Shown: positions 1 to 64,000 of the stretch, piece by piece | Layout of the letters: every line of letters starts with the position of its first letter | Position numbering within the stretch: position 1 is the stretch's first letter | NCBI GenBank assembly: GCA_039803545.1 | Contig: JBDRYS010000003.1 | Location: 83,096-147,095 of the forward strand | Length of the DNA: 64,000 nt | Direction of reading: 5' to 3' | Source: a candidate division WOR-3 bacterium | Lineage (GTDB): Bacteria > Hydrothermota > Hydrothermia > UBA1063 | Notes under the pieces: model-generated | The model's input: only the letters and a program-made list of their open reading frames with translations | What the model was told of the DNA's origin: nothing | The model's database searches: none | Made by a program: the position numbers and the translations under genes

Positions 1-673
1 GGAAGGGGCAAATTACACATCAAAGAAGATTGAAGTCGTGCCCTTTGGTGTCGATTTAGAAGTCTTTAAGCCTTCAGAGGGTAAAAGGACCTCTCCCGGC
101 ACTTCCATAGTAATTGGAACAGTGAAATCCTTAGAAAGAAAATATGGAATTGACACATTGATTTTAGCCTTTGCCCTTTTGAAAAGAAAATTTGAAAAGG
201 ACGACTTGAGGCTAATCATAGTCGGAGACGGCCCCGAAAAGGACAATTTGAAACGACTCACAAAAGATTTAAACATAGAAGATTTTGTCACCTTCACAGG
301 CTTTGTACCCCACAAAGATCTCCCGGGTTATATAAACATGATGGACATTTTTGTCCTTCTCTCAAGGGTGGAAGAAAGTTTTGGGGTTGTGGTGGTTGAA
401 GCGATGGCCTGTGAAAAACCCGTTGTAGTCTCAAGGAAGGGCGGACTTCCTGAGGTTGTTGAAGATGGGGTAACTGGATTTGTCGTTCCCGCAGAAAATC
501 CCGAAGCCGCAGCCTCTGCCTTAGAGACCCTGATCTTGAACAAAGACCTAAGGTCATCAATGGGAAAACGAGGGAGGGAAAGGGTAAAAAAATTATACGA
601 CTGGAAAGAAAATGTTAGCATAATGGTTGAACTTTACGAGGAATTGCTAAAACAAAAATCTAAGACCTTTTAA
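1..673 (+). CDS. Glycosyltransferase family 4 (GT-B fold), C-terminal part; 5' end lies outside the window
   Basis: The frame stays open back to position 2, so the listed M at 38 is an internal GTG (..KKIEVVPFGVD..). GT4 C-terminal motifs are present: IIVGDGPEK, ESFGVVVVEAMACEKPVV, GLPEVVEDGVTGFVV. Confidence 0.85.
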   Translation, partial: EGANYTSKKIEVVPFGVDLEVFKPSEGKRTSPGTSIVIGTVKSLERKYGIDTLILAFALLKRKFEKDDLRLIIVGDGPEKDNLKRLTKDLNIEDFVTFTGFVPHKDLPGYINMMDIFVLLSRVEESFGVVVVEAMACEKPVVVSRKGGLPEVVEDGVTGFVVPAENPEAAASALETLILNKDLRSSMGKRGRERVKKLYDWKENVSIMVELYEELLKQKSKTF

Positions 674-2105
674 GAAACTTTTTTATCTCTGTAATCCCAA
701 TTTTAACTAAATCCGCATAAACAAGACAAAGGGCAATAATAGCGATTAAGCTCACCCCACCCACTGCCACAGGATTACTTACAAAGGTTGCAAAGAGGCT
801 TACAAAAAGCAGAAGGCCAATGGCAGAATAAATCTTTTCAAGGGGGTACCTTACCGGGTAAAGTTTCATAGAAACAAAGGTTTCAAAGGTAAGGAGCACT
901 ATAAAAGAAAGCCCCGTCGAAATAGCTGCCCCCCTTGCCCCGAGCTTTGGGACCAGGAGGTAATTCAAAAGTGAGTTGATAAGGAGGCAAAGGCCATCGG
1001 AAACTATGAACCAGTAAGTTTTTTTCAGGAAATTTATACCCCTTGCCGTAACTGCCAATACACTGGAGATCACAGGAGGGAAAAGGAGAAAAGGCAAAGT
1101 CAGTGAGGCCGGCCTGTAATCCCTTGCCATAATGTAAAAGAGAAGATCCTTAAGGCCTATTACCACAAGGGCGAACAGAACCATCACAAAGCTTATAACC
1201 TTTGCAGCGTCGATAAAGAGCTTCTTATTTTCCCTGTCCTTCTCGTAAGTTTCATAAGCAACGGGAAACCAGAAGTTCTGAAAGCCTGAATTTATCAAAT
1301 ACATTACATAACTCAGCTTAAAAGCAACGCCAAAATAACCCAGTTCAGTAAAGGTGGAAAAGGTTCTGAGAAAGATTCGAGAGATCCACTGAAATAGCCA
1401 CCACAGCAGTGCAGAAGGCAGAAGGGGTAGTCCATAAAGTGCGAGCTTCTTAAGTAAATCAGAGTCCACTTTCACAGGAAGGAGATTGGAATGCTCAAAA
1501 ATCGTCCCAACTAAAAAGGAAAATCCATTCCCGAATATCTGGCCCCAGACAATGGCATAGAAGTTTCTTCCAAGGAAAAGTGCATAAAGAATCGTTACCC
1601 CCACATTTACCACGGATTGGACCACAAACACAGTAGAGTAAAGGAACCCCTTCTTCTGCATTCTGATTACCGCAAGGTTGTAGGTCTGAAGTACCCCCGT
1701 GATGAGAGAAAGGGAAACAAGGCCCGCCATCGGATGGTTTTTATCACCGATCAAAAAGAGGGAGAGACTTTCATTAAAAGCAAAGAGCAGGAGAGAAATG
1801 ATGACGAACAGGGCCAAAGGCGGGAATAAAGAAGTCCAGAAGAGCTCCGAACGCCTCTTTTCTTCAACCTCGTAGAAGTACCGTACAAAACTCTGGTCAA
1901 AACCTGCAAGGACAACAACGAGCAAGAAAGAGTAAACCGTTGAGTACATTGTGGACTTTCCAAACTCAGCCGGGGAAATAAGGTATGTGATTATAGGGAT
2001 GGAAAAAAAGCTAATGATTGCCTGTATCCAAACCCCGAGAGAAAAGGAGAAAAAGAGCTTTAACGCCTCTTTAAAATTGAGCCTCTTAAATCCACCTTTT
2101 TCCAT
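660..2105 (-). CDS. MOP-superfamily polysaccharide flippase (Wzx-like)
   Basis: 481 aa and strongly hydrophobic, with about 12-14 predicted TM segments. The length and layout are typical of polysaccharide biosynthesis (Wzx) proteins, and it lies among GT genes. Confidence 0.75.
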   Translation of the reverse strand: MEKGGFKRLNFKEALKLFFSFSLGVWIQAIISFFSIPIITYLISPAEFGKSTMYSTVYSFLLVVVLAGFDQSFVRYFYEVEEKRRSELFWTSLFPPLALFVIISLLLFAFNESLSLFLIGDKNHPMAGLVSLSLITGVLQTYNLAVIRMQKKGFLYSTVFVVQSVVNVGVTILYALFLGRNFYAIVWGQIFGNGFSFLVGTIFEHSNLLPVKVDSDLLKKLALYGLPLLPSALLWWLFQWISRIFLRTFSTFTELGYFGVAFKLSYVMYLINSGFQNFWFPVAYETYEKDRENKKLFIDAAKVISFVMVLFALVVIGLKDLLFYIMARDYRPASLTLPFLLFPPVISSVLAVTARGINFLKKTYWFIVSDGLCLLINSLLNYLLVPKLGARGAAISTGLSFIVLLTFETFVSMKLYPVRYPLEKIYSAIGLLLFVSLFATFVSNPVAVGGVSLIAIIALCLVYADLVKIGITEIKKFLKRS

Positions 2106-2288
2106 GAGAACCTTAGGAGTAAATTATAATCTCAAAACCGTGCAAAAACTATAAAAATGCGGAAAGTGAAAATGAAGCGGTATTTTCATGCAAAATTATA
2201 AGCGCAGGGAATTCAATAACTTAAGCTCTTTAATCATCTCTCTCCCTTTATTTCAATGCTTTCAGCCAACTGTTCAGATTTTTGACAC

Positions 2289-2317
2289 TTGAAAATTTTT
2301 AATGCTGAACTTATAAT
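2289..2317 (+). promoter_or_regulatory. Sigma70-like promoter upstream of the protease operon
   Basis: TTGAAA (2289-2294), 17-nt spacer, TATAAT (2312-2317). An AAGGGGG RBS and the ATG at 2342 follow. Confidence 0.4.
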
Positions 2318-2439
2318 AAACAAATTTAAAAAGGGGGTTTTATGTGGCTATTTCTGTGGTTATTCCTCCAGGTTCCCCCGGAAAGGGTGGAACTAAAGGT
2401 GTTAAATGAGGGTATAAAACCCGTTCCTCCAATCCTCCA

Positions 2440-2799
2440 GTGCTAACGGTTCCTGATACCATAAAATGGCCTGAACCATTAGAAAACACGCCTACCATAC
2501 CTTTCAAAGTGGGAAAGGCTCCGGAGATGAAGAGGATAGAAATCCCCTTCAATGAGGTTCTCTACCAGTCCATCGCCCAGAACACCATTTCAGAATACCA
2601 CGAAAGAGTCAAAAACGCCTTAAAGAGCAAGGCAGACGATAGAGAAATAGCCCGTCTCAAAATGGAAATGGAAAAAACCTTACTGATGCAAAGGCTTGAA
2701 ATTTCAAAGATCGAAGGGAAAGATGAGGAAGTGGAGAAGGTAAACAGAGCCCTAACAAACCTTGAAAATCTGATGAAAACTCTGGAGGTGGAAAAATGA
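2440..2799 (+). CDS. Hypothetical charged or coiled-coil protein, translationally coupled to the subtilase gene
   Basis: 119-codon ORF with a GTG start; the true start is uncertain (an alternative ATG is near 2528). Its stop overlaps the protease ATG (ATGA at 2796-2799). The C-terminal half is K/E-rich and heptad-like. I recognise no family. Confidence 0.4.
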   Translation: MLTVPDTIKWPEPLENTPTIPFKVGKAPEMKRIEIPFNEVLYQSIAQNTISEYHERVKNALKSKADDREIARLKMEMEKTLLMQRLEISKIEGKDEEVEKVNRALTNLENLMKTLEVEK

Positions 2800-5700
2800 A
2801 CCTGATACTAATGCTATTACTTACCCTGACCGATGTATATACAAAAATGGGGGCATCCCTGAGGGAGAAAATCCAGGGGATGAAGGATAACGAAAAAATC
2901 CCCGTCATCGTTGTAATGAAACAGGGATACGACCTTTCTAAATTCAAAGAGGATGACTACGACGGCAAGAGAAAATATATGATGAAGACCGCTGAAGAAT
3001 CTCAAAAGCCTGTAATAGATTGGCTAAAATCCATCGGAGAAACGGAGAACCTTAAGCAATTCTTTGTAATAAACGGTTTTGCCCTCAAAATTTCAAAGAA
3101 GGCCCTTCTGGAACTCTTAGACAGGGAAGATGTTGCCTATGCCATAGAAGATGAGTATAGAAGATGGATCCCAGAAGAACCCCAGAATTATACTAAGGCA
3201 TCTTATCCCACAGGCTCTTCAGAAGTCCCCTGGGACAGACAGATAATGGAGGCAGATAAAGTCTGGAAAGATTTGGGTTACGGAGGTGAAGGAATCGTCG
3301 TTGGAATAATGGATACTGGTGTGGATGTTGACCATCCTGCCCTTAAAGACAACTGGAGAGGAATTGCAGGCTGGTATGATGCAGTAAATGGAAAGCCTAC
3401 TCCCTATGATGACAATATGCACGGGACGGCCTGTGCCAGCATCCTTGCAGGGAAATACAATCTCGGTATCGCACCAAAGGCAAAATGGATTGCGGTAAAG
3501 ATCCTTGATAACCAGGGAAGCGGGTCTACATCCCAGATTTTATCAGCCTTCAACTGGATTGCAAGTCTTCCAGACAGTTTAAAACCGAGGATAGTGTCTA
3601 ACTCCTGGGGATTATCAGCTTGGGATGACGTAACCTTCTTTGACGCCTGTAGCACGTGGAAGGCACTGGGCATTTTCCCCGTCTTTGCCATTGGAAATGA
3701 TGGTTCAGACCCTACCAAACAATCGGTACCCGGTACCTATCCAACGGTGCTCGCTGTGGGTGCCACCGATCCTAACGACCAGATCCTCTCCTACAGTTCC
3801 CGTGGTGGCGCTCCAGACCTGGAAAGATGGAATGATACTGACAACTGGTATGCACCAGACTGGAACAGGCATAAACCGGATATTTGCGCCCCTGCCGACC
3901 CCGTCTGGGCTGCCTACCCTGGTGGCGACTATATCAACGACTTTAATGGCACATCCTCAGCCACTCCCCATGCAGCAGGCGAAGCAGCCCTCATCCTTTC
4001 AAAGAACCCCTATCTCACCCTCTCAGAGCTTTACCTTACTATAAGAAATAATGTAAAACTAATTCAACCTCAGCGCTACGATTTCCCCAATGACACAACG
4101 GGATGGGGAAGGATTGACGCCTACAGGGCTGTTCTGAATACCCCTGAACCAACAAAGTCCAACATTGTTATTCTTGATTACACCGTAGATGATAGGCTCG
4201 GAAACAGCGATGGGAGACTCCAACCCGGAGAGAGGGTTTACCTTAGTGTAAGATTTAAGAACAGAGGAGTTTCTGCCACATCGGTAACCGCCTCATTGGT
4301 CTTTGATTCCATCCCCGGCTACACCCATTATGTAACATATAATACGAGAAGCGTTTCCCTTGGTTCGATGGGAAGGGATGAGGAGAAAACCGGGACCTTC
4401 GATATAACTCTCTCCTCCTCCGCCCCTACGGATAAATACCTCTACTTCACCGTAAAGGTAGTTACCAACGACGCAACCAGGTATCTCTTCTTAAACATAC
4501 CAATCGCTGCAGCGAACTACCCTGCACATGCGGATGGCATAGTCTATGACAATAACACTCCAACTTATAACACAAGTAATGACGACGAATATGGCAATTA
4601 TACGTACTTCGCCATGAGGTTTGAAGCCCCTGCACCCTGCAGGTTAGACTCCCTTAGAGTCTACTTTGATGGAACTGCCACCAATGAGACGCTCTTCGTG
4701 TGGAAGCATAATGCAACTTACAATGCACCCGATGCGGAACTTTACGGCTATGCCTTGATAAATGTCAATACCGCCGATGCCTGGGCACTGGTTACCCTTT
4801 CTTCACCCATCTACATAACCCAGCCCGGCTACTTCTGGATAGGAATTTGTAAAAACGACGCCTATTCGGTACCCTATCAGGATGATGACGGTGCGAAGAC
4901 CGTCAACCTTTCAACGAACAACAGACTTGATCCATCTTCCTGGTGGGGGAGAGACTACTGGTATGATTTCTGTATGAGGGCCTTTGTTTACATTGATTCA
5001 ATAACTGCACCTCAATTCACAGAAGTCACATCGTGGAGACTCGACGATAGTTATTACGGAAATGATGACGGTTTTATTGATCCTGGTGAGAGGGCTTCCC
5101 TCAAAATATCTATAAAGAACATTGGAATCACTGCAGAACAGGTAGTGGGCTATCTGTCTCCCGCTGATCAGGCAACAGCGGATAGCGTGGTAATAGAAAA
5201 GGACACTGCCTACTTCGGAACAGTTTACAAGGGTGAAGGCACCAACGACAATGATCCCTTCATTATCACCTTTACAAAGTGGAGCGGACTTTCTGGCTTT
5301 GATCCAACCTTCCAGCTCATTCTCCACTACTATTACGGAAGTGGATTAAGAGATGAAAAGTGGGATACCGTTACCTTTTCTATCACAGGGCCCTACACTA
5401 CAATGCCTGTTTCTGACACAGTATGGTACCCAATGGGACTCGGTTATGGTTTCCTGCTCAGCAGTTATCCAACATCTACTGCTGATAGATACTGGGCAAC
5501 CTACGCCCAATTTGGCCCAGGGGTAAACGATTCCATCTATGTTGATTACGTCTACATCTACGGATACAACAATGGAACTACTGCAAGGAACATGTACCTT
5601 TACCTTTGGTCACACAACGCCACTTCCAACACCCCGAGCGGCGCACCCTTCTATACCAGTGCCGCAATCAGTGTCCCGGCCGGTGCCAGCCAGTTCTACT

Positions 5701-7334
5701 TTGCAAGACCTAATATAAAAATTCCTTCCACCTTCTGGTACGGTCAGAATTCAAGAGTGGGTACTACGGGAACAGGCCTCAAGCCGCCCTTCTGGTCTTC
5801 TCCTTTTATAGGGCAAAATTATACCCTTGTTAGCACATCAAACAGTACCTGGAGTGGAAGTTATCTGCTCGGTTATGTTGCGGCTCCCCTCTTTATGTAT
5901 TTCAAAATTATGCATAACCATCCAACCCTTTCCTACTTTACACCCGATGGTTGGGATAGCCCCATTGTGCCTTCAAACTCTAATTCCACACTGCTTCCAT
6001 CAATCCTTAAAGGTGATACAACGGTTTACATTGCAAGCTGGGTAGCTTTAAACAGAAGCAATGTAAATGCAACCGTCCCATCTGGAAACTCAACGAGGAA
6101 CATTATGTTCTTGGACAACTACTCCCTTGCTCAAACAACCATCACTGGCCCATATACCATATCACCCTGGAATTATATCTACGCCTCCGGATATCAAACC
6201 AATATATCCGCTGGAAGACATAGCCTTGCCTATAAAATCGATTGGGACAACATAGTACCGAGTAATGTATTTAACCACTATCTAAGATGGTGGGGTGAGC
6301 AGTATGTCTTTGCACCTATTGGTTATCTAAACTACAACACACCCACCTGGTCCACTTACGCTCCTCTTATGTACACCGTCGGCTCCGGATATACTCCGAA
6401 TGTAAGGGCTTTCAGGATCAAGACCGTACCCAATCAGTGGACCCTTGTGGCGATAAAGAACTCCAAATACGGCTCAAGCAGTGACTCCATAGACCTCGAC
6501 CTCAAGATTTTCGATGATGCACCAACTTCACCTAAGGATGGCTTAGAACATCCCGTTGCTGCCTCTGCCCTTGGTCCCGACAAGATCGACTTTATTACCA
6601 TCTGGTCAACCAGTGAGCAGGATCTCTATCCCGGTGTTTATTCCTTTGGAGCGGTAAGGGATAGCTTCCAGATCGTTACATCTAAATCGGCCATTGGATA
6701 CTTAGTTGCAAATGGCACCGGTACCTTGGATGTAACACTACCGGATGGTCAATTTGCCTATGTTGAAAATGTGATATTCCCTCAAAACACGAATCCAACA
6801 TTAACGGTAAGCGTACCCGATGGAAATGCTGATATTGCCCTCTATCTCTACTCAAAGAAGGCACTCACTACCAACTATGGTAATCCATTCCAGTATGTAA
6901 CGATGGCAGATGCCAACGGTGTTGGCGGAAGCGAAAGCGTAACCTACTCCTCCACCTCTGGTGATGACACAACCGCCCTTGTGGTCATTGTGAAGTCTAC
7001 AACAGGAAAATCACCGGTAACCATAAGATTCAACAATATTGTAGTGCTACAAGTAGATGAAAATGCCGACAACTTCCTCAACACCATCACCTACACCATA
7101 CCAACCGTCGCAAAGCCAGGAAACTCCATTGTAGTAACTTCACCAACCCTCCTGCCCTTCAGCGTAAAACTCTACGATGTCACCGGTAGAGAAGTGGCGA
7201 CCCTCTTCGACGGTCTCGTCAACAAAGGAAAGACCTCCATCTCCATACCTTCCAACCTAAAAGCCGGCATCTACTATGTCGAAGTAAGGTCCGGTGGAAA
7301 CAGAGAAATGCACAAAATGATAGTGGTGAGGTAA
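2796..7334 (+). CDS. Giant secreted subtilisin-like serine protease (peptidase S8) with I9-like propeptide, about 1000-aa extension and T9SS C-terminal sorting domain
   Basis: Catalytic triad motifs: GIMDTGVD (Asp173, nt 3312), NMHGTACAS (His209, nt 3420), NGTSSATPHAAG (Ser387, nt 3954). The N-terminal propeptide-like region reads IPVIVVMKQ...FVINGFALKISKKALLELL. The extension has two CARDB-like modules and a PPC-like module. The tail ..LKAGIYYVEVRSGGNREMHKMIVVR is typical of Por/T9SS CTDs. Confidence 0.9.
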   Translation: MNLILMLLLTLTDVYTKMGASLREKIQGMKDNEKIPVIVVMKQGYDLSKFKEDDYDGKRKYMMKTAEESQKPVIDWLKSIGETENLKQFFVINGFALKISKKALLELLDREDVAYAIEDEYRRWIPEEPQNYTKASYPTGSSEVPWDRQIMEADKVWKDLGYGGEGIVVGIMDTGVDVDHPALKDNWRGIAGWYDAVNGKPTPYDDNMHGTACASILAGKYNLGIAPKAKWIAVKILDNQGSGSTSQILSAFNWIASLPDSLKPRIVSNSWGLSAWDDVTFFDACSTWKALGIFPVFAIGNDGSDPTKQSVPGTYPTVLAVGATDPNDQILSYSSRGGAPDLERWNDTDNWYAPDWNRHKPDICAPADPVWAAYPGGDYINDFNGTSSATPHAAGEAALILSKNPYLTLSELYLTIRNNVKLIQPQRYDFPNDTTGWGRIDAYRAVLNTPEPTKSNIVILDYTVDDRLGNSDGRLQPGERVYLSVRFKNRGVSATSVTASLVFDSIPGYTHYVTYNTRSVSLGSMGRDEEKTGTFDITLSSSAPTDKYLYFTVKVVTNDATRYLFLNIPIAAANYPAHADGIVYDNNTPTYNTSNDDEYGNYTYFAMRFEAPAPCRLDSLRVYFDGTATNETLFVWKHNATYNAPDAELYGYALINVNTADAWALVTLSSPIYITQPGYFWIGICKNDAYSVPYQDDDGAKTVNLSTNNRLDPSSWWGRDYWYDFCMRAFVYIDSITAPQFTEVTSWRLDDSYYGNDDGFIDPGERASLKISIKNIGITAEQVVGYLSPADQATADSVVIEKDTAYFGTVYKGEGTNDNDPFIITFTKWSGLSGFDPTFQLILHYYYGSGLRDEKWDTVTFSITGPYTTMPVSDTVWYPMGLGYGFLLSSYPTSTADRYWATYAQFGPGVNDSIYVDYVYIYGYNNGTTARNMYLYLWSHNATSNTPSGAPFYTSAAISVPAGASQFYFARPNIKIPSTFWYGQNSRVGTTGTGLKPPFWSSPFIGQNYTLVSTSNSTWSGSYLLGYVAAPLFMYFKIMHNHPTLSYFTPDGWDSPIVPSNSNSTLLPSILKGDTTVYIASWVALNRSNVNATVPSGNSTRNIMFLDNYSLAQTTITGPYTISPWNYIYASGYQTNISAGRHSLAYKIDWDNIVPSNVFNHYLRWWGEQYVFAPIGYLNYNTPTWSTYAPLMYTVGSGYTPNVRAFRIKTVPNQWTLVAIKNSKYGSSSDSIDLDLKIFDDAPTSPKDGLEHPVAASALGPDKIDFITIWSTSEQDLYPGVYSFGAVRDSFQIVTSKSAIGYLVANGTGTLDVTLPDGQFAYVENVIFPQNTNPTLTVSVPDGNADIALYLYSKKALTTNYGNPFQYVTMADANGVGGSESVTYSSTSGDDTTALVVIVKSTTGKSPVTIRFNNIVVLQVDENADNFLNTITYTIPTVAKPGNSIVVTSPTLLPFSVKLYDVTGREVATLFDGLVNKGKTSISIPSNLKAGIYYVEVRSGGNREMHKMIVVR
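7082..7331 (+). other. T9SS (Por) C-terminal sorting domain of the subtilase
   Basis: The last ~83 aa read TITYTIPTVAKPGNSIVVTSP..FSVKLYDVTGREVATLFDG...LKAGIYYVEV..KMIVVR, which matches the usual TIGR04183-type tail pattern. Confidence 0.75.
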
Positions 7335-7357
7335 GGGGAGAGAAAAAGCATCTCTTC

Positions 7358-7390
7358 GGGGCCTTACCCGTTCGGGTAAGGCCCCTTTTC
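7358..7390 (+). terminator. Rho-independent terminator after the protease gene
   Basis: Perfect 12-bp stem, GGGGCCTTACCC (7358-7369) pairing with GGGTAAGGCCCC (7374-7385), with loop GTTC, followed by TTTTCATTT. Confidence 0.85.
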
Positions 7391-7404
7391 ATTTAATAAC
7401 GCAG

Positions 7405-7433
7405 TTGACAAAATTTCCTGCCAAGTCTATAAC
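7405..7433 (+). promoter_or_regulatory. Sigma70-like promoter for the kinase/flippase transcription unit
   Basis: TTGACA (7405-7410), 17-nt spacer, TATAAC (7428-7433), lying 60 nt upstream of the ATG at 7494. Confidence 0.5.
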
Positions 7434-7493
7434 AAATAGTTCCCTTACACTCCTTAAAAAATTCAAGGCAACAACATTAAAATTTAACACCAA

Positions 7494-8540
7494 ATGGCCT
7501 TTTATGTCAATTTTAAAAGAAAATATTTTTTAACAACAAGTAGTTTCAGCAACTTTAAAGAAGGCTTAAGATTTTACAGACCTGTCAGTGCCGTGGGATT
7601 TATTAAAAAAGGCTTAATACACATTGCTTACCCCTTTATTAAGTTTTGTAGCAAACGAATAAAAAAAGAAGATTTTTTTCAGCGATATAAAATTGAGAAA
7701 TTGCTTGAATGGGAAAAAAACTGGGGAACGTTCAACGCAGTTTACATTCCGACGGGAAGCGGGAAGTTTGTAATTCAGGTGGTAAAAGGTTCGAAAGTTG
7801 CAGGCTACTTGAAGTTTGCCGTCACCGACGAATCAGCCAAAGCCTTAGAAAACGAAGAAAAAATTTTAAAACTCCTTGAATCTGAAACCATTAATTCTTT
7901 TTGCTACCCCAAAATTCTCTATTCCGAGAGGTCTTATGGGAAAAAACTTCTCTTTTTGGGCGCCCCTGAACACTTAAAAAGCCCAATTAAATTCAACTTC
8001 AAAGCCATTTTAGAATTATGGAAAAATATTTCTGCAATCGAATCCAGAACTCTTCTTCTGGAGCAAATCCCGTGCTTAAAGGATTTGGAGAGTAAAATAA
8101 AAGGAAATAGAAATGTACCTCAAATTGAAATCTCAAACATCTTTGATAAAATAATGCTTGATCTCAGGGGCCTTGAAATCCAAACAGGCTTAGTTCATGG
8201 TGATTTTAAGATCTGGAACATTTTTAAATTGAAAAATGATAAATTCTATGTTATTGATTGGGAATGGGCGCAAAGAAATTCGTTACCCTTGTGGGATTTA
8301 TGGACTTGGGCATTTTGGAACTATTTTTCAAGCGGCAAAAGGCCAAACAAAAACAAACTATTAGAAAGGGCTATGGAAATTGCAGAATTATCGGGTAATA
8401 AAATGAGCGTAGATATAGTCAAAAACCTATTCAAACTCTATTTAATTTATCTTTACACCACACTCGAAGAATTTGGCCATAAAGATGGACTTACAACCAA
8501 GACTTTAGAAACACTTTATTCGCTGTTGATTGAACTATGA
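7494..8540 (+). CDS. APH/choline-kinase-like phosphotransferase family protein
   Basis: Catalytic-loop motif GLVHGDFKIWNIF (HxDxxxxN) is followed by YVIDWEWAQ (metal-binding Asp). The 348-aa size is typical of small-molecule kinases of the protein-kinase-like fold. Confidence 0.6.
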   Translation: MAFYVNFKRKYFLTTSSFSNFKEGLRFYRPVSAVGFIKKGLIHIAYPFIKFCSKRIKKEDFFQRYKIEKLLEWEKNWGTFNAVYIPTGSGKFVIQVVKGSKVAGYLKFAVTDESAKALENEEKILKLLESETINSFCYPKILYSERSYGKKLLFLGAPEHLKSPIKFNFKAILELWKNISAIESRTLLLEQIPCLKDLESKIKGNRNVPQIEISNIFDKIMLDLRGLEIQTGLVHGDFKIWNIFKLKNDKFYVIDWEWAQRNSLPLWDLWTWAFWNYFSSGKRPNKNKLLERAMEIAELSGNKMSVDIVKNLFKLYLIYLYTTLEEFGHKDGLTTKTLETLYSLLIEL

Positions 8541-9820
8541 TCAAACAAATCAGGAGTCTCTTCAACAAGATAATGAAAAATCCTGATTACAGAGCTCTTT
8601 TAGAAAATTTTTCATCGCTAACGGCGCTCCAGTTTGTAAACTATGTTTTTCCAATAATTACATTCCCTTACCTCGTACGGGTCTTAGGTGTTGAAAAATT
8701 TGGCTTACTCTCCTTCGCACAATCTTTTGTGGCCTATTTTACACTATTAACAAACTACGGATTCTATCTTACGGGAATCCAACAAATCGCAATCAAAAGG
8801 GAAGATAAAGAAGAATCTGGCAAAATCCTTGCAAGCATAATCGGAGCTAAAATCTTCTTAATGATCCTTAGCTTCTTTATTTTTAGTTTAATCGTTTTTT
8901 CTTTTAAAAAATTCAGGCAGGATTACACCCTTTACTATTTCTGCTTTGCAATAGTCTTGGTTGAAACTTTCACACCTTATTGGTTCTTTCGTGGAATTGA
9001 AAAAATGCGCTACATAACAATCCTCACCGCAATTTCGAAAGCATTTTACACTGCAGGAATCTTTCTTTTCGTGAGGAGATCAGAACAGGTCTATCTGGTT
9101 CCTCTAATAAGCGCTACATCCACATTACTAGTCGATATTGAGGCTTTTAGAGTAATATATCTTAAGTTTAACTACAAGTTCGTAATCCCTAGGACTAAAG
9201 ATATAGTGTATCAGTTGAAAGATGGTTTTACTATTTTTATGTCACAAGTTGCCATAAACCTTTATACTACATCAAACACCTTCATCCTCGGGATTCTGAC
9301 AAACAACACATATGTAGGCTATTACGCTGCTGCACAAAAAATCCTATCCATCATACTATCCCTAATTTCCCTTGTTCAACAAACACTTTATCCATATGCT
9401 AACCGCCTTGTTGCAACCCAAAAGGGGAATGCTAAAGTGTTCTTCCAAAAACTCACTAAAATCATTGGAATATCGGGACTTATAATATCTCTTTTTTTGT
9501 TTATCTTTGCTCCACTATTGGTAAAAATTATCCTTGGTTCTGGATACCTCCCATCTATCACAACAATCAGGATTTTATCTCTACTGCCTTTTTTAGTTAT
9601 ATTAAGCAACGTATTTGGACTTTTAATTATGCTGCCTATGGGTTATAAAGCAGAATTCATGAAAATCTTATGGGGAGCCAGTATTATAAATATAACCTTC
9701 GCCTTAATCCTTGTCCCAAACCTTAAGCACAATGGTACCGCAATGAGCGCAACAATAACAGAAATGTATGTCACCCTCACTATGTGGCTATTTTTACGAA
9801 GAAAAAGAATTACAATTTAA
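8537..9820 (+). CDS. MOP-superfamily O-antigen/polysaccharide flippase (Wzx-like)
   Basis: 427 aa with about 12 TM segments. The N-terminus LENFSSLTALQFVNYVFPIITFPYLVRVLGVEKFGLLSFAQS is typical of Wzx flippases. A 4-nt overlap links it to the upstream gene. Confidence 0.85.
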   Translation: MIKQIRSLFNKIMKNPDYRALLENFSSLTALQFVNYVFPIITFPYLVRVLGVEKFGLLSFAQSFVAYFTLLTNYGFYLTGIQQIAIKREDKEESGKILASIIGAKIFLMILSFFIFSLIVFSFKKFRQDYTLYYFCFAIVLVETFTPYWFFRGIEKMRYITILTAISKAFYTAGIFLFVRRSEQVYLVPLISATSTLLVDIEAFRVIYLKFNYKFVIPRTKDIVYQLKDGFTIFMSQVAINLYTTSNTFILGILTNNTYVGYYAAAQKILSIILSLISLVQQTLYPYANRLVATQKGNAKVFFQKLTKIIGISGLIISLFLFIFAPLLVKIILGSGYLPSITTIRILSLLPFLVILSNVFGLLIMLPMGYKAEFMKILWGASIINITFALILVPNLKHNGTAMSATITEMYVTLTMWLFLRRKRITI

Positions 9821-9821
9821 C

Positions 9822-11040
9822 ATGTACGATAACGTGAAGTCAAAAGTTTTCATAATCGGGGCAGGGATTACTGGTTTAACAGCGGGCATTGGTAATGATT
9901 TAACTTTGATATTTGAAAAAGAAAATTTTCCAGGGGGATTGTGTGCAAGTTATTACACTGATTTTAATTGTAAAAAATTTACTCAACGTTTGTCTAAAGA
10001 AACCTTTAGATTCGAAAGGGGTGGTGGACACTGGATTTGGGCTTCAGAAAGGGATTCTCGATACATAGAATTTCTGAAACAATTCTCAGAATTGAAATTT
10101 TATGAGAGAAAAGCCGCCGTATATTTTAGGAAATGGGACTTAATTGTTCCATATCCTCTTCAGTTCAACCTCTACCTACTACCTGGCGAAATAAAAGAAA
10201 AGATAAAACAGGACCTTAGAAAGGTAAGTGAAACTCAAGCAACCTCACTTAAAGAATGGCTTTACAATAATTTTGGGGAAACTTTGTGCGAAATTTTCTT
10301 TTTCCCTTTTAACGAGAAATATACAGCAGGATTATTGAATAAAATTTCTTTAAAGGACGAATATAAAACGCCTATTATAAAAGAAAGAATAATAGAGAGT
10401 TTAGAAAGACCATCTTATGGGCAAGAATTTGGATATAATCCAAAATTCTTTTACCCTGTAGACGGCCTCGATGCCCTTACCGCAAAAATGGCATTAAGAG
10501 CAAATATTTCTTATGAAAAAGAAGTAGTACAAATAGACACGAAGCGAAAAGAAATCATCTTCAGAGATGGAGATGATATTAAATTCGAGTAGGTTGATTT
10601 CTACTTTACCTTTGAAAATATTAATGCAGCTCTCAGGAATGTTTGACGAAATTGATTTTCTTCTTCATAACTCTTTGTTGGTTTTAAACATCGGCGCTAT
10701 CAGAGGAAGAAAGAAAATAGACCATCACTGGTTATATATTCCGGAATCTAAAAGCGGATTTCATCGAATAGGATTCTACTCAAATGTTGATAAAGACTTT
10801 CTTCCAGAAAGTCTTGCAAATGACGAGCATATAATTTCTCTTTATGTCGAGAAGGCATATCCGATGGGTTTCGAACGGCAGATTGATGTGGAAAAATCAA
10901 TAAAGGGTATAATCGAAGAGCTCAAAGAATGGCAAATTATAGAAAAAGAGCTCGTTGTAGATTATACGTTGGTTCCCATTGCCTATTGTTGGGAATCAAA
11001 GAAATATTACAAAGATCACAAAGAGAAAATATTAAATCAG
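9822..11040 (+). pseudogene. Glf-like FAD-dependent oxidoreductase, frameshifted and 3'-truncated
   Basis: The likely start is ATG 9822 (MYDNVKSKVFIIGAGITGLTAG, a GxGxxG dinucleotide fold). The reading frame breaks near 10588: ..RDGDDIKFE* continues in the +1 frame as SRLISTLPL..HWLYIPE..FHRIGFYSN. Homology ends at about 11040-11055, where an unrelated gene fragment begins. Confidence 0.7.
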
Positions 11041-11779
11041 AAGAAAAAATTACTCCTTATCCTTTTCAGAAATAGCCCTCTACTTTACATCAACAAATTT
11101 ACCTGACCCTTATTTTTTAAATCCCTTCATTCTTTACCACACCCGATTCCTTGACACCGAAGAAAATGGAGACCACAATGTATTCTGGATTTTAGCAGGC
11201 AACTATCAGGGTGCCAAATTCATTTCTCAATTTGAGTTCTCCATCGACGATTGGCACATTCCCGATGTCAATGTCTGGGGCCCAAATAAGATTGCCTGGA
11301 TCTTTAGAACATATTTCACCGATTTTCCCCGTACAGGTTTTCAGTCAGGAATATCCTATTCTGGCGCAACCCGTTGGGTTTTTGTGCATCGATTAGAACT
11401 CCTTTATTTCAAAAACAAAACAGAACCAATGGGCACTCTGAATGATAACGATTTCGACAGCCTTTCCATCTTCCTTCGAAAACCCATTTTAAATTCCTTT
11501 AGCCATTGTAAGTTAACATTCTTTTACAAAAGAAAAGGAGAGGGCTCCATAAATGACAAAGATTATACCTATTACTTAGACTCAGCTCCTCTTGAAACTT
11601 TCCTCTCCGGAACTGTTGAACATCACCTCGGAAGTAGTATAAACTTCGAAATAATAACAAAAAAATCGAGGCTCATGCTGGACATATCACTCCAGAAAAT
11701 TTTTAACAGCAATCACATTAAGGGGAAAAGCTCCTTAGAGCTCTCCGCAAAAATTTTTATTTCAACAAGGGCATATTAA
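11036..11779 (+). pseudogene. 3' fragment (about 225 codons) of a paralog of the OMP-like gene at 22867-24213
   Basis: One open frame with no plausible start translates to LSFSEIALYFTSTNLPDPYFLNPFILYHTRFLD..NVFWILAGNYQGAKF..IDDWHIPD..KIAWIF..GATRW..NDNDFD..FFYKRKGEG. It is colinear with residues ~210-448 of the 22867 product and roughly 50-60 percent identical by eye. The N-terminal half is missing. Confidence 0.75.
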
Positions 11780-11826
11780 AACGCCTGCAACACCAAGATC
11801 AAAGTTTATTCTATGGGATCGAAAAG

Positions 11827-12108
11827 AAAACTACCTTGAGAACTTTATCCTTTCTCCCCTTTATTGTCTCCATAAGCCAGATTTTTGGCGTTTTAATAAT
11901 GATACCTAAGGAATTCAAAAGAGAATTCATAAAAATTTAGTGGAGTGCAAGCATTATTAGCATCCTTTTATCACTCCTTTTAGTACCAACATTGAAACAC
12001 AAGGGCACTGCACTAAGCTCAGTTCTAAAAGAAACCTTCGTTAGTTTTTCGATGCTCATTTTTCTTAGGGAAATCCAAGACACTCAATTCATACCAAAAG
12101 CATTATAA
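11827..12108 (+). pseudogene. 3' fragment of a Wzx flippase paralog with an in-frame stop
   Basis: It translates to TTLRTLSFLPFIVSISQIFGVLIMIPKEFKREFIKI*WSASIISILLSLLLVPTLKHKGTALS... The intact flippase C-terminus reads TTIRILSLLPFLVILSNVFGLLIMLPMGYKAEFMKILWGASIINITFALILVPNLKHNGTAMS. There is a TAG at 11938-11940 and no upstream part of the gene. Confidence 0.75.
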
Positions 12109-12118
12109 TTAGCCTCAA

Positions 12119-13270
12119 ATGGATAGTTTTCATTATGTGGTAGTTGGTGCAGGATTTGCAGGTTGTACAATTGCGGAGCGGATTGCGAATATTCTTGGCA
12201 AAGAACTCCTCATCATAGAAAAAAGACCACATATTGGGGGAAATTGTTACGACCACAGGAACGAAAAAAACATCTTAGTTCATAAATATGGCCCCCATCT
12301 TTTTCATACAGACTTTAAAGATGTCTTTGAATATCTCAGTAATTTTACGGAATGGCATCCCTACGAGCATCGGGTCCTTGCAGTAATCAACGGTAAAAAG
12401 GTCCCTCTTCCTTTCAACTTTAACTCCATCGAAACCCTTTTTCCACCAAATTTCGCCTCAAACCTTATAGAAAAATTGGTAAAAACCTACGGAAAGGACA
12501 ATAAAGTGAGCGTTAAAGAACTAATGAGCTCACAAGATAAAGATCTGAACTTTCTTGGAAACTTCGTTTTTGAGAATGTATATAAAAACTATTCTAAAAA
12601 GCAATGGGGGATAGACCCACTCAAACTCGGTGAGGAGGTACTTTCGAGGGTTCCGATTTTAGTTGGAAGGGACGATAGGTACTTCCAGGATAAATTCCAA
12701 GCAGTGCCAGAACACGGCTATACCAAAATTTTTGAAAGGATGCTTTCTAACAAAAAAATCAAACTCCTTTTGAACACCGATTTCAAAGAGCTAATAAAAA
12801 TCGACTTCTTAGAAAAAAAAATTTACTTTAAAGGTAAAGAATTCAAAGGGAAGCTCATCTTTACTGCGCGCATCGATGAACTTTTTAACTTTATATTCGG
12901 CGAACTCTCTTATAGAACCCTTGACCTAAAATTTGAGACCTTAAAGGTGAACTACTTTCAGGAAGTAGCAACAGTAAACTACCCTAACGATTATGAATTT
13001 ACAAGAATTACCGAGTTCAAACACATCCACCCTGTTGATAGTGAGTACACCACAATTCTATACGAGTTTCCGCGAGAATGTAAAGAGAGTGACATCCCTT
13101 TTTATCCTCTTTTTACACAAGAAGAAAAAGAAAAATACTACAAGTATCTTGAACTTGCGGAAAAACTACCCAATTTGATTCTTGTTGGAAGATTGGCCGA
13201 ATTTAAATATTACGATATGGATGATGTGGTTAAAAAGGCATTAGATATTTTAGAAGAGAAACTAAAATGA
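12119..13270 (+). CDS. glf: UDP-galactopyranose mutase
   Basis: Hallmarks are the N-terminus YVVVGAGFAGCTIAERIA..IIEKRPHIGGNCYD..HKYGPHLFHT and, later, FTRITEFKH and LVGRLAEFKYYDMDDVV. The 383-aa length fits. Confidence 0.95.
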   Translation: MDSFHYVVVGAGFAGCTIAERIANILGKELLIIEKRPHIGGNCYDHRNEKNILVHKYGPHLFHTDFKDVFEYLSNFTEWHPYEHRVLAVINGKKVPLPFNFNSIETLFPPNFASNLIEKLVKTYGKDNKVSVKELMSSQDKDLNFLGNFVFENVYKNYSKKQWGIDPLKLGEEVLSRVPILVGRDDRYFQDKFQAVPEHGYTKIFERMLSNKKIKLLLNTDFKELIKIDFLEKKIYFKGKEFKGKLIFTARIDELFNFIFGELSYRTLDLKFETLKVNYFQEVATVNYPNDYEFTRITEFKHIHPVDSEYTTILYEFPRECKESDIPFYPLFTQEEKEKYYKYLELAEKLPNLILVGRLAEFKYYDMDDVVKKALDILEEKLK

Positions 13271-14304
13271 AGGGCAAAGTCTGTGCGGTAGTGGTAACCT
13301 ATAACAGAAAAAATCTGCTTTTAGAATGCTTGGAGGCACTTAGAAAACAAACAAGGCCTTTACAAGGAATTTACTTAGTAGATAACGCATCCACTGATGG
13401 GACCCCCGAATTACTTTTAGAAAAAGGATACATAACCGAACCCCCGCCTAAAGAGTTAAAGGAGCCCTGGGAAAAGGAATTTACAATTCAAAATCTAACT
13501 GATGGTAGTACAATAAGGTTTCATTATGTTAGAATGCAAGAAAATACGGGTGGGTCAGGTGGGTTTTATGAAGGAGTTAAAAGAGGCTACGAAAAAGGTT
13601 ATGATTGGCTTTGGCTTATGGATGATGACGCAGAACCCAAAGAAGACGCTTTGGAAAGGTTAAGTATGTTTTTTAAAGAAGATAATAATGTTGTAGGTTT
13701 AACTGGATTGGTTTTATTGCCAGATGGTACTGTATTCAAATACCATGTGGGAAGGGTGAATTCTAAAAACATTTTTCCTTTAGGGCACTCCCCTTTAGAT
13801 ATGAAAGAATATCAAAGCGAGGTAACTGTGGTCGAGATGGCCTCATTCGTGGGTTTAGCAGTAAGAAGAAACGCAATTAAAAAGGTCGGTTTCCCCAGAA
13901 AGGAATTTTTCATCCATCACGATGATGTAGAGTACTGCATACGTCTGAGAAGTGTAGGGAAAATTTTGCTTGTGCCTAAGAGCATAATATTTCATAAAGA
14001 AGCCGCAAAAACAGGAAGGATAGAAAAACGGCTATTGGGAAGAAAGTTTGTAAGAAAGAAGTTTAACGAACTCTGGCTTACTTATTATGGTATTAGAAAC
14101 TTTGTTTGGCTGGGTAAAAAATATTCAGAAAATAAATTCTTATTTTATTATAAATTAGTCAAAAATTTATTCAAACAAATATTAGTCGTTATTTTAATCG
14201 ATGATAACAAATTTAAAAGAATTAGGTTCATCATAAATGCTTACTTAGATGGATTAGTTGGCAATTTTGATAATGAGAAACCAAAGAGGATTTTATATTG
14301 GTGA
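13267..14304 (+). CDS. Glycosyltransferase family 2 (possible galactofuranosyl/rhamnosyl-type transferase)
   Basis: GT-A N-terminus CAVVVTYNRKNLLLECLEALRKQTRP..YLVDNASTDGT, a DxD-like WLWLMDDDAEP, and HHDDVEYC. It overlaps glf by 4 nt. Confidence 0.85.
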   Translation: MKGKVCAVVVTYNRKNLLLECLEALRKQTRPLQGIYLVDNASTDGTPELLLEKGYITEPPPKELKEPWEKEFTIQNLTDGSTIRFHYVRMQENTGGSGGFYEGVKRGYEKGYDWLWLMDDDAEPKEDALERLSMFFKEDNNVVGLTGLVLLPDGTVFKYHVGRVNSKNIFPLGHSPLDMKEYQSEVTVVEMASFVGLAVRRNAIKKVGFPRKEFFIHHDDVEYCIRLRSVGKILLVPKSIIFHKEAAKTGRIEKRLLGRKFVRKKFNELWLTYYGIRNFVWLGKKYSENKFLFYYKLVKNLFKQILVVILIDDNKFKRIRFIINAYLDGLVGNFDNEKPKRILYW

Positions 14305-14306
14305 GC

Positions 14307-14345
14307 AGGTTTTGGAATTCAAAACCTTGAACATTATTTTTTTAT
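14307..14345 (+). terminator. Possible terminator hairpin after the GT2 gene
   Basis: AGGTTTTG (14307-14314) pairs with CAAAACCT (14320-14327). A T-rich tract follows a few nt downstream (ATTATTTTTTTATTTT). The spacing from stem to T-run is not ideal. Confidence 0.4.
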
Positions 14346-14463
14346 TTTAACTTCCCTGTTCTTGCTTTTGTATTTTAGTAACCATTAAATCATAATGACA
14401 AGTACGACGAGGAGTCATAGTTGATTGACTCTAAAAATGAACTAAAATACAAATTTAATCAAG

Positions 14464-14492
14464 TTGAAATTTCTTGCAAAATAGCTTAAAAT
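14464..14492 (+). promoter_or_regulatory. Possible internal sigma70-like promoter
   Basis: TTGAAA (14464-14469), 17-nt spacer, TAAAAT (14487-14492), 34 nt upstream of ATG 14526. The AT-rich context weakens the specificity of the match. Confidence 0.35.
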
Positions 14493-14525
14493 CTTATTAA
14501 TTTTAAGAAAAAAGTATTTTTTGCA

Positions 14526-15437
14526 ATGATCGATTTCTCGATTGTTATAGTAAATTGGAATTCTACAGAATACTTAAGGGAATGCATTAAATCACTCAAA
14601 AAACATACTAAAAATTTATCATACGAAATTATTGTCATTGATAATAATTCAAATGATTTTAACCCTGATGAGTTTGAATCAGAATTCCCTGATATCAGAA
14701 TAGTAAAGAATAAAGAAAACTTGGGATATGTAAAAGCGGCAAACCAAGGAGCAGCCTTGGCAAGAGGAAACTACTTGGTACTGCTTAATCCAGATACCTT
14801 GTTCATCGATAACTCACTGTATAAGATGAAAAAAGTCTTAGATGATAATCCAGAAATCGCAGTAGTGGGATGCAAAGTTTTAGATAAAAACTTAAAAGTA
14901 AGCCCATACACTATCCTTCAACTACCATCACTTAAAGATCATATCCTGAGAGAACTTCACTTAAAAAAGAACTTATGCAAGCCCAAGGATTATTATGAAC
15001 AAAGTCGATACGTAAGCGGTGTTTCTGGATGTTGTTTTATGACCAGAAAAGCCTTAATAAATAAAGTTGGACTCTTTGACGAGAACATAGTAGCTTACAA
15101 TGAGGAAGTAGATTTCTTCTTAAGAATCAAAAAATTAGGTTACAAAGTATTCTACCTCGCAGAAACCTCTATCATTCATTTCGACGGAGGTAGTTACTCA
15201 TTAGTACCACTTCAGCGAGAAATAGACCTAAGAAAGAGCAGGCTCTATGTGGTTAAAAAGCATTATTCCAAGAGAATTTATTTAACTTGGCTTTTATTTG
15301 AAATAATCAATCTAATCTTAAAATCGATTTTAACTGGTATATTAAGCTTGCTACCTGGTTCAGCTAAGTTAATAAGAAGAGAATTTTTTAATAGAAAATT
15401 AAAGATTTTACACGAAATCTTTAAAACTGCATGTTGA
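14526..15437 (+). CDS. Glycosyltransferase family 2
   Basis: FSIVIVNWNSTEYLRECIKSL, IIVIDNNSND and LLNPDT (DxD region); 303 aa. Confidence 0.85.
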   Translation: MIDFSIVIVNWNSTEYLRECIKSLKKHTKNLSYEIIVIDNNSNDFNPDEFESEFPDIRIVKNKENLGYVKAANQGAALARGNYLVLLNPDTLFIDNSLYKMKKVLDDNPEIAVVGCKVLDKNLKVSPYTILQLPSLKDHILRELHLKKNLCKPKDYYEQSRYVSGVSGCCFMTRKALINKVGLFDENIVAYNEEVDFFLRIKKLGYKVFYLAETSIIHFDGGSYSLVPLQREIDLRKSRLYVVKKHYSKRIYLTWLLFEIINLILKSILTGILSLLPGSAKLIRREFFNRKLKILHEIFKTAC

Positions 15438-16837
15438 ACATTTTATCATTGCTTGCCTTTGCAGTAATATTATTTTTAAGTTCACTAAATCCTTTTAAGA
15501 CATTGTATATCCTGATATTATTTACCATTTTTTTCAACCCCCTCATCCATTATCCATATAAGTATTATCTTTTTTCGCCAATTGGCGGCGAGAGTGGTGC
15601 CAATCTTTTAGATGTAATGAGTCTTGCATTTTTGATTGGTTTTATATTTTACTTTTTAAGTAAAAGAAGACGAGCCTTTATAACAAAAGCAGAAATTCTA
15701 TTGATTTTATTAGTTTTATTACTAACAATTCCTGCTATAACGGGTCTTAAAAGCGGCCATACTGCAATTTCCGTCCTTAGAGACATGAAAAACCCTTTCT
15801 ATTATTTTTTGGCTCTACCATTAGCTTCATGCATCGACTCAGAAAGAAAATTAAAAAAAGCTATCAACTTTATTTTAATACTATCCTATTGGGGTTTAGT
15901 ATACTTTTGGATCTCAAAAATTCTTAATATCTCTTATTTATCAGAAAGCCCAGGGGGGTCGCGATTAATTCCTTTAACATCTGGAATTGTTAAAACTGCT
16001 TACGGTTTTTATAGCACATTCCCATTTTTCGCCTTCGGCTACTTTTGGAATCTTTCTCTTTATATTGCAGAACATAGTAAAAAATTCTTTTTAAGAAGTT
16101 TTTTATTTTTCCTAACAATATTTATCTCATTGTCAAGAGGGGCGTTTGTTGCACTTATCATTTCCACAATTACATTTTTATACTTTAGTGCTAAAACTTT
16201 CTCAAAAAAAATAGATGCAAAATCAATGAAATTTATCTCTATTTTTACGACAGCACTGATTTCATTTATTTTCATATTTCAAATAATTACACTGGAAAAT
16301 TATACCTTTGCTGAAAAGCTATTGAAGATTCCATTCGTTGAACGTTACCTTAGCATTATAAAACCAGAAATTACTACACAAGAAGCTGTTGCAAGTGCTG
16401 AATTCAGATATAAAGCCATCACATACTTTAGATACCATAAAGAAGAAAACCCCAATTTCAATGAATTGATTGGTTATGGATACGGAGAAATTCCATATAC
16501 CCCTTTGAAAATAGAGTTAGCAGAGTATTTAGGACACTCTGCAATAGGCTGGGGAATTTTCCGTCTTGGATTAATACTATTTTCAATATACATAATAATT
16601 TTATTTGTCCTGTTAAAAAGAGTTGGTAAATTCGTGCTTCAGAATGATGAAAAATTCCACAAAACGCTTTACATCGCCAACCTTTCATGGTTTGTATACA
16701 ACTTCATAAGAGCTTTTCCTGCTGATACCTTGTTCAGTAACAATACATCTTCTACTATGACGCTCACAATAATGCTTGTATTTTTCCTATCAACCTATAA
16801 ACAATTAACAACAAAAAAAGAAAGCATTACTTCATGA
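15431..16837 (+). CDS. O-antigen polymerase/ligase family membrane protein (Wzy-like)
   Basis: 468 aa and polytopic. It carries the SLSRGAFVALIIS motif and a late loop IGYGYGEIP..LGHSAIGWGIFRLG that resembles the Wzy_C signature. Confidence 0.7.
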   Translation: MLNILSLLAFAVILFLSSLNPFKTLYILILFTIFFNPLIHYPYKYYLFSPIGGESGANLLDVMSLAFLIGFIFYFLSKRRRAFITKAEILLILLVLLLTIPAITGLKSGHTAISVLRDMKNPFYYFLALPLASCIDSERKLKKAINFILILSYWGLVYFWISKILNISYLSESPGGSRLIPLTSGIVKTAYGFYSTFPFFAFGYFWNLSLYIAEHSKKFFLRSFLFFLTIFISLSRGAFVALIISTITFLYFSAKTFSKKIDAKSMKFISIFTTALISFIFIFQIITLENYTFAEKLLKIPFVERYLSIIKPEITTQEAVASAEFRYKAITYFRYHKEENPNFNELIGYGYGEIPYTPLKIELAEYLGHSAIGWGIFRLGLILFSIYIIILFVLLKRVGKFVLQNDEKFHKTLYIANLSWFVYNFIRAFPADTLFSNNTSSTMTLTIMLVFFLSTYKQLTTKKESITS

Positions 16838-17988
16838 GAATTTTAATAGTTACTTGTGGCTTATCATCTGAAGTTGCGGGCATATCAAGTGTAATATTAC
16901 AACTCGCTAAACAATGCAAACAAAAAGGACACACCGTAATTGTAGTAGGGAATACTAAAAAGAACCCAAAACTCGTAGAACAACTTATTTTATCAGGGAT
17001 TAGAGTAGAAAACATTAATCTCTCTACTTCTTATCGTAATTTGCTTTCAAATCTAATAACTTTCATAAAATTAGTAAAACAATTTAAACCAGACGTGATT
17101 CACACTCACGATAGATGCTCCGATATCAAGTCATTCTTAATTTGTAAACTATTTAAAATAAAACATATAATTACGATCCATGGCATTGTGAGTGTATGGA
17201 AGAAATATGCAAATGAATTCAAATTTTCAAATAAATTCCTAAATCCGTTACTCAATAGAATATGGTTTCATGTGCTAAAAAAAGTCGATCATGTCGTAGC
17301 AGTTAGCGAAGCTGTGAAATATGATCTATTAAAAACCATACAGTTAAACGAAAATAAGATTGTAACAATTTACAATACAGTTGACTTAGAAAGGTTTTCG
17401 CCCATAAGTTATTTACCATCCCAACTACGTAAAGAATATTTCCCTGATCTTCCCAATAGATTTACTCTTACTTTCGTAGGACGTTTAGTCAACGAAAAGA
17501 AACCAGAATATCTAATACTTTTAGTTAGCGAATTAGTAAGAAGAGGCTACGATTGCCAAGGAGTTTTTGTGGGAGATGGGCCACTGATAACCAATCTCCA
17601 AAAAGAAGTCCAAAAGGCAGGATTAATAGACCGCATTTTTTTCTTGGGAAAAAGAAATGATATGCCAATTATCTATAACATATCTGACATTGTGTTGAAT
17701 TTCCATGAAGGAGAATCTTTTGGTCTGGCTGTTGCAGAAGCTTTAAGTTGTGGAAGACCGGTTTTAGCTGTTGCTGGGGGAAACATTCCATATTTAATAA
17801 AGCACAACTTCAATGGATTTTTAATAAACGATTTAGACGTTAAAGTCGCATGTGACCATATTGTCACCCTTATAGAGGATAATAAAAAGTGGATTGCAAT
17901 GGCTCTAAATGCGAGGAAAATTGCAGAAAATCTGTTTGGAAAATATGACTTTTCTGAAAAGTACTTGAAGTTATACTCAACTGTATGA
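16834..17988 (+). CDS. Glycosyltransferase family 4
   Basis: MRILIVTCGL..GGISSV at the N-terminus and the EX7E-type region ESFGLAVAEALSCGRPVLA..NGFLI; 384 aa. Confidence 0.85.
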   Translation: MRILIVTCGLSSEVAGISSVILQLAKQCKQKGHTVIVVGNTKKNPKLVEQLILSGIRVENINLSTSYRNLLSNLITFIKLVKQFKPDVIHTHDRCSDIKSFLICKLFKIKHIITIHGIVSVWKKYANEFKFSNKFLNPLLNRIWFHVLKKVDHVVAVSEAVKYDLLKTIQLNENKIVTIYNTVDLERFSPISYLPSQLRKEYFPDLPNRFTLTFVGRLVNEKKPEYLILLVSELVRRGYDCQGVFVGDGPLITNLQKEVQKAGLIDRIFFLGKRNDMPIIYNISDIVLNFHEGESFGLAVAEALSCGRPVLAVAGGNIPYLIKHNFNGFLINDLDVKVACDHIVTLIEDNKKWIAMALNARKIAENLFGKYDFSEKYLKLYSTV

Positions 17989-19361
17989 ACGTTGCAGAAA
18001 TTACAAGACAACTTTTTAGTGAACTTGAAAAAAGGGGAATAAGATATTGCATATACAATGGTTATGAATATCTACCGAATGAGGTAAAAAGCGACCTTGA
18101 TATTGCAATTGAAAAGAGAGCTTTTAAGGACCTAGATTATATCATATATAAATGTTCAGAAAACAATAACTCCATAGTCTTACACAAAATTTGGCACGAC
18201 CCATGGAGAATCGCATATATAATATCACCTCTTTATATTGAAAAACCTTACAGTTTGCAATTGGATTTCTTTGGAGAGTTTACACTACGTGATTATAAAA
18301 AAAACAATACAATTTTAAGGTATTTAATTCTGGAAGAAGATGAGCTATTACTTGAAAGGAACAAAAAAGACTATTTTTATATTCCTTCGCCCTATTTGGA
18401 ATTTTTTGTAAAGTTAACTACAATGATTTTTAAAGCCTCCTATTCTCAAGAAAAATTCGCTAAAATTTTAGAACTTTACCAGAACGAAAAAAATAAGGCT
18501 CAAGATCTAATAATCAGATTTTTCCAAAACCTTAGTTTAGAAATTTGCTCAAATCTCGAGAAAAATAATTTTGAATGGTTCGAAAAAAATAGAGACATCT
18601 TGATTAAAGCACTGAAAACTAATAAATTTAAATATCTTACCCCTTCAAGAATTTTCTTGTCTGTTAAAATGATAATACATCGTATCCTTAGACCAGTTGG
18701 TATGACTATCACTTTTTTAGGTCCTGATGGCTGCGGTAAATCGGCTATAGTAAATAAAACAGCCGAACTACTTTCAAAGAGTTTTCACGGTAGAAGTCTG
18801 TTCTATTGGAGGCCAGAGTTATTGAAACAACCAGGTGTTGCATTTGGATTAAGAGAAGACACAAAAACAGACAATCCAAACCCACATGATCTCCAACCGG
18901 AACCTTCCATAAAATCATCCTTTAGATTTTTGTATTACCTATTCGATTTTGTAATTGGATACATTTTGAAAGTCTATCCATTAAAAATTAAAAAACATCT
19001 CTGCATTTTTGATAGATATTATTATGATGTTTTAGTTGATAAAAAAAGGTATAATCTCTCTTTACCAACATTTATTTTAAAGTTGCCTTTGCCGCTGATA
19101 CCTAAACCTGACATAACGTTCATCCTTGATGTGCCACCACAAGAACTTTATAAAAGGAAACAAGAGTTACCTTTATCTGAGCTTGAAAGGCAAAGAAATT
19201 TGTTCTTATCGTTGGCTAAAAAATTGCCAAATGCAATTATTATTGATAATAATCGCTCTTTGAAAGAATCATTAAACGAAATTACTTATAAAATTTTGAG
19301 TACAAAAAGTTACAAAACACGAGGCATATTAAAAATAAAGGAAGACCATACGAAAAAATGA
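17985..19361 (+). CDS. Two-domain hypothetical protein: N-terminal nucleotidyltransferase-fold-like domain plus C-terminal P-loop (dTMP-kinase-like) domain
   Basis: The N-terminus GIRYCIYNGYEYLPNEVKSDLDIAIEK resembles uncharacterised NTase-fold (NTP_transf_5-like) proteins. The C-terminal half has a Walker A motif, ITFLGPDGCGKSA, and CIFDRYYYD..PDITFILDVPPQELYKRK, as in thymidylate-kinase-like proteins. Confidence 0.5.
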   Translation: MNVAEITRQLFSELEKRGIRYCIYNGYEYLPNEVKSDLDIAIEKRAFKDLDYIIYKCSENNNSIVLHKIWHDPWRIAYIISPLYIEKPYSLQLDFFGEFTLRDYKKNNTILRYLILEEDELLLERNKKDYFYIPSPYLEFFVKLTTMIFKASYSQEKFAKILELYQNEKNKAQDLIIRFFQNLSLEICSNLEKNNFEWFEKNRDILIKALKTNKFKYLTPSRIFLSVKMIIHRILRPVGMTITFLGPDGCGKSAIVNKTAELLSKSFHGRSLFYWRPELLKQPGVAFGLREDTKTDNPNPHDLQPEPSIKSSFRFLYYLFDFVIGYILKVYPLKIKKHLCIFDRYYYDVLVDKKRYNLSLPTFILKLPLPLIPKPDITFILDVPPQELYKRKQELPLSELERQRNLFLSLAKKLPNAIIIDNNRSLKESLNEITYKILSTKSYKTRGILKIKEDHTKK

Positions 19362-20599
19362 AAATAATATTAATAGCGTATGCCTGCGAGCCTGGTAAGG
19401 GCTCTGAACCCAGGTTAGGTTGGTTATGGGTAAAACATTTATCCCGGAAGCATCGGGTATATGTAATAACAAGAGTAAGTAACAAATACGCTATAGAAAA
19501 GGAATTGAGTAATAACCCAATTCCAAATCTAAACTTCCTTTACTTTGATCTTCCTAAGCCCCTTCTATTCTGGAAAAGGGGCAGAATAGGAGTTCAAATC
19601 TATCATTATTTATGGCAAATAGGCATCTTTATCAAATTCGGATATCTAATAAAAAGACGAAATTTTGATATAGTTCACCATGTTACTTTTGGACACAATT
19701 GGCAGCCCGTGTTCCTTTCATTAGTAGCAAAAAATTTCATCTGGGGACCGATTGGTAGCGAAGATACCCCAAAAATTATACTGAAACAACTTCCATTTAA
19801 ATATAAAATAAAAGAATATTTAAGAGAACTTGGAAGATTCATTTTACTTAACTTAGATCCATTTGTTCAATTGACCGCAAGAAAAGCAAAGGTTATTTTA
19901 GATTCCTCTTCAAGATGGACAAAAAAATACTATCACAAGGACATTCAAGCTAAGATTATAAAGTTTCCTCAAAATGGCATTGATCCAGAAGAACTCCCCC
20001 TCACTCCTAAGGAAATCTTGGAAAAAAAGGATTACAAAACCTTCAACATTGTTTTTGTTGGTGAATTTGTTCCATGGAAAGGGATTTTGTTCGTTGTGGA
20101 TACTATCAAAAAGTTCGCTGAGTTTGCTGGAGACGATTGGAAAGCTATTTTAGTTGGATATGGCCCAGAATTAGAAAACGTTAAAAGAGAGTTATACTAC
20201 TTAGGTAAAAAAGTCGCATTAACGGGAAAAATAAATATTAATGAAGTCTGGAATATCCTAATAAATGGGAATGTATTTCTATATCCCAGTTTCCACCATG
20301 GCCAGGCAACAGTTTTGATGCACGCATTGGCTTGTGGATTACCCGTGATATGCATAGAAGGAGACGCTACTGCAGAAACCATTACTTCAGATTGCGGCAT
20401 TGTTGTAAAATTGGGTGACAAGGAAGAAATAGTTAGGGGATTAACTGAGGCACTACTAACTTTATATAAAGATCGAGAATTGTTGAAAAAACTTTCTAAG
20501 AATGCACAAGAACTGGTTTTTAGAGAGTATTCCTGGGAGAAAAAAGTAGATTTCGTAACAAAAATTTACTATAACCTATTAAACAACATAGAAAAATGA
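19358..20599 (+). CDS. Glycosyltransferase family 4
   Basis: N-terminus MKIILIAYACEPGKGSEPRLGW and a C-terminal GT-B region, GQATVLMHALACGLPVIC; 413 aa. Confidence 0.8.
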   Translation: MKIILIAYACEPGKGSEPRLGWLWVKHLSRKHRVYVITRVSNKYAIEKELSNNPIPNLNFLYFDLPKPLLFWKRGRIGVQIYHYLWQIGIFIKFGYLIKRRNFDIVHHVTFGHNWQPVFLSLVAKNFIWGPIGSEDTPKIILKQLPFKYKIKEYLRELGRFILLNLDPFVQLTARKAKVILDSSSRWTKKYYHKDIQAKIIKFPQNGIDPEELPLTPKEILEKKDYKTFNIVFVGEFVPWKGILFVVDTIKKFAEFAGDDWKAILVGYGPELENVKRELYYLGKKVALTGKININEVWNILINGNVFLYPSFHHGQATVLMHALACGLPVICIEGDATAETITSDCGIVVKLGDKEEIVRGLTEALLTLYKDRELLKKLSKNAQELVFREYSWEKKVDFVTKIYYNLLNNIEK

Positions 20600-21786
20600 A
20601 TATCCTTTTAGTCCATAATTTCCATCGCTCGGGGGCCCCAAGTGGAGATGATATTGTAGTAAAACAAGAAATTCAACTTTTGAAAAGCTACGGGCATGAA
20701 GTGATTTTGTTTTCGAAAAATAACGATGATTTTGAAAAACTTAATTTCATAAAAAAAATCGACACCTTTTTGCACCTTGATTATTCACAGAACGTATATA
20801 AAGAGCTTATTTCCCTTATAAAAAGTGAAAAATTTGATATAGCACACATACATAATATCTTCCCACTTATTACGCCCTCTGTTTACTTCGCATTAAAAGC
20901 ATCTGGAATCCCAATTGTACACACTCTGCATGACTTTCGTTTTTTCTGCGCTAATGCCTTCCTTTTTAGAAATGGGAACATCTGCGAATTATGCCCCACT
21001 GAAAGCACTATTAATGCCGCGAAATATAAGTGTTTTAAAAATTCTTTTATTGGCTCTGTATTTGTTGCAAGGTATCTTTCGAAAATTAAAAAAGAAAGAT
21101 ACTTCCTTATTCCTCAAAAATACATCGCATTGACAGAATTTTCTAAACAAAAATTCATTGAATTTGGCATTCCTAAGGAAAAAATAGCGGTTAAACCTAA
21201 TTTCGTTGAAAATTCACTCCCTAATCCAAAAAAAAAGAAAGCAGATTATTTTGTCTATGCAGGCCGTTTATCTGAGGAAAAAGGTATCAAAATTCTAATA
21301 AAAGCTTTTGCGGATGATAGACTTAGACAAATCCCATTAAAGATTATCGGTTCAGGTCCTTTGGAATGGGAGCTTAAACAGGCAGTTGAGAAATACAATT
21401 TGAAGAATATCGAAATCCTTGGATTACTTAGTAGATTAGAAGTCCTCAAACAAATGGAAAGTAGCATTGCAACCATCTTTCCCTCTATTTTGTATGAAAC
21501 TTTTGGGCTTACGATCGTAGAATCCTTTTCTGTTGGAACTCCTGTAATTGCCTCAAATTTTGGGACGATGAGCGTTTTAATCAAACCCTTTAAAACCGGC
21601 CTACTTTTCGAAAGAGACAATCCTGAGGACTTAGCAGAAAAAATACTATATTTGTACAACAACCGAGAATTGGCTTACGAAATGGGGAAAAACGCTCGAG
21701 AAGAATACCTTCAAAAATACACACCAGAGGTGAATTATAATTTATTGATGCAAATTTATGAAGAAGCAATCAACGCTAACAAATAA
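20596..21786 (+). CDS. Glycosyltransferase family 4
   Basis: MNILLVHNFHRSGAPSGDD at the N-terminus; YAGRLSEEKGIKILI; ETFGLTIVESFSVGTPVIAS..TGLLF. Confidence 0.85.
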   Translation: MNILLVHNFHRSGAPSGDDIVVKQEIQLLKSYGHEVILFSKNNDDFEKLNFIKKIDTFLHLDYSQNVYKELISLIKSEKFDIAHIHNIFPLITPSVYFALKASGIPIVHTLHDFRFFCANAFLFRNGNICELCPTESTINAAKYKCFKNSFIGSVFVARYLSKIKKERYFLIPQKYIALTEFSKQKFIEFGIPKEKIAVKPNFVENSLPNPKKKKADYFVYAGRLSEEKGIKILIKAFADDRLRQIPLKIIGSGPLEWELKQAVEKYNLKNIEILGLLSRLEVLKQMESSIATIFPSILYETFGLTIVESFSVGTPVIASNFGTMSVLIKPFKTGLLFERDNPEDLAEKILYLYNNRELAYEMGKNAREEYLQKYTPEVNYNLLMQIYEEAINANK

Positions 21787-22870
21787 AGTAAAGGTTGCTA
21801 TAATTGGTTCAAGGGGACTGCCTCCAAGGTACGGTGGTTTTGAGGTTTTTGCCCATTACTTAGCACAGCATCTCGCCGATCAGAATTATCTTCCTGTAAT
21901 ATACTGTGTGAGCACACTTAAAAATTTGGAGTACGATAGAAGAATAAAACGCGTTTTTATAAAAACCCCTCCAATCAGGTCTCTGGAAAAGCTTACATTA
22001 AGTAATCTCGCCACTCTTCATGCGGTCTTCTCAGAAAAGGCTGACGTAATAATTTACTTAGGAGTCTCTGGCGGGTTGACCGCTTGGATTCCAAAATTAC
22101 TCAAAATTCCAATAATTCTTAACCCTGACGGCCTTGAGTGGAAGAGAAAAAAGTGGAATTTTTTGGGAAGATCCCTTTTGCTCCTTCTTGAGAGAATTGC
22201 TGTAAGACTCTCTGACACAATTGTTGCTGATAATGTTGCCATCGGTAACTATATAGAAACAAGATATAGGAAAAAATGGGTCTTCATACCCTATGGGTGC
22301 AATGATTGCCTCATCCATGAAGGTAAGTGGGAAGAATTAAAAGAAAGTTACGGTTTAGAAAAAAATAATTATTACCTTGTTGTTGGGAGGAATGTTCCCG
22401 AAAATAACCATGACCTTATTATCAGCGGATTCCTGAAGAGCAATTCCGGCAAAAAACTGGTGATTGTCTCAGATAAACCAGCAAATAAACCTGCAAAGGA
22501 TGAAAAAATTATCTTTACAGGCCCTATCTTCGACAATATCAAATTAAATACTCTCAGAAAATACGCTTTTGCTTACATTCACGGGCATAGTGTAGGAGGT
22601 ACAAATCCGTCGCTACTCGAGGCCATTGCCTGTGATAACCTTGTAATTGCCTATGATGTACCTTTTAACAGAGAGGTTTTAGAAAAATACGGCCTTTATT
22701 TTAAATCCGATGAGAAACTGGAAAATATCATTAAAAGCCTTGAACTCGCTGATGATCCAATACAAACAGGGATACTGAAATTTTACGAACAAATAAGAGT
22801 AGAAAAATACAACTGGCAGAGGGTAGTGGAAGCTTATGAAAAAATTATAAGAGAAGTTGCAAAACCATGA
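21758..22870 (+). CDS. Glycosyltransferase (GT4-type) with DUF1972-like N-terminal domain
   Basis: KVAIIGSRGLPPRYGGFEVFAHYLAQHLA matches the DUF1972 signature seen in rhamnosyltransferase-type GT1/GT4 enzymes. The C-terminus has HGHSVGGTNPSLLEAIAC. Confidence 0.75.
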   Translation: MKKQSTLTNKVKVAIIGSRGLPPRYGGFEVFAHYLAQHLADQNYLPVIYCVSTLKNLEYDRRIKRVFIKTPPIRSLEKLTLSNLATLHAVFSEKADVIIYLGVSGGLTAWIPKLLKIPIILNPDGLEWKRKKWNFLGRSLLLLLERIAVRLSDTIVADNVAIGNYIETRYRKKWVFIPYGCNDCLIHEGKWEELKESYGLEKNNYYLVVGRNVPENNHDLIISGFLKSNSGKKLVIVSDKPANKPAKDEKIIFTGPIFDNIKLNTLRKYAFAYIHGHSVGGTNPSLLEAIACDNLVIAYDVPFNREVLEKYGLYFKSDEKLENIIKSLELADDPIQTGILKFYEQIRVEKYNWQRVVEAYEKIIREVAKP

Positions 22871-24213
22871 ATATATTGTTAATTCTGCTCTCCGTTGGTT
22901 ATCCCAAATTAATTCCCGACGATGTGCTATTTGAATCCCTTATAAGAAACCAATATTTTCAACTTCAAAACGTACGATTCTCAATACCTCCAAAATTTTC
23001 GGGATTAGAAAAATCAGTTTACAGTCAGAACATACTTCACACTTTCACAGTGAATTTCGAATATTTTTATGATTCAACAGGTACCCTTGATCTCTTTCCA
23101 AGATTTTTCTACAAATACAATAACATGGGCGTTGTCATTGAGCCACTTTTCAGGCTTGGTAAGGTAAGGGGTTGGCCCTACGCTAAGTGGCAAGATATAG
23201 TTTGCGGAGCTTATTCAAGGGCATATTGGTATTATGAGCTTCCAAATTTTATCTTTTTTCTGGGAAGAAATAAACTTCAGGTGAACTTAGAAGGAATTTT
23301 GTCAGAAGAAGACCCTCCCATTGATGGATTCCTGAGCATATTTAGAGGTAAGTATGTCAATTTTTCCTTCTTTTTAGGACAACTGGATTCAAGAATACCG
23401 AGGGATTCGAGTAATTTCTATGAAACAGGCAAGCTTTACAATCGCTATCTATCAATACATTCCTTAGAATATAAAATCAAGCGATTAACTTTTTCTTTTA
23501 CCGAGGCTGTTCTTTATTTCTCAAACACAAATATGCCGGATTGGTACTTCCTTAATCCATTTATGATCTACCATCCACGGGTATTAGATTCGACAGAAGG
23601 TGGTGAACACAACACATTCTGGATATTATCAGGGAACTATTGGGGTGCGAAATTTTCTTCGCACTTTGAGTTTCTCATTGACGATTTTCATCTTCCCGAT
23701 CCCGATCAGTGGGCACCTCATAAACTGGCCTGGATTTTTAAGAGTTACGTGATTGATTTTCCGTTTAAGGCGTCTGTCTCTGGACTCTCTTACACAGGGG
23801 CAACACGATGGACCTATACTCACGGCTTGAGTTTGCTCTATTACAATAACCGCGGTGAAGTTATGGGTAATTTGAACGAAAATGATTTCGATAAGCTTGA
23901 GATTTTTACAAGAAAACATTTCGGCAACAAACTGGACCTAAGAACCTCATTCTGGTTTAAGAGAAAGGGAGAAGCAAATACGGAAGAAAAGGATATCTAC
24001 TGGGAGAGAGGAATTGATTATCCACGAGAATATTTTTTGACGGGAATTGTAGAAAAGCGCCTTGGAACAGGTATTGAACTGGACTTTCACACGCCCCGGA
24101 TTGTTATCCGCTCAAATTTCGAATATGACTGGATTTGGAACTATAAGCACCTTCAGAGTAATAAGGGTAGTGAGCTAAGGCTTAAACTTTACGGGAGTGC
24201 AGGCATTTTTTAA
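22867..24213 (+). CDS. Putative outer-membrane beta-barrel protein, terminal gene of polysaccharide locus 1 (possibly Wzi-like; unassigned)
   Basis: It has a hydrophobic N-terminus, an aromatic-rich alternating pattern, and a C-terminal ..LYGSAGIF ending in Phe, which is an OMP signature. A truncated paralog lies at 11036-11779. I could not confirm a family by eye. Confidence 0.45.
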   Translation: MNILLILLSVGYPKLIPDDVLFESLIRNQYFQLQNVRFSIPPKFSGLEKSVYSQNILHTFTVNFEYFYDSTGTLDLFPRFFYKYNNMGVVIEPLFRLGKVRGWPYAKWQDIVCGAYSRAYWYYELPNFIFFLGRNKLQVNLEGILSEEDPPIDGFLSIFRGKYVNFSFFLGQLDSRIPRDSSNFYETGKLYNRYLSIHSLEYKIKRLTFSFTEAVLYFSNTNMPDWYFLNPFMIYHPRVLDSTEGGEHNTFWILSGNYWGAKFSSHFEFLIDDFHLPDPDQWAPHKLAWIFKSYVIDFPFKASVSGLSYTGATRWTYTHGLSLLYYNNRGEVMGNLNENDFDKLEIFTRKHFGNKLDLRTSFWFKRKGEANTEEKDIYWERGIDYPREYFLTGIVEKRLGTGIELDFHTPRIVIRSNFEYDWIWNYKHLQSNKGSELRLKLYGSAGIF

Positions 24214-24240
24214 ACTAAATTTAAAATCTTGAAACAGGAC

Positions 24241-25320
24241 CTAACCAGAATTCCTCCTGGTCAAAAACAGGTTAATCTTTTTATTCTTAAACCTCGTAAT
24301 CCTCAAATACCCCACCACATATACCACTAGATAAAGCAGATACAAAGCGATCAATACTTTTGTGTTTGATCGGAAGAAAAAGGCAAGAAGGCAGGTGAGG
24401 AGGCTGCCAGTCCAGAAGAGTGGAGAAGTCTTCGCATTGTTCCGCACATACCTCTTGAATACGAGGGAATGCATATGTAAAAAATCTGCATCCATCGCAT
24501 TCTTTTTCTTTGCAAAGCGCCTCCGGTAAATGGAGAAAATCGTTTCCGTGAATGGATAGGCAACGCAGAGAAACGGATACCAGGGAGATATCCTTTGATT
24601 TCTGTAAACAAGAAGTATTGATGTTGTGGCAATCAGAAAGCCAAGGAAGTAGGCACCGTTATCGCCGAGCAAGATCTTACCAGAGGGATAATTGTTCAAA
24701 ATAAAGCCCAAAAGGGCAAAAATCGCAAGGAGAGAAATTGAAAAGACAACAAAGTCTCTTACAAGGTAAGCAGTTAAACTGTAAAAACCGAGGATTATGA
24801 TTCCTATTCCGCTGGCAAGTCCGTGAAGTCCATCAATAATGTTAAAAGAATTGGTAATTCCCGCGACAGCAAATATTGTAAAGGCTAATCCGAAAAAGGT
24901 GATTTTGAGCACCAGGTCAATAATGGGAATATCCACGTAGCTTATGTAAACCTTAAAAACGAGGCTAAAAAGCAAAGCGGTACAGAAAGAGACAGACAAT
25001 CTTATAGAAGGTCTTACCTTCTGGAACATATCCTCGTAAAGGGCTATGAGGACAACAGGCATAGAGACTAAAATAAGTAAGAGAAGGCCTTTTAAATTAA
25101 CCACTAATCCAGCGAGTACCAATGAAATAACAATTGCAATTCCACCCATCCTTGAAACCTTTTCAGGGTGTACTTTCTGAGGCCCGCTTCCCGGCGTATC
25201 TTGAACGGCCTTAAGATTGGCAAAATGTCTACTTAGAAGCCACGAAAGTAAAAAAGCTATAACGCTTCCTGCAAACAGTCTTACTTGTAGAGCTAAAGCC
25301 TTTTTTAAACTACCTAACAT
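24241..25320 (-). CDS. MraY/WecA-family polyprenyl-phosphate N-acetylhexosamine-1-phosphate transferase
   Basis: The NSFNIIDGLHGLASG motif, LGDNGAYFLGF and about 10-11 TM segments over 359 aa. It converges on the end of locus 1. Confidence 0.9.
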   Translation of the reverse strand: MLGSLKKALALQVRLFAGSVIAFLLSWLLSRHFANLKAVQDTPGSGPQKVHPEKVSRMGGIAIVISLVLAGLVVNLKGLLLLILVSMPVVLIALYEDMFQKVRPSIRLSVSFCTALLFSLVFKVYISYVDIPIIDLVLKITFFGLAFTIFAVAGITNSFNIIDGLHGLASGIGIIILGFYSLTAYLVRDFVVFSISLLAIFALLGFILNNYPSGKILLGDNGAYFLGFLIATTSILLVYRNQRISPWYPFLCVAYPFTETIFSIYRRRFAKKKNAMDADFLHMHSLVFKRYVRNNAKTSPLFWTGSLLTCLLAFFFRSNTKVLIALYLLYLVVYVVGYLRITRFKNKKINLFLTRRNSG

Positions 25321-25464
25321 TTAAGTTACTACCATTCTCACCTGCAAAATTATAACTCTCTTGAAAAATAGATTCAACAGGAAGTTAATGCATAATTAAC
25401 CTCAAGCGGTACTCTGCCATTATAACTTATCCCATGCTTTAAAATATTTTCACAGGGAGAAAGA

Positions 25465-26184
25465 ATGCCGGTTCTTGAGGTAAATTCGCTGATAAAATTT
25501 TATGGGAAGGTTCAGGCCTTGAAAGGTATCTCCTTCTCCGCTGAAGAAGGGGAAATTTTCGGGCTAATTGGCCCTAACGGAGCGGGAAAGACCACTACCC
25601 TTAGAATCCTTTCTACCCTACTAACTCCATCGGGTGGCGAGGTTAAAGTTTTGGGATTCGACGTCCAAAAGGATGCATCAAAGATTAGAAAATTCATCAG
25701 TTACCTACCTGAAGAAGCGGGGGCTTACAGGAACCTTCGGGGCATCGACTACCTGAAACTAATGGCCCATCTTTACGCCGATGATAAAAAGGAAGTTGAA
25801 AAAATGGTCTTAAAGGCTATTGAAATTGCGAAATTGGGGGACAGGATTTACTCAAAGGTTTCCACATACAGCAAGGGAATGACGAGAAAGCTCCTTTTGG
25901 CCCGCGCCCTTATGCACGAACCAAAACTTGCCATCCTCGATGAACCCACATCGGGCCTTGATGTTTTGAATGCCCACGAAATAAGGAAAATCATCAAGGA
26001 GTTTGCCAGAGAGGGCAAAACGGTGCTCCTTTCTTCTCACAATATGTTAGAGGTCGAATATCTCTGTGACAGAGTCGCCTTTATCCATGAAGGTAATATT
26101 GTAGAACAGGGAAAACCAGAGGAACTTAAAAAGAAATACGGGGTAAAGAATCTGGAAGAGGTCTTCGTGGAGGCTGTCAAATGA
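25465..26184 (+). CDS. ABC transporter ATP-binding protein (ABC-2 type)
   Basis: Walker A GPNGAGKTT, signature YSKGMTRKL, Walker B LAILDEPTSGLD, H-loop SSHNM. Confidence 0.9.
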   Translation: MPVLEVNSLIKFYGKVQALKGISFSAEEGEIFGLIGPNGAGKTTTLRILSTLLTPSGGEVKVLGFDVQKDASKIRKFISYLPEEAGAYRNLRGIDYLKLMAHLYADDKKEVEKMVLKAIEIAKLGDRIYSKVSTYSKGMTRKLLLARALMHEPKLAILDEPTSGLDVLNAHEIRKIIKEFAREGKTVLLSSHNMLEVEYLCDRVAFIHEGNIVEQGKPEELKKKYGVKNLEEVFVEAVK

Positions 26185-27446
26185 GAAAGTTCACTGCACT
26201 ACTGATTAAGGAATTAAGGGAGCTTATCAACAAACAGCTCATTGCATCCTTCGTTATCATCATCTTAATGTTCCAAATTATCGGAAAAATCGGCGAATCT
26301 GAGAGTAAAAAACTGGAAGAAAGGAAAGAGATCGGACTTGTAATGCTGGATGAGGGTAAGTACAGTAAAACCATAGAAACTACCTTGCGAAGCATCTTTA
26401 ACGTCTATTATGTCGAAGGTAGTACTCCAGAAGAATGGATGAAAAACGCTTACGAATCGGACATCAGAAATGTGGTTGTAGTCCCTCAGGCTTTCTCGAG
26501 GGAAATCGAAGCAGGGAAAAGGGCAAAAATCGAGGTCTACGCAGTTACAAAATCTCTCGGAATAAGGGAACGCATTCAAAAAACGATACTTACAAGCATC
26601 ATCAACAGCCTGAACGCATCCATATCCCGAGAACTTCTCCTCGAAAAAACAAAGGGAGAAGATCCTGAATTTCTGACAAAACCCGTTTCAACAGAGGAAT
26701 ATGTCTATCTGAAGGGCAAAATATTAAAGGCATCGTCGGATGCCATATTTGCTTATATGATCCAGCAATCCATTTTCATTCCTATCATTCTCTTTCTCTT
26801 GCTGGTTTTCACCTCTCAGATGATTGCCACTGCAATGGGCCAGGAAAAGGAAAACAAGACCCTTGAGACCCTCTTAACCACACCCGTTTCCCGCGCCTCC
26901 ATCATTTTTGCAAAGATGATCTCCGCCGTTATCCTTTCTTGTATTTTCGCCGGTGCTTATATGTACGGGTTTAAAGGATATATGTTCGCTGGAACCGGCG
27001 GGGCATTAAGTGAACTCATCAAAATTGCTAAGAATTACGATCTTGCACTCCCCGTTCAGGGGATCATTCTCTTTGGAATTTGCATATTTCTTTCTCTCTT
27101 AACAGGACTCTTGATGACAACAATTATTTCCCTCTTTGTGGAGGATACCCGATCTGCCCAGTTGGCCATAACACCCGTAATGATCCTGCTTCTTGTACCC
27201 TATTTCCTCAGTTTCACCGTAGACATTATGGAACTAAGCCCCGTGGCGAAGACCGTTATATACCTGATTCCCTTCACCCACCCTTTCTACTTTTATAAAT
27301 TCTATATGCTGGGCTATATGAAGGATGTTTTCTTTGGAATTGGCTACTTAGTTCTACTCAATATTCTCCTTACCCTACTCATCATTAAACTATTCTCAAC
27401 GGACCTCCTCCTCACTGCGAGAATTAACCTGAGGAGAGGCAGGTAG
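26181..27446 (+). CDS. ABC-2 family transporter permease with large extracytoplasmic loop
   Basis: It overlaps the ATPase gene by 4 nt. One N-terminal TM is followed by a ~150-aa soluble loop and then about 5 TM segments. The QEKENKTLETLLTTP motif is typical of ABC-2/NatB-like permeases. Confidence 0.75.
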   Translation: MRKFTALLIKELRELINKQLIASFVIIILMFQIIGKIGESESKKLEERKEIGLVMLDEGKYSKTIETTLRSIFNVYYVEGSTPEEWMKNAYESDIRNVVVVPQAFSREIEAGKRAKIEVYAVTKSLGIRERIQKTILTSIINSLNASISRELLLEKTKGEDPEFLTKPVSTEEYVYLKGKILKASSDAIFAYMIQQSIFIPIILFLLLVFTSQMIATAMGQEKENKTLETLLTTPVSRASIIFAKMISAVILSCIFAGAYMYGFKGYMFAGTGGALSELIKIAKNYDLALPVQGIILFGICIFLSLLTGLLMTTIISLFVEDTRSAQLAITPVMILLLVPYFLSFTVDIMELSPVAKTVIYLIPFTHPFYFYKFYMLGYMKDVFFGIGYLVLLNILLTLLIIKLFSTDLLLTARINLRRGR

Positions 27447-27490
27447 GAAAGGCGAATCGGAATTTTTTTAACGCCTTTCCTCTGTTTTTC
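27446..27490 (+). terminator. Rho-independent terminator after the ABC-2 operon
   Basis: GGAAAGGCG (27446-27454) pairs with CGCCTTTCC (27472-27480) and is followed by TCTGTTTTTC. Confidence 0.65.
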
Positions 27491-27558
27491 AATCCTTGCA
27501 AATCCTTAATCTTGATTGCACAGATTCAAGTGTATAATTAGTTCAAATCAAGGAGGGA

Positions 27559-28707
27559 ATGATGATTTTCAAAAAAATACAACACGCTATTTCTTTAGCA
27601 CTGCCAGCTTTGGTGCTTATCCTTAGCTGTGCAAAGGTAAATAACAATAACACCCTCACTGAGAATGCAACACTAAAATTTACCGTTTCTGGGTACGAAT
27701 TGTTGGATATGGCAAAGGATGGATCCTGGTTTGCAGGCTATGACGTAACCAATCACAAAGTGGCCGGATTCAGCGGGGCAAACGGAAGTAAAATCTGGGA
27801 ATACACAATCCCAAAGGTCTGGATTAACACTTATGCAGGACCAGAAGAGGTTCAGGACTGGGTGCGTTATGGCGCAAAAATTACCGATGATGGAAACTAT
27901 ATCCTTTTAGCCTGCGAATATACTAAAACGATATTGAGCAAAACGGGGACCGTGATCTTTTACGCCGATAGCTTCAACTACGGAGATATAAGTTTCTCTC
28001 TCGGAGGACCCGCCGATATAACCGGGGACGGTTCCTATTTTGTTCAGGGAAATCCTCTGACCCTATTTACACAAACAGGACAAGTAGTATGGTGCAAAGC
28101 GGGTGATCAATACGGAAGCTTATCAAATAACGTGGCAATCAGCAGAAATGGGAGTTATGTGGCAAGGGATTATGGTGACGTTTATCTTTACGACTTCTCG
28201 GGAAATCTCGTGCGCAGAATACCGGATAACGAAATTGTATCACATTTTATCAAGTTTTCTCCGGAGGGTGACCTAATATTCTGGGGTGGACTGGGCGGAG
28301 GCAAAGTAATCGATCTTATGGGCAACACTATCCATTTGGAAACCACCAATGATTTCTACGGAGTTTCCGATATGGCCATACCCGAAAGCGATTCCCTCTT
28401 ATTTGTTGCACTCGCTGGGAAAGTGAAACTTTACACCCTCTCATCAACATCCTCTTTACTCTGGGAAAACGATTCCACCCCAGGTATGGTTTACGTCGAT
28501 GTGAGCAGTGACGGAAGCCTGTTTGGTGCTATAGGTGGGGGCTATGTTTACATATTTGACAGGAATGGACAGATTCTCTTTTCCGCCAGCCAGGATGGAG
28601 GCTCAGGCGGGAAAATAATAATCGGCGGGAGAATAAGAATCTCCGCCAACGGTAAATATTTTTGTGCTCAGGGAGGCGGAGGAATATACTACTACGAAAT
28701 GAAGTAA
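27559..28707 (+). CDS. Lipoprotein with about seven beta-propeller-like repeats
   Basis: The signal peptide has a lipobox (LVLILSC at the end). A recurring D/N-G-(S/N/D)-aromatic motif appears seven times: KDGSWF, DDGNYI, GDGSYF, RNGSYV, PEGDLI, SDGSLF, ANGKYF. Confidence 0.6.
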   Translation: MMIFKKIQHAISLALPALVLILSCAKVNNNNTLTENATLKFTVSGYELLDMAKDGSWFAGYDVTNHKVAGFSGANGSKIWEYTIPKVWINTYAGPEEVQDWVRYGAKITDDGNYILLACEYTKTILSKTGTVIFYADSFNYGDISFSLGGPADITGDGSYFVQGNPLTLFTQTGQVVWCKAGDQYGSLSNNVAISRNGSYVARDYGDVYLYDFSGNLVRRIPDNEIVSHFIKFSPEGDLIFWGGLGGGKVIDLMGNTIHLETTNDFYGVSDMAIPESDSLLFVALAGKVKLYTLSSTSSLLWENDSTPGMVYVDVSSDGSLFGAIGGGYVYIFDRNGQILFSASQDGGSGGKIIIGGRIRISANGKYFCAQGGGGIYYYEMK

Positions 28708-28716
28708 AATTATTTA

Positions 28717-29997
28717 ATGAGTACAGGCAGCAGGCTTGCCCTCGTCTTTTACTATTCTGGCAAGCACAGGTACAGCATTAATGCCCTTTTGGGGGCCATT
28801 GAACAGGATGAAGAGCTTAAAAACCTAAACACCTTTCTCTTCGAAAATCCTCCGGATCTTTTAAAGGGCATTAGGGGACTCCCAAGCGATTATGAAAAAG
28901 TAGTTGTAGGCATCTCCTTCTTTACCACGGAGCTCTGGGAAACCATAAATCTTGTTGAATCAATAAAAAGGCTTGAGAGGAGGGTCTTTCTCATTGCCGG
29001 TGGACCTCACCCCTCCGGCGACCCTGAGGGAACACTCAAAATGGGCTTTGACCTTGTGGTAAGGGGAGAGGCAGAAGAGACCTTAAAGGAAATTCTCAAG
29101 AAATTTCAGAGAGACGAAGATATAAAGGATGTGAAAGGGATTTATTATCTTGAAAAGGACAATCTCTTTTTCACAGGTCAAAGAACTCCGATTAACCTTG
29201 ATAATTTTTTCCCTTTTTCCTTGAAACATGTCAAATTTGGTCCCATTGAGATCACAAGGGGATGCCCTTACGGTTGCTATTACTGTCAGACCCCAAGGAT
29301 CTTTGGTTCAAAACCAAGGCACAGAAGTAAAGAGATCATCTGGGAGTATGTAAAGATAATGAAAGAAAGAGGACTGGGAGATACCCGATTCATTACGCCC
29401 AGTTTCCTTAGTTACGGTTCGGAGGATGGCAAAACACCAAACCTTGAGTTCATTGAAGAATTCCTTGCAGGGGCGAGGCAGATTCTAAAAAATGAAGGTA
29501 GAATCTTTGTAGGGACTTTCCCCTCCGAGATAAGGCCCGAACACGTAACCCCAGAAAGCTTGAAATTGATTAAAAAATATGCGGACAACAATAACATCAT
29601 TATTGGAATGCAAAGCGGAAGTGATAGGATCTTAAATCTTATTCATCGAGGTCATACGGTAGAAGATGGAATCAGAGCGGTTCAATACACCTTAGAGGCA
29701 GGTCTCATCCCAAAGGTGGATTTCCTTTTCGGCCTGCCTTTTGAAGAGGAAGAAGATCAGTTAGAGTCAATAAAAATTATGAAGAGACTTATCGAAATGG
29801 GAGCGATCATTCATGCCCACACCTTTTTACCCCTCCCCGGTACTCCTTTCAGCAAGTACAAGCCTACCAAACTCTCTAAAACATTGAAAGATTTCCTGAA
29901 GTACTACTCATCCAAAGGACGTGTTTACGGAGATTGGCAAAAACAGGAAGAACTCGGCATAAAAATCACAGAATACCTTGTAAGTCAAAAACCTTAA
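28717..29997 (+). CDS. B12-binding-domain radical SAM protein
   Basis: The CxxxCxxC cluster sits in ITRGCPYGCYYCQTP. An N-terminal Rossmann-like, B12-binding-type region precedes it (VVVGISFFT..LIAGGPHPSGDP); 426 aa. Confidence 0.8.
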   Translation: MSTGSRLALVFYYSGKHRYSINALLGAIEQDEELKNLNTFLFENPPDLLKGIRGLPSDYEKVVVGISFFTTELWETINLVESIKRLERRVFLIAGGPHPSGDPEGTLKMGFDLVVRGEAEETLKEILKKFQRDEDIKDVKGIYYLEKDNLFFTGQRTPINLDNFFPFSLKHVKFGPIEITRGCPYGCYYCQTPRIFGSKPRHRSKEIIWEYVKIMKERGLGDTRFITPSFLSYGSEDGKTPNLEFIEEFLAGARQILKNEGRIFVGTFPSEIRPEHVTPESLKLIKKYADNNNIIIGMQSGSDRILNLIHRGHTVEDGIRAVQYTLEAGLIPKVDFLFGLPFEEEEDQLESIKIMKRLIEMGAIIHAHTFLPLPGTPFSKYKPTKLSKTLKDFLKYYSSKGRVYGDWQKQEELGIKITEYLVSQKP

Positions 29998-30004
29998 TTT
30001 CATC

Positions 30005-30681
30005 ATGGTTATAAGAGAAATAAAAGCGAAAAACATACTTACAAAGTCAAAGGTTTACGACTGGGTGTTAAACCCCTATATTGGTTGCCAGCATGCGTGT
30101 ACCTACTGCTATGCCCGTTTTATGAAAAAATTTACCGGGCATAGGGAAAGCTGGGGAGAATTTGTAGATGTAAAGATCAATGCGCCCGAGCTTTTAGCAA
30201 AGGAGATTAAGAAAAAGAGAAGGGGAGAAATCTGGATAAGTGGCATCTGCGATCCTTATCAACCTGTGGAGAAAAAATACCAGCTTACGCGAAAATGCTT
30301 AGAAATCCTCTCGGATTATGATTGGCATGTCTTCCTTCAGACAAAATCACCCTTGGTTCTAAGAGACCTCGATATCATAAAGAGATTCAAATACATCGAT
30401 GTGGGATTCTCCCTTCTATTTCATCGAGGCTCGCTGCCTTGAGAACGCTTCACGAAAATGGTTTAAAAACCTATGTAATGATCGCACCGGTGCTCCCAGG
30501 TGCTGAAGAGCTCCCTGAATTCCTAAAGAATATCGTGGATTACATTATCGTTGATAAACTCAATTACCACTACGCTGACTGGGTTCTCAAAAAATACAAT
30601 TTGCCGAGGATAGAGAAACTCGACTTTTTAGTGGATAAGTTAAAAAAGACAGGCTTACCTGTGGAAGTGGTCGGGCAATAA
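30005..30681 (+). pseudogene. SplB-like (COG1533-type) radical SAM protein disrupted by an internal out-of-frame deletion
   Basis: The N-terminal part reads NPYIGCQHACTYCYARF..ISGICDPYQPVE..LQTKSPLVLRDLD..IDVGFS and runs into a stop. A different frame continues with PSISSRLAALRTLHENGLKTYVMIAPVLPG. The usual ~15-20 residue segment between these parts is absent, so the junction is at about 30405-30415. Confidence 0.65.
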
Positions 30682-30814
30682 AAATTCGCGTTATTTTTCA
30701 ATTTTCAGCTGCATTATTACACACCGAGCACTACAAATTTACCAAAATTAATCAGTTCCGTTTGTTTAAACACCTGAATTGGCTTTAAATTAAGCAATGT
30801 CGTAAGGAGGAGGT

Positions 30815-32290
30815 ATGTCTGAAGAATTCGAAGTCAGAAAGGAGAAGGTAGAGCAACTTAGAAATTCTGGAATTGAACCTTATCAGTATAAATTTTTGAA
30901 AACCCACGAATCAAAGTTCATCAAAGAAAACTTTGAAGAATTTGAAAACAAAGAGGTTCTCATTGCGGGCCGATTGATGACCAAGCGGGTTTTTGGGAAG
31001 CTTTCCTTTGCGCACATAAGAGACGAAAGCGGTGACATTCAGATTGCAGTCCAGCAAGGTATCACGAAGGTGCCAGGGACCGATGAGGATGGCTCCAATT
31101 TCTTCAAAAAATTCATCGATGTCGGCGACATCATCGGAATCAAGGGAAAGGTATTTAAGACAAAGACAGGTGAAGTTACCGTTCTTGCTGAAGAACTTAC
31201 ACTCCTTTCCAAATGCTTAAAGCCCCTTCCTGAAAAGTGGCACGGGCTAAAGGACAAAGAGATCATCTATCGGGAGAGGTACCTCGACCTCATAATGAAC
31301 CTCGAGTCCCGGGAGGTTTTTAAGAAGAGGACAAAAATTATCAAATTTATCAGAAACTTTTTCGACGAAAAGGGCTTCTTAGAGGTGGAAACCCCCGTTC
31401 TTCAACCGGTTTACGGGGGTGCCTTTGCCAAACCCTTTGAAACCTATTCAAACGCCCTTGACACCAAGCTTTATCTCCGCATAGCCGACGAATTATACCT
31501 CAAAAGGCTCCTTGTGGGTGGGTTTGAGAAGGTTTATGAAATTTCAAAGGACTTTAGAAACGAAGGAATCGACAGGCTCCACTATCCCGAGTTCACCATG
31601 CTGGAAGCCTACGCCTCTTACTGGGATTACAACGACATGATGGAATTGACCGAGGAACTCTTTGAGAAACTGGCTATCGAAATAAACGGAAAGGAAGAAC
31701 TGCAATATTTTGATGAAACAATAAGTTTCAAAAGACCCTTTAAGCGAATAAGTTACCTCGATGAACTTGCTTCTAAGCTGGGAAAGGACCCCCTTTCTAT
31801 GAGTGAAAAGGAACTCAAAGAGGTGGGTATCGAGATCGGACTTAAGAACGCAAGCAAATTGCCAGCCACAAGGCTCATTGACAAAATCTTTGATGCCCTT
31901 GTCGCCGATCACATAAAGGAACCCACCTTCGTAATTGACCATCCTGCCTTAATTTCACCCCTTGCCAAGAAACACAGGAAATTTAACGGAAGGGTTGAAA
32001 GGTTTGAGCTTTTCATCCTCGGCGTGGAGTTTGCCAATGCCTTTTCAGAGCTTAATGATCCTATAGACCAGAGGAAGCGCTTTGAAGACCAGATTAAATA
32101 TAGAGAAGCAGGGGATGAAGAGATACCGAGGGAACTGGATGAGGACTTTCTCAACGCAATGGAATACGGCATGCCACCTGCTGGAGGAATTGGATTGGGA
32201 ATCGACCGGATTGTAATGCTCTTCACCGGTCAATATTCCATTAGAGACGTCATCCTTTTCCCTCAGCTTAAGCCAAAGTCTGAGCAATGA
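30815..32290 (+). CDS. lysS: Lysine--tRNA ligase, class II
   Basis: The layout is that of class II LysRS: an OB anticodon-binding domain followed by the catalytic motifs [27 protein letters not shown] and [14 protein letters not shown] strong RBS (AAGGAGGAGG) is present. Confidence 0.95.
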
Positions 32291-33483
32291 AACTTCATGT
32301 TTTTTTCGTATTAAAAAACTACCTGAAGGCATCGCGAAAGGGCCTTTTATCTTTCTTATCCATCTTCTCCATTGCCGGTGTCTTCATCGGCGTAGCCGCC
32401 CTCATACTCGTAATCGGCATAATGACGGGATTTCAACAGGAATTAAGGAACCGGATCATCGGCATGACACCACACATTATGGTCCACAAATTTTTCTTTA
32501 CACCTTTCCCTGAAGATTCAAATCACATAGCGAAAATTGAAGAAATTAAGGGAGTTAAAGCCTGCGAACCATTCCTTGTAACAAAGACCGTTTTAGTTCG
32601 GGGTGAAAATTCGGAAGGTGTGGTTTTAAAGGGTGTAAAGAGGCTTCCCGAGGGTGTAAAAATTGTAAGTGGTGATAGTGTTTTCTTACCGGGGAGAATC
32701 TACCTTGGGCTTAACATTGCCGCATCTCTCGCAGCCAACCCAGAAGATACGGTAAAAATCTATTCACCTACCAAAATTAAAAGGACCCCCTTTGGTATGA
32801 TTATGAGCTCCTATGATTCCCCGGTGGGGGGTGTTTTTGACGCCGGACTTTACGATTACAATACCTCCTTCGCCTTCATCCACTTAAGGACCCTTCAAGA
32901 ATTGCTGGGTATGGGCGATAGCATTGCAGGTTATGAAGTCTATCTAAGGGATCCCTTTAACGCGCCATCAGTTCAGAAGGAAATTGAGAAGGAATTTGGG
33001 TATCCTTTCACCTCGACAAACTGGATGGAACTCAATAGAACGGTTTTTCAGGCGTTAAAACTGGAAAAATTAGGGATGTTCCTTGTCCTCGCCCTCACGG
33101 TAATAGTTGCATCCTTTGGCATCATTTCTGTGTTGATGCTTCTAATTACCCAGAAGACGAGGGAGATCGGCGTCCTTCGAGCTATGGGATTCACTAAGAG
33201 GGATGTTAGAAACACCTTTGTCGCACTGGGAATGACCTTTTCCCTTATCGGTATCATCGGAGGACTCATAACGGGGGTAGGACTTTCTTACCTTTCCAAT
33301 AAATTTGGCATCTTCCGATTGCCACCAGACGTATACTTCATCGACAGAGTGCCCATCGTGGTAAGACCTATGGATGTTGTCTATATTGTGGGATTAACCC
33401 TTGTGATTTCCTTCATCGCCTCTTTGATCCCATCTTTGAGGGCGAGCAAAATGGAACCCGTTGAGGCGATTCGATATGAGTGA
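32287..33483 (+). CDS. lolE: LolC/LolE-family (MacB/FtsX-type) ABC permease
   Basis: N-terminus [47 protein letters not shown], a periplasmic domain, and an FtsX C-terminus ending ..[17 protein letters not shown]. It overlaps lysS by 4 nt. Confidence 0.8.
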
Positions 33484-34156
33484 ATTTACCCTCGTTTTAG
33501 AGAACATCCACAAATCCTACAAGACCCCTGTCGAAACCATCCACGTGTTAAAGGGAACAAATTTAAAAGTTCCAAAGGGGGAAAGATTCATCATTACCGG
33601 ACCTTCAGGATCGGGTAAGAGCACACTACTTCACATCGCAGGCCTTCTGGATATGCCCGACGAAGGTTTTATCTACCTCAATGGCGAGAAGATTAATAGA
33701 AAAAGCGATTCAGAACTTTCGAAACTTCGTGCAAAACACATAGGCTTCGTCTTTCAGTTCCACCATCTATTACCTGACTTTTCCATTCTCGACAACGTTG
33801 CCCTTCCCTTGATAATAAACGGGGAAAAACCTAAAGAGGCACGGAAGAGGGCTCTACAGGTTCTTGAAAGATTGAATATTTCAAATATCCACTATAAGAG
33901 GCCGTCGGAGGTTTCTGGAGGGGAGCAGCAGAGGGCAGCCATAGCAAGGGCCATTGTGGGGAATCCTGACCTCCTGCTCCTTGACGAACCCACGGGAAAT
34001 CTCGACAAACAAAACACCTTAGAGCTTATGGAAATCCTGAAGGAACTAAACGAGGAATTGGGCATTACCATAATCATGGTTACCCACAATCTGAATCTTA
34101 TCTCCTATTTTACAAGGCATTACGCCTTATCCGACGGCCTTTTGATCGAAGAATGA
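33476..34156 (+). CDS. lolD: Lipoprotein-releasing-system-type ABC ATP-binding protein
   Basis: I prefer the ATG at 33476 ([15 protein letters not shown]). Walker A GPSGSGKST, signature VSGGEQQRAAIARA, Walker B LLLLDEPTGNLD. Confidence 0.88.
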   Translation: MSEFTLVLENIHKSYKTPVETIHVLKGTNLKVPKGERFIITGPSGSGKSTLLHIAGLLDMPDEGFIYLNGEKINRKSDSELSKLRAKHIGFVFQFHHLLPDFSILDNVALPLIINGEKPKEARKRALQVLERLNISNIHYKRPSEVSGGEQQRAAIARAIVGNPDLLLLDEPTGNLDKQNTLELMEILKELNEELGITIIMVTHNLNLISYFTRHYALSDGLLIEE

Positions 34157-35001
34157 AGTTAGAAGCCATAAAAGACCAAGATAACTGGAACCGTTCAATA
34201 CAACAGATTGCAAACTCCCTTTTCTTTAAGTATGAATGGTATAAGGCCTTTAAGACCCCCTGGAAATCAAACCTCCTTGTGAGGCTCGAAAACTGTTACC
34301 TTCCCCTTCAAATAAACCTACTTACAAGAGTTGCCTATAGCGGGCCATGGGGAAGCTATGGCGGACCCATCGGGAATAAAAACCTCACGGAGGAAATTTT
34401 AAATTGCGCAAAGAAGAAGCTTTTTTTAAGAAAAATCGTACTGTACTGCGAAGAAGAACTACCTTTAAAGATAAGAGATTATTCACTTGAAAGGAGCAGT
34501 GTGGTGATATTAACCCTTGACAATGAAGAAAACATACTTAAAAGACTCCACGAGAATAGAAAGAGAAACCTCAAAAAGGCATTGCGAGGAGGCTTTTATT
34601 TTGAAATTCTTAAAGGAAAAGAAGGTGCGATAAGGTACACCAAATTGCTCAAAAGGGTTTTAAAAGGGGTAAAAAGGTACAAATTTCACAACATCGGTAT
34701 TTTCAAAAACCTAAGCGAACTCGAAGAAGTCCACTTCTGCTTTTCGGGTAAGGAAAGGGACGAATCGGGAGCCATGATCCTTGAACTCAATAAGGACACC
34801 ATTTTTTACTGGCTTGGGGTAAATTCTGCTGAGGCCCTAAGCCAACATACAGGAGATTTCTTGCACTGGTCTATCCTCCAATTTGCCCTTAAAAAAGGAT
34901 TTAAATTTTACAACCTTGGCACTTCGCCTTACCCGGAACTACGGAATTATAAATTATCCTGGGGTGGTGAAGAGAAACCTGTTTACACCTACGTGATATG
35001 A
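34153..35001 (+). CDS. FemAB/GNAT-like acyl- or aminoacyl-transferase family protein (Acetyltransf_6-like)
   Basis: The C-terminal region FYWLGVNSAEALSQHTGDFLHWSILQFALKKGFKFYNLGTSP resembles FemAB / BioF2-like acetyltransferase domains. It overlaps lolD by 4 nt. The assignment is tentative. Confidence 0.5.
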   Translation: MKLEAIKDQDNWNRSIQQIANSLFFKYEWYKAFKTPWKSNLLVRLENCYLPLQINLLTRVAYSGPWGSYGGPIGNKNLTEEILNCAKKKLFLRKIVLYCEEELPLKIRDYSLERSSVVILTLDNEENILKRLHENRKRNLKKALRGGFYFEILKGKEGAIRYTKLLKRVLKGVKRYKFHNIGIFKNLSELEEVHFCFSGKERDESGAMILELNKDTIFYWLGVNSAEALSQHTGDFLHWSILQFALKKGFKFYNLGTSPYPELRNYKLSWGGEEKPVYTYVI

Positions 35002-36158
35002 GGATATTAATCTTATCGCCCTGGTGCGACGACATAGATTTGGAAACCTGTAGAGGCACACCCGAAAACGCCTATCTTTTTAGGGAACTTCTGAACAGGG
35101 GACACGAAATAATTTTTATGTGTCAGGGAAAAGAGGAGGAAGTTCCAGCCAACCTTAAAGAGAAGATAAAATACTTTGTCTTAAAACCTTTTCCATACCT
35201 GCGCCCCTCAAAATTGAATTACCTCACCTTTCCCGTATTCCACTTTTTTTATGAAAGATACCTCGCGAAGAGAGTAAAAACACTCCTTGAAGATTCAAAA
35301 ATCGACATTATATACAACATCGCCGGTTACGGGCATCCGGCCATTCTAAAATTGTGTAGAAAGTACCAAATCCCTTATGCAGTGAAAACCATGGGGACCA
35401 TCCACTTTGAAAAATATGTAAAGACCTTATTGGGAAAATTTATTTATTTTAAGGATCACCTTGTTTTCAAACACCTTGCGGGTCACTATTTCCTTGTGGA
35501 TGACGGCACCAGAAGTTTTGAAGTAGCAAAAAAATATAAAATCCCAGAGAACAAAATAACGATCCTTCCGAATGCCAGGCCCACAACTACTCCTACCGAT
35601 GGCAGCGCGCCGAAATTTGTAATAGGATATTTCACAAGACTGGACAAGCTTAAAGGTACAGATCTCTTCGTTAAAGTTGCTAAAAAGGTTATAAAATCGA
35701 ACCCGAAAATGAAATTTCTTGTCGCCGGTGACGGACCGATGAAAACAAAAATCCTTGAGTTAATGCAAAAATATCCCAAAAATTTCAAATACTTAGGTTT
35801 TCTAACTCACCTTGAAACCCTAAAACTCTATTCGCAAATCGACCTGTTAATTTCTACCAATCGCTACTCCAATATGACCCTTAATGTTATTGAAGCATTA
35901 TCCTACGGAATCCCTGTGGTTGCCTTTGACACCCAGGATACCTCGAAATTGATCAAGGATGGAGTCAACGGATTTCTTATTAAGCCTTTTGACACTGTGA
36001 GATTTGCAGAAAAAGTTTTATCAATCTTTGAAAATCCCGCGCTTTTTTCAAAACTCAAGGAGAAAGCATTGGAAACGGCAAAAAATATCCCCACCTGGGA
36101 GGAAAGGATGAAACTGGAGGTAAACAAATTAGAGGAGTTGACCCATGAAATACATTAA
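34998..36158 (+). CDS. Glycosyltransferase family 4
   Basis: MRILILSPW at the N-terminus; GYFTRLDKLKGTDLF, FLVAGDGPMK, LNVIEALSYGIPVVAFD..DGVNGFLI. Confidence 0.85.
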   Translation: MRILILSPWCDDIDLETCRGTPENAYLFRELLNRGHEIIFMCQGKEEEVPANLKEKIKYFVLKPFPYLRPSKLNYLTFPVFHFFYERYLAKRVKTLLEDSKIDIIYNIAGYGHPAILKLCRKYQIPYAVKTMGTIHFEKYVKTLLGKFIYFKDHLVFKHLAGHYFLVDDGTRSFEVAKKYKIPENKITILPNARPTTTPTDGSAPKFVIGYFTRLDKLKGTDLFVKVAKKVIKSNPKMKFLVAGDGPMKTKILELMQKYPKNFKYLGFLTHLETLKLYSQIDLLISTNRYSNMTLNVIEALSYGIPVVAFDTQDTSKLIKDGVNGFLIKPFDTVRFAEKVLSIFENPALFSKLKEKALETAKNIPTWEERMKLEVNKLEELTHEIH

Positions 36159-37521
36159 GAATCTTGTCATGTTTTACCTTGCCTTTGCCCTTAACTTTTT
36201 AATGGGCTTTGTACTTCTTAAAATTTTAGCCATCTATGTTCCACAGGAAATTCTCGGAAAGTATTTCTTCCTTAGTAATTCGGGCTTATTCGTGGGCGGC
36301 CTTCTCCTCCTTGGCTTTCCCCTCACCTTTCAAAGATTCATCCCCCTCTATTTCAGAGATGGCAAGGAAGAAAAGGCCCATGCCCTCATCCACCTCCCAT
36401 CCATTTTTCACTTCATACTCGGCCTCTTAATTTCTGTTCCCATCCTTATATTCAAAGGCCTTGATGCTTTTATCCTTTTCCTCGCCTTCTACATCGTAAA
36501 TACCCTAACCCTCTATCAAACCGCCCTCATATCCCGCGTAAAAATTCTTGAATACTCCATAACATCCTTTGCGAGACTCCTCACCATCGTCTGTCTTCTC
36601 CTTATCTCCGCTCCCCTCCTTACCTTGAGAACTATTGGAATAATAAACTTAGCTGTAAACTTCGCCTTTTTACTCATACTTTTCTCGATGTTCCCCATCG
36701 CACTAAAACCGTGGAAGGAAGTATTCACAGAGATAAGGGAATACTGGATTTATTCCCTCTTCACGCAGATCCTTTCTCCCTTCTTCCACTTCATCGATTC
36801 CCTCCTCATCCCCCTTTACCTTCCTTACTCAGAACTTTCCCTCTTTCAAATTGCAAGGAAACTGGATATGGGAGCACGGCAGACCCTTGAAGTACCTCTT
36901 CAATTAACAGCTCCAATCATAAGTTTCAAGAAAACAGATGAACTTTTATCAAAGGAATTTGCGGAAAAATACCGCGCCTTCAGGTTGTTTTATTTTTATC
37001 TCGCCCTCTTCTGGTTTTTAATATTTGAGTTTTTTGGTAAAAATATCGTTCTTCTAGTTTCAACAAGCCAGTATTTAAAGGTTTATCCTCACCTCGTATT
37101 ACTATCCTTTACCCTTCTCATCTCCACCCTCTACGCCACTGACACTACCCTTGCTCGCTCAACGGGAAATATAAAATTGTTCTTTTACAAAGACCTTGTC
37201 TGGGTAGCCAGCTTCATTTTAACCTTCTTAGTATTAACCCCAAAACTGGGGCTCTTAGGCGTAACCCTTTCCTTCGGTGCAGCCACAATAGTAACTGCCA
37301 CTTTCCATCTTTACAACTTTCCCGTGCTCCATCCCTTTGAGTATCTCCTTGAGGTTTTAAAAATATTGGTAATTGGTATCCAGGCAATGACCTTTTTGAC
37401 TACTGGCAGATTCTTCTTATCAATTTTACTCATCGCATCCATAATTGCCATTGATTTTAAGCAGATAAAAATGACCTTAAGAGTTTTGAAAAATTATATC
37501 GCTGCTTCTCAAAACCCTTAA
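36145..37521 (+). CDS. MOP-superfamily flippase-like polytopic membrane protein
   Basis: 458 aa with about 12-14 TM segments, overlapping the GT4 gene by 14 nt. The assignment rests on size, topology and context rather than on motifs. Confidence 0.55.
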   Translation: MKYIKNLVMFYLAFALNFLMGFVLLKILAIYVPQEILGKYFFLSNSGLFVGGLLLLGFPLTFQRFIPLYFRDGKEEKAHALIHLPSIFHFILGLLISVPILIFKGLDAFILFLAFYIVNTLTLYQTALISRVKILEYSITSFARLLTIVCLLLISAPLLTLRTIGIINLAVNFAFLLILFSMFPIALKPWKEVFTEIREYWIYSLFTQILSPFFHFIDSLLIPLYLPYSELSLFQIARKLDMGARQTLEVPLQLTAPIISFKKTDELLSKEFAEKYRAFRLFYFYLALFWFLIFEFFGKNIVLLVSTSQYLKVYPHLVLLSFTLLISTLYATDTTLARSTGNIKLFFYKDLVWVASFILTFLVLTPKLGLLGVTLSFGAATIVTATFHLYNFPVLHPFEYLLEVLKILVIGIQAMTFLTTGRFFLSILLIASIIAIDFKQIKMTLRVLKNYIAASQNP

Positions 37522-37547
37522 TTTAAACGAAAAAGAATATAAACTAT

Positions 37548-37576
37548 TTGACAGCACAAAGGCAACTATCTATAAT
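37548..37576 (+). promoter_or_regulatory. Perfect consensus sigma70 promoter
   Basis: TTGACA (37548-37553), exactly 17 nt of spacer, TATAAT (37571-37576). Confidence 0.7.
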
Positions 37577-37611
37577 TTTAACACTTACAAACAAAAAGGA
37601 GGATGTTTAAA

Positions 37612-37791
37612 ATGAAGAAGCTCGCACTCGCACTCATGCTTGTAGCAATGCTGACAGTTGCATGCAAGAAGGCTCAGCAGCCGCAGCAGACTACACAGCC
37701 TGCTGACACAACACAGGTGCAGCCTGCAGAATCCACACAGACACAGCCTGCAGAGTCCACACAGGTGCAGGACACAACAGCAACAAAGTAA
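37612..37791 (+). CDS. Small lipoprotein with Q/T/P-rich tandem repeats
   Basis: AGGAGG (37597-37602) lies 9 nt before ATG 37612, and the listed ATG at 37603 has no spacing. The product is MKKLALALMLVAMLTVAC (signal peptide with a Cys lipobox variant) followed by TQVQPAES/TQTQPAES repeats. The ORF could still be a chance ORF in a tRNA leader. Confidence 0.5.
   Translation: MKKLALALMLVAMLTVACKKAQQPQQTTQPADTTQVQPAESTQTQPAESTQVQDTTATK
37711..37770 (+). repeat. 24-nt tandem repeat, 2.5 copies, inside the small lipoprotein ORF
   Basis: ACACAGGTGCAGCCTGCAGAATCC (37711-37734), ACACAGACACAGCCTGCAGAGTCC (37735-37758), ACACAGGTGCAG (37759-37770). A degenerate copy lies just upstream. Confidence 0.85.
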
Positions 37792-37808
37792 CACGAAAAA
37801 GCACACCT

Positions 37809-37881
37809 GGGGCCGTAGCTCAGCTGGGAGAGCATCAGGCTGGCAGTCTGAAGGTCGTGGGTTCAAATCCCACCGGCTCCA
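37809..37881 (+). tRNA. tRNA-Ala (anticodon GGC)
   Basis: It folds by hand into a 73-nt cloverleaf. The acceptor stem GGGGCCG/CGGCTCC contains the G3:U70 Ala identity pair. The anticodon loop is CTGGCAG and the T-arm is GTGGG-TTCAAAT-CCCAC. No CCA is encoded. Confidence 0.95.
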
Positions 37882-37923
37882 GGTTTCAAACCGTCCTATT
37901 ATATTCTCTATAAAACCCACCAC

Positions 37924-38005
37924 GCGGGGGTGGCGGAACGGCAGACGCGCCAGATTTAGGATCTGGTGGGTTTAGCCCGTGCGGGTTCAAGTCCCGCCTC
38001 CCGCA
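37924..38005 (+). tRNA. tRNA-Leu (anticodon TAG), class II with long variable arm
   Basis: 82 nt. The acceptor stem is GCGGGGG/CTCCCGC, the anticodon stem-loop is CCAGA-TTTAGGA-TCTGG, the long variable arm is TGGGTTTAGCCCGT, and the T-arm is GCGGG-TTCAAGT-CCCGC. No CCA is encoded. Confidence 0.95.
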
Positions 38006-38013
38006 GGAAAAAG

Positions 38014-38790
38014 ATGAGTTCAATTACATTTTTAACTTTCCTTCTGAATTTCAAGTTTGTTTCCCTGGTCCCAAGTGTAACGGAGATGTTTTATCTTCTC
38101 TCAGCCGAGGATAAACTCCTTGCAGTTTCCTACTATTGCAATTATCCGGAGGCAACAAAAGATAAAGAGAAAGTGGGGGACCTTTTAAACCCTGATTATG
38201 AAAGAATAATCAGCTTGAAGCCCGATTTTGTAATCCTTTCCCTTCCCATGCAAAAACAAGTGGAACAGAATTTAAAGAAGCTCAAGATCAAATACATTGC
38301 CTTCAATCCAGAGTCCGTTAACGAAATCCTGATGGTTATTGACTCCCTTGGCAAACTTACAGGCAAGGAGGAACGTGCGAAATTTGTTATTGATTCCCTA
38401 AAGAGTGTTTTGAAAGATTTAAAACCCTTACATAGTAAGCCCAAAGTTTATGTGGAACTCTCAGAGAACCCCATATACACTGTGGGGAAAAATAGTTTTA
38501 TCAACGAAGTTGTAGAACTTGCCGGCGGTCAAAACATCTTTTCCGACAGGGAAACACCCTATTTTGTACCATCCCAAGAAGAAATTGTTAAGAAAAATCC
38601 AGATGTGATTCTATTACTCTATCCTCAGGCAAACCCAAAGAAGGTAGCAAAACGTTATGGTTGGACGACCATAAGGGCCGTAAAATATCATAAAATTTAC
38701 ACGCTCAATCAGGATTTGTTCACGAGGCCAGGCCCTCGGGTCTTCGGTGCAATTGTTAAACTAAACCGACTACTTCAATCTTGCTTTTAG
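38014..38790 (+). CDS. BtuF-like periplasmic substrate-binding protein (cobalamin/iron-complex ABC type)
   Basis: I prefer the ATG at 38014, because the listed upstream start overlaps the tRNA-Leu gene. FVSLVPSVTEMFYLL..LLAVSYYCNYPE..LKPDFVI..NPDVILL is typical of helical-backbone binding proteins. The N-terminal signal is weak. Confidence 0.7.
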   Translation: MSSITFLTFLLNFKFVSLVPSVTEMFYLLSAEDKLLAVSYYCNYPEATKDKEKVGDLLNPDYERIISLKPDFVILSLPMQKQVEQNLKKLKIKYIAFNPESVNEILMVIDSLGKLTGKEERAKFVIDSLKSVLKDLKPLHSKPKVYVELSENPIYTVGKNSFINEVVELAGGQNIFSDRETPYFVPSQEEIVKKNPDVILLLYPQANPKKVAKRYGWTTIRAVKYHKIYTLNQDLFTRPGPRVFGAIVKLNRLLQSCF

Positions 38791-39405
38791 AACGCCGATA
38801 CCCGTTTTAAACTGCAATTCCAAAGGTTTCCTATCTCCATCGGCTCCAAAAAGGTAGACCAGTTCTCCCGGAGTTTTGGACAATTTGGGGTCCCGTAAGT
38901 CTAAATAAATCTTAATAAGCTCCTTCCCTTTAATATTAATCCTCTGTGGATGGATGGCAATCTTAAAACTCCTCTTATCCACATGGTAATCTAAGAGTAA
39001 GGTTGAGTCGATATTGCCCTTTTCTCTCAGGTAAAAGATCAACGAAAGGGGGTCAAAGGTTTTGCCTGAGGTTACAAATTTAGAACCATCGTCATAGTAA
39101 ACGGTATCTCCTGAATAGACTGCCTTTGATTTATCTTTATACCTTCCTTCCCTTATGCTCCTTTCATAGGAGTAGGTAAAAAAACTATCGGAGTAAAAAA
39201 TTGAAACAATGGAATCATAGACCGGGAAAAAGGAATTGACAACCCCTTCACTTTTCACCACAAGGGTAGCGCGAGACAGATACCTTCCGCCTATTTTCTC
39301 AAAATTTCTCTCGTATTTTAGAGAACCGCTTCCTACCCGAAAATTCCCTAAATAGATGTTGTAATTTAGTAACTCACAAAAAATTAGAAGTGGAAAAAGA
39401 CTCAA
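38770..39405 (-). CDS. Hypothetical protein (DUF3108-like?), last gene of the buk-ptb-ackA operon
   Basis: 211-codon ORF with a TTG start that overlaps the ackA stop by 3 nt. It is beta-rich and Y/S-rich. The family call is from memory only. Confidence 0.4.
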   Translation of the reverse strand: MSLFPLLIFCELLNYNIYLGNFRVGSGSLKYERNFEKIGGRYLSRATLVVKSEGVVNSFFPVYDSIVSIFYSDSFFTYSYERSIREGRYKDKSKAVYSGDTVYYDDGSKFVTSGKTFDPLSLIFYLREKGNIDSTLLLDYHVDKRSFKIAIHPQRINIKGKELIKIYLDLRDPKLSKTPGELVYLFGADGDRKPLELQFKTGIGVLKARLK

Positions 39406-40715
39406 CCCTTTTTCCTTTTCTCCAGTTCCTTTCTATACTGCTCCTCTCTGAACTCATTTACATAATCAGGGGACTCAAAGGAGTACTTAAATTTCTCCGG
39501 AACATCGTACCTACCCTCAAGGATGGCCACCGCATCTTCCACAAGAACCAATTCTTCATCAGTAGGGATTACAAAGACCTTCACCGGTGAGTCATCGGTT
39601 GAAATAATAAATTCATGGTTTCTTGACATTGCTTCTCTATTACGCTCTTTATCCAGTATTATGCCGAGTTTTTCAAGCCCCTCTAAGGATTTTTCCCTGA
39701 TAATCCATCCCTTTTCTCCAACACCGGCGGTAAAGACGATGGCATCAACATGGCCAAGAGCCGCCATATAGGCGCCGATATAGAATCTAACCCTGTATGC
39801 CTCCATCTCTATTGCAAGAATCGCCCTCTCGTCTCCCTGAGCAGCGGCAATTTCCACATCCCTTCTGTCCGTGTACTTTCCTGTAATACCGAGAATTCCA
39901 CTCTTCTTGTTGAGGATGTCCATGACTTCCTTTAGGCTCATACCAGTTTTTTCGATTATGTAAGGTATAATTGCGGGATCGATGTCGCCTGACCTTGTTC
40001 CCATTATCAAACCCTGTAATGGGGTAAAGCCCATCGAATGATCATAGGCCTTACCGTTCTTAATGGCAGTCGCCGATGCACCATTTCCTATATGCAAAGT
40101 GATCAGATTTACCTCATGTGGGTCTTTCTTAAGGAGGGCAGCTGCCCTTCTGGAAACGTAAAGATGGGAAGTACCGTGAAAACCGTACTTCCTCACGCCG
40201 TACTTCTCATACCACTCATAAGGTACCGCATAGAGGTAGGTATGCTTTGGCATGGTCTGAAGGAAAGCGGTGTCCATCACAGCAATATGAGGAATATCTG
40301 GCATCAACTTCATCGCCGCTTCTATACCCATTACATTGGCAGGATTATGCAAAGGAGCAAGGGGATAAAGTTCCTTAAAGGTTTGAATAACTTCTTCGTT
40401 AATTATTACCGACTTTGTAAACTTTTCTCCACCGTGCACCACCCTATGGGAAACCGCGTTAATTTCCTTCACACTGCTTATAACACCATATTCGGGGTCG
40501 GTAATAGTATTGATAACAAGTTCAATGGCCACCTTGTGATCAGGGCATTCATGGTCTATTTTTACAGGGTCCCTTCCAGGGACCTCGTGCAAAATAAAGG
40601 AATTACCTATGGTAACTCTCTCAACAATGCCCTTACACAAGGGCCTCTTTTTATCCCAATCGTAAACTTGATACTTTACCGAAGAACTACCACAATTTAA
40701 GGTTAAAATCTTCAT
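39402..40715 (-). CDS. ackA: Acetate/propionate kinase
   Basis: MKILTLNCGSSSVKYQVYD, SHRVVHGGEKF, PLAPLHNPAN, YGFHGTSH, ITLHIGNGASATA, MGTRSGDIDP. A ~35-aa charged C-terminal extension is present. Confidence 0.9.
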   Translation of the reverse strand: MKILTLNCGSSSVKYQVYDWDKKRPLCKGIVERVTIGNSFILHEVPGRDPVKIDHECPDHKVAIELVINTITDPEYGVISSVKEINAVSHRVVHGGEKFTKSVIINEEVIQTFKELYPLAPLHNPANVMGIEAAMKLMPDIPHIAVMDTAFLQTMPKHTYLYAVPYEWYEKYGVRKYGFHGTSHLYVSRRAAALLKKDPHEVNLITLHIGNGASATAIKNGKAYDHSMGFTPLQGLIMGTRSGDIDPAIIPYIIEKTGMSLKEVMDILNKKSGILGITGKYTDRRDVEIAAAQGDERAILAIEMEAYRVRFYIGAYMAALGHVDAIVFTAGVGEKGWIIREKSLEGLEKLGIILDKERNREAMSRNHEFIISTDDSPVKVFVIPTDEELVLVEDAVAILEGRYDVPEKFKYSFESPDYVNEFREEQYRKELEKRKKG

Positions 40716-41632
40716 TGCTTAGCTCCCTTTTTACCCGCAAGGAGCGCAGCTAAAGCAATGGACATAAACTTAGAGTCTTCACTGTCTGCTCTTGATGTCA
40801 AAACGCAAGGAGCGGTTGCACCTGCAACTACAGCCGCAATTCTACCATTAGCAAGCTGGGTGCAGGTCTTGAAGAAAACATTTCCCGTTTCAATATTGGG
40901 GAAAATCAATATATCGGCCTCGCCAGCCCCCTCACCCTTAAATCCTTTGATCTCTGCACATTCCTTTGACACAGCGATATCTAAAGCTACCGGCCCTTCA
41001 ACCTTTGCTCCCTTAATCTGCCCCCTTTCCGCCATCACTTTAATAATGGCTGCGTCTACCGTTGAAGGCATCTTAGGATTTACTGTTTCCACCGCACTTA
41101 TAAGAAAGGCATAAGGATTCTCAATTCCAAGGGCGTGTGCAACTTCAATGGTGTATTGCAAAATCTTCACCTTTTGCTCAAGATCTGGAAGGATAATAAC
41201 CGCGACATCGGCCACTATTAGTAATTTAGGATAAGTTGGAATTTCGACAACGGTTACATGAGAAAGCACCCCACCGGGTGGAACAAGTCCATTTTCCTTA
41301 TCGAGGATTGCTCTCATATAATCTGCAGTGTTCACAAGTCCTTTCATCAATATGTCGCCCTCACCATCCTTCACCATCTTAACCGCCATCTTCAGGGCCT
41401 TCTTCTGATCCTTCTCATCAATGATCTTGAAAATCGCAGGGTCGACTCCATGCTCCTTCGCCACACTCTTTATTTTATCTTCATTTCCAACCATTATTAC
41501 GTCAACCAGTCCTTCGTTCTTTGCCTTCGAAACTGCCTCTATGGTGTGAGGATCTTCACCACAGGCCACAACAAGCCTCATCGAAGGCATTCCCTTAACT
41601 GCCGCAACAATTTGATCAAGTCTTGTTATCAT
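40712..41632 (-). CDS. ptb: Phosphate butyryltransferase / phosphate acyltransferase (PTA_PTB family, short Ptb type)
   Basis: 306 aa, the short Ptb size. LVVACGEDPHTIEAV, GDILMKGLVNTA, ILIFPNIETGNVFFK, CVLTSRADS. A good RBS (GGAGG) is present. Confidence 0.85.
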   Translation of the reverse strand: MITRLDQIVAAVKGMPSMRLVVACGEDPHTIEAVSKAKNEGLVDVIMVGNEDKIKSVAKEHGVDPAIFKIIDEKDQKKALKMAVKMVKDGEGDILMKGLVNTADYMRAILDKENGLVPPGGVLSHVTVVEIPTYPKLLIVADVAVIILPDLEQKVKILQYTIEVAHALGIENPYAFLISAVETVNPKMPSTVDAAIIKVMAERGQIKGAKVEGPVALDIAVSKECAEIKGFKGEGAGEADILIFPNIETGNVFFKTCTQLANGRIAAVVAGATAPCVLTSRADSEDSKFMSIALAALLAGKKGAKQ

Positions 41633-41643
41633 TTCTTACCTCC

Positions 41644-42744
41644 TTAAAATAGTTCCTTATCCTCTATAATTTCATTTTCGTAAATTTTTGCCGCTTCTTC
41701 CCCCCTTAAAACCCTTAAAGCACCCTCAGCAAGGGCTCTCATCTCATCGCCGCCGGGGTACACCATAATGGGGGCAATGAATTTCACCCTTTTCTCAACC
41801 CAGGATACGAAATCTTTGTAATAGGCGAGGCCGCCCGTCAATACGATGGCATCCACTTCTCCTTCTAACGCTGCCGCCATCATACCTATCCATTTTGCTA
41901 CAGTATAGGCCATAGCTTCCATTATAAACCGAGCCTTCTTATCACCCTTATTTACCATTTCCTCAGCAACCCGCATATCGTTAGTTCCAAGATAGGCAAT
42001 GACCCCACCCTTCCCCGCGAGTAACTTCTTTATTTCATCCTTTGTGTACTGTCCAGAAAAGCAAAGCTCCACCAACTGCCATGCAGGGAGGCTACCAGCC
42101 CTTTCCGGTGCAATGGGACCGTCTCCATTCAAAGCGTTATTCACATCGACAATTCTTCCCTTTCTATGGGCCCCGACACTGATTCCACCTCCGAGGTGAA
42201 CGACAATGAGGTTTGCCTCTTCGTACTTCTTACCTAAGTCCCTGGCAGCTATCCTCGCGATCCTTTTCTGATTTAAAGCATGTAAAATGCTCTTCCTTTT
42301 AATGAAAGGTAATCCCGTTACCTTTGCAATAGGGTCCATTTCATCAACAACCACAGGGTCAACGATAAAAGCGGGAATGTTCAGTGGCCGTGCAATGGCA
42401 TCGGCAATAAGGGCACCAAGGTTGGATGCATGTTCTCCATTTACACCAGCCCTTAAATCTTCCAGCATTTTTTCTGTAACTTTGTATGTACCACTCGGAA
42501 TCGGCCTCAGAAGACCCCCGCGGCCCACCACCGCCGATAATGTCTCCACCTTTTCACCACGACTTTCAAGTTCCTTCAATATAATTTCCTTTCGAAATTC
42601 ATACTGGTCTATAATTTTAGGAAACTTTGCGAGCTCTTCAGCTGGATGGGCAATATTTACAGAAAATATCGGCTCTTCATTGTTAAACAAAGCAATCTTT
42701 GTTGAAGTTGAACCTGGATTAATTACAAGAATCCTATAGTTCAT
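41644..42744 (-). CDS. buk: Butyrate kinase
   Basis: [56 protein letters not shown], and the C-terminus [14 protein letters not shown]; 366 aa. Confidence 0.92.
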
Positions 42745-42753
42745 AAATACCCC

Positions 42754-43809
42754 CTATTTTTCAAGCCTCTTTTCAAAGTAATCTTTCCAGTAATTTTCAA
42801 GGTAATGCAAAATTTTATCCCTTACAAACCGATAGGTGCTGACCGGAGCCCCGATCGGATCCTCCAAATCCCCACCCTCCGGGTCTATCAGCTTAGCCTT
42901 AAATCTATATTTTTCCGGAAGCCAATCAATATGCTCCCTCGCCATTGCAATAATGAGATCCGCCAACTCCATTTCAAACTCAGTAATCGCCTTAGGAACG
43001 TGGGAATAGTTTTCAATTCCTATCTCTTTTAGGACCAGTTGCGCCTTTGGATTTATTTGCCTTTCGTTAACCTGTATCGTCCCCCTTGATAGTATTTGTA
43101 GATTTTCATAATCTTTCATCATTCGAGAAAATATGGCTTCAGCCATCGGGCTTCTGCAGGTATTGCCCGTGCATAAAAAAATGAGGGTAAATTTCTGCCC
43201 TTTGCTAAACTTGGCTATCCTACCCGCCGTTTCTTCAATATCTAAATAATTTATCAAGCCCTTCCTTAGAATGTATGGATTCTCTGAAGAAACATCGATA
43301 ACCGTTGAAGGGATATTGCCTGATTCCCCATCTACAATAAAATCAACTTCACTACCAAGGGTTTCAGAAACGTCCCTCCCTGTTTTTAAAGGAGGTTCCC
43401 CTGAAATATTGGCACTGGTTGATGCTAAGGGTTCATTTACAATTTTTAGGAGTTCAAGCAAAAATTCCGTTTTGGGAATCCTTATTCCAATTTTGCCTTC
43501 TTCGGAAACACAAGTCTTAGGAGCAACATCCGATGCAAAGGCGACTAGGGTTAATGGGCCTGGCCAGTATTTGCTCATCAGTTTTTCTGCATATGAGGGT
43601 AAGTCTCTGAACAACTTTTTTGCAGTCTCAATATCTTTAACAAAACAGGGCAAAACCTTAATCCTTTCTCTTCTCTTAATTGTAAAAATCTTTTCGACGG
43701 CCCTTTCTGAGGATGCTCTTGCCACAAGCCCATAAACTGTCTCTGTAGGAACGGCTACAACTCCATCCTTTTTGAGTATATCGACTACCTTTTTTAAAAG
43801 GTCTTCCAT
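42754..43809 (-). CDS. tsaC: Fusion protein: L-threonylcarbamoyladenylate synthase (TsaC/YrdC/Sua5 domain) plus low-molecular-weight phosphotyrosine/arginine phosphatase domain
   Basis: I prefer the start at M21 (MEDLLKKVVDILKKDGVVAVPTETVYGL), 4 nt after the upstream gene. The YrdC-domain motifs are PGPLTLV and SANISGEPP. The C-terminal half has the LMW-PTP P-loop LIFLCTGNTCRSPMAE and a DP motif (LEDPIG). Confidence 0.85.
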   Translation of the reverse strand: MEDLLKKVVDILKKDGVVAVPTETVYGLVARASSERAVEKIFTIKRRERIKVLPCFVKDIETAKKLFRDLPSYAEKLMSKYWPGPLTLVAFASDVAPKTCVSEEGKIGIRIPKTEFLLELLKIVNEPLASTSANISGEPPLKTGRDVSETLGSEVDFIVDGESGNIPSTVIDVSSENPYILRKGLINYLDIEETAGRIAKFSKGQKFTLIFLCTGNTCRSPMAEAIFSRMMKDYENLQILSRGTIQVNERQINPKAQLVLKEIGIENYSHVPKAITEFEMELADLIIAMAREHIDWLPEKYRFKAKLIDPEGGDLEDPIGAPVSTYRFVRDKILHYLENYWKDYFEKRLEK

Positions 43810-43813
43810 ATCG

Positions 43814-44446
43814 TCAAAAGGCGAAGTTAAACCCCCAAATAATAGGCGGGTATTTGTCGAAGGGAACAACCACTTCCATGTTCATGCCTGACGGAAATCT
43901 TATTGTCTCAAAATTACGGAAGGAAATTCCTAAGGCAACGGCGAAGAAGTTGTTAAAACGTTTTACATCGAAGTAATCAGATATCTTGCTCAAATTTCTG
44001 TAATCGGGGGCATGATGTGCCAAAAGGGCTAAATACAAGGAACTATATTGGGAAATTTTTGAGGAGGTCAAAAGTTCCGCATCCCAAGAAAAACCCTGGG
44101 CAAAGAAGTTGTAGCCAAAACCACCCGCTGCTGCTACACTTATTGGTGAAACGTGTAAAAATCTCAATTTTAGTTGGGGGCCGAGTCCCTCTGCGAGATC
44201 ATATCTTAACCCAAAATCCATGTTATCCGAAGCCCCAAATACAACCATGCCACCGAGATTGGCTCTCGAGTAAAAGGTCCCTGAGGCCTTAGCTTCGTTT
44301 CTGTAATCGGAAGAATAATAAAGGGGTAAATTGAAATACAAACTTTTTTCAACATTGCCCGCTCCAATGGGCTCGGCACTTTTAAAAGTACCAAGAAAAC
44401 AGCCATTAAAAATTAAAAAGGGCAGAAGGAAAAGTAGCTTTTTCAT
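43814..44446 (-). CDS. Small outer-membrane beta-barrel-like protein (hypothetical)
   Basis: It has a signal peptide MKKLLFLLPFLIFNGC, an alternating hydrophobic pattern, and a C-terminus ..WGFNFAF ending in Phe. Confidence 0.5.
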   Translation of the reverse strand: MKKLLFLLPFLIFNGCFLGTFKSAEPIGAGNVEKSLYFNLPLYYSSDYRNEAKASGTFYSRANLGGMVVFGASDNMDFGLRYDLAEGLGPQLKLRFLHVSPISVAAAGGFGYNFFAQGFSWDAELLTSSKISQYSSLYLALLAHHAPDYRNLSKISDYFDVKRFNNFFAVALGISFRNFETIRFPSGMNMEVVVPFDKYPPIIWGFNFAF

Positions 44447-45394
44447 CTAAACCTCCCGCAGGTTTTGAAAGATTATTTCTTTGCCTAACAAATCAAAAAC
44501 CTTTTTGGCCAGATCCCTGAAGACCTTTATCACAAACTTTGAAATAATGATATTGTTTCTATCATCAAGCTCCAAAAATCCCTTATCGTTGTGAAAGCGC
44601 AGCACAATGTAATACTTTTGATTCAAAAAGGGCTCAGCGTGAATCACCCTGAAGAGGAATTCCTGCCTTTTATACTCATAAACTTTGTCGATTTTGTAGA
44701 AAAACTCTCCCTCTTTAAACTCCATAGGGAGAAGTCCTTCGACCTTTTCCAAGAAATCAATGGAATTGTCCCTAACCTTGAAAATTAAATTAGGCATTCC
44801 CTCAACACCCTCATAGGGTATTAAAACTCTCTCGTCCTGCTTTTCAATTATAAAGTAACTTATTGGTTTATTTAAACTTATCCACTTTCTTGCATATTTT
44901 GTTAAAAAGTCCTCGTAAGGGGAATCTTGAGTCTCAATGTAAGATACGCCAATATCCGCAAGAGATTCCCTGAGGTAATTTTTTAGAATGTCCGAATCCG
45001 TCGCAATAAAAAGTTTTCCCCCCTTCGTTAACCTCGAATAGTAGACCATCAAGGACCTTTTTGAAGTAAGCCTTTTATTCTCCTTTGACGGCTTTTCCCA
45101 GGGATCGGGGAAGTTTATATAGATTGCATTAACCCGGTTATCCGGTACAAAAAAGTACAAAAGGGACCTTCCATCCCCCCTGTAAAGAAGAACCTTTTGA
45201 ACATTCTCCCGTTTAAGTTTCCTATGGGCAAGCAAAACAAATTGATTGGCAACTTCTGCACCTACAATCAAGGCGTCAGGATACTTATTTCTCAAGTACT
45301 TTAGAAAATCGCCATTTCCAAATCCAAGCTCGAAAACGAGTACTTCCTTACTGATAAGCTGTGATAAGGAAGAAGGCTCAGTTAAAAAATTCAT
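44447..45394 (-). CDS. trmB: tRNA (guanine46-N7)-methyltransferase with about 118-aa C-terminal extension
   Basis: FELGFGNGDFL (SAM-binding site), INFPDPWEK, GGKLFIATD. The core ends near residue 197 and an extra beta-rich domain follows. Confidence 0.85.
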   Translation of the reverse strand: MNFLTEPSSLSQLISKEVLVFELGFGNGDFLKYLRNKYPDALIVGAEVANQFVLLAHRKLKRENVQKVLLYRGDGRSLLYFFVPDNRVNAIYINFPDPWEKPSKENKRLTSKRSLMVYYSRLTKGGKLFIATDSDILKNYLRESLADIGVSYIETQDSPYEDFLTKYARKWISLNKPISYFIIEKQDERVLIPYEGVEGMPNLIFKVRDNSIDFLEKVEGLLPMEFKEGEFFYKIDKVYEYKRQEFLFRVIHAEPFLNQKYYIVLRFHNDKGFLELDDRNNIIISKFVIKVFRDLAKKVFDLLGKEIIFQNLREV

Positions 45395-46083
45395 AAAAGG
45401 GGAATGATCTTAAAAAACCTGTTGAACCTTATCTTTTTCCAGAGAGGTGCCTGAAGGTCTATGGAAAAATAAATAATGAGGGGGGTTCCTTTAAGGTACT
45501 TTAAAGGTACAGGGCCAAAAAACCGCGAGTCAAAAGAGTAATCCCTGTTATCACCCATGGCGAAGAAATAACCCTCAGGTACTACAACCGGGCCAAAATT
45601 GTCCCTTACCCTCGGCTCCTGCATGAATTTGCCTGATTCCCAGGCTCTCTGATAATCCCGCCTTAAAATCTCGTTAGTTAACTCCACAAGAGGCGGTATG
45701 ACTGTCGGGTCTTTATGGACAACGTACTTTTCCTCCTGCCTGACCCCATTAATGTAAAGCACCTTATTGATTATTTGAATGGTATCACCGGGTAGTCCGA
45801 TGCACCTTTTCACATAATCCTGTTTCTTTGTAACAGGATAAAGGAAAATTACAATTTCTCTATGGCGGGGCTTTTTAAACTGAAAAAATTTTATACCTGT
45901 ATAGGGAATCTCAAGACCGTAAGTGAATTTCAAGGCAAGCAAAAAATCTCCGGGAAGTAAAGTATTTTCCATCGAGCCGGAAGGCACCACATAGCCCTGA
46001 ATTACAAAGGCTCTCAGCAAAAATACAATAAAAATAGTCCAAATTATTGACTCTACAGTTTTCCGAAATTTTTGATCTTTCAC
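45391..46083 (-). CDS. lepB: Signal peptidase I
   Basis: VPSGSMENTLLPGDFLL (catalytic Ser box), YVKRCIGLPGD (Lys box), GDNRDYSFDSRFFGPVP. GTG start. Confidence 0.92.
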   Translation of the reverse strand: MKDQKFRKTVESIIWTIFIVFLLRAFVIQGYVVPSGSMENTLLPGDFLLALKFTYGLEIPYTGIKFFQFKKPRHREIVIFLYPVTKKQDYVKRCIGLPGDTIQIINKVLYINGVRQEEKYVVHKDPTVIPPLVELTNEILRRDYQRAWESGKFMQEPRVRDNFGPVVVPEGYFFAMGDNRDYSFDSRFFGPVPLKYLKGTPLIIYFSIDLQAPLWKKIRFNRFFKIIPLL

Positions 46084-46160
46084 ATTTCAATTATAAATCA
46101 AGGAATATGGCCTTACAAAGCAGCTTTTAAAATCCAACTTTTTGCCATTAAAATAACACT

Positions 46161-46976
46161 ATGAACAGGTTCAGACTTCTAATTTTGTGCTACTCCGGGG
46201 CTGGAAATTCCCTTCTGGTTGCCTCCACCATAAAGGATAGGCTTTTAAAAGATGGCTACGAGGCACAATTAAAAATGATAAATAAGAAAATTGGTGAAGT
46301 AGATCTAACCCCCTATGATCTTATTATCCTTGTTTCACCCGTTTATGCCTACCACGCACCGGAAACAGTCTTAGAGTTTGTAAAATCTTTAAAAAATGGA
46401 AACAGCCCCTTCTATCTCATTTTTACGAAGGGACTAATCCTTGGAAATTCAGGTTACGAATTACATAAAATTTTAAAAGGAAAAGGCTACAAAGTAAGGG
46501 GATTTTCCGATATCATCCTAACTGATACCCTTTTCCTTTTAACTGCTAAGAAAAACACCCCTCTTGAAAAATTTTACCTTTTACCGAACAAAATTTTCCC
46601 CTACAAGCTTAAAATTATTTACCGCTCCATCATCAAGGCCGTTCACTCTCCAAAGGAAATAAGGTTGCACAAAAAACTCTACGGTTTAATGACGGAATTC
46701 ATTGCAAAAAAATTCTGGGAAAAAGTAAACACCTGGAAAAGGCTTTTTTATGCCGATGGAAAGTGTAATCTGTGTGGAGTTTGCGTACGAGTTTGTCCCC
46801 GGAGCAACATAAAAATCGAAGAGGGAAAAGTTCTATTTGGAGACGACTGTGAATTCTGCACCGCCTGTATCCACAGGTGTCCTCAAGAGGCGATTCAGGT
46901 GGGAAAAAGGACCATTGGAAAAGCCAGATACAAGATAGGAAAAGAAGCTAACTATTTTAGGAAAGTTTTGAATTAA
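46161..46976 (+). CDS. Flavodoxin-like domain plus 2x[4Fe-4S] ferredoxin domain protein (EFR1-like)
   Basis: The N-terminus LLILCYSGAGNSLLVAS..LIILVSPVYAYHAP is flavodoxin-like. Two cluster motifs follow: CNLCGVCVRVCP and CEFCTACIHRCP. Confidence 0.7.
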   Translation: MNRFRLLILCYSGAGNSLLVASTIKDRLLKDGYEAQLKMINKKIGEVDLTPYDLIILVSPVYAYHAPETVLEFVKSLKNGNSPFYLIFTKGLILGNSGYELHKILKGKGYKVRGFSDIILTDTLFLLTAKKNTPLEKFYLLPNKIFPYKLKIIYRSIIKAVHSPKEIRLHKKLYGLMTEFIAKKFWEKVNTWKRLFYADGKCNLCGVCVRVCPRSNIKIEEGKVLFGDDCEFCTACIHRCPQEAIQVGKRTIGKARYKIGKEANYFRKVLN

Positions 46977-46999
46977 ACTTTTATGTGTAAAAAAATTAA

Positions 47000-47030
47000 G
47001 GGGCCCCTTGCGGGGCCCCTCTTTGTTTTA
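47000..47030. terminator. Bidirectional rho-independent terminator between convergent genes
   Basis: GGGGCCCC (47000-47007), loop TTGC, GGGGCCCC (47012-47019). It is flanked by AAAAAATTAA upstream and TCTTTGTTTT downstream. Confidence 0.85.
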
Positions 47031-47045
47031 AGCCTTCCTATTAGT

Positions 47046-47828
47046 TTACCTTCCTATCACTTTAAGGCCAGGAATTTTCTGAATCTTCGCCTCAACGATG
47101 GTTGTCTGTGCGCTGGCAACACCGCCGAGCTTTAGCGTTCCATAGTGCCAACCATCAATCCTCGTTACCTTGAAGCAATAAACCGCATTGTCAACGGCGA
47201 AATCCTTTTCAAGGGTTGGTTCTTGAACGACCCCACTGGATGGAGAAGCTTTTAATATCTTATTTGACCTCCAACCAGTGGTTGGAGCGTTTACTCTTCC
47301 AGGGTCATTGGCAATCTGATCTGCCGAAGCTAAATATAAATCACTACCAACATAACCTGGCTGCCAGTCCGTATAATAGAAGTCGATATTTTGCTGTGCA
47401 TTCGTACCACTAACTGGGTAGGCTACGCACTGGAACTGGTCATTAAATCCAAATCCTGATGGTCCTGCGGAATTGTTGAATTCATAAACTGTTATATTGG
47501 TTGAGGTAACAGGTACTATGGAAGCTGTCACAGGTTCGGAAAGGGAATCCCCCTTGTATCCATAAAGTTTGTAAACATCTACATATCCGTTAGGGTTATG
47601 AATGTAGCTTGTTATTGTGGGGGCGATGGTATCAACAAGCGTGTTGCCAAAGTAAAGAATATAACCATCGATTTCGTCCACTGGAGCTTCCCAGGTTAAC
47701 TTTACCTGTGTCCCGTCTCCATAGGCTGCTACTTCAATGCCACTCGGCGTAATATCACCGACAGGCTGAGCACAGGAAGCCAGTATCAACATCACTGCTA
47801 CAGGGAGAAGATATAATACTTTTTTCAT
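47046..47828 (-). CDS. Lipoprotein with Fn3/Ig-like N-terminal region (hypothetical)
   Basis: The signal ends in the classic lipobox MLILASC. VKLTWEAPVDEIDGYILYF resembles an Fn3 strand pattern. It is co-transcribed with the Lpp-like gene, 12 nt downstream of it. Confidence 0.6.
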   Translation of the reverse strand: MKKVLYLLPVAVMLILASCAQPVGDITPSGIEVAAYGDGTQVKLTWEAPVDEIDGYILYFGNTLVDTIAPTITSYIHNPNGYVDVYKLYGYKGDSLSEPVTASIVPVTSTNITVYEFNNSAGPSGFGFNDQFQCVAYPVSGTNAQQNIDFYYTDWQPGYVGSDLYLASADQIANDPGRVNAPTTGWRSNKILKASPSSGVVQEPTLEKDFAVDNAVYCFKVTRIDGWHYGTLKLGGVASAQTTIVEAKIQKIPGLKVIGR

Positions 47829-47840
47829 TGTACCCCTCCT

Positions 47841-48152
47841 TTACTTTCTCTTTAAGACATCAACTGCAGTTCTAAGTTCCTGATATTTCTTCTCAAGGTC
47901 TGCAATTTTGCCTTTCAAAGCCTGTACATCAGCGGAGACCTTTGCAAAATTGGCAGCAGAAACACCCTGAGCCGTTGCCTGTGTAAGTTGTTCAATAGTG
48001 GCATTTAGAGAATCGATCTTTGCCTGAAGTGCGGTAATCTGTGCATCCATCTCGCCCACCTTCTTCTGGAGCTCATTAACCTGAGATGGGCTGGCACAGC
48101 TCATCAGCAGCACTATCCCACTGACTACTGCGATGCTTAAAAACTTCTTCAT
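47841..48152 (-). CDS. Small coiled-coil lipoprotein ending in Lys (Braun-lipoprotein-like)
   Basis: The signal plus lipobox is IVLLMSC. The ~84-aa mature part is heptad-rich (VNELQKKVGEMDAQITALQAKIDSLNATIEQL..IADLEKKYQELRTAVDVLKRK) and ends in Lys. A GGAGG RBS sits 6 nt before the ATG. Confidence 0.65.
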   Translation of the reverse strand: MKKFLSIAVVSGIVLLMSCASPSQVNELQKKVGEMDAQITALQAKIDSLNATIEQLTQATAQGVSAANFAKVSADVQALKGKIADLEKKYQELRTAVDVLKRK

Positions 48153-48178
48153 ATGTAACCTCCTTTTTTAGTATGTAA

Positions 48179-48207
48179 ATAATAGATGATCTACTTCGAA
48201 ATGTCAA
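48179..48207 (-). promoter_or_regulatory. Near-consensus sigma70 promoter for the lipoprotein pair
   Basis: On the minus strand: TTGACA (complement of 48202-48207), 17-nt spacer, TATTAT (complement of 48179-48184). It lies about 27 nt upstream of the start codon at 48152. Confidence 0.55.
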
Positions 48208-48740
48208 TATTTCGGCGTTCCTCAAAATTAATCTATTCGAAATGGTATTGTTTCATCAAAAATATCAAAACAATAAAACGGCGACCGTATTGCATTTTCT
48301 ATTCTGTAAGCGAGAAGCAATACAGCGTGGTCTTAACAAAGGAAAATGGTTGTCGAAAACAGAAAAAAGGTAGAAGAGCAAAGAGATATTAGATAGACAC
48401 GCCTCTAAACAGCGCTTTATGATAAGAGCAGAAGGTGTAAGTGAAGAAGTAAAAAGGAGGTTTGTGAGTTAGAGGAATGACATAGAGATAGTAAAATTAA
48501 CGCAAGTGATAAACAAATTACTAATGGAGCTTGACTAGGCTTTCAACAAGAAAAAGGGGCTCGAATGGGCATCAAAACTACAATAGGTAATAGTTCAAAT
48601 AGGCTAATTTTGAGGAAGCACGTATTTGAGTAAGGGTTAGAGTCGACAAAGTGTGAAAGTATAAAGAAAGATCTTTAAAGTAAAGAGCTTTCTAACTTCT
48701 ATAAGTTTTCCGCAAAATATACGATTTTAATGCCTTATTC

Positions 48741-48770
48741 AGGAGCAAGTGCAAAATTCGCTCCTTTTTA
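48741..48770 (+). terminator. Weak plus-strand terminator-like hairpin at the end of the long non-coding region
   Basis: AGGAGC (48741-48746) pairs with GCTCCT (48760-48765), followed by TTTTTA. The T-run overlaps the stop codon of the convergent GT4 gene. The stem is only 6 bp. Confidence 0.3.
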
Positions 48771-49979
48771 TCCACTTCTCACCCTTCCCCTTTTCAACAA
48801 CAAATCCTGCAACTCCCTTTCAAAATCCTCCAGTATTTTCTCCCTCACCCTTTCTTTCTCTACAAACTCTCTGGCTCTCCTTGCCATTTCTTTCGCCTGT
48901 TCAGGCGAATCAACAACCTTTTTAATAGCGGATGCAAGGGCCTCGGGGTCACCCGGTGGGCAGACAACAGCAAGACCTTTCTCCTCCAGATATTTTGCCA
49001 ATGGTCCCTCTCCGCAGTATACCACAGGCCTACCTACCGCCATGTATTCCCAAACCTTAGAAGGCTCAGCAATTTTGCTAATTTCTCCTGCTCTTAAAAG
49101 AGCAACACATACCCTTGCCTTTTCGTAAAATTCCCACAATTCCCGTGGCTTTATGTAAGGTATGAATTTTACATTAATTAGACCTTTTGACCTTTTCTCA
49201 AGAAGGGTCTTCTCTGGACCATCGCCAATCAACAAAAATTCATATTCAGGTAATTTCCTTGCTGCTTCAATAAAAACCGAAAGATCCTGCATATATCCCA
49301 AAATACCAGCATACAATATCACAGGTTTACTTTCTTTAGCATAGAAGGCAGATATACGCTGAGTCGCCTCTAAAAAGTTTTTGGTAATTCCATTGGGTAC
49401 TACCTTGAGTTTTGAGCGTGTATCTTTAAAATACATCTTTATTCCATTCGCAGGTGTGATAACAAGATCTGCCTTTGAAGCAATCTTTCTCATTGCCCAA
49501 TCAAAAATACCCGAAAATCCGAAAGTTTTTTTGCCAGCAAACTTTGGATAGAGCCATGTCAAGTCCCTTATGTCCCAGATGAAAATTGACCTCTTTAATC
49601 GTGACAATAAGTAGGCAGATGGTGCAGATAGCATGTAAGGAGTGGTTACAAATACTATTCCGGTCCTATATTTTAGACCCTCAATAAAGCCCTTAACAGC
49701 AAAGGAGAATTCAGCTATCATTCTTAAAAAGAGGTTCTCTCTCGGTACCATTAAAGGTTTTAAACGGATTACCCTTACACCATTTTCGCATTTATCGAGG
49801 AATTCATTCTTTTCATATCCCTCATAAATTTTATTGTAAGGATAATTAGGCAATAAGGTAATTACTGTCACCTTCCAGCCTTTGCTGGCAAGAAATTCTG
49901 CAAAGGAGGTGGCCCTTTTAGCACCAGCACCTGTTTCGGGATGATAATGACTACTGATAATCAAAATGGACTTTTCCAT
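48768..49979 (-). CDS. Glycosyltransferase family 4 (WcaI/WbuB-like)
   Basis: ILIISSHYHPETGAGAKRATSFAEFLASKGWKVTVIT..PNYP at the N-terminus; EPSKVWEYMAVGRPVV in the C-terminal domain. Confidence 0.85.
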   Translation of the reverse strand: MEKSILIISSHYHPETGAGAKRATSFAEFLASKGWKVTVITLLPNYPYNKIYEGYEKNEFLDKCENGVRVIRLKPLMVPRENLFLRMIAEFSFAVKGFIEGLKYRTGIVFVTTPYMLSAPSAYLLSRLKRSIFIWDIRDLTWLYPKFAGKKTFGFSGIFDWAMRKIASKADLVITPANGIKMYFKDTRSKLKVVPNGITKNFLEATQRISAFYAKESKPVILYAGILGYMQDLSVFIEAARKLPEYEFLLIGDGPEKTLLEKRSKGLINVKFIPYIKPRELWEFYEKARVCVALLRAGEISKIAEPSKVWEYMAVGRPVVYCGEGPLAKYLEEKGLAVVCPPGDPEALASAIKKVVDSPEQAKEMARRAREFVEKERVREKILEDFERELQDLLLKRGRVRSG

Positions 49980-50000
49980 AGTTCCATCCTAAAAGCTAAC

Positions 50001-51188
50001 TTAAAAATCATTTACTATCTTTCTAACTTCGTTAACAAAATTAACTTCTGAGAAAGTTTCTGCCCTTTGCGACACACTAACCCTCAAATCCTTCTCCAAC
50101 TCTGGATTTTTCAAAACGTGAATAATTTTTTTAACAGCATCATCTACATCATTATAGCGAAGTTCTTCAATATCCACAATTTCAACCTGCCCGCCACTAT
50201 TATGAACAAAAGGCAAGACTCCGAGTTTAATCATTTCCGCTATTGCGATACCAAAGTGTTCATTAACTTTGCCATGGATCCCATACCTATGGGAACCAAG
50301 TAACTGGGTTAGCTGCTCCCTGTTCAGATCTGTTTCAACAAATAACCAGTCGGTGTTTACCTCGGAAAGGGCAACCACCTCTTTGAAATACCTTTCATTC
50401 CCCGGTTTCCCTACGATGTGAAGGTGTACATTAATCCCACTCTCCCTCACCTTCTTTATAATTTCAATGACCTCTAAATACCTTTTGGTCGGTTCAATCC
50501 TACCAACAGCAACAAACCCCATTTCGCGATCTTCAACGGGCAAGGAATACTTCTTAACCTCGGAAGCAGGGACAAAAACGGGTGGGCAAAGAACCCTCGG
50601 TTTGACCTTATAGGCCGATTCAAAAATCTGTGCTGTCCACATAGAATTGACGAGAGACAAATTCTTCAAAACCTTATTTATATCAAAATCGCTTATTTTA
50701 TGACCAATAATTTCATAAATTTTTCTCACAGGATTGGGCCTATGATACCAGATTTTTGAGTAAGTTTCCTCTTTCAATCTGGAATAATCGTAGCCAACGA
50801 AAAAAGGAAAATGAACATACTGAATACCGCGCTTCCCAAAATCCATTTCATTATAGGTGCTGAAGAAGATGTCAAAATTGTCCTTTAAATTTTTGCAAAC
50901 CCTCATCATATAGTGCTGTCTGAGCAAGGCTAAATGGGACATATTCGTACCCAAGGTCTTAGGTACTTTAAGGCGCATAATTTCAACCTTTTCGGGATCT
51001 ATCGAAGTACCATAAAATTTATTCAAACGCTCTAAGGTTACTTCTTTGTCAAAAGTCAAAAGAGTTACATTGTAATCATCCTGTAAGGCCTGCAAAACCC
51101 AGGAACATACAGATTCTGTTCCACCCCAGCCAAAAAGAGGATGAACAACTGCGATCCTAAGAAGCGATTTCCTCACCTTTCTCTCCAT
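50001..51188 (-). CDS. Glycosyltransferase family 4
   Basis: I prefer the start at M16 (MERKVRKSLLRIAVVHPLFGWGGTESV). The C-terminal region is EHFGIAIAEMIKLGVLPFVHNSGG. Confidence 0.8.
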   Translation of the reverse strand: MERKVRKSLLRIAVVHPLFGWGGTESVCSWVLQALQDDYNVTLLTFDKEVTLERLNKFYGTSIDPEKVEIMRLKVPKTLGTNMSHLALLRQHYMMRVCKNLKDNFDIFFSTYNEMDFGKRGIQYVHFPFFVGYDYSRLKEETYSKIWYHRPNPVRKIYEIIGHKISDFDINKVLKNLSLVNSMWTAQIFESAYKVKPRVLCPPVFVPASEVKKYSLPVEDREMGFVAVGRIEPTKRYLEVIEIIKKVRESGINVHLHIVGKPGNERYFKEVVALSEVNTDWLFVETDLNREQLTQLLGSHRYGIHGKVNEHFGIAIAEMIKLGVLPFVHNSGGQVEIVDIEELRYNDVDDAVKKIIHVLKNPELEKDLRVSVSQRAETFSEVNFVNEVRKIVNDF

Positions 51189-52591
51189 AGCTTTGATATC
51201 GAAAAGGAAAGGAAAACCAGCATAAACCTCCATAAACTTCCATCATATAAGAATTGATCAACTGAAAATAACAGCATCATATACAAAATAAAAGCCACCG
51301 CAACAAGCTCTTCTTTTCTAACCTCGGAAAGCTTAAAAAACTCTACGATTTTTCCAACTATTTTTTTAATCCCAAGAAAATAAGCCCATAAAGCCATTAG
51401 AAAGGGAACAAGTCCCGACTCGATCAATAGGTTTATAAGAAAATTGTGGGCGAAAGGCAGGCCGAGAGAACCATAAAAATAAAAGAAGTTCCCTGTACCC
51501 ACGGGAGAAAAAGGATGAGCAATAAAGTAGCGGAGAGAGTTTTTCCAAAGCAAAAACCTTGATAGTATAGAGGTATCATATAAAAGTAACTTAGGGTTCA
51601 ACCTGAGTTGAAACACCAAGCGTCCGAGTTTGTAAAAAACTACCAAAAAAACAAATCCTGTAATCGTTACCAAAATCCAATTGTAATTCTCTCTGCTTTT
51701 CGTTGCAAAGAAAAGAAATAGAAAAGAAGCTATCATTGTGGAAATCAGGCCATTCCTTGAACCGGTGCATAAAATCACAACGAGGAGAATACCCGCAAAC
51801 CCAAAATACAGAATATTTGAAGGAAATCGCCTTTTAAAGGCTAAGTAGAGAGAAAAAATTACCCCCATTCCAGCAAGATGGGCAGGTGGATTGGGAGTAT
51901 TAAACCTTCCAACCTCTCTAATAATCCATTTACCTGCTAATAGCATCTTTATTGCTTTTAAACTGATGACATCAACCACTGTTAGAAGGATTAGAATAAT
52001 GAGGACAAAAATCACCCAATCTTCGTATTTTTGATCATTCCAGAGTTGAAGGGAGAAGTAAAACATCACTAAAGAGAAAAGAAGGTGAATATTCTGAAAG
52101 AACGTCCTTGTCACATTTAGCGCACTGAAGATACTAAAGAAGCTCGAAGTGACAAAAAAGAGTATGAAAAGGAGGGCGCTTTTATATCTTAAGGACTGTT
52201 TCATTGCAATTTGATAGGTAAGGATAAAGAGCAATATGGCCTCCAAAATCGTATAGATATATATACCGTCGGGTCTGGCTAAAGAGTTGTAGAGGGCATA
52301 AACATTGGGCACTTCAACAAAAAACCCTGAAAACCTTTTAAAGAAAGGAGTAAACAGAATTACTGCCGAACTCAGCGGGATGGATGGAAGATACAATAAA
52401 AATACCCATTTCGGCCTGTCTGCAGCAGTTAGGGCAGCAATGATGAAAAAGGCTAACAAGGCCAACTTAAGGCCAAACTTCAAATCACCAATCCATGCGG
52501 CAACAAGTGATAAAACAAAGAAAGTAACAAAAACAATCAGTAACTTCTTGAACTCATCTAAATCAAAGTATTTACTGGTTAAGCTTTTCAT
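51173..52591 (-). CDS. O-antigen polymerase/ligase family protein (Wzy-like)
   Basis: Polytopic, 472 aa. CTGSRNGLISTMIAS and the Wzy_C-type signature GTGNFFYFYG..PFAHNFLINLLIESGLVPF. Confidence 0.8.
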   Translation of the reverse strand: MKSLTSKYFDLDEFKKLLIVFVTFFVLSLVAAWIGDLKFGLKLALLAFFIIAALTAADRPKWVFLLYLPSIPLSSAVILFTPFFKRFSGFFVEVPNVYALYNSLARPDGIYIYTILEAILLFILTYQIAMKQSLRYKSALLFILFFVTSSFFSIFSALNVTRTFFQNIHLLFSLVMFYFSLQLWNDQKYEDWVIFVLIILILLTVVDVISLKAIKMLLAGKWIIREVGRFNTPNPPAHLAGMGVIFSLYLAFKRRFPSNILYFGFAGILLVVILCTGSRNGLISTMIASFLFLFFATKSRENYNWILVTITGFVFLVVFYKLGRLVFQLRLNPKLLLYDTSILSRFLLWKNSLRYFIAHPFSPVGTGNFFYFYGSLGLPFAHNFLINLLIESGLVPFLMALWAYFLGIKKIVGKIVEFFKLSEVRKEELVAVAFILYMMLLFSVDQFLYDGSLWRFMLVFLSFSISKLWRER

Positions 52592-53525
52592 AGAGCCTTG
52601 AGAATTTATAGTGTTTGATTAAATTCCAATTGTTTATAACATTAACCACAGCGTTAAAAGTTTCTATGAAAATTGTGACATTTCTCTTTTTAATTGCCTG
52701 GTGCAAACTTTGTAATATCAATCCTAAAAGAGACCACTCAAAGATTATTTTGGCCCCTTTTTTGTTGAAAAAGTGCTTTCTGAAGTTCAGCATAAGATTA
52801 TAAACAATGATATGGGACATTCTTCCCTGTCCTAATCTCCCTCCCGGTGCATGCAAATGTTTGAACTTTAAATCTGGGGAAAGAATGAGCTTTGGACCGA
52901 ACTTCTTATAGACTGAATAAGAAAAGTCTTGATCTTCGCGATGAGAATAGGTAACCATAGTCTCATCAAATCTAATGTGGTTTATAACCTCTCTTTTCAT
53001 AAGCCAAACGTGAGAGCCCAGGTATTCAGCTTTTATATCAGAAGAAGGGCAATAAGCCATTACCTTCGCACCAGAAGGCAATAAAATCTGCTTATTTTTA
53101 TCATAGTAGTCGAAAAAGAATAACTTCCTGATAAAATTCTGCATCTTAGGAGGTTTCTTTAAACCTTCTTCCAACCCTGTAACTATTAAAGCACCGTAAT
53201 GTGATAACTTATCAAATCCCTTTTCCGCAAAATTGGGGGGTAATTCAACGTCATCATCAACCATAAGAACCAAATCTTCCTTTGCGTTTAAAAGGCCGTT
53301 ATTTCTCCCAGCAGAAATACCTCGGACACTCGTCACTACAAGCCTTATATTCTCATCAGGGTACATTTCCTTAAGACTTTTAAATGCTTCGTATGTTTCA
53401 GCGTCTCCTTCAACACCGGAAATTATTATCTCGGATGGCTTCAAGGTCTGACTGAGGAGATTTACCACACAGCGTTTTAGATCCTTTCCCCTCTTAAAGG
53501 TTGGAATAACTGCTGAATAGTTCAT
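52572..53525 (-). CDS. Glycosyltransferase family 2
   Basis: YSAVIPTFKRGKDLKRCVVNLLSQT, and DLVLMVDDDVELP (DxD). Confidence 0.85.
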   Translation of the reverse strand: MNYSAVIPTFKRGKDLKRCVVNLLSQTLKPSEIIISGVEGDAETYEAFKSLKEMYPDENIRLVVTSVRGISAGRNNGLLNAKEDLVLMVDDDVELPPNFAEKGFDKLSHYGALIVTGLEEGLKKPPKMQNFIRKLFFFDYYDKNKQILLPSGAKVMAYCPSSDIKAEYLGSHVWLMKREVINHIRFDETMVTYSHREDQDFSYSVYKKFGPKLILSPDLKFKHLHAPGGRLGQGRMSHIIVYNLMLNFRKHFFNKKGAKIIFEWSLLGLILQSLHQAIKKRNVTIFIETFNAVVNVINNWNLIKHYKFSRLYEKLNQ

Positions 53526-53543
53526 AAATAGGCTGATTCAAAT

Positions 53544-54656
53544 TTACAAAATCTTGCCAAGAAGACCGTCTTCTTTCAATTCACCAAACATGAAAAGGAG
53601 GATATTGATCAGTGTGCTTATGAAAAAGAAGAACATTACAAGAATCGTACCTCTTGGAAAACTTTTATAGTCAGGGACTTCTGCCCAGTGCATAACAGTA
53701 AATGTGGGGGTATCCTTCTTCTCCAAAATCTTAGCCTCCTCGTACTTCGTAAACAAGAAGGTGTAAACCTCTTCATGCGCTTTTATCTTTACAAACAAAT
53801 CCCAGTAGGTCTTAGCCAGCTCCGGTACAGTCCTTAAAGGGAAATTTAGAATTCTGGGTGCTTTCGCCTGCGAAGAATCAGATCTTGTTTCATTAGCAAA
53901 ATCCCTGAGTTGCTTCTCATAGACCTGAAGTTCGTTCAATTTCATATTCAAAATAGGATTTTCAGGAGAATAAATCTCTTTCAAATAGTCATATTCTGCC
54001 TTACTCAGTAAGTAGCCCTTGTAAATATCGAAATAAGAGGAAACCCACTCTTTGTATTCATCCTCAGGGGAAACGGTTCCATACTTTTTCTGAAATCTCT
54101 CCAAAGAATCACGGAGGGTACCGATTAGCTGATCCTCCTCCTTCAGTCTTTGCTCGAGAAAAGCCCTTAAAGCCTTCCCCTTCGTCATCACTGTTTGCTT
54201 ATTAAAGCGGTCCAGTTCTCTTACAACAAGGTTTACTAAGTCAGCAGCAAATTGCCGATCTTTGTCTTCATAAGAAATCTCGATTATACCTTCTGTGTAT
54301 GACTTAATTTCAATTCCTTTGAGTAACTTTCTGTAAGCCCTTATATAGCTTTTAGTTTTAAATCTCTGCTTAAGATTAAGGGAATCTATGACTGGATATA
54401 ACACGGCTCTTGACTGAGTTATTCTGGCGTAAATATCTGCCGGCGAAACCATTAGCCCAAGGAGTGGGTTTATATTTGCAAGGGAAGAACCTATAGTCAT
54501 CATCAATTCAGGTTCTAAAGTCGGCATTATCTCTGCAGTCGCCTTATACTTTCTAGGTAAGGTAAAAAAAAGTACAAGGGCTAAAAGAAAACCCACAAGG
54601 TAAACAATAAAAAAAATCTTAAAATATCGCGAAATTGCAGGATAAAATTTTTTCAT
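53544..54656 (-). CDS. Polysaccharide chain-length determinant (Wzz/PCP family, no kinase domain)
   Basis: An N-terminal TM is followed by LPRKYKATAEIMP, a long coiled-coil-rich periplasmic region and a C-terminal TM; 370 aa. Confidence 0.8.
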   Translation of the reverse strand: MKKFYPAISRYFKIFFIVYLVGFLLALVLFFTLPRKYKATAEIMPTLEPELMMTIGSSLANINPLLGLMVSPADIYARITQSRAVLYPVIDSLNLKQRFKTKSYIRAYRKLLKGIEIKSYTEGIIEISYEDKDRQFAADLVNLVVRELDRFNKQTVMTKGKALRAFLEQRLKEEDQLIGTLRDSLERFQKKYGTVSPEDEYKEWVSSYFDIYKGYLLSKAEYDYLKEIYSPENPILNMKLNELQVYEKQLRDFANETRSDSSQAKAPRILNFPLRTVPELAKTYWDLFVKIKAHEEVYTFLFTKYEEAKILEKKDTPTFTVMHWAEVPDYKSFPRGTILVMFFFFISTLINILLFMFGELKEDGLLGKIL

Positions 54657-54719
54657 AGGTTAATTATAAACTACCTTAAAAACTCATTCAAAAACAAAAG
54701 ATAGGGTGGTTTTTAAAGT

Positions 54720-56063
54720 TTAATAAGCGCCCTTTCCACTCAAAACAACTTTGATTGTCTTCACAAATATCACAAAGTCGAGCCACAAGGACCAGTTTAG
54801 GACATACCAGACATCCAGCCTAACCCGTTGCTCGTAATCCAATTCATTTCTCCCGGATATCTGCCAGAGTCCCGTTATACCTGGGCGAACTTCATAGTAG
54901 TAACGCGAGAACTCCTTATAATATTCCTCTAATTCTCTGCGGAGCACGGGACGTGGGCCCACAAAACTCATTTCCCCTTTTAGAACATTAAAAATTTGGG
55001 GTAATTCATCAAGGGAGGTTTTTCTTAAAAACTTTCCTACTTTTGTAACCCTGGGATCGTTTTTTAATTTGAAATATTTTTGCCACTCTTCCCTCGCCTT
55101 TTCATCCTTATCCAAAATTTCCTTCAGTCTTGAATCAGCATCTCTGTACATTGTTCTGAATTTTAGACACTTGAAAGGCTTTCCACCTTTACCAATTCTT
55201 TCCTGCGAATAGAAGATTGGCCCCTTCGAATCGAGAATTATTGCAACACCAATAAAAAATATAAGAGGAAGTAACAGGGGTAGAAGCACAATCGCAAGCA
55301 TAAGCTCAATAGCTCTTTTTAAGGCCATTCTTTTAGGATCAAGCAACTTGTTTTGCAATTCGAACATTGTAATGCCCTTCCCAATGGGAAACACTGGCTG
55401 GAACTCCGAAACTAAGTATCGCCCAGCATCATCGAAAATATATACGTATCGGTAGATCTGCTGCAATTCCCTTAATTTTTGCTCAAAATCGTTTATGGAG
55501 GTTGCAACGAATACGTATATTGCCGGCTCTCCTAATTCAAACCCTGCATACCTATCTGAAAGTACAGCCTTTTTAAATTTCTCGAAGCTCTTTTCATCCC
55601 CAACAAACTGACATTTTTCCCTGATTTTTAAGTGGTAGAGCATTAAATTCACCAAGTATCTGAATAAAGGGAAAAAGAAAATAAGGAACAGGGGGACAAA
55701 AGCAAGGACTCCTCTTGAAAATCTTGTAATACCATGAGTAAGGCTAAGGATGGTAAAAAGCAAAAAGAAGTATATCACTAAGGATTTTAGAAAAGCCTTA
55801 TATTCGTCCCAGAAATATCTACGCTCGGTATAAAGCCCGTCAAAGGCCAATACAAGGATGAACAGGAACGGCAAACCCCAGAAAAAGGTATAAAGTTTAA
55901 GATTCTGTCTGAAAGTAGTTAGAAAATTTTCAAGAACCATCCCCAGAAAGGCACGGGTAAGAAAAGAAAGATAAACAGATAGGTAAAAGCTTAAGAGATC
56001 CGCTGAAATAAGGGCTAAAAACCTTATCGCGTCTTTTAAAACCCTTTTACCGAGCATATTCAC
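54720..56063 (-). CDS. Polyprenyl-phosphate hexose-1-phosphate transferase (WbaP / EPS sugar transferase family)
   Basis: N-terminal TM bundle, then the bacterial sugar transferase domain: PIFYSQERIGKGGKPFKCLKFRTM, SLDELPQIFNVLKGEMSFVGPRP, RPGITGLWQISGRN. Confidence 0.9.
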   Translation of the reverse strand: MNMLGKRVLKDAIRFLALISADLLSFYLSVYLSFLTRAFLGMVLENFLTTFRQNLKLYTFFWGLPFLFILVLAFDGLYTERRYFWDEYKAFLKSLVIYFFLLFTILSLTHGITRFSRGVLAFVPLFLIFFFPLFRYLVNLMLYHLKIREKCQFVGDEKSFEKFKKAVLSDRYAGFELGEPAIYVFVATSINDFEQKLRELQQIYRYVYIFDDAGRYLVSEFQPVFPIGKGITMFELQNKLLDPKRMALKRAIELMLAIVLLPLLLPLIFFIGVAIILDSKGPIFYSQERIGKGGKPFKCLKFRTMYRDADSRLKEILDKDEKAREEWQKYFKLKNDPRVTKVGKFLRKTSLDELPQIFNVLKGEMSFVGPRPVLRRELEEYYKEFSRYYYEVRPGITGLWQISGRNELDYEQRVRLDVWYVLNWSLWLDFVIFVKTIKVVLSGKGAY

Positions 56064-56084
56064 ACTGGTATGCCCCGAGGCAAA

Positions 56085-57737
56085 TTACTTCAACATAGGC
56101 ATTTTGAGGCCGTGCTTCTTTGCCGTTTCTATTGCAATCTTATATCCAGCATCAGCGTGTCTAACCACACCAATACCGACATCATTGGTAAGGACTCGCT
56201 CGAGTTTCTTCTGGGTTAACTCGGTACCATCAGCAACAATAACCATTCCTGCATGTAAAGAATACCCTATTCCCACACCGCCTCCATGATGGAAAGACAC
56301 CCAGGTGGCTCCAGAAGATGCATTTAAAAGGGCGTTAAGGATAGGCCAATCCGCTATTGCATCGGATCCGTCCAGCATAGCTTCAGTCTCTCTATAGGGT
56401 GAGGCTACGGAACCTGTATCGTGATGATCCCTTCCAATAACTATTGGTGCCTCAAGCTCGCCCTTTCTCACCATTTCGTTAATTGCAAGTCCAAATTCCA
56501 TCCTCTCACCCTGTCCCAACCAGCATATCCTTGCAGGTAATCCCTGGAAATGTACCTTTTCCCTTGCCATCTTAATCCACTTTCTTAGATGTTCATCATG
56601 GGGAAAGAGCTCTAAAACCTTTTCATCGGTTTTATAGATATCTTCTGGATTCCCTGAAAGGGCAACCCACCGGAAGGGACCTTTACCCTCAGAGAAGAGA
56701 TCCCTTATGAAAGCAGGAACGTAGCCCTGGATATTGAAGGCATCCTTTACTCCATTGTCATAGGCGAGTCTTCTGAGGTTATTACCGTACTCAAAGGTTA
56801 TGGCACCTTGTTTCTGCATCTCTAACATCGCTTCGACGTGAATGGCTGCTGATTCACCCACTCTCTTCAAGTAATCCTGTGGATCCTTTTTCCTCAATTC
56901 TGCAGCCTCTTCCACAGTAAGTCCTTTGGGAATGTACCCATTTAATGGATCGTGAGCGGCAACTTGGTCCGTTAAAAGGTCGGGAATAAATCCTCTCTTT
57001 ACTAACTCGGGGTGAACCTCTGCTGCGTTCCCAAGGAGTCCTATGGAAAGAGGCTTACCTTCTCTTTTCGCTTCTTCAATCATAAAAAGAGCCTTGTCGA
57101 GGTTATCAGTCCAGGTGTCAAGATACCCCATCTTCAGCCTTCTTTCAATCGCCCATGGATTGACCTCAACAGCGAGCATGATCCCATCGTTCATTGTCGC
57201 AGCAAGTGGTTGAGCGCCCCCCATTTCACCGAGCCCTGCGGTAAGGATTACCTTCCCTTTAAGGGAACCGCCAAAATGTTTCTTGGCTGCTGCGTAAAAG
57301 GTCTCGTAAGTGCCCTGGAGAATCCCCTGAGTTCCTATGTAAATCCAACTTCCCGCCGTCATTTGGCCGTACATTATAAGGCCACGTTCTTCCAGTTCTC
57401 TAAAGTATTCCCAGGTAGCCCACTTGGGGACGAGATTTGAATTGGCAATCAAGACCCTTGGAGCCCACTCGTGGGTTTTAAAAACTGCCACAGGCTTTCC
57501 TGATTGAACGAGCAAAGTTTCGTCATTTTCCAGGTTTTTAAGGGTCTCAACTATGGCATCAAAGCACTCCCAGTTTCTTGCTGCCTTTCCTGTACCTCCG
57601 TACACAATTAAATTAGCGGGATCCTTCGCAACCTCCGGGTCAAGATTGTTCATCAACATTCTCATTGCCGCTTCTGTGAGCCAGCTTTTACAGGTTAACT
57701 TGTTTCCCCTCGGAGCCCTAATGACCCTTGTGGACAT
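56085..57737 (-). CDS. hutU: Urocanate hydratase
   Basis: 550 aa. [50 protein letters not shown]-type [32 protein letters not shown]. Confidence 0.93.
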
Positions 57738-57756
57738 GTTATCACCCCCAAAAAAT

Positions 57757-58719
57757 TTAATTTGCTATTTTGACATTAAAACCAATTTTTAATGGATTCT
57801 CCTCAATAAGCTCGGTTCCCTGGGAATAGCTGATAAAGGCCTTGCTTAAATTAATTCCAAAATAAAATGGGCTCATTTTATAACCGAGTGCTACATCTAT
57901 TCCAGGTACATAGATGTCCTTCACAAAGCTCTTCTCCAAAACTCCACCTACGCGCAAGAAGGTCATATCGCGGAAAGTATGGGATATTCCAACAGAACCT
58001 AACCAATAATCTGTGAGAGTGGTATCAAGCTTTGAAAATCGCTTATACAAAAATTCAAAATCAATCCTGGCACCTGACTTTACAGCAGGACTGTAATATC
58101 CCGAAAGGGCAACTTGATTTGGCATAGAGTAGTAATTTTCCTCGGGAAATTTTACTTTGGTTGAAAACTGGGTTAAAATTCCAAAGGATTTTGTAGAATA
58201 TCCAAAGGCCGCTACAGGCCTTACAGACCTTTGAACTGACGAGGGCATATCTTTCTTCAGGAGGCCAAGTCCCGTAGCCATTTGAAAACCTGAGAAATTA
58301 AGGGAAACAACAAGACCACCCTCAGAAATACCACCCTTTCTCTCAATTCTTAATGTATCCTCAACCAAGTAACTTGAGTTGTATTGGATTTTTTCATAAA
58401 TGTAGTTCAAATCGACAACTTCTCTGAAATAAAGGTAGGTTTTAAATATCCAGAAGCCCAATCCCAAAAGCACATCTGGCTTTACAAGATAATAATTTCT
58501 TCTCTCGTAGGTGATTTGCCGTCCTACTGTGTTGTTGTAAGAGTCGTAAAGGTACTGATACCTGTATTCGTTAACAAGGGCACTGTTGAAAGTGAAAGAA
58601 ACGTAATATTTCCCAAAGGACTCAAGGAGAGGCAAGCCTCTGCGCTCCAGTTGGTCGCCATACTGAACTCCTGTATATAGATTAGTTAATGATGCAACCA
58701 TCAAAATCAACAACTTCAT
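57757..58719 (-). CDS. Hypothetical outer-membrane beta-barrel-like protein
   Basis: Hydrophobic N-terminus, Y/F/G-rich alternating strands, 320 aa. It overlaps the lspA stop by 4 nt. I recognise no family. Confidence 0.4.
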
Positions 58720-59189
58720 TTTTGACTCCTTTTGGCAAAATATTCCTTAAGTACCATTATAAAGTAAATTGCAAGTCCTATCGAGATGCAGGAGTCGGCA
58801 ACATTAAACACAGGCCACCTTAGAGTGGGTGAAAGGCCGATATCGATAAAGTCTATAACCTCTCTAAAATGTACTCTGTCTGCAATATTGCCAGCGACTC
58901 CCGCCAGAATAACTGCAAAAAGGTTTGCATTTAAAATATTTTTAGATTTAATAGAATCAAGAATCAAAGCAATGAGAAAAACAATGGCAACAACGCCAAG
59001 GATTATGTAAGGAAAATTTCGTCCAAGGGAGATACTCCATAGGGAATGTGGATTACGTACATGGGTGATTTTAACAAACTCTCCAATCAATCTTATTTCC
59101 GAGCCAAGGGGTAGAAACTTTACTACAAGATATTTGGTAATCCTGTCTAAGGAAAAGAGCAAGGCAAAGATGAGAAGTACCTTTTTCAT
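58716..59189 (-). CDS. lspA: Lipoprotein signal peptidase (signal peptidase II)
   Basis: Four TM segments. DRITKYLV, GNIADR and the catalytic-Asp motif FNVADSCISIG; 157 aa. Confidence 0.9.
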   Translation of the reverse strand: MKKVLLIFALLFSLDRITKYLVVKFLPLGSEIRLIGEFVKITHVRNPHSLWSISLGRNFPYIILGVVAIVFLIALILDSIKSKNILNANLFAVILAGVAGNIADRVHFREVIDFIDIGLSPTLRWPVFNVADSCISIGLAIYFIMVLKEYFAKRSQK

Positions 59190-59833
59190 TAAACCAATCT
59201 CAACCAGTTATGGAGCAAGAAGTATATTCTACCAATTAAAAGGGAAATACGTGCCATAATCGTGTAACCAAAGGATGCCCCGAAGGTGATCATTAAGATG
59301 GTTATGCCAACCTTAGAGGACACACCAAGAACCCCTTTGTGTTCCCTGGAGAAATAAAAGTAAAGTATGGTGAATAACGTTCCGAAGACAATAATCAGAT
59401 TATTGAAAGTATAAAGAATCGTCTCACCTACCGTTGAGCCCTTTACAAACAGAGGAAGCATCGACGCTTGAACCTGGGGTACAAGAAATCCTTGAGTTAG
59501 CCCTGTAATACCAAGCCCAGCCGCCATACCAACGGTAAAAGAAATTGACCAAACGGATAGCCAGGAAAGGGGCTTAACGAATCTCAAAAGTATAAAGAGG
59601 GAAAGTATAAGAGGAATAACCAATAAATATCTCTGAACCCCTACCTTCTCAGTGAAACCCATAACCAGCTTAGGATAGGCATCAAAAACCCAGACGTAAA
59701 GCACCATAAAAGCAGCTGAGCTACCCACATATACGTGTTCTGCAAACTTATAAAAGGGATTATCCTTGTACAAAAAGGACAAGATAGCAAGGGTAAAAAA
59801 GGCAGCAACCCAAGTCCAAATTATGTTGCTCAT
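59189..59833 (-). CDS. Uncharacterised polytopic membrane protein (component D of a four-gene operon)
   Basis: 214 aa with about 6 TM segments. A 4-nt overlap links it to the upstream gene and a 1-nt overlap links it to lspA. I recognise no family. Confidence 0.6.
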   Translation of the reverse strand: MSNIIWTWVAAFFTLAILSFLYKDNPFYKFAEHVYVGSSAAFMVLYVWVFDAYPKLVMGFTEKVGVQRYLLVIPLILSLFILLRFVKPLSWLSVWSISFTVGMAAGLGITGLTQGFLVPQVQASMLPLFVKGSTVGETILYTFNNLIIVFGTLFTILYFYFSREHKGVLGVSSKVGITILMITFGASFGYTIMARISLLIGRIYFLLHNWLRLV

Positions 59834-60654
59834 TTCTTCGCCCTCCTTAAAACAAGAAAACCAATGTTACCTATTATTATAAAAGCAATAATTACCAAGT
59901 GAATCACTGACTGCGCAAGCATGCCAATGGATGCCTGACCAGGAATTCCAACAAGGGTCTCATAGTCTGCTGCCCCCCTCAATCCGCCAATAACCGACAC
60001 CACTTGGTTTGCCTGCATATAGGGATAATAGTCCGGAGTCATAACTGCAGTGGTTCCAAGAATGATCGGGAGATTGTATCGTGCATAACCGTACTGAATC
60101 CATGCATCACCCACAGCACCGGCTTCAAGGCCGAACAGAAGCTTAATGTCTTTATAATTTTTCACACTTCTCATAATTGGAAGAGAGTCTATCGGCGTAT
60201 ATTTGTAATCACTGGAAAACACACTCTTTATGTCTTTGCCCATATTTATTATAACTGCTGCCACTCCAGGACGGTACCCCAGGAAAACGTAATCAATACC
60301 ATAAATCTTGTTGTATTTTTTAGCGATATCCTCTAAGGCCTGCTGTCCAAGGGGGAGACCCAACGCCCAGTGCCCTAACATTATAACCTTCAAATTTTTA
60401 CGGAAGGCATGATGTAGGAAGGTTTCCAGCATAGGCTGAAGCTCAGGCATACTTGCGGCATCGTAGTCTATGGAAACCATTACGATTGAACTTTCAGGCA
60501 AACTTTCTATATATTCGTAAGCCTTCTTTACCTCTGGGAGAGGTTCTATCTTCATCGTCTTCTTAGTCAATATGGGAATCGCCGTCGCTAAGAAGACTGT
60601 GAGGTAAATTATCCTCCTGTCGATCCCCGCAAGCTTCTTAAAAAATTCCGTCAT
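59830..60654 (-). CDS. Uncharacterised bitopic protein, TM - about 200-aa soluble domain - TM (component C)
   Basis: It has an N-terminal TM (IIYLTVFLATAIPIL) and a C-terminal TM (VIHLVIIAFIIIGNIGFLVL, followed by RRAKK). The soluble domain is colinear with the C-terminal domain of component A, and both share the GTTAV pentapeptide. Confidence 0.6.
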   Translation of the reverse strand: MTEFFKKLAGIDRRIIYLTVFLATAIPILTKKTMKIEPLPEVKKAYEYIESLPESSIVMVSIDYDAASMPELQPMLETFLHHAFRKNLKVIMLGHWALGLPLGQQALEDIAKKYNKIYGIDYVFLGYRPGVAAVIINMGKDIKSVFSSDYKYTPIDSLPIMRSVKNYKDIKLLFGLEAGAVGDAWIQYGYARYNLPIILGTTAVMTPDYYPYMQANQVVSVIGGLRGAADYETLVGIPGQASIGMLAQSVIHLVIIAFIIIGNIGFLVLRRAKK

Positions 60655-60665
60655 ATTCTCTCCTC

Positions 60666-61460
60666 CTATTTCATATACGTACGTTCAATACCAAGAATAA
60701 TTCTTATGGACATAGCTATTCCACCGAGGGCTATTCCGATCATTATACCTCTCTTCCCGGCCATCTGAGGCACGTTCATTACCCAGTCAGCAAAAGAAGG
60801 TATGTGTTGTTTCAGGTAAACCCACCCAATAGGATATATAAGAGCAATAAAAGCAACAGCAACCAGTATATAAAGAAGTTTGGTTCCCGTTTCAGTAATC
60901 CCTACCGATTCAGCATAGAAATACCATGCAAATATGAGAAATATTACGGTAATTACGTAGGGAGCGGCGCCTTGACCGAGGGGAATTCTCCCTAACATTA
61001 CAATTACTGCGGAAACAAGGAGCAGGGCTGAGTTGAACTCCTTTGCCCTGAAGGCACGGTAAGCGGCACTGGCGATGAAGAATGAAAGGATTGCAAACAT
61101 AGTGGACTGTAAAGGCATAAAAATGGAGTTGTAAAAGTACTTTGAAAAAGTAGAGGTTGGTGAGAAAGGATTATGTTCTGGGGTCCTTACGATCTCAGTT
61201 ACGCCCCAAATCAGTGTAAGGAAAAAACTCAGAATCAAAATTAAGGAGTATGGGGCGTCTTTTTCTTTCCGCCTGATCTTCTTAAAATTGTATTCCAAAA
61301 GACTATCAATACCAAGAAGCATCGTAAAACCGGAAACGATGATGTACCAATCGTTGAAGATCTCCTCAAGGTTTCCGAAGGGCTTATGGGGAATAAATAG
61401 GGCTAAAACAAGCAAGAATCCCGAAATAAACGTTATCGCGAGTGGAATCTCTTTTTTCAT
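60666..61460 (-). CDS. Uncharacterised polytopic membrane protein (component B)
   Basis: 264 aa with about 7-8 TM segments. Motifs: AAYRAFRAK and GIALGGIAMSIRIILG. It starts 9 nt after component A. Confidence 0.6.
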   Translation of the reverse strand: MKKEIPLAITFISGFLLVLALFIPHKPFGNLEEIFNDWYIIVSGFTMLLGIDSLLEYNFKKIRRKEKDAPYSLILILSFFLTLIWGVTEIVRTPEHNPFSPTSTFSKYFYNSIFMPLQSTMFAILSFFIASAAYRAFRAKEFNSALLLVSAVIVMLGRIPLGQGAAPYVITVIFLIFAWYFYAESVGITETGTKLLYILVAVAFIALIYPIGWVYLKQHIPSFADWVMNVPQMAGKRGIMIGIALGGIAMSIRIILGIERTYMK

Positions 61461-61469
61461 CTCACCCTC

Positions 61470-62570
61470 CTAAAAAATGTTAAAGAAGTTAATAAGCATA
61501 TGATTACCTATACCAAAAGTTTCCATAAGTGAACCAATGAGAATAATTATCACAAGTACCATTTTAATGTAGTCTTCACCCTTTATGGTACCGAGTGAAA
61601 GGGCATCCCTCGAAAGGTAGGCACTGGCCGCATACATTTCCTCTCCAATTAAAGTGTAATCAGTGGAAGCGATAAAGAAAGGTAGCTGCGTGACCGCTGT
61701 GGTTCCAGATATCTGGATAGCACCAATGGAATGTCCGGTTTCTGCCAGGATCAGAGATTCGGCGTAAAAGTAACCTTGGAGAAATACTGCACCAGGCCTC
61801 TGCCTCATCATAATACCATCAACTCCAGCCGCATAGCCAAACTGGTCTGAAGTAAGGAAGTAAATATTGGATTCTTTATACAAATCGGGCCTGCCAGCCT
61901 CAATATAACCCTCTTTTACCGTTTCTTGGGCTGCAACCATTACAATTGGATCATAGCACGGTACAATTACATCTGCCTCATACTCCGCAGCCTTATAGGC
62001 AACCCTCTTCAAAATAGCAAGAGAGGCTACAGTTGGAATGTCACTGATATAACCCAACCCCATTATATAAAGTATTGGTCTTCCCATTTCCGTGGAGCGC
62101 CCAACGGCCTCGTCGATAGCCTCAAGACCCGCAATCTTCCTGATAAAGAGATTCTTATCTACTCTTGCCCTCATAATGAAATAGAGGAGGAAGGCAGTAT
62201 AAATCAAAATGATAATCAATACCGATAACCTTTTGGAGTTGAACCACTGCTGAGTACTTATTGCGGGTTCAGTGGTTCTACCTTCAGCCACCAAGGTATC
62301 TCCATGGTAAATCAGAACTCTGTAATAGTAGGGTTTTTTATCCATAACACCTATATCTTGAAACTGGGTTTCCGGCTTAAACAGAGTTTCAATCAATGTA
62401 TCAGGTGCATTGAGATCCTGAGTCCTGTAGATTTCTATTCGGCTAACCACCCAAGAACTATCAAGTTCCCAGGTTATTGTAATGCTTCCCCCTGCATCGT
62501 TTGGTGTATCGTAGGCTTTCATATTAACGGGGGAAGCTTGCCACAAAAATAAGAGGATAGCGAGCTTCAT
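61470..62570 (-). CDS. Uncharacterised membrane protein: signal peptide, Fn3/Ig-like domain, TM, about 200-aa soluble domain, TM (component A)
   Basis: MKLAILLFLW.., then YDTPNDAGGSITITWELD..YYYRVLIY (Fn3-like), a TM (LSVLIIILIYTAFLLYFIM), a soluble domain paralogous to component C, and a C-terminal TM. Confidence 0.6.
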   Translation of the reverse strand: MKLAILLFLWQASPVNMKAYDTPNDAGGSITITWELDSSWVVSRIEIYRTQDLNAPDTLIETLFKPETQFQDIGVMDKKPYYYRVLIYHGDTLVAEGRTTEPAISTQQWFNSKRLSVLIIILIYTAFLLYFIMRARVDKNLFIRKIAGLEAIDEAVGRSTEMGRPILYIMGLGYISDIPTVASLAILKRVAYKAAEYEADVIVPCYDPIVMVAAQETVKEGYIEAGRPDLYKESNIYFLTSDQFGYAAGVDGIMMRQRPGAVFLQGYFYAESLILAETGHSIGAIQISGTTAVTQLPFFIASTDYTLIGEEMYAASAYLSRDALSLGTIKGEDYIKMVLVIIILIGSLMETFGIGNHMLINFFNIF

Positions 62571-62579
62571 AAATACCTC

Positions 62580-63833
62580 CTATGTACCCTCCTGCCAAGA
62601 ATTTAAATATGCCCTTTGCTCTTCACTAAGCTTATCTATTGAAACGCCAAGGGTTTTCAATTTATACTCTGCCACTTTTCTATCCAGTTCCGGAGGAAGT
62701 GTGTAAACTTTAGCTTCCAAATTATCCTTATTTTCAAGTAGATACAAAACTGCAAGAAGTTGATTAGAAAAAGACAGATCCATCACATCTGCAGGGTGTC
62801 CCTCTGCAGCTGCTAAGTTCACCAATCTGCCCTGAGCCAAGAGGTATAAAACCTTGCCATTTTTAAGTGTAATCTTTTCAAGGTTTTCTCGAATTTTCTC
62901 AATTTTTATGGCGTTTTCGTAAAGGTATTTTACATCTACTTCAACATCAAAATGGCCCGCATTGGCTAATATGCATCCCTCTTTGATAACCTCAAAGTGT
63001 TTAGAAGTTACCACATCCTTGCAACCTGTTGCAGTTACAACAATATCCGCAACTTTAACAGCCTCTTCCATTGGCATGACAAGAAAACCGTCCTCAAAAG
63101 CCTCAAGGGCCTTGATGGGGTCAACTTCTGTCACGATCACCCTCGCACCCATACCCCTTGCCCTCATAGCGATGCCTCTGCCACACCAACCGTAACCTGC
63201 CACAACCATCGTGGTACTGGAAAGTAAGATGTTGGTCGCCCTTAATATACCATCTATAGTAGATTGCCCCGTGCCGTATCGGTTATCAAAGAGATGCTTT
63301 GTCTGGGACTCATTCACAGCAAAGACAGGAAATCGCAAAACCCCAGCCTTTTCCATAGCCTTAATGCGGATTACGCCTGTAGTGGTTTCTTCCGTTCCCC
63401 CTACAACACTATCCCATAGTCCTTTCTCATGTACTAACTTTGTTAAATCCGCACCGTCATCCATTATTATCCTGGGGGATTTCGACGCTATTATCTCTAA
63501 ATTTTCGTAATAACTTTCCTTACTTTCTCCATGAATCGCAAAGACACCAATCCCAAAATCCCTAACTAAGGATGCGGCTACATCATCCTGTGTAGAAAGG
63601 GGGTTCGAGGGCGCAAGATAGACCTCAGCCCCCAGTTCCTTTAAAGCAATAACAAGATTTGCCGTTTCTGAAGTTACATGTAAACAAGCTGAAATTTTAA
63701 CACCTTGAAGAGGTTTAGTGCCCTTATGCTCCTTTGCTAATTGTCTCAAAACAGGCATGCGTGTGGAGGCCCATTCGATTTTTTTGAATCCAGAATCGGC
63801 TAATCCGATGTCTCTGATCCTAAAATCAGCCAT
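62580..63833 (-). CDS. ahcY: Adenosylhomocysteinase
   Basis: [40 protein letters not shown], the NAD site [12 protein letters not shown], and GHFDVE; 417 aa (short archaeal/thermophile-type length). Confidence 0.95.
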
Positions 63834-64000
63834 TAAGAGCCTCTAAAAGGTCTTTAACAGAGTCGGTTAACTCCCATGTGAAACCTTCTTCTTCCCTTCC
63901 AAAATGCCCATAAACCGCAGTTCTGTAATATATGGGTCTCAGAAGGTCGAGTCTATCTATAATTCCGCGAGGCGTAAGGTCAAAGACCTTTTTTATGGCT
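63834..64000 (-). CDS. metK: S-adenosylmethionine synthetase, C-terminal 55 codons; the rest lies outside the window
   Basis: The reverse translation reads ..[54 protein letters not shown], the conserved MetK C-terminus. Its stop abuts the ahcY start. Confidence 0.9.

Follow-up and report, generated by a model that had tools for sequence, protein, structure and literature searches.

The DUF6754 system, a conserved four-gene membrane cassette of a WOR-3 bacterium: best guess an envelope translocase or a membrane-face enzyme

The described family closest to the locus discussed here is Pfam DUF6754 (PF20539), which is itself uncharacterised and whose name was mentioned in no paper that we found; its Pfam record holds one protein of the locus but not the four-gene unit, of which the other three members lie outside Pfam coverage. 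By layout, two groups of membrane systems come near. The locus resembles Rnf/Na+-NQR in having two polytopic subunits of ~210 aa with opposite N-terminal orientation plus a bitopic subunit with a periplasmic domain, and in other phyla its soluble partner has an RnfC_N-like barrel-sandwich-hybrid domain. It likewise resembles SecDF/RND-type proteins in that, twice over, a bitopic element bearing a large loop domain precedes about six transmembrane (TM) helices. In many phyla the locus is also accompanied by a member of the GlmL/MutL ASKHA proteins (PF13941), which are part of glutamate mutase and ornithine aminomutase operons; our search found no literature on PF13941.

The window, that is the whole 64-kb stretch of WOR-3/Hydrothermia DNA that was analysed, carries four consecutive minus-strand ORFs, A, B, C and D, of 366, 264, 274 and 214 aa, with 9 nt between A and B, 11 nt between B and C and a 4-nt overlap of C and D. 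D overlaps lspA (58716-59189, minus strand; Peptidase_A8, E 3e-30) by 1 nt, and a 320-aa ORF follows lspA with a 4-nt overlap. The four ORFs, their lengths and their junctions are exactly as given in the preliminary description, which stressed their tight coupling and regarded them as welded to lspA and to the 320-aa ORF, taken there for an outer-membrane-protein-like gene; the latter has no family match and no PDB match. However, 4-nt overlaps and gaps below 25 nt are the rule throughout the window, and the run on the same strand also holds ahcY, urocanase and sugar transferases. The adjacency of lspA, the 320-aa ORF, ahcY and hutU to ABCD is confined to relatives with an A of 74-79% identity; all four are absent beside ABCD in a Hydrothermales genome with A 58% identical and in 80 other loci, and no lspA lies within 10 kb of ABCD in those 80 loci and in L081-L083. 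The proposed welding was thus dropped, because the linkage is limited to close relatives and the compact spacing is window-wide. A lipoprotein maturation operon (lgt/lspA/lnt context) is not supported, since the lspA linkage is not conserved across lineages.

The order A-B-C-D is nearly invariant while the flanking genes vary between loci. Across 80 genome loci from at least 10 phyla, 94 cassettes are complete and 9 are truncated at contig ends; there are two exceptions, the A genes of L014 and L072, which have no recognisable B, C and D. Whole cassettes are repeated in tandem, in 2 or 3 copies, and copy k of Ignavibacteria is closest to copy k of Zixibacteria (70-76% identity, vs ~50% within a locus); these arrays are ancient. 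Moreover, one natural protein (P0451) is a fusion of C and D. The cassette is typical of FCB-related candidate phyla (WOR-3, Stahlbacteria, Zixibacteria, Ignavibacteria, Fermentibacteria and others) and of Poribacteria, and homologues are numerous: clustering at 90% identity leaves at least 8000 clusters for A, relatives of which are present in at least 580 GTDB species, and D has 1958 clusters at 50% identity. It is evident that the block moves together. The alternative that four unrelated membrane genes became neighbours by chance in a compact genome, forming no system, would suit a window in which every gene lies close to the next and the run also includes unrelated metabolic genes, but it is refuted by the same order in so many phyla with changing flanks and contradicted by the en-bloc tandem duplications and the C-D fusion, and we give it practically no weight. 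From the invariant order, the en-bloc arrays and the fusion we infer that A-B-C-D is an obligate four-subunit complex of the cytoplasmic membrane, here called the DUF6754 system. The same evidence, together with the missing characterised homologues, agrees with the earlier view that the four genes form an undescribed type of heteromeric machine in the envelope or membrane.

Gene A (61470..62570, minus strand; 366 aa) encodes a signal peptide, an exported Fn3-like domain, a TM helix, a predicted cytoplasmic DUF6754 domain and a C-terminal TM helix. It is a full-length member of DUF6754 (377 bits, E 4.8e-113; residues 106-355 on profile positions 2-251 of 257), exceeding the gathering threshold of 27 bits over the whole domain. 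Therefore, the earlier statement that none of the four proteins belongs to a family does not hold for A, but it does hold for B, C and D, each of which had no match in Pfam, NCBIfam, PADLOC or PDB sequences and no characterised homologue there. The Fn3-like domain of A (aa ~12-100; 62271..62537, minus strand), which follows a short signal peptide (aa 1 to ~13), matched the titin Fn3 domain at E 4.8e-7 when the profile was searched against PDB with hmmsearch, matched the Fn3 domains of neogenin and titin in Foldseek (E 4e-6, TM-score on target 0.6-0.7) and was modelled at pLDDT 83-93, so that the Fn3-like domain proposed previously is real. The DUF6754 region (aa 106-355; 61506..62255, minus strand) comprises TM1 (aa 112-137), an alpha/beta domain and a C-terminal helix (aa 323-352). 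A, like its alpha/beta domain, keeps 50-60% identity between phyla, with ~70 invariant columns. The AF2 model of A has a mean pLDDT of 73.5, and the most conserved stretch, aa 245-306, falls below pLDDT 50.

Gene B (60666..61460, minus strand; 264 aa) encodes a polytopic membrane protein with a 6-TM core and a predicted cytoplasmic N-terminus. A clade-specific insertion of 51 aa (aa 166-216; 60813..60965, minus strand) adds a two-helix hairpin and explains the split phmmer matches of B; most homologues lack it and are 204-233 aa long. Invariant residues S131, A132, R135 and F137 lie in a predicted cytoplasmic loop (A-Y-R-A-F-R-A motif). Gene C (59830..60654, minus strand; 274 aa) encodes a TM helix (aa 13-30), a Rossmann-like alpha/beta domain of six parallel strands (aa ~32-240; AF2 pLDDT 93, pTM 0.88) and a last TM segment (aa 240-273) that bears the invariant polar residues Q248, H252 and N263. 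Foldseek gave only generic Rossmann or GT-B half-domain matches for C, at best E 7e-4 with a TM-score of ~0.3. Gene D (59189..59833, minus strand; 214 aa) encodes a polytopic protein of 6-7 TM helices. Its invariant residues N25, Y28 and E32 (K-D-N-P-F-Y-K-F-A-E-H) and S162 (S-x-E-H-K-G) are in predicted cytoplasmic loops, and H33 and H165 are nearly invariant.

The topology of ABCD can be predicted from positive-inside statistics and from a few fusion or extension proteins. Family-wide, A has 4.0 K+R after TM1 vs 0.8 before it, which suggests a cytoplasmic alpha/beta domain, and the same kind of statistics predicts that the alpha/beta domain of C is periplasmic. An outside N-terminus of D is indicated by the C-D fusion, which has an extra linker TM, and by signal-anchored N-terminal extensions.

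The preliminary description had further proposed that (A+B) and (C+D) are ancient paralogous halves, co-expressed with lspA and an outer-membrane protein. Its observation of a TM / alpha-beta domain / TM layout in both A and C stands in the AF2 models, where the secondary-structure elements of the two are colinear and of similar lengths (with aa 245-306 of A below pLDDT 50). A G-T-T-A-V segment aligned between A and C falls, in each of the two families, on positions that are invariant or nearly so, and B and D are both polytopic, of ~210 aa, each after a bitopic partner. The best profile-profile alignment of A and C does pair the blocks noted previously by eye, but its score is at chance level: hhalign of the soluble domains gave a score of 17.8 (P 0.07, probability 0.8%, and at most 1.5% for A against C in all). 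With the whole domain, 10 of 60 block shuffles score as high, and with its second half 45 of 60. The C-terminal motif said to be shared by B and D is 42% identical across 19 columns, but its score is equalled in 28 of 80 shuffles; for full-length B against D, P is 0.17 and 9 of 40 shuffles score as high. Moreover, the predicted topology puts the alpha/beta domain of A on one side of the membrane and that of C on the other. The HMM-HMM comparison, which the preliminary description had itself named as a refuting test, is at chance for both pairs, and we consider the paralogous halves improbable. The likeness to SecDF/RND-type proteins is limited in the same manner: there is no sequence match, the loop domains of ABCD are predicted on opposite membrane sides, no conserved membrane-embedded Asp/Arg proton relay is present and the duplication is without statistical support.

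At about 20 loci, in at least six phyla (Eisenbacteria, Ignavibacteria, Zixibacteria, Fermentibacteria, Aegiribacteria and Coatesbacteria), a module of s138, s123, a GlmL-like gene and X374 lies directly upstream of ABCD on the same strand. Its products are two small membrane proteins, an ASKHA protein of the GlmL/MutL family and a barrel-sandwich-hybrid protein. The GlmL-like protein, of ~615 aa, matches PF13941 at E 3e-129, but differs from GlmL/MutL proper: its 234 bits fall short of the NCBIfam GlmL cut-offs (475 bits), and it has a C-terminal extension of ~130 aa and has no B12-enzyme partner nearby. In many phyla, ABCD would work with a co-encoded ASKHA ATPase and a barrel-sandwich-hybrid protein. 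No member of the module was found in the window or within 6-10 kb of the WOR-3 and Poribacteria ABCD loci, and X374 homologues occur in Hydrothermota with no GlmL module beside them. These partners are not adjacent in the lineage of the window, and the ATPase coupling may not apply here. A far-reaching proposal is an antiparallel pseudo-symmetric heterotetramer (A and D N-out, B and C N-in, with A and C, and B and D, as remote paralogues of inverted topology), driven in most phyla by the GlmL-like ATPase with the barrel-sandwich-hybrid protein as adaptor. To our knowledge, no bacterial transporter or translocase uses an ASKHA ATPase as its energising principle, and we regard this arrangement as a long shot.

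Our best guess for the function of the DUF6754 system is an envelope translocase or a membrane-face enzyme, and a transport or enzymatic role is what we infer. The reading that we tentatively prefer, though we would not yet call it probable, is a self-contained ABCD complex acting as an envelope-directed translocase or flippase-like enzyme complex. B (N-in) and D (N-out) would form the polytopic membrane core; the Fn3 domain of A and the Rossmann-like domain of C would lie in the periplasm, and the alpha/beta domain of A, which is conserved very strongly, in the cytoplasm. The cytoplasmic membrane face is probably the working site, because nearly all invariant polar residues are placed there (in B and D, in both termini of protein C and in the domain of A). 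At the inner leaflet or the cytoplasmic face, the complex might take up a substrate or modify it; this substrate, or a signal, might then cross the membrane and reach the C and Fn3 modules in the periplasm.

A neighbouring possibility, which we think rather unlikely, is a membrane-anchored enzyme complex, for example for the modification of lipid-linked or envelope precursors, with catalytic Rossmann-like domains on both faces. The weak Foldseek matches of C include GT-B half-domains, UDP-GlcNAc 2-epimerase and LOG-like or isochorismatase-like hydrolases. Invariant Asp, Glu, Arg, His and Thr of C and A appear to be near predicted beta-strand C-termini, the usual place of binding sites in Rossmann folds, and invariant Arg, His and Tyr are in predicted cytoplasmic loops of B and D; the GlmL-type partner also belongs to an enzyme-associated ATPase family. 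However, these structural matches are generic, none of the catalytic motifs of known families occurs, and the polytopic B and D have no recognisable enzyme domain. We place still less confidence in an ion-translocating energy converter or stator, whether Rnf/Nqr-like or a Mot/Exb/Tol-like motor energising outer-membrane processes. In subunit size and topology there is a loose parallel to RnfA/E, RnfG and RnfC (B N-in and D N-out with ~six TM each, C bitopic with a predicted periplasmic domain), the associated X374 gives faint RnfC_N matches, and in 7-8 loci a TonB-dependent receptor and ExbB-ExbD-ExbD-TonB are encoded just downstream, a neighbourhood that is nevertheless limited to some lineages. 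Among 33 B, 32 D and 30 C members, RnfA/E-NqrD/E (PF02508) and FMN_bind gave no match at E up to 5, and at E 5 no B or D member matched Rnf-Nqr, MotA_ExbB or any ion-pump family; ABCD had no NQR match either. The B, D and C families contain no invariant Cys for Fe or flavin sites, and the predicted membrane core contains no invariant acidic residue, the invariant charges being at the cytoplasmic boundary. Unlike Rnf/Na+-NQR, ABCD has no NqrB/RnfD-like subunit, and its A protein, with a cytoplasmic domain that is unique, has only two TM helices.

Other known systems were rejected separately. For the MotAB/ExbBD/TolQR stators there was no Pfam match, and the invariant residues listed for the TM helices of A and C comprise no Asp/Glu inside the helix core; for ABC/ECF/PTS transporters there was no ABC_tran, EIIC or EIID match and no P-loop protein within the cassette; for known anti-phage defence there was no PADLOC match at E up to 0.01.

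Finally, invariant and widespread membrane complexes usually serve a core envelope or bioenergetic task, and here only one of the four proteins (A) has even a DUF entry, in a system without characterised relative or literature. If the heterotetramer reading were true, ABCD would be the membrane core of an unrecognised class of envelope machine that is widespread in FCB-related phyla. With ABCD defined, thousands of genes now called 'hypothetical' would receive an annotation in WOR-3, Zixibacteria, Ignavibacteria, Fermentibacteria, Poribacteria and related groups. For the GlmL-type ASKHA family, the recurrent pairing with ABCD would mean a role beyond the reactivation of B12 enzymes, and it might reveal a new coupling of ATP to a membrane process.

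The four membrane-protein genes A (positions 61470-62570; 366 aa), B (60666-61460; 264 aa), C (59830-60654; 274 aa) and D (59189-59833; 214 aa) follow one another on the minus strand, and the ORF table gives A-B, B-C and C-D junctions of +9, +11 and -4 nt, exactly as the preliminary description had it. According to the same table, D overlaps lspA (58716-59189, minus strand; Peptidase_A8 E 3e-30; TIGR00077 above cut-off) by 1 nt. The 320-aa ORF directly after lspA (57757-58719, minus strand), which had been called OMP-like, shares 4 nt with it. This tight spacing is real but not distinctive as a sign of coupling, since a crude gene map shows 4-nt overlaps or gaps below 25 nt nearly throughout the window. 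The minus-strand run extends upstream to S-adenosylhomocysteine hydrolase and downstream to urocanase and sugar transferases. A scan of the region gave promoter-like and terminator-like matches no more often than the shuffled expectation, and an Rfam search of the ABCD region gave no match; RNA-gene detection over the 64-kb window turned up tRNA-Ala(GGC) and tRNA-Leu(TAG) alone, at 37808-38005 (plus strand). A 410-aa ORF occupies 49980-51172.

With one genome taken per GTDB species, a degenerate-pattern scan detected A relatives in at least 580 species. The best 80 loci, which we examined, come from WOR-3, Stahlbacteria, Edwardsbacteria, Eisenbacteria, Zixibacteria, Ignavibacteria, Fermentibacteria/Aegiribacteria, Coatesbacteria, Cloacimonadota and Poribacteria. 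In these loci we counted 94 complete cassettes, every one ordered A-B-C-D, plus 9 that contig ends truncate, and the flanking genes change between lineages; thus the block does travel together. Only L014 and L072, both from WOR-3, have A with no recognisable B, C or D after it, even at an HMM E of up to 10. Directly after A in the former lies a 197-aa ORF of unknown type (L014:11075-11665). Eighteen loci carry three cassettes (L026, L031, L033, L044, L057 and L079) or two (L011, L018, L019, L021, L025, L046, L047, L060, L066, L071 and others), nearly all in tandem (ABCD-ABCD-ABCD), and the two cassettes of L056 are convergent. Each copy in an Ignavibacteria array is 70-76% identical to the copy in the corresponding position of a Zixibacteria array, against about 50% for its neighbours in its own array; judged by these identities, the tandem cassettes are ancient paralogues whose copy order has been conserved between the two groups. 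Moreover, the D family, represented by 1958 clusters at 50% identity, includes P0451, in which a complete C and a complete D are joined by an extra TM linker. The conserved order, the varying flanks, the tandem duplication of whole cassettes and the C-D fusion together give strong indirect evidence that ABCD forms an obligate four-subunit complex. Among further D homologues (P0404, P0415, P0444, P0472 and others), many have helical-looking insertions of 100-380 aa at a loop near aa 133 and others have signal-anchored N-terminal extensions; a scan of the long variants recognised no inserted domain.

On the other hand, the idea that the block is welded to lspA and an OMP gene did not survive. 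The order metK-ahcY-ABCD-lspA-320aa-hutU is kept in contigs whose A is 74-79% identical, and a Hydrothermales genome with an A of 58% identity has Lon-ABCD-unknown-IMPDH-TamB instead. In none of the 80 other loci does lspA, the 320-aa ORF, ahcY or hutU lie within 10 kb of ABCD, and the position of the 320-aa ORF is conserved only in close Hydrothermia relatives. The linkage to lspA and the putative OMP ORF is thus found only in close relatives.

Different genes recur beside ABCD in other phyla. About 20 loci in at least six phyla have a four-gene module directly upstream of the cassette or array on the same strand (reference locus L067:5910-9813, plus strand; also L017, L018, L021, L022, L025, L026, L034, L040, L052, L055-L057, L059, L075, L077 and L079). 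Its products are s138, a small membrane protein with a PH-like look by eye that no Pfam match backs; s123, a small hairpin membrane protein; a GlmL-like protein of about 615 aa of the MutL/GlmL ASKHA family (PF13941, E 3e-129), which scores below the NCBIfam GlmL cut-offs; and X374, a soluble protein of about 374 aa without family match, some members of which give faint RnfC_N or biotin-lipoyl barrel-sandwich-hybrid (BSH) signals. None of these four genes is within the window, and the X374 homologues in Hydrothermota (L086, L087) stand alone. Literature searches for DUF6754, PF13941 and GlmL gave no relevant publication, with DUF6754 and PF13941 nowhere mentioned. Seven or eight loci have a TonB-dependent receptor and ExbB-ExbD-ExbD-TonB within 3 kb downstream of ABCD; the latter set lies about 3 kb downstream of D in L016, L027, L028, L036, L040, L059 and L067, and in Fermentibacteria-like loci it is preceded by a TonB-dependent receptor of about 920 aa (CarboxypepD_reg, Plug and barrel). 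In WOR-3 loci a DUF4388 (PATAN-like) protein is encoded directly after D.

None of the four ORFs had been assigned to a family, which holds for B, C and D but not for A, whose residues 106-355 match Pfam DUF6754 (E 5e-113), itself an uncharacterised family. The best hits, at 99% identity, bear the label of candidate division WOR-3 / Hydrothermia, to which the source organism belongs. B, C, D and the 320-aa ORF gave no match in Pfam, NCBIfam, PADLOC or PDB sequences, and consensus Pfam scans of weak hits, covering 30-33 proteins per family for B, C and D, gave scattered noise with no recurrent family. Sequence and profile searches of A-D, X374 and the OMP-like ORF against PDB found the Fn3 domain alone. 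This exported Fn3-like domain was rightly recognised in the preliminary description: it accounts for the first 100 residues of A, where it follows a short signal peptide, with a titin Fn3 profile match in PDB (E 5e-7), a Foldseek match (4e-6) and pLDDT of about 90. Analogies to PTS-Man IIC/IID, Mtr-like, Na+-decarboxylase, DsbD-like and T4P/T2SS platform systems were rejected, being without family match or defining motif.

In the C model, which is confident (pLDDT 93, pTM 0.88), one TM helix precedes and a second, long one follows an alpha/beta (Rossmann-like) domain with six parallel strands; against PDB, Foldseek returned generic Rossmann or GT-B half-domain matches alone (best E 7e-4, TM-score about 0.3). 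The A model is weaker (pLDDT 73.5), its Foldseek search was swamped by Fn3 matches, and its most conserved stretch, aa 245-306, has pLDDT below 50 and may depend on a partner. Family-wide positive-inside counts (K+R 4.0 after TM1 of A against 0.8 before) predict a cytoplasmic alpha/beta domain in A, consistent with the exported Fn3. Both tails of C are placed in the cytoplasm by such counts, so its alpha/beta domain is predicted to be periplasmic. B is predicted N-in with a six-TM core, to which the window's clade adds a two-TM helical hairpin by a 51-aa insertion (aa 166-216; 60813-60965, minus strand) absent from most homologues. D is predicted to have six or seven TM helices and an N-out orientation, which is supported by the extra linker TM needed in the C-D fusion and by the signal-anchored extensions of some homologues. 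Invariant polar residues of all four proteins cluster at the predicted cytoplasmic membrane face: G-E-D-x-x-K and the entire domain in A, A-Y-R-A-F-R-A in B, I-D-R-R in C, and K-D-N-P-F-Y-K-F-A-E-H and S-x-E-H-K-G in D.

A pseudo-duplicated machine, in which A would correspond to C and B to D, had been proposed earlier and now seems improbable. The best profile alignment of the trimmed A and C soluble domains does pair the very blocks that suggested it (PILYIMG/SIVMVSI, ADVIVPCYDP/LKVIMLGHWA, NIYFLTSDQFGYAAGV/DYVFLGYRPGVAAV and, in the second half, ISGTTAV/ILGTTAV), but its score of 17.8 (P 0.07, probability 0.8%) was reached by 10 of 60 block-shuffled C profiles, and the second-half score by 45 of 60. 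The hhalign comparisons, made on full-length families, soluble domains, second halves and C-terminal tails against a null of block or column shuffles, were at chance level throughout. At full length, with family alignments of about 100 sequences each, A/C reached a probability of 1.5% with TM helices alone paired, and B/D 0.4%; BLASTP of either pair gave nothing significant. The C-terminal motif supposedly shared by B and D (19 columns, 42% identity) was equalled by 28 of 80 shuffles. That helices and strands follow a colinear order in A and C is no more than any two Rossmann-like domains show, and the two domains are predicted on opposite membrane sides. Paralogy with inverted topology, in which A and D would be N-out and B and C N-in, is conceivable, though nothing positive speaks for it.

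The evidence instead supports a self-contained, membrane-spanning four-subunit inner-membrane complex with conserved modules predicted on both faces, and the cytoplasmic membrane surface is its likely working site because the conserved residues point there. For ABCD to be an Rnf/Nqr-like or stator-like ion machine is quite unlikely, for want of family matches, of conserved Cys and of a membrane-embedded carboxylate; the A-D families have no invariant acidic residue in a predicted membrane core. A role purely as an enzyme is somewhat less doubtful, though still unlikely. Compared with known systems, the module appears categorically uncharacterised, with B and D compared by sequence, so that a fold-level match to a known class is possible. 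We tentatively prefer to read it as an envelope-directed translocase or a flippase-like enzyme complex. In many phyla a GlmL-type ATPase and a BSH protein would assist this complex, whose conserved residues would act at the cytoplasmic membrane surface.
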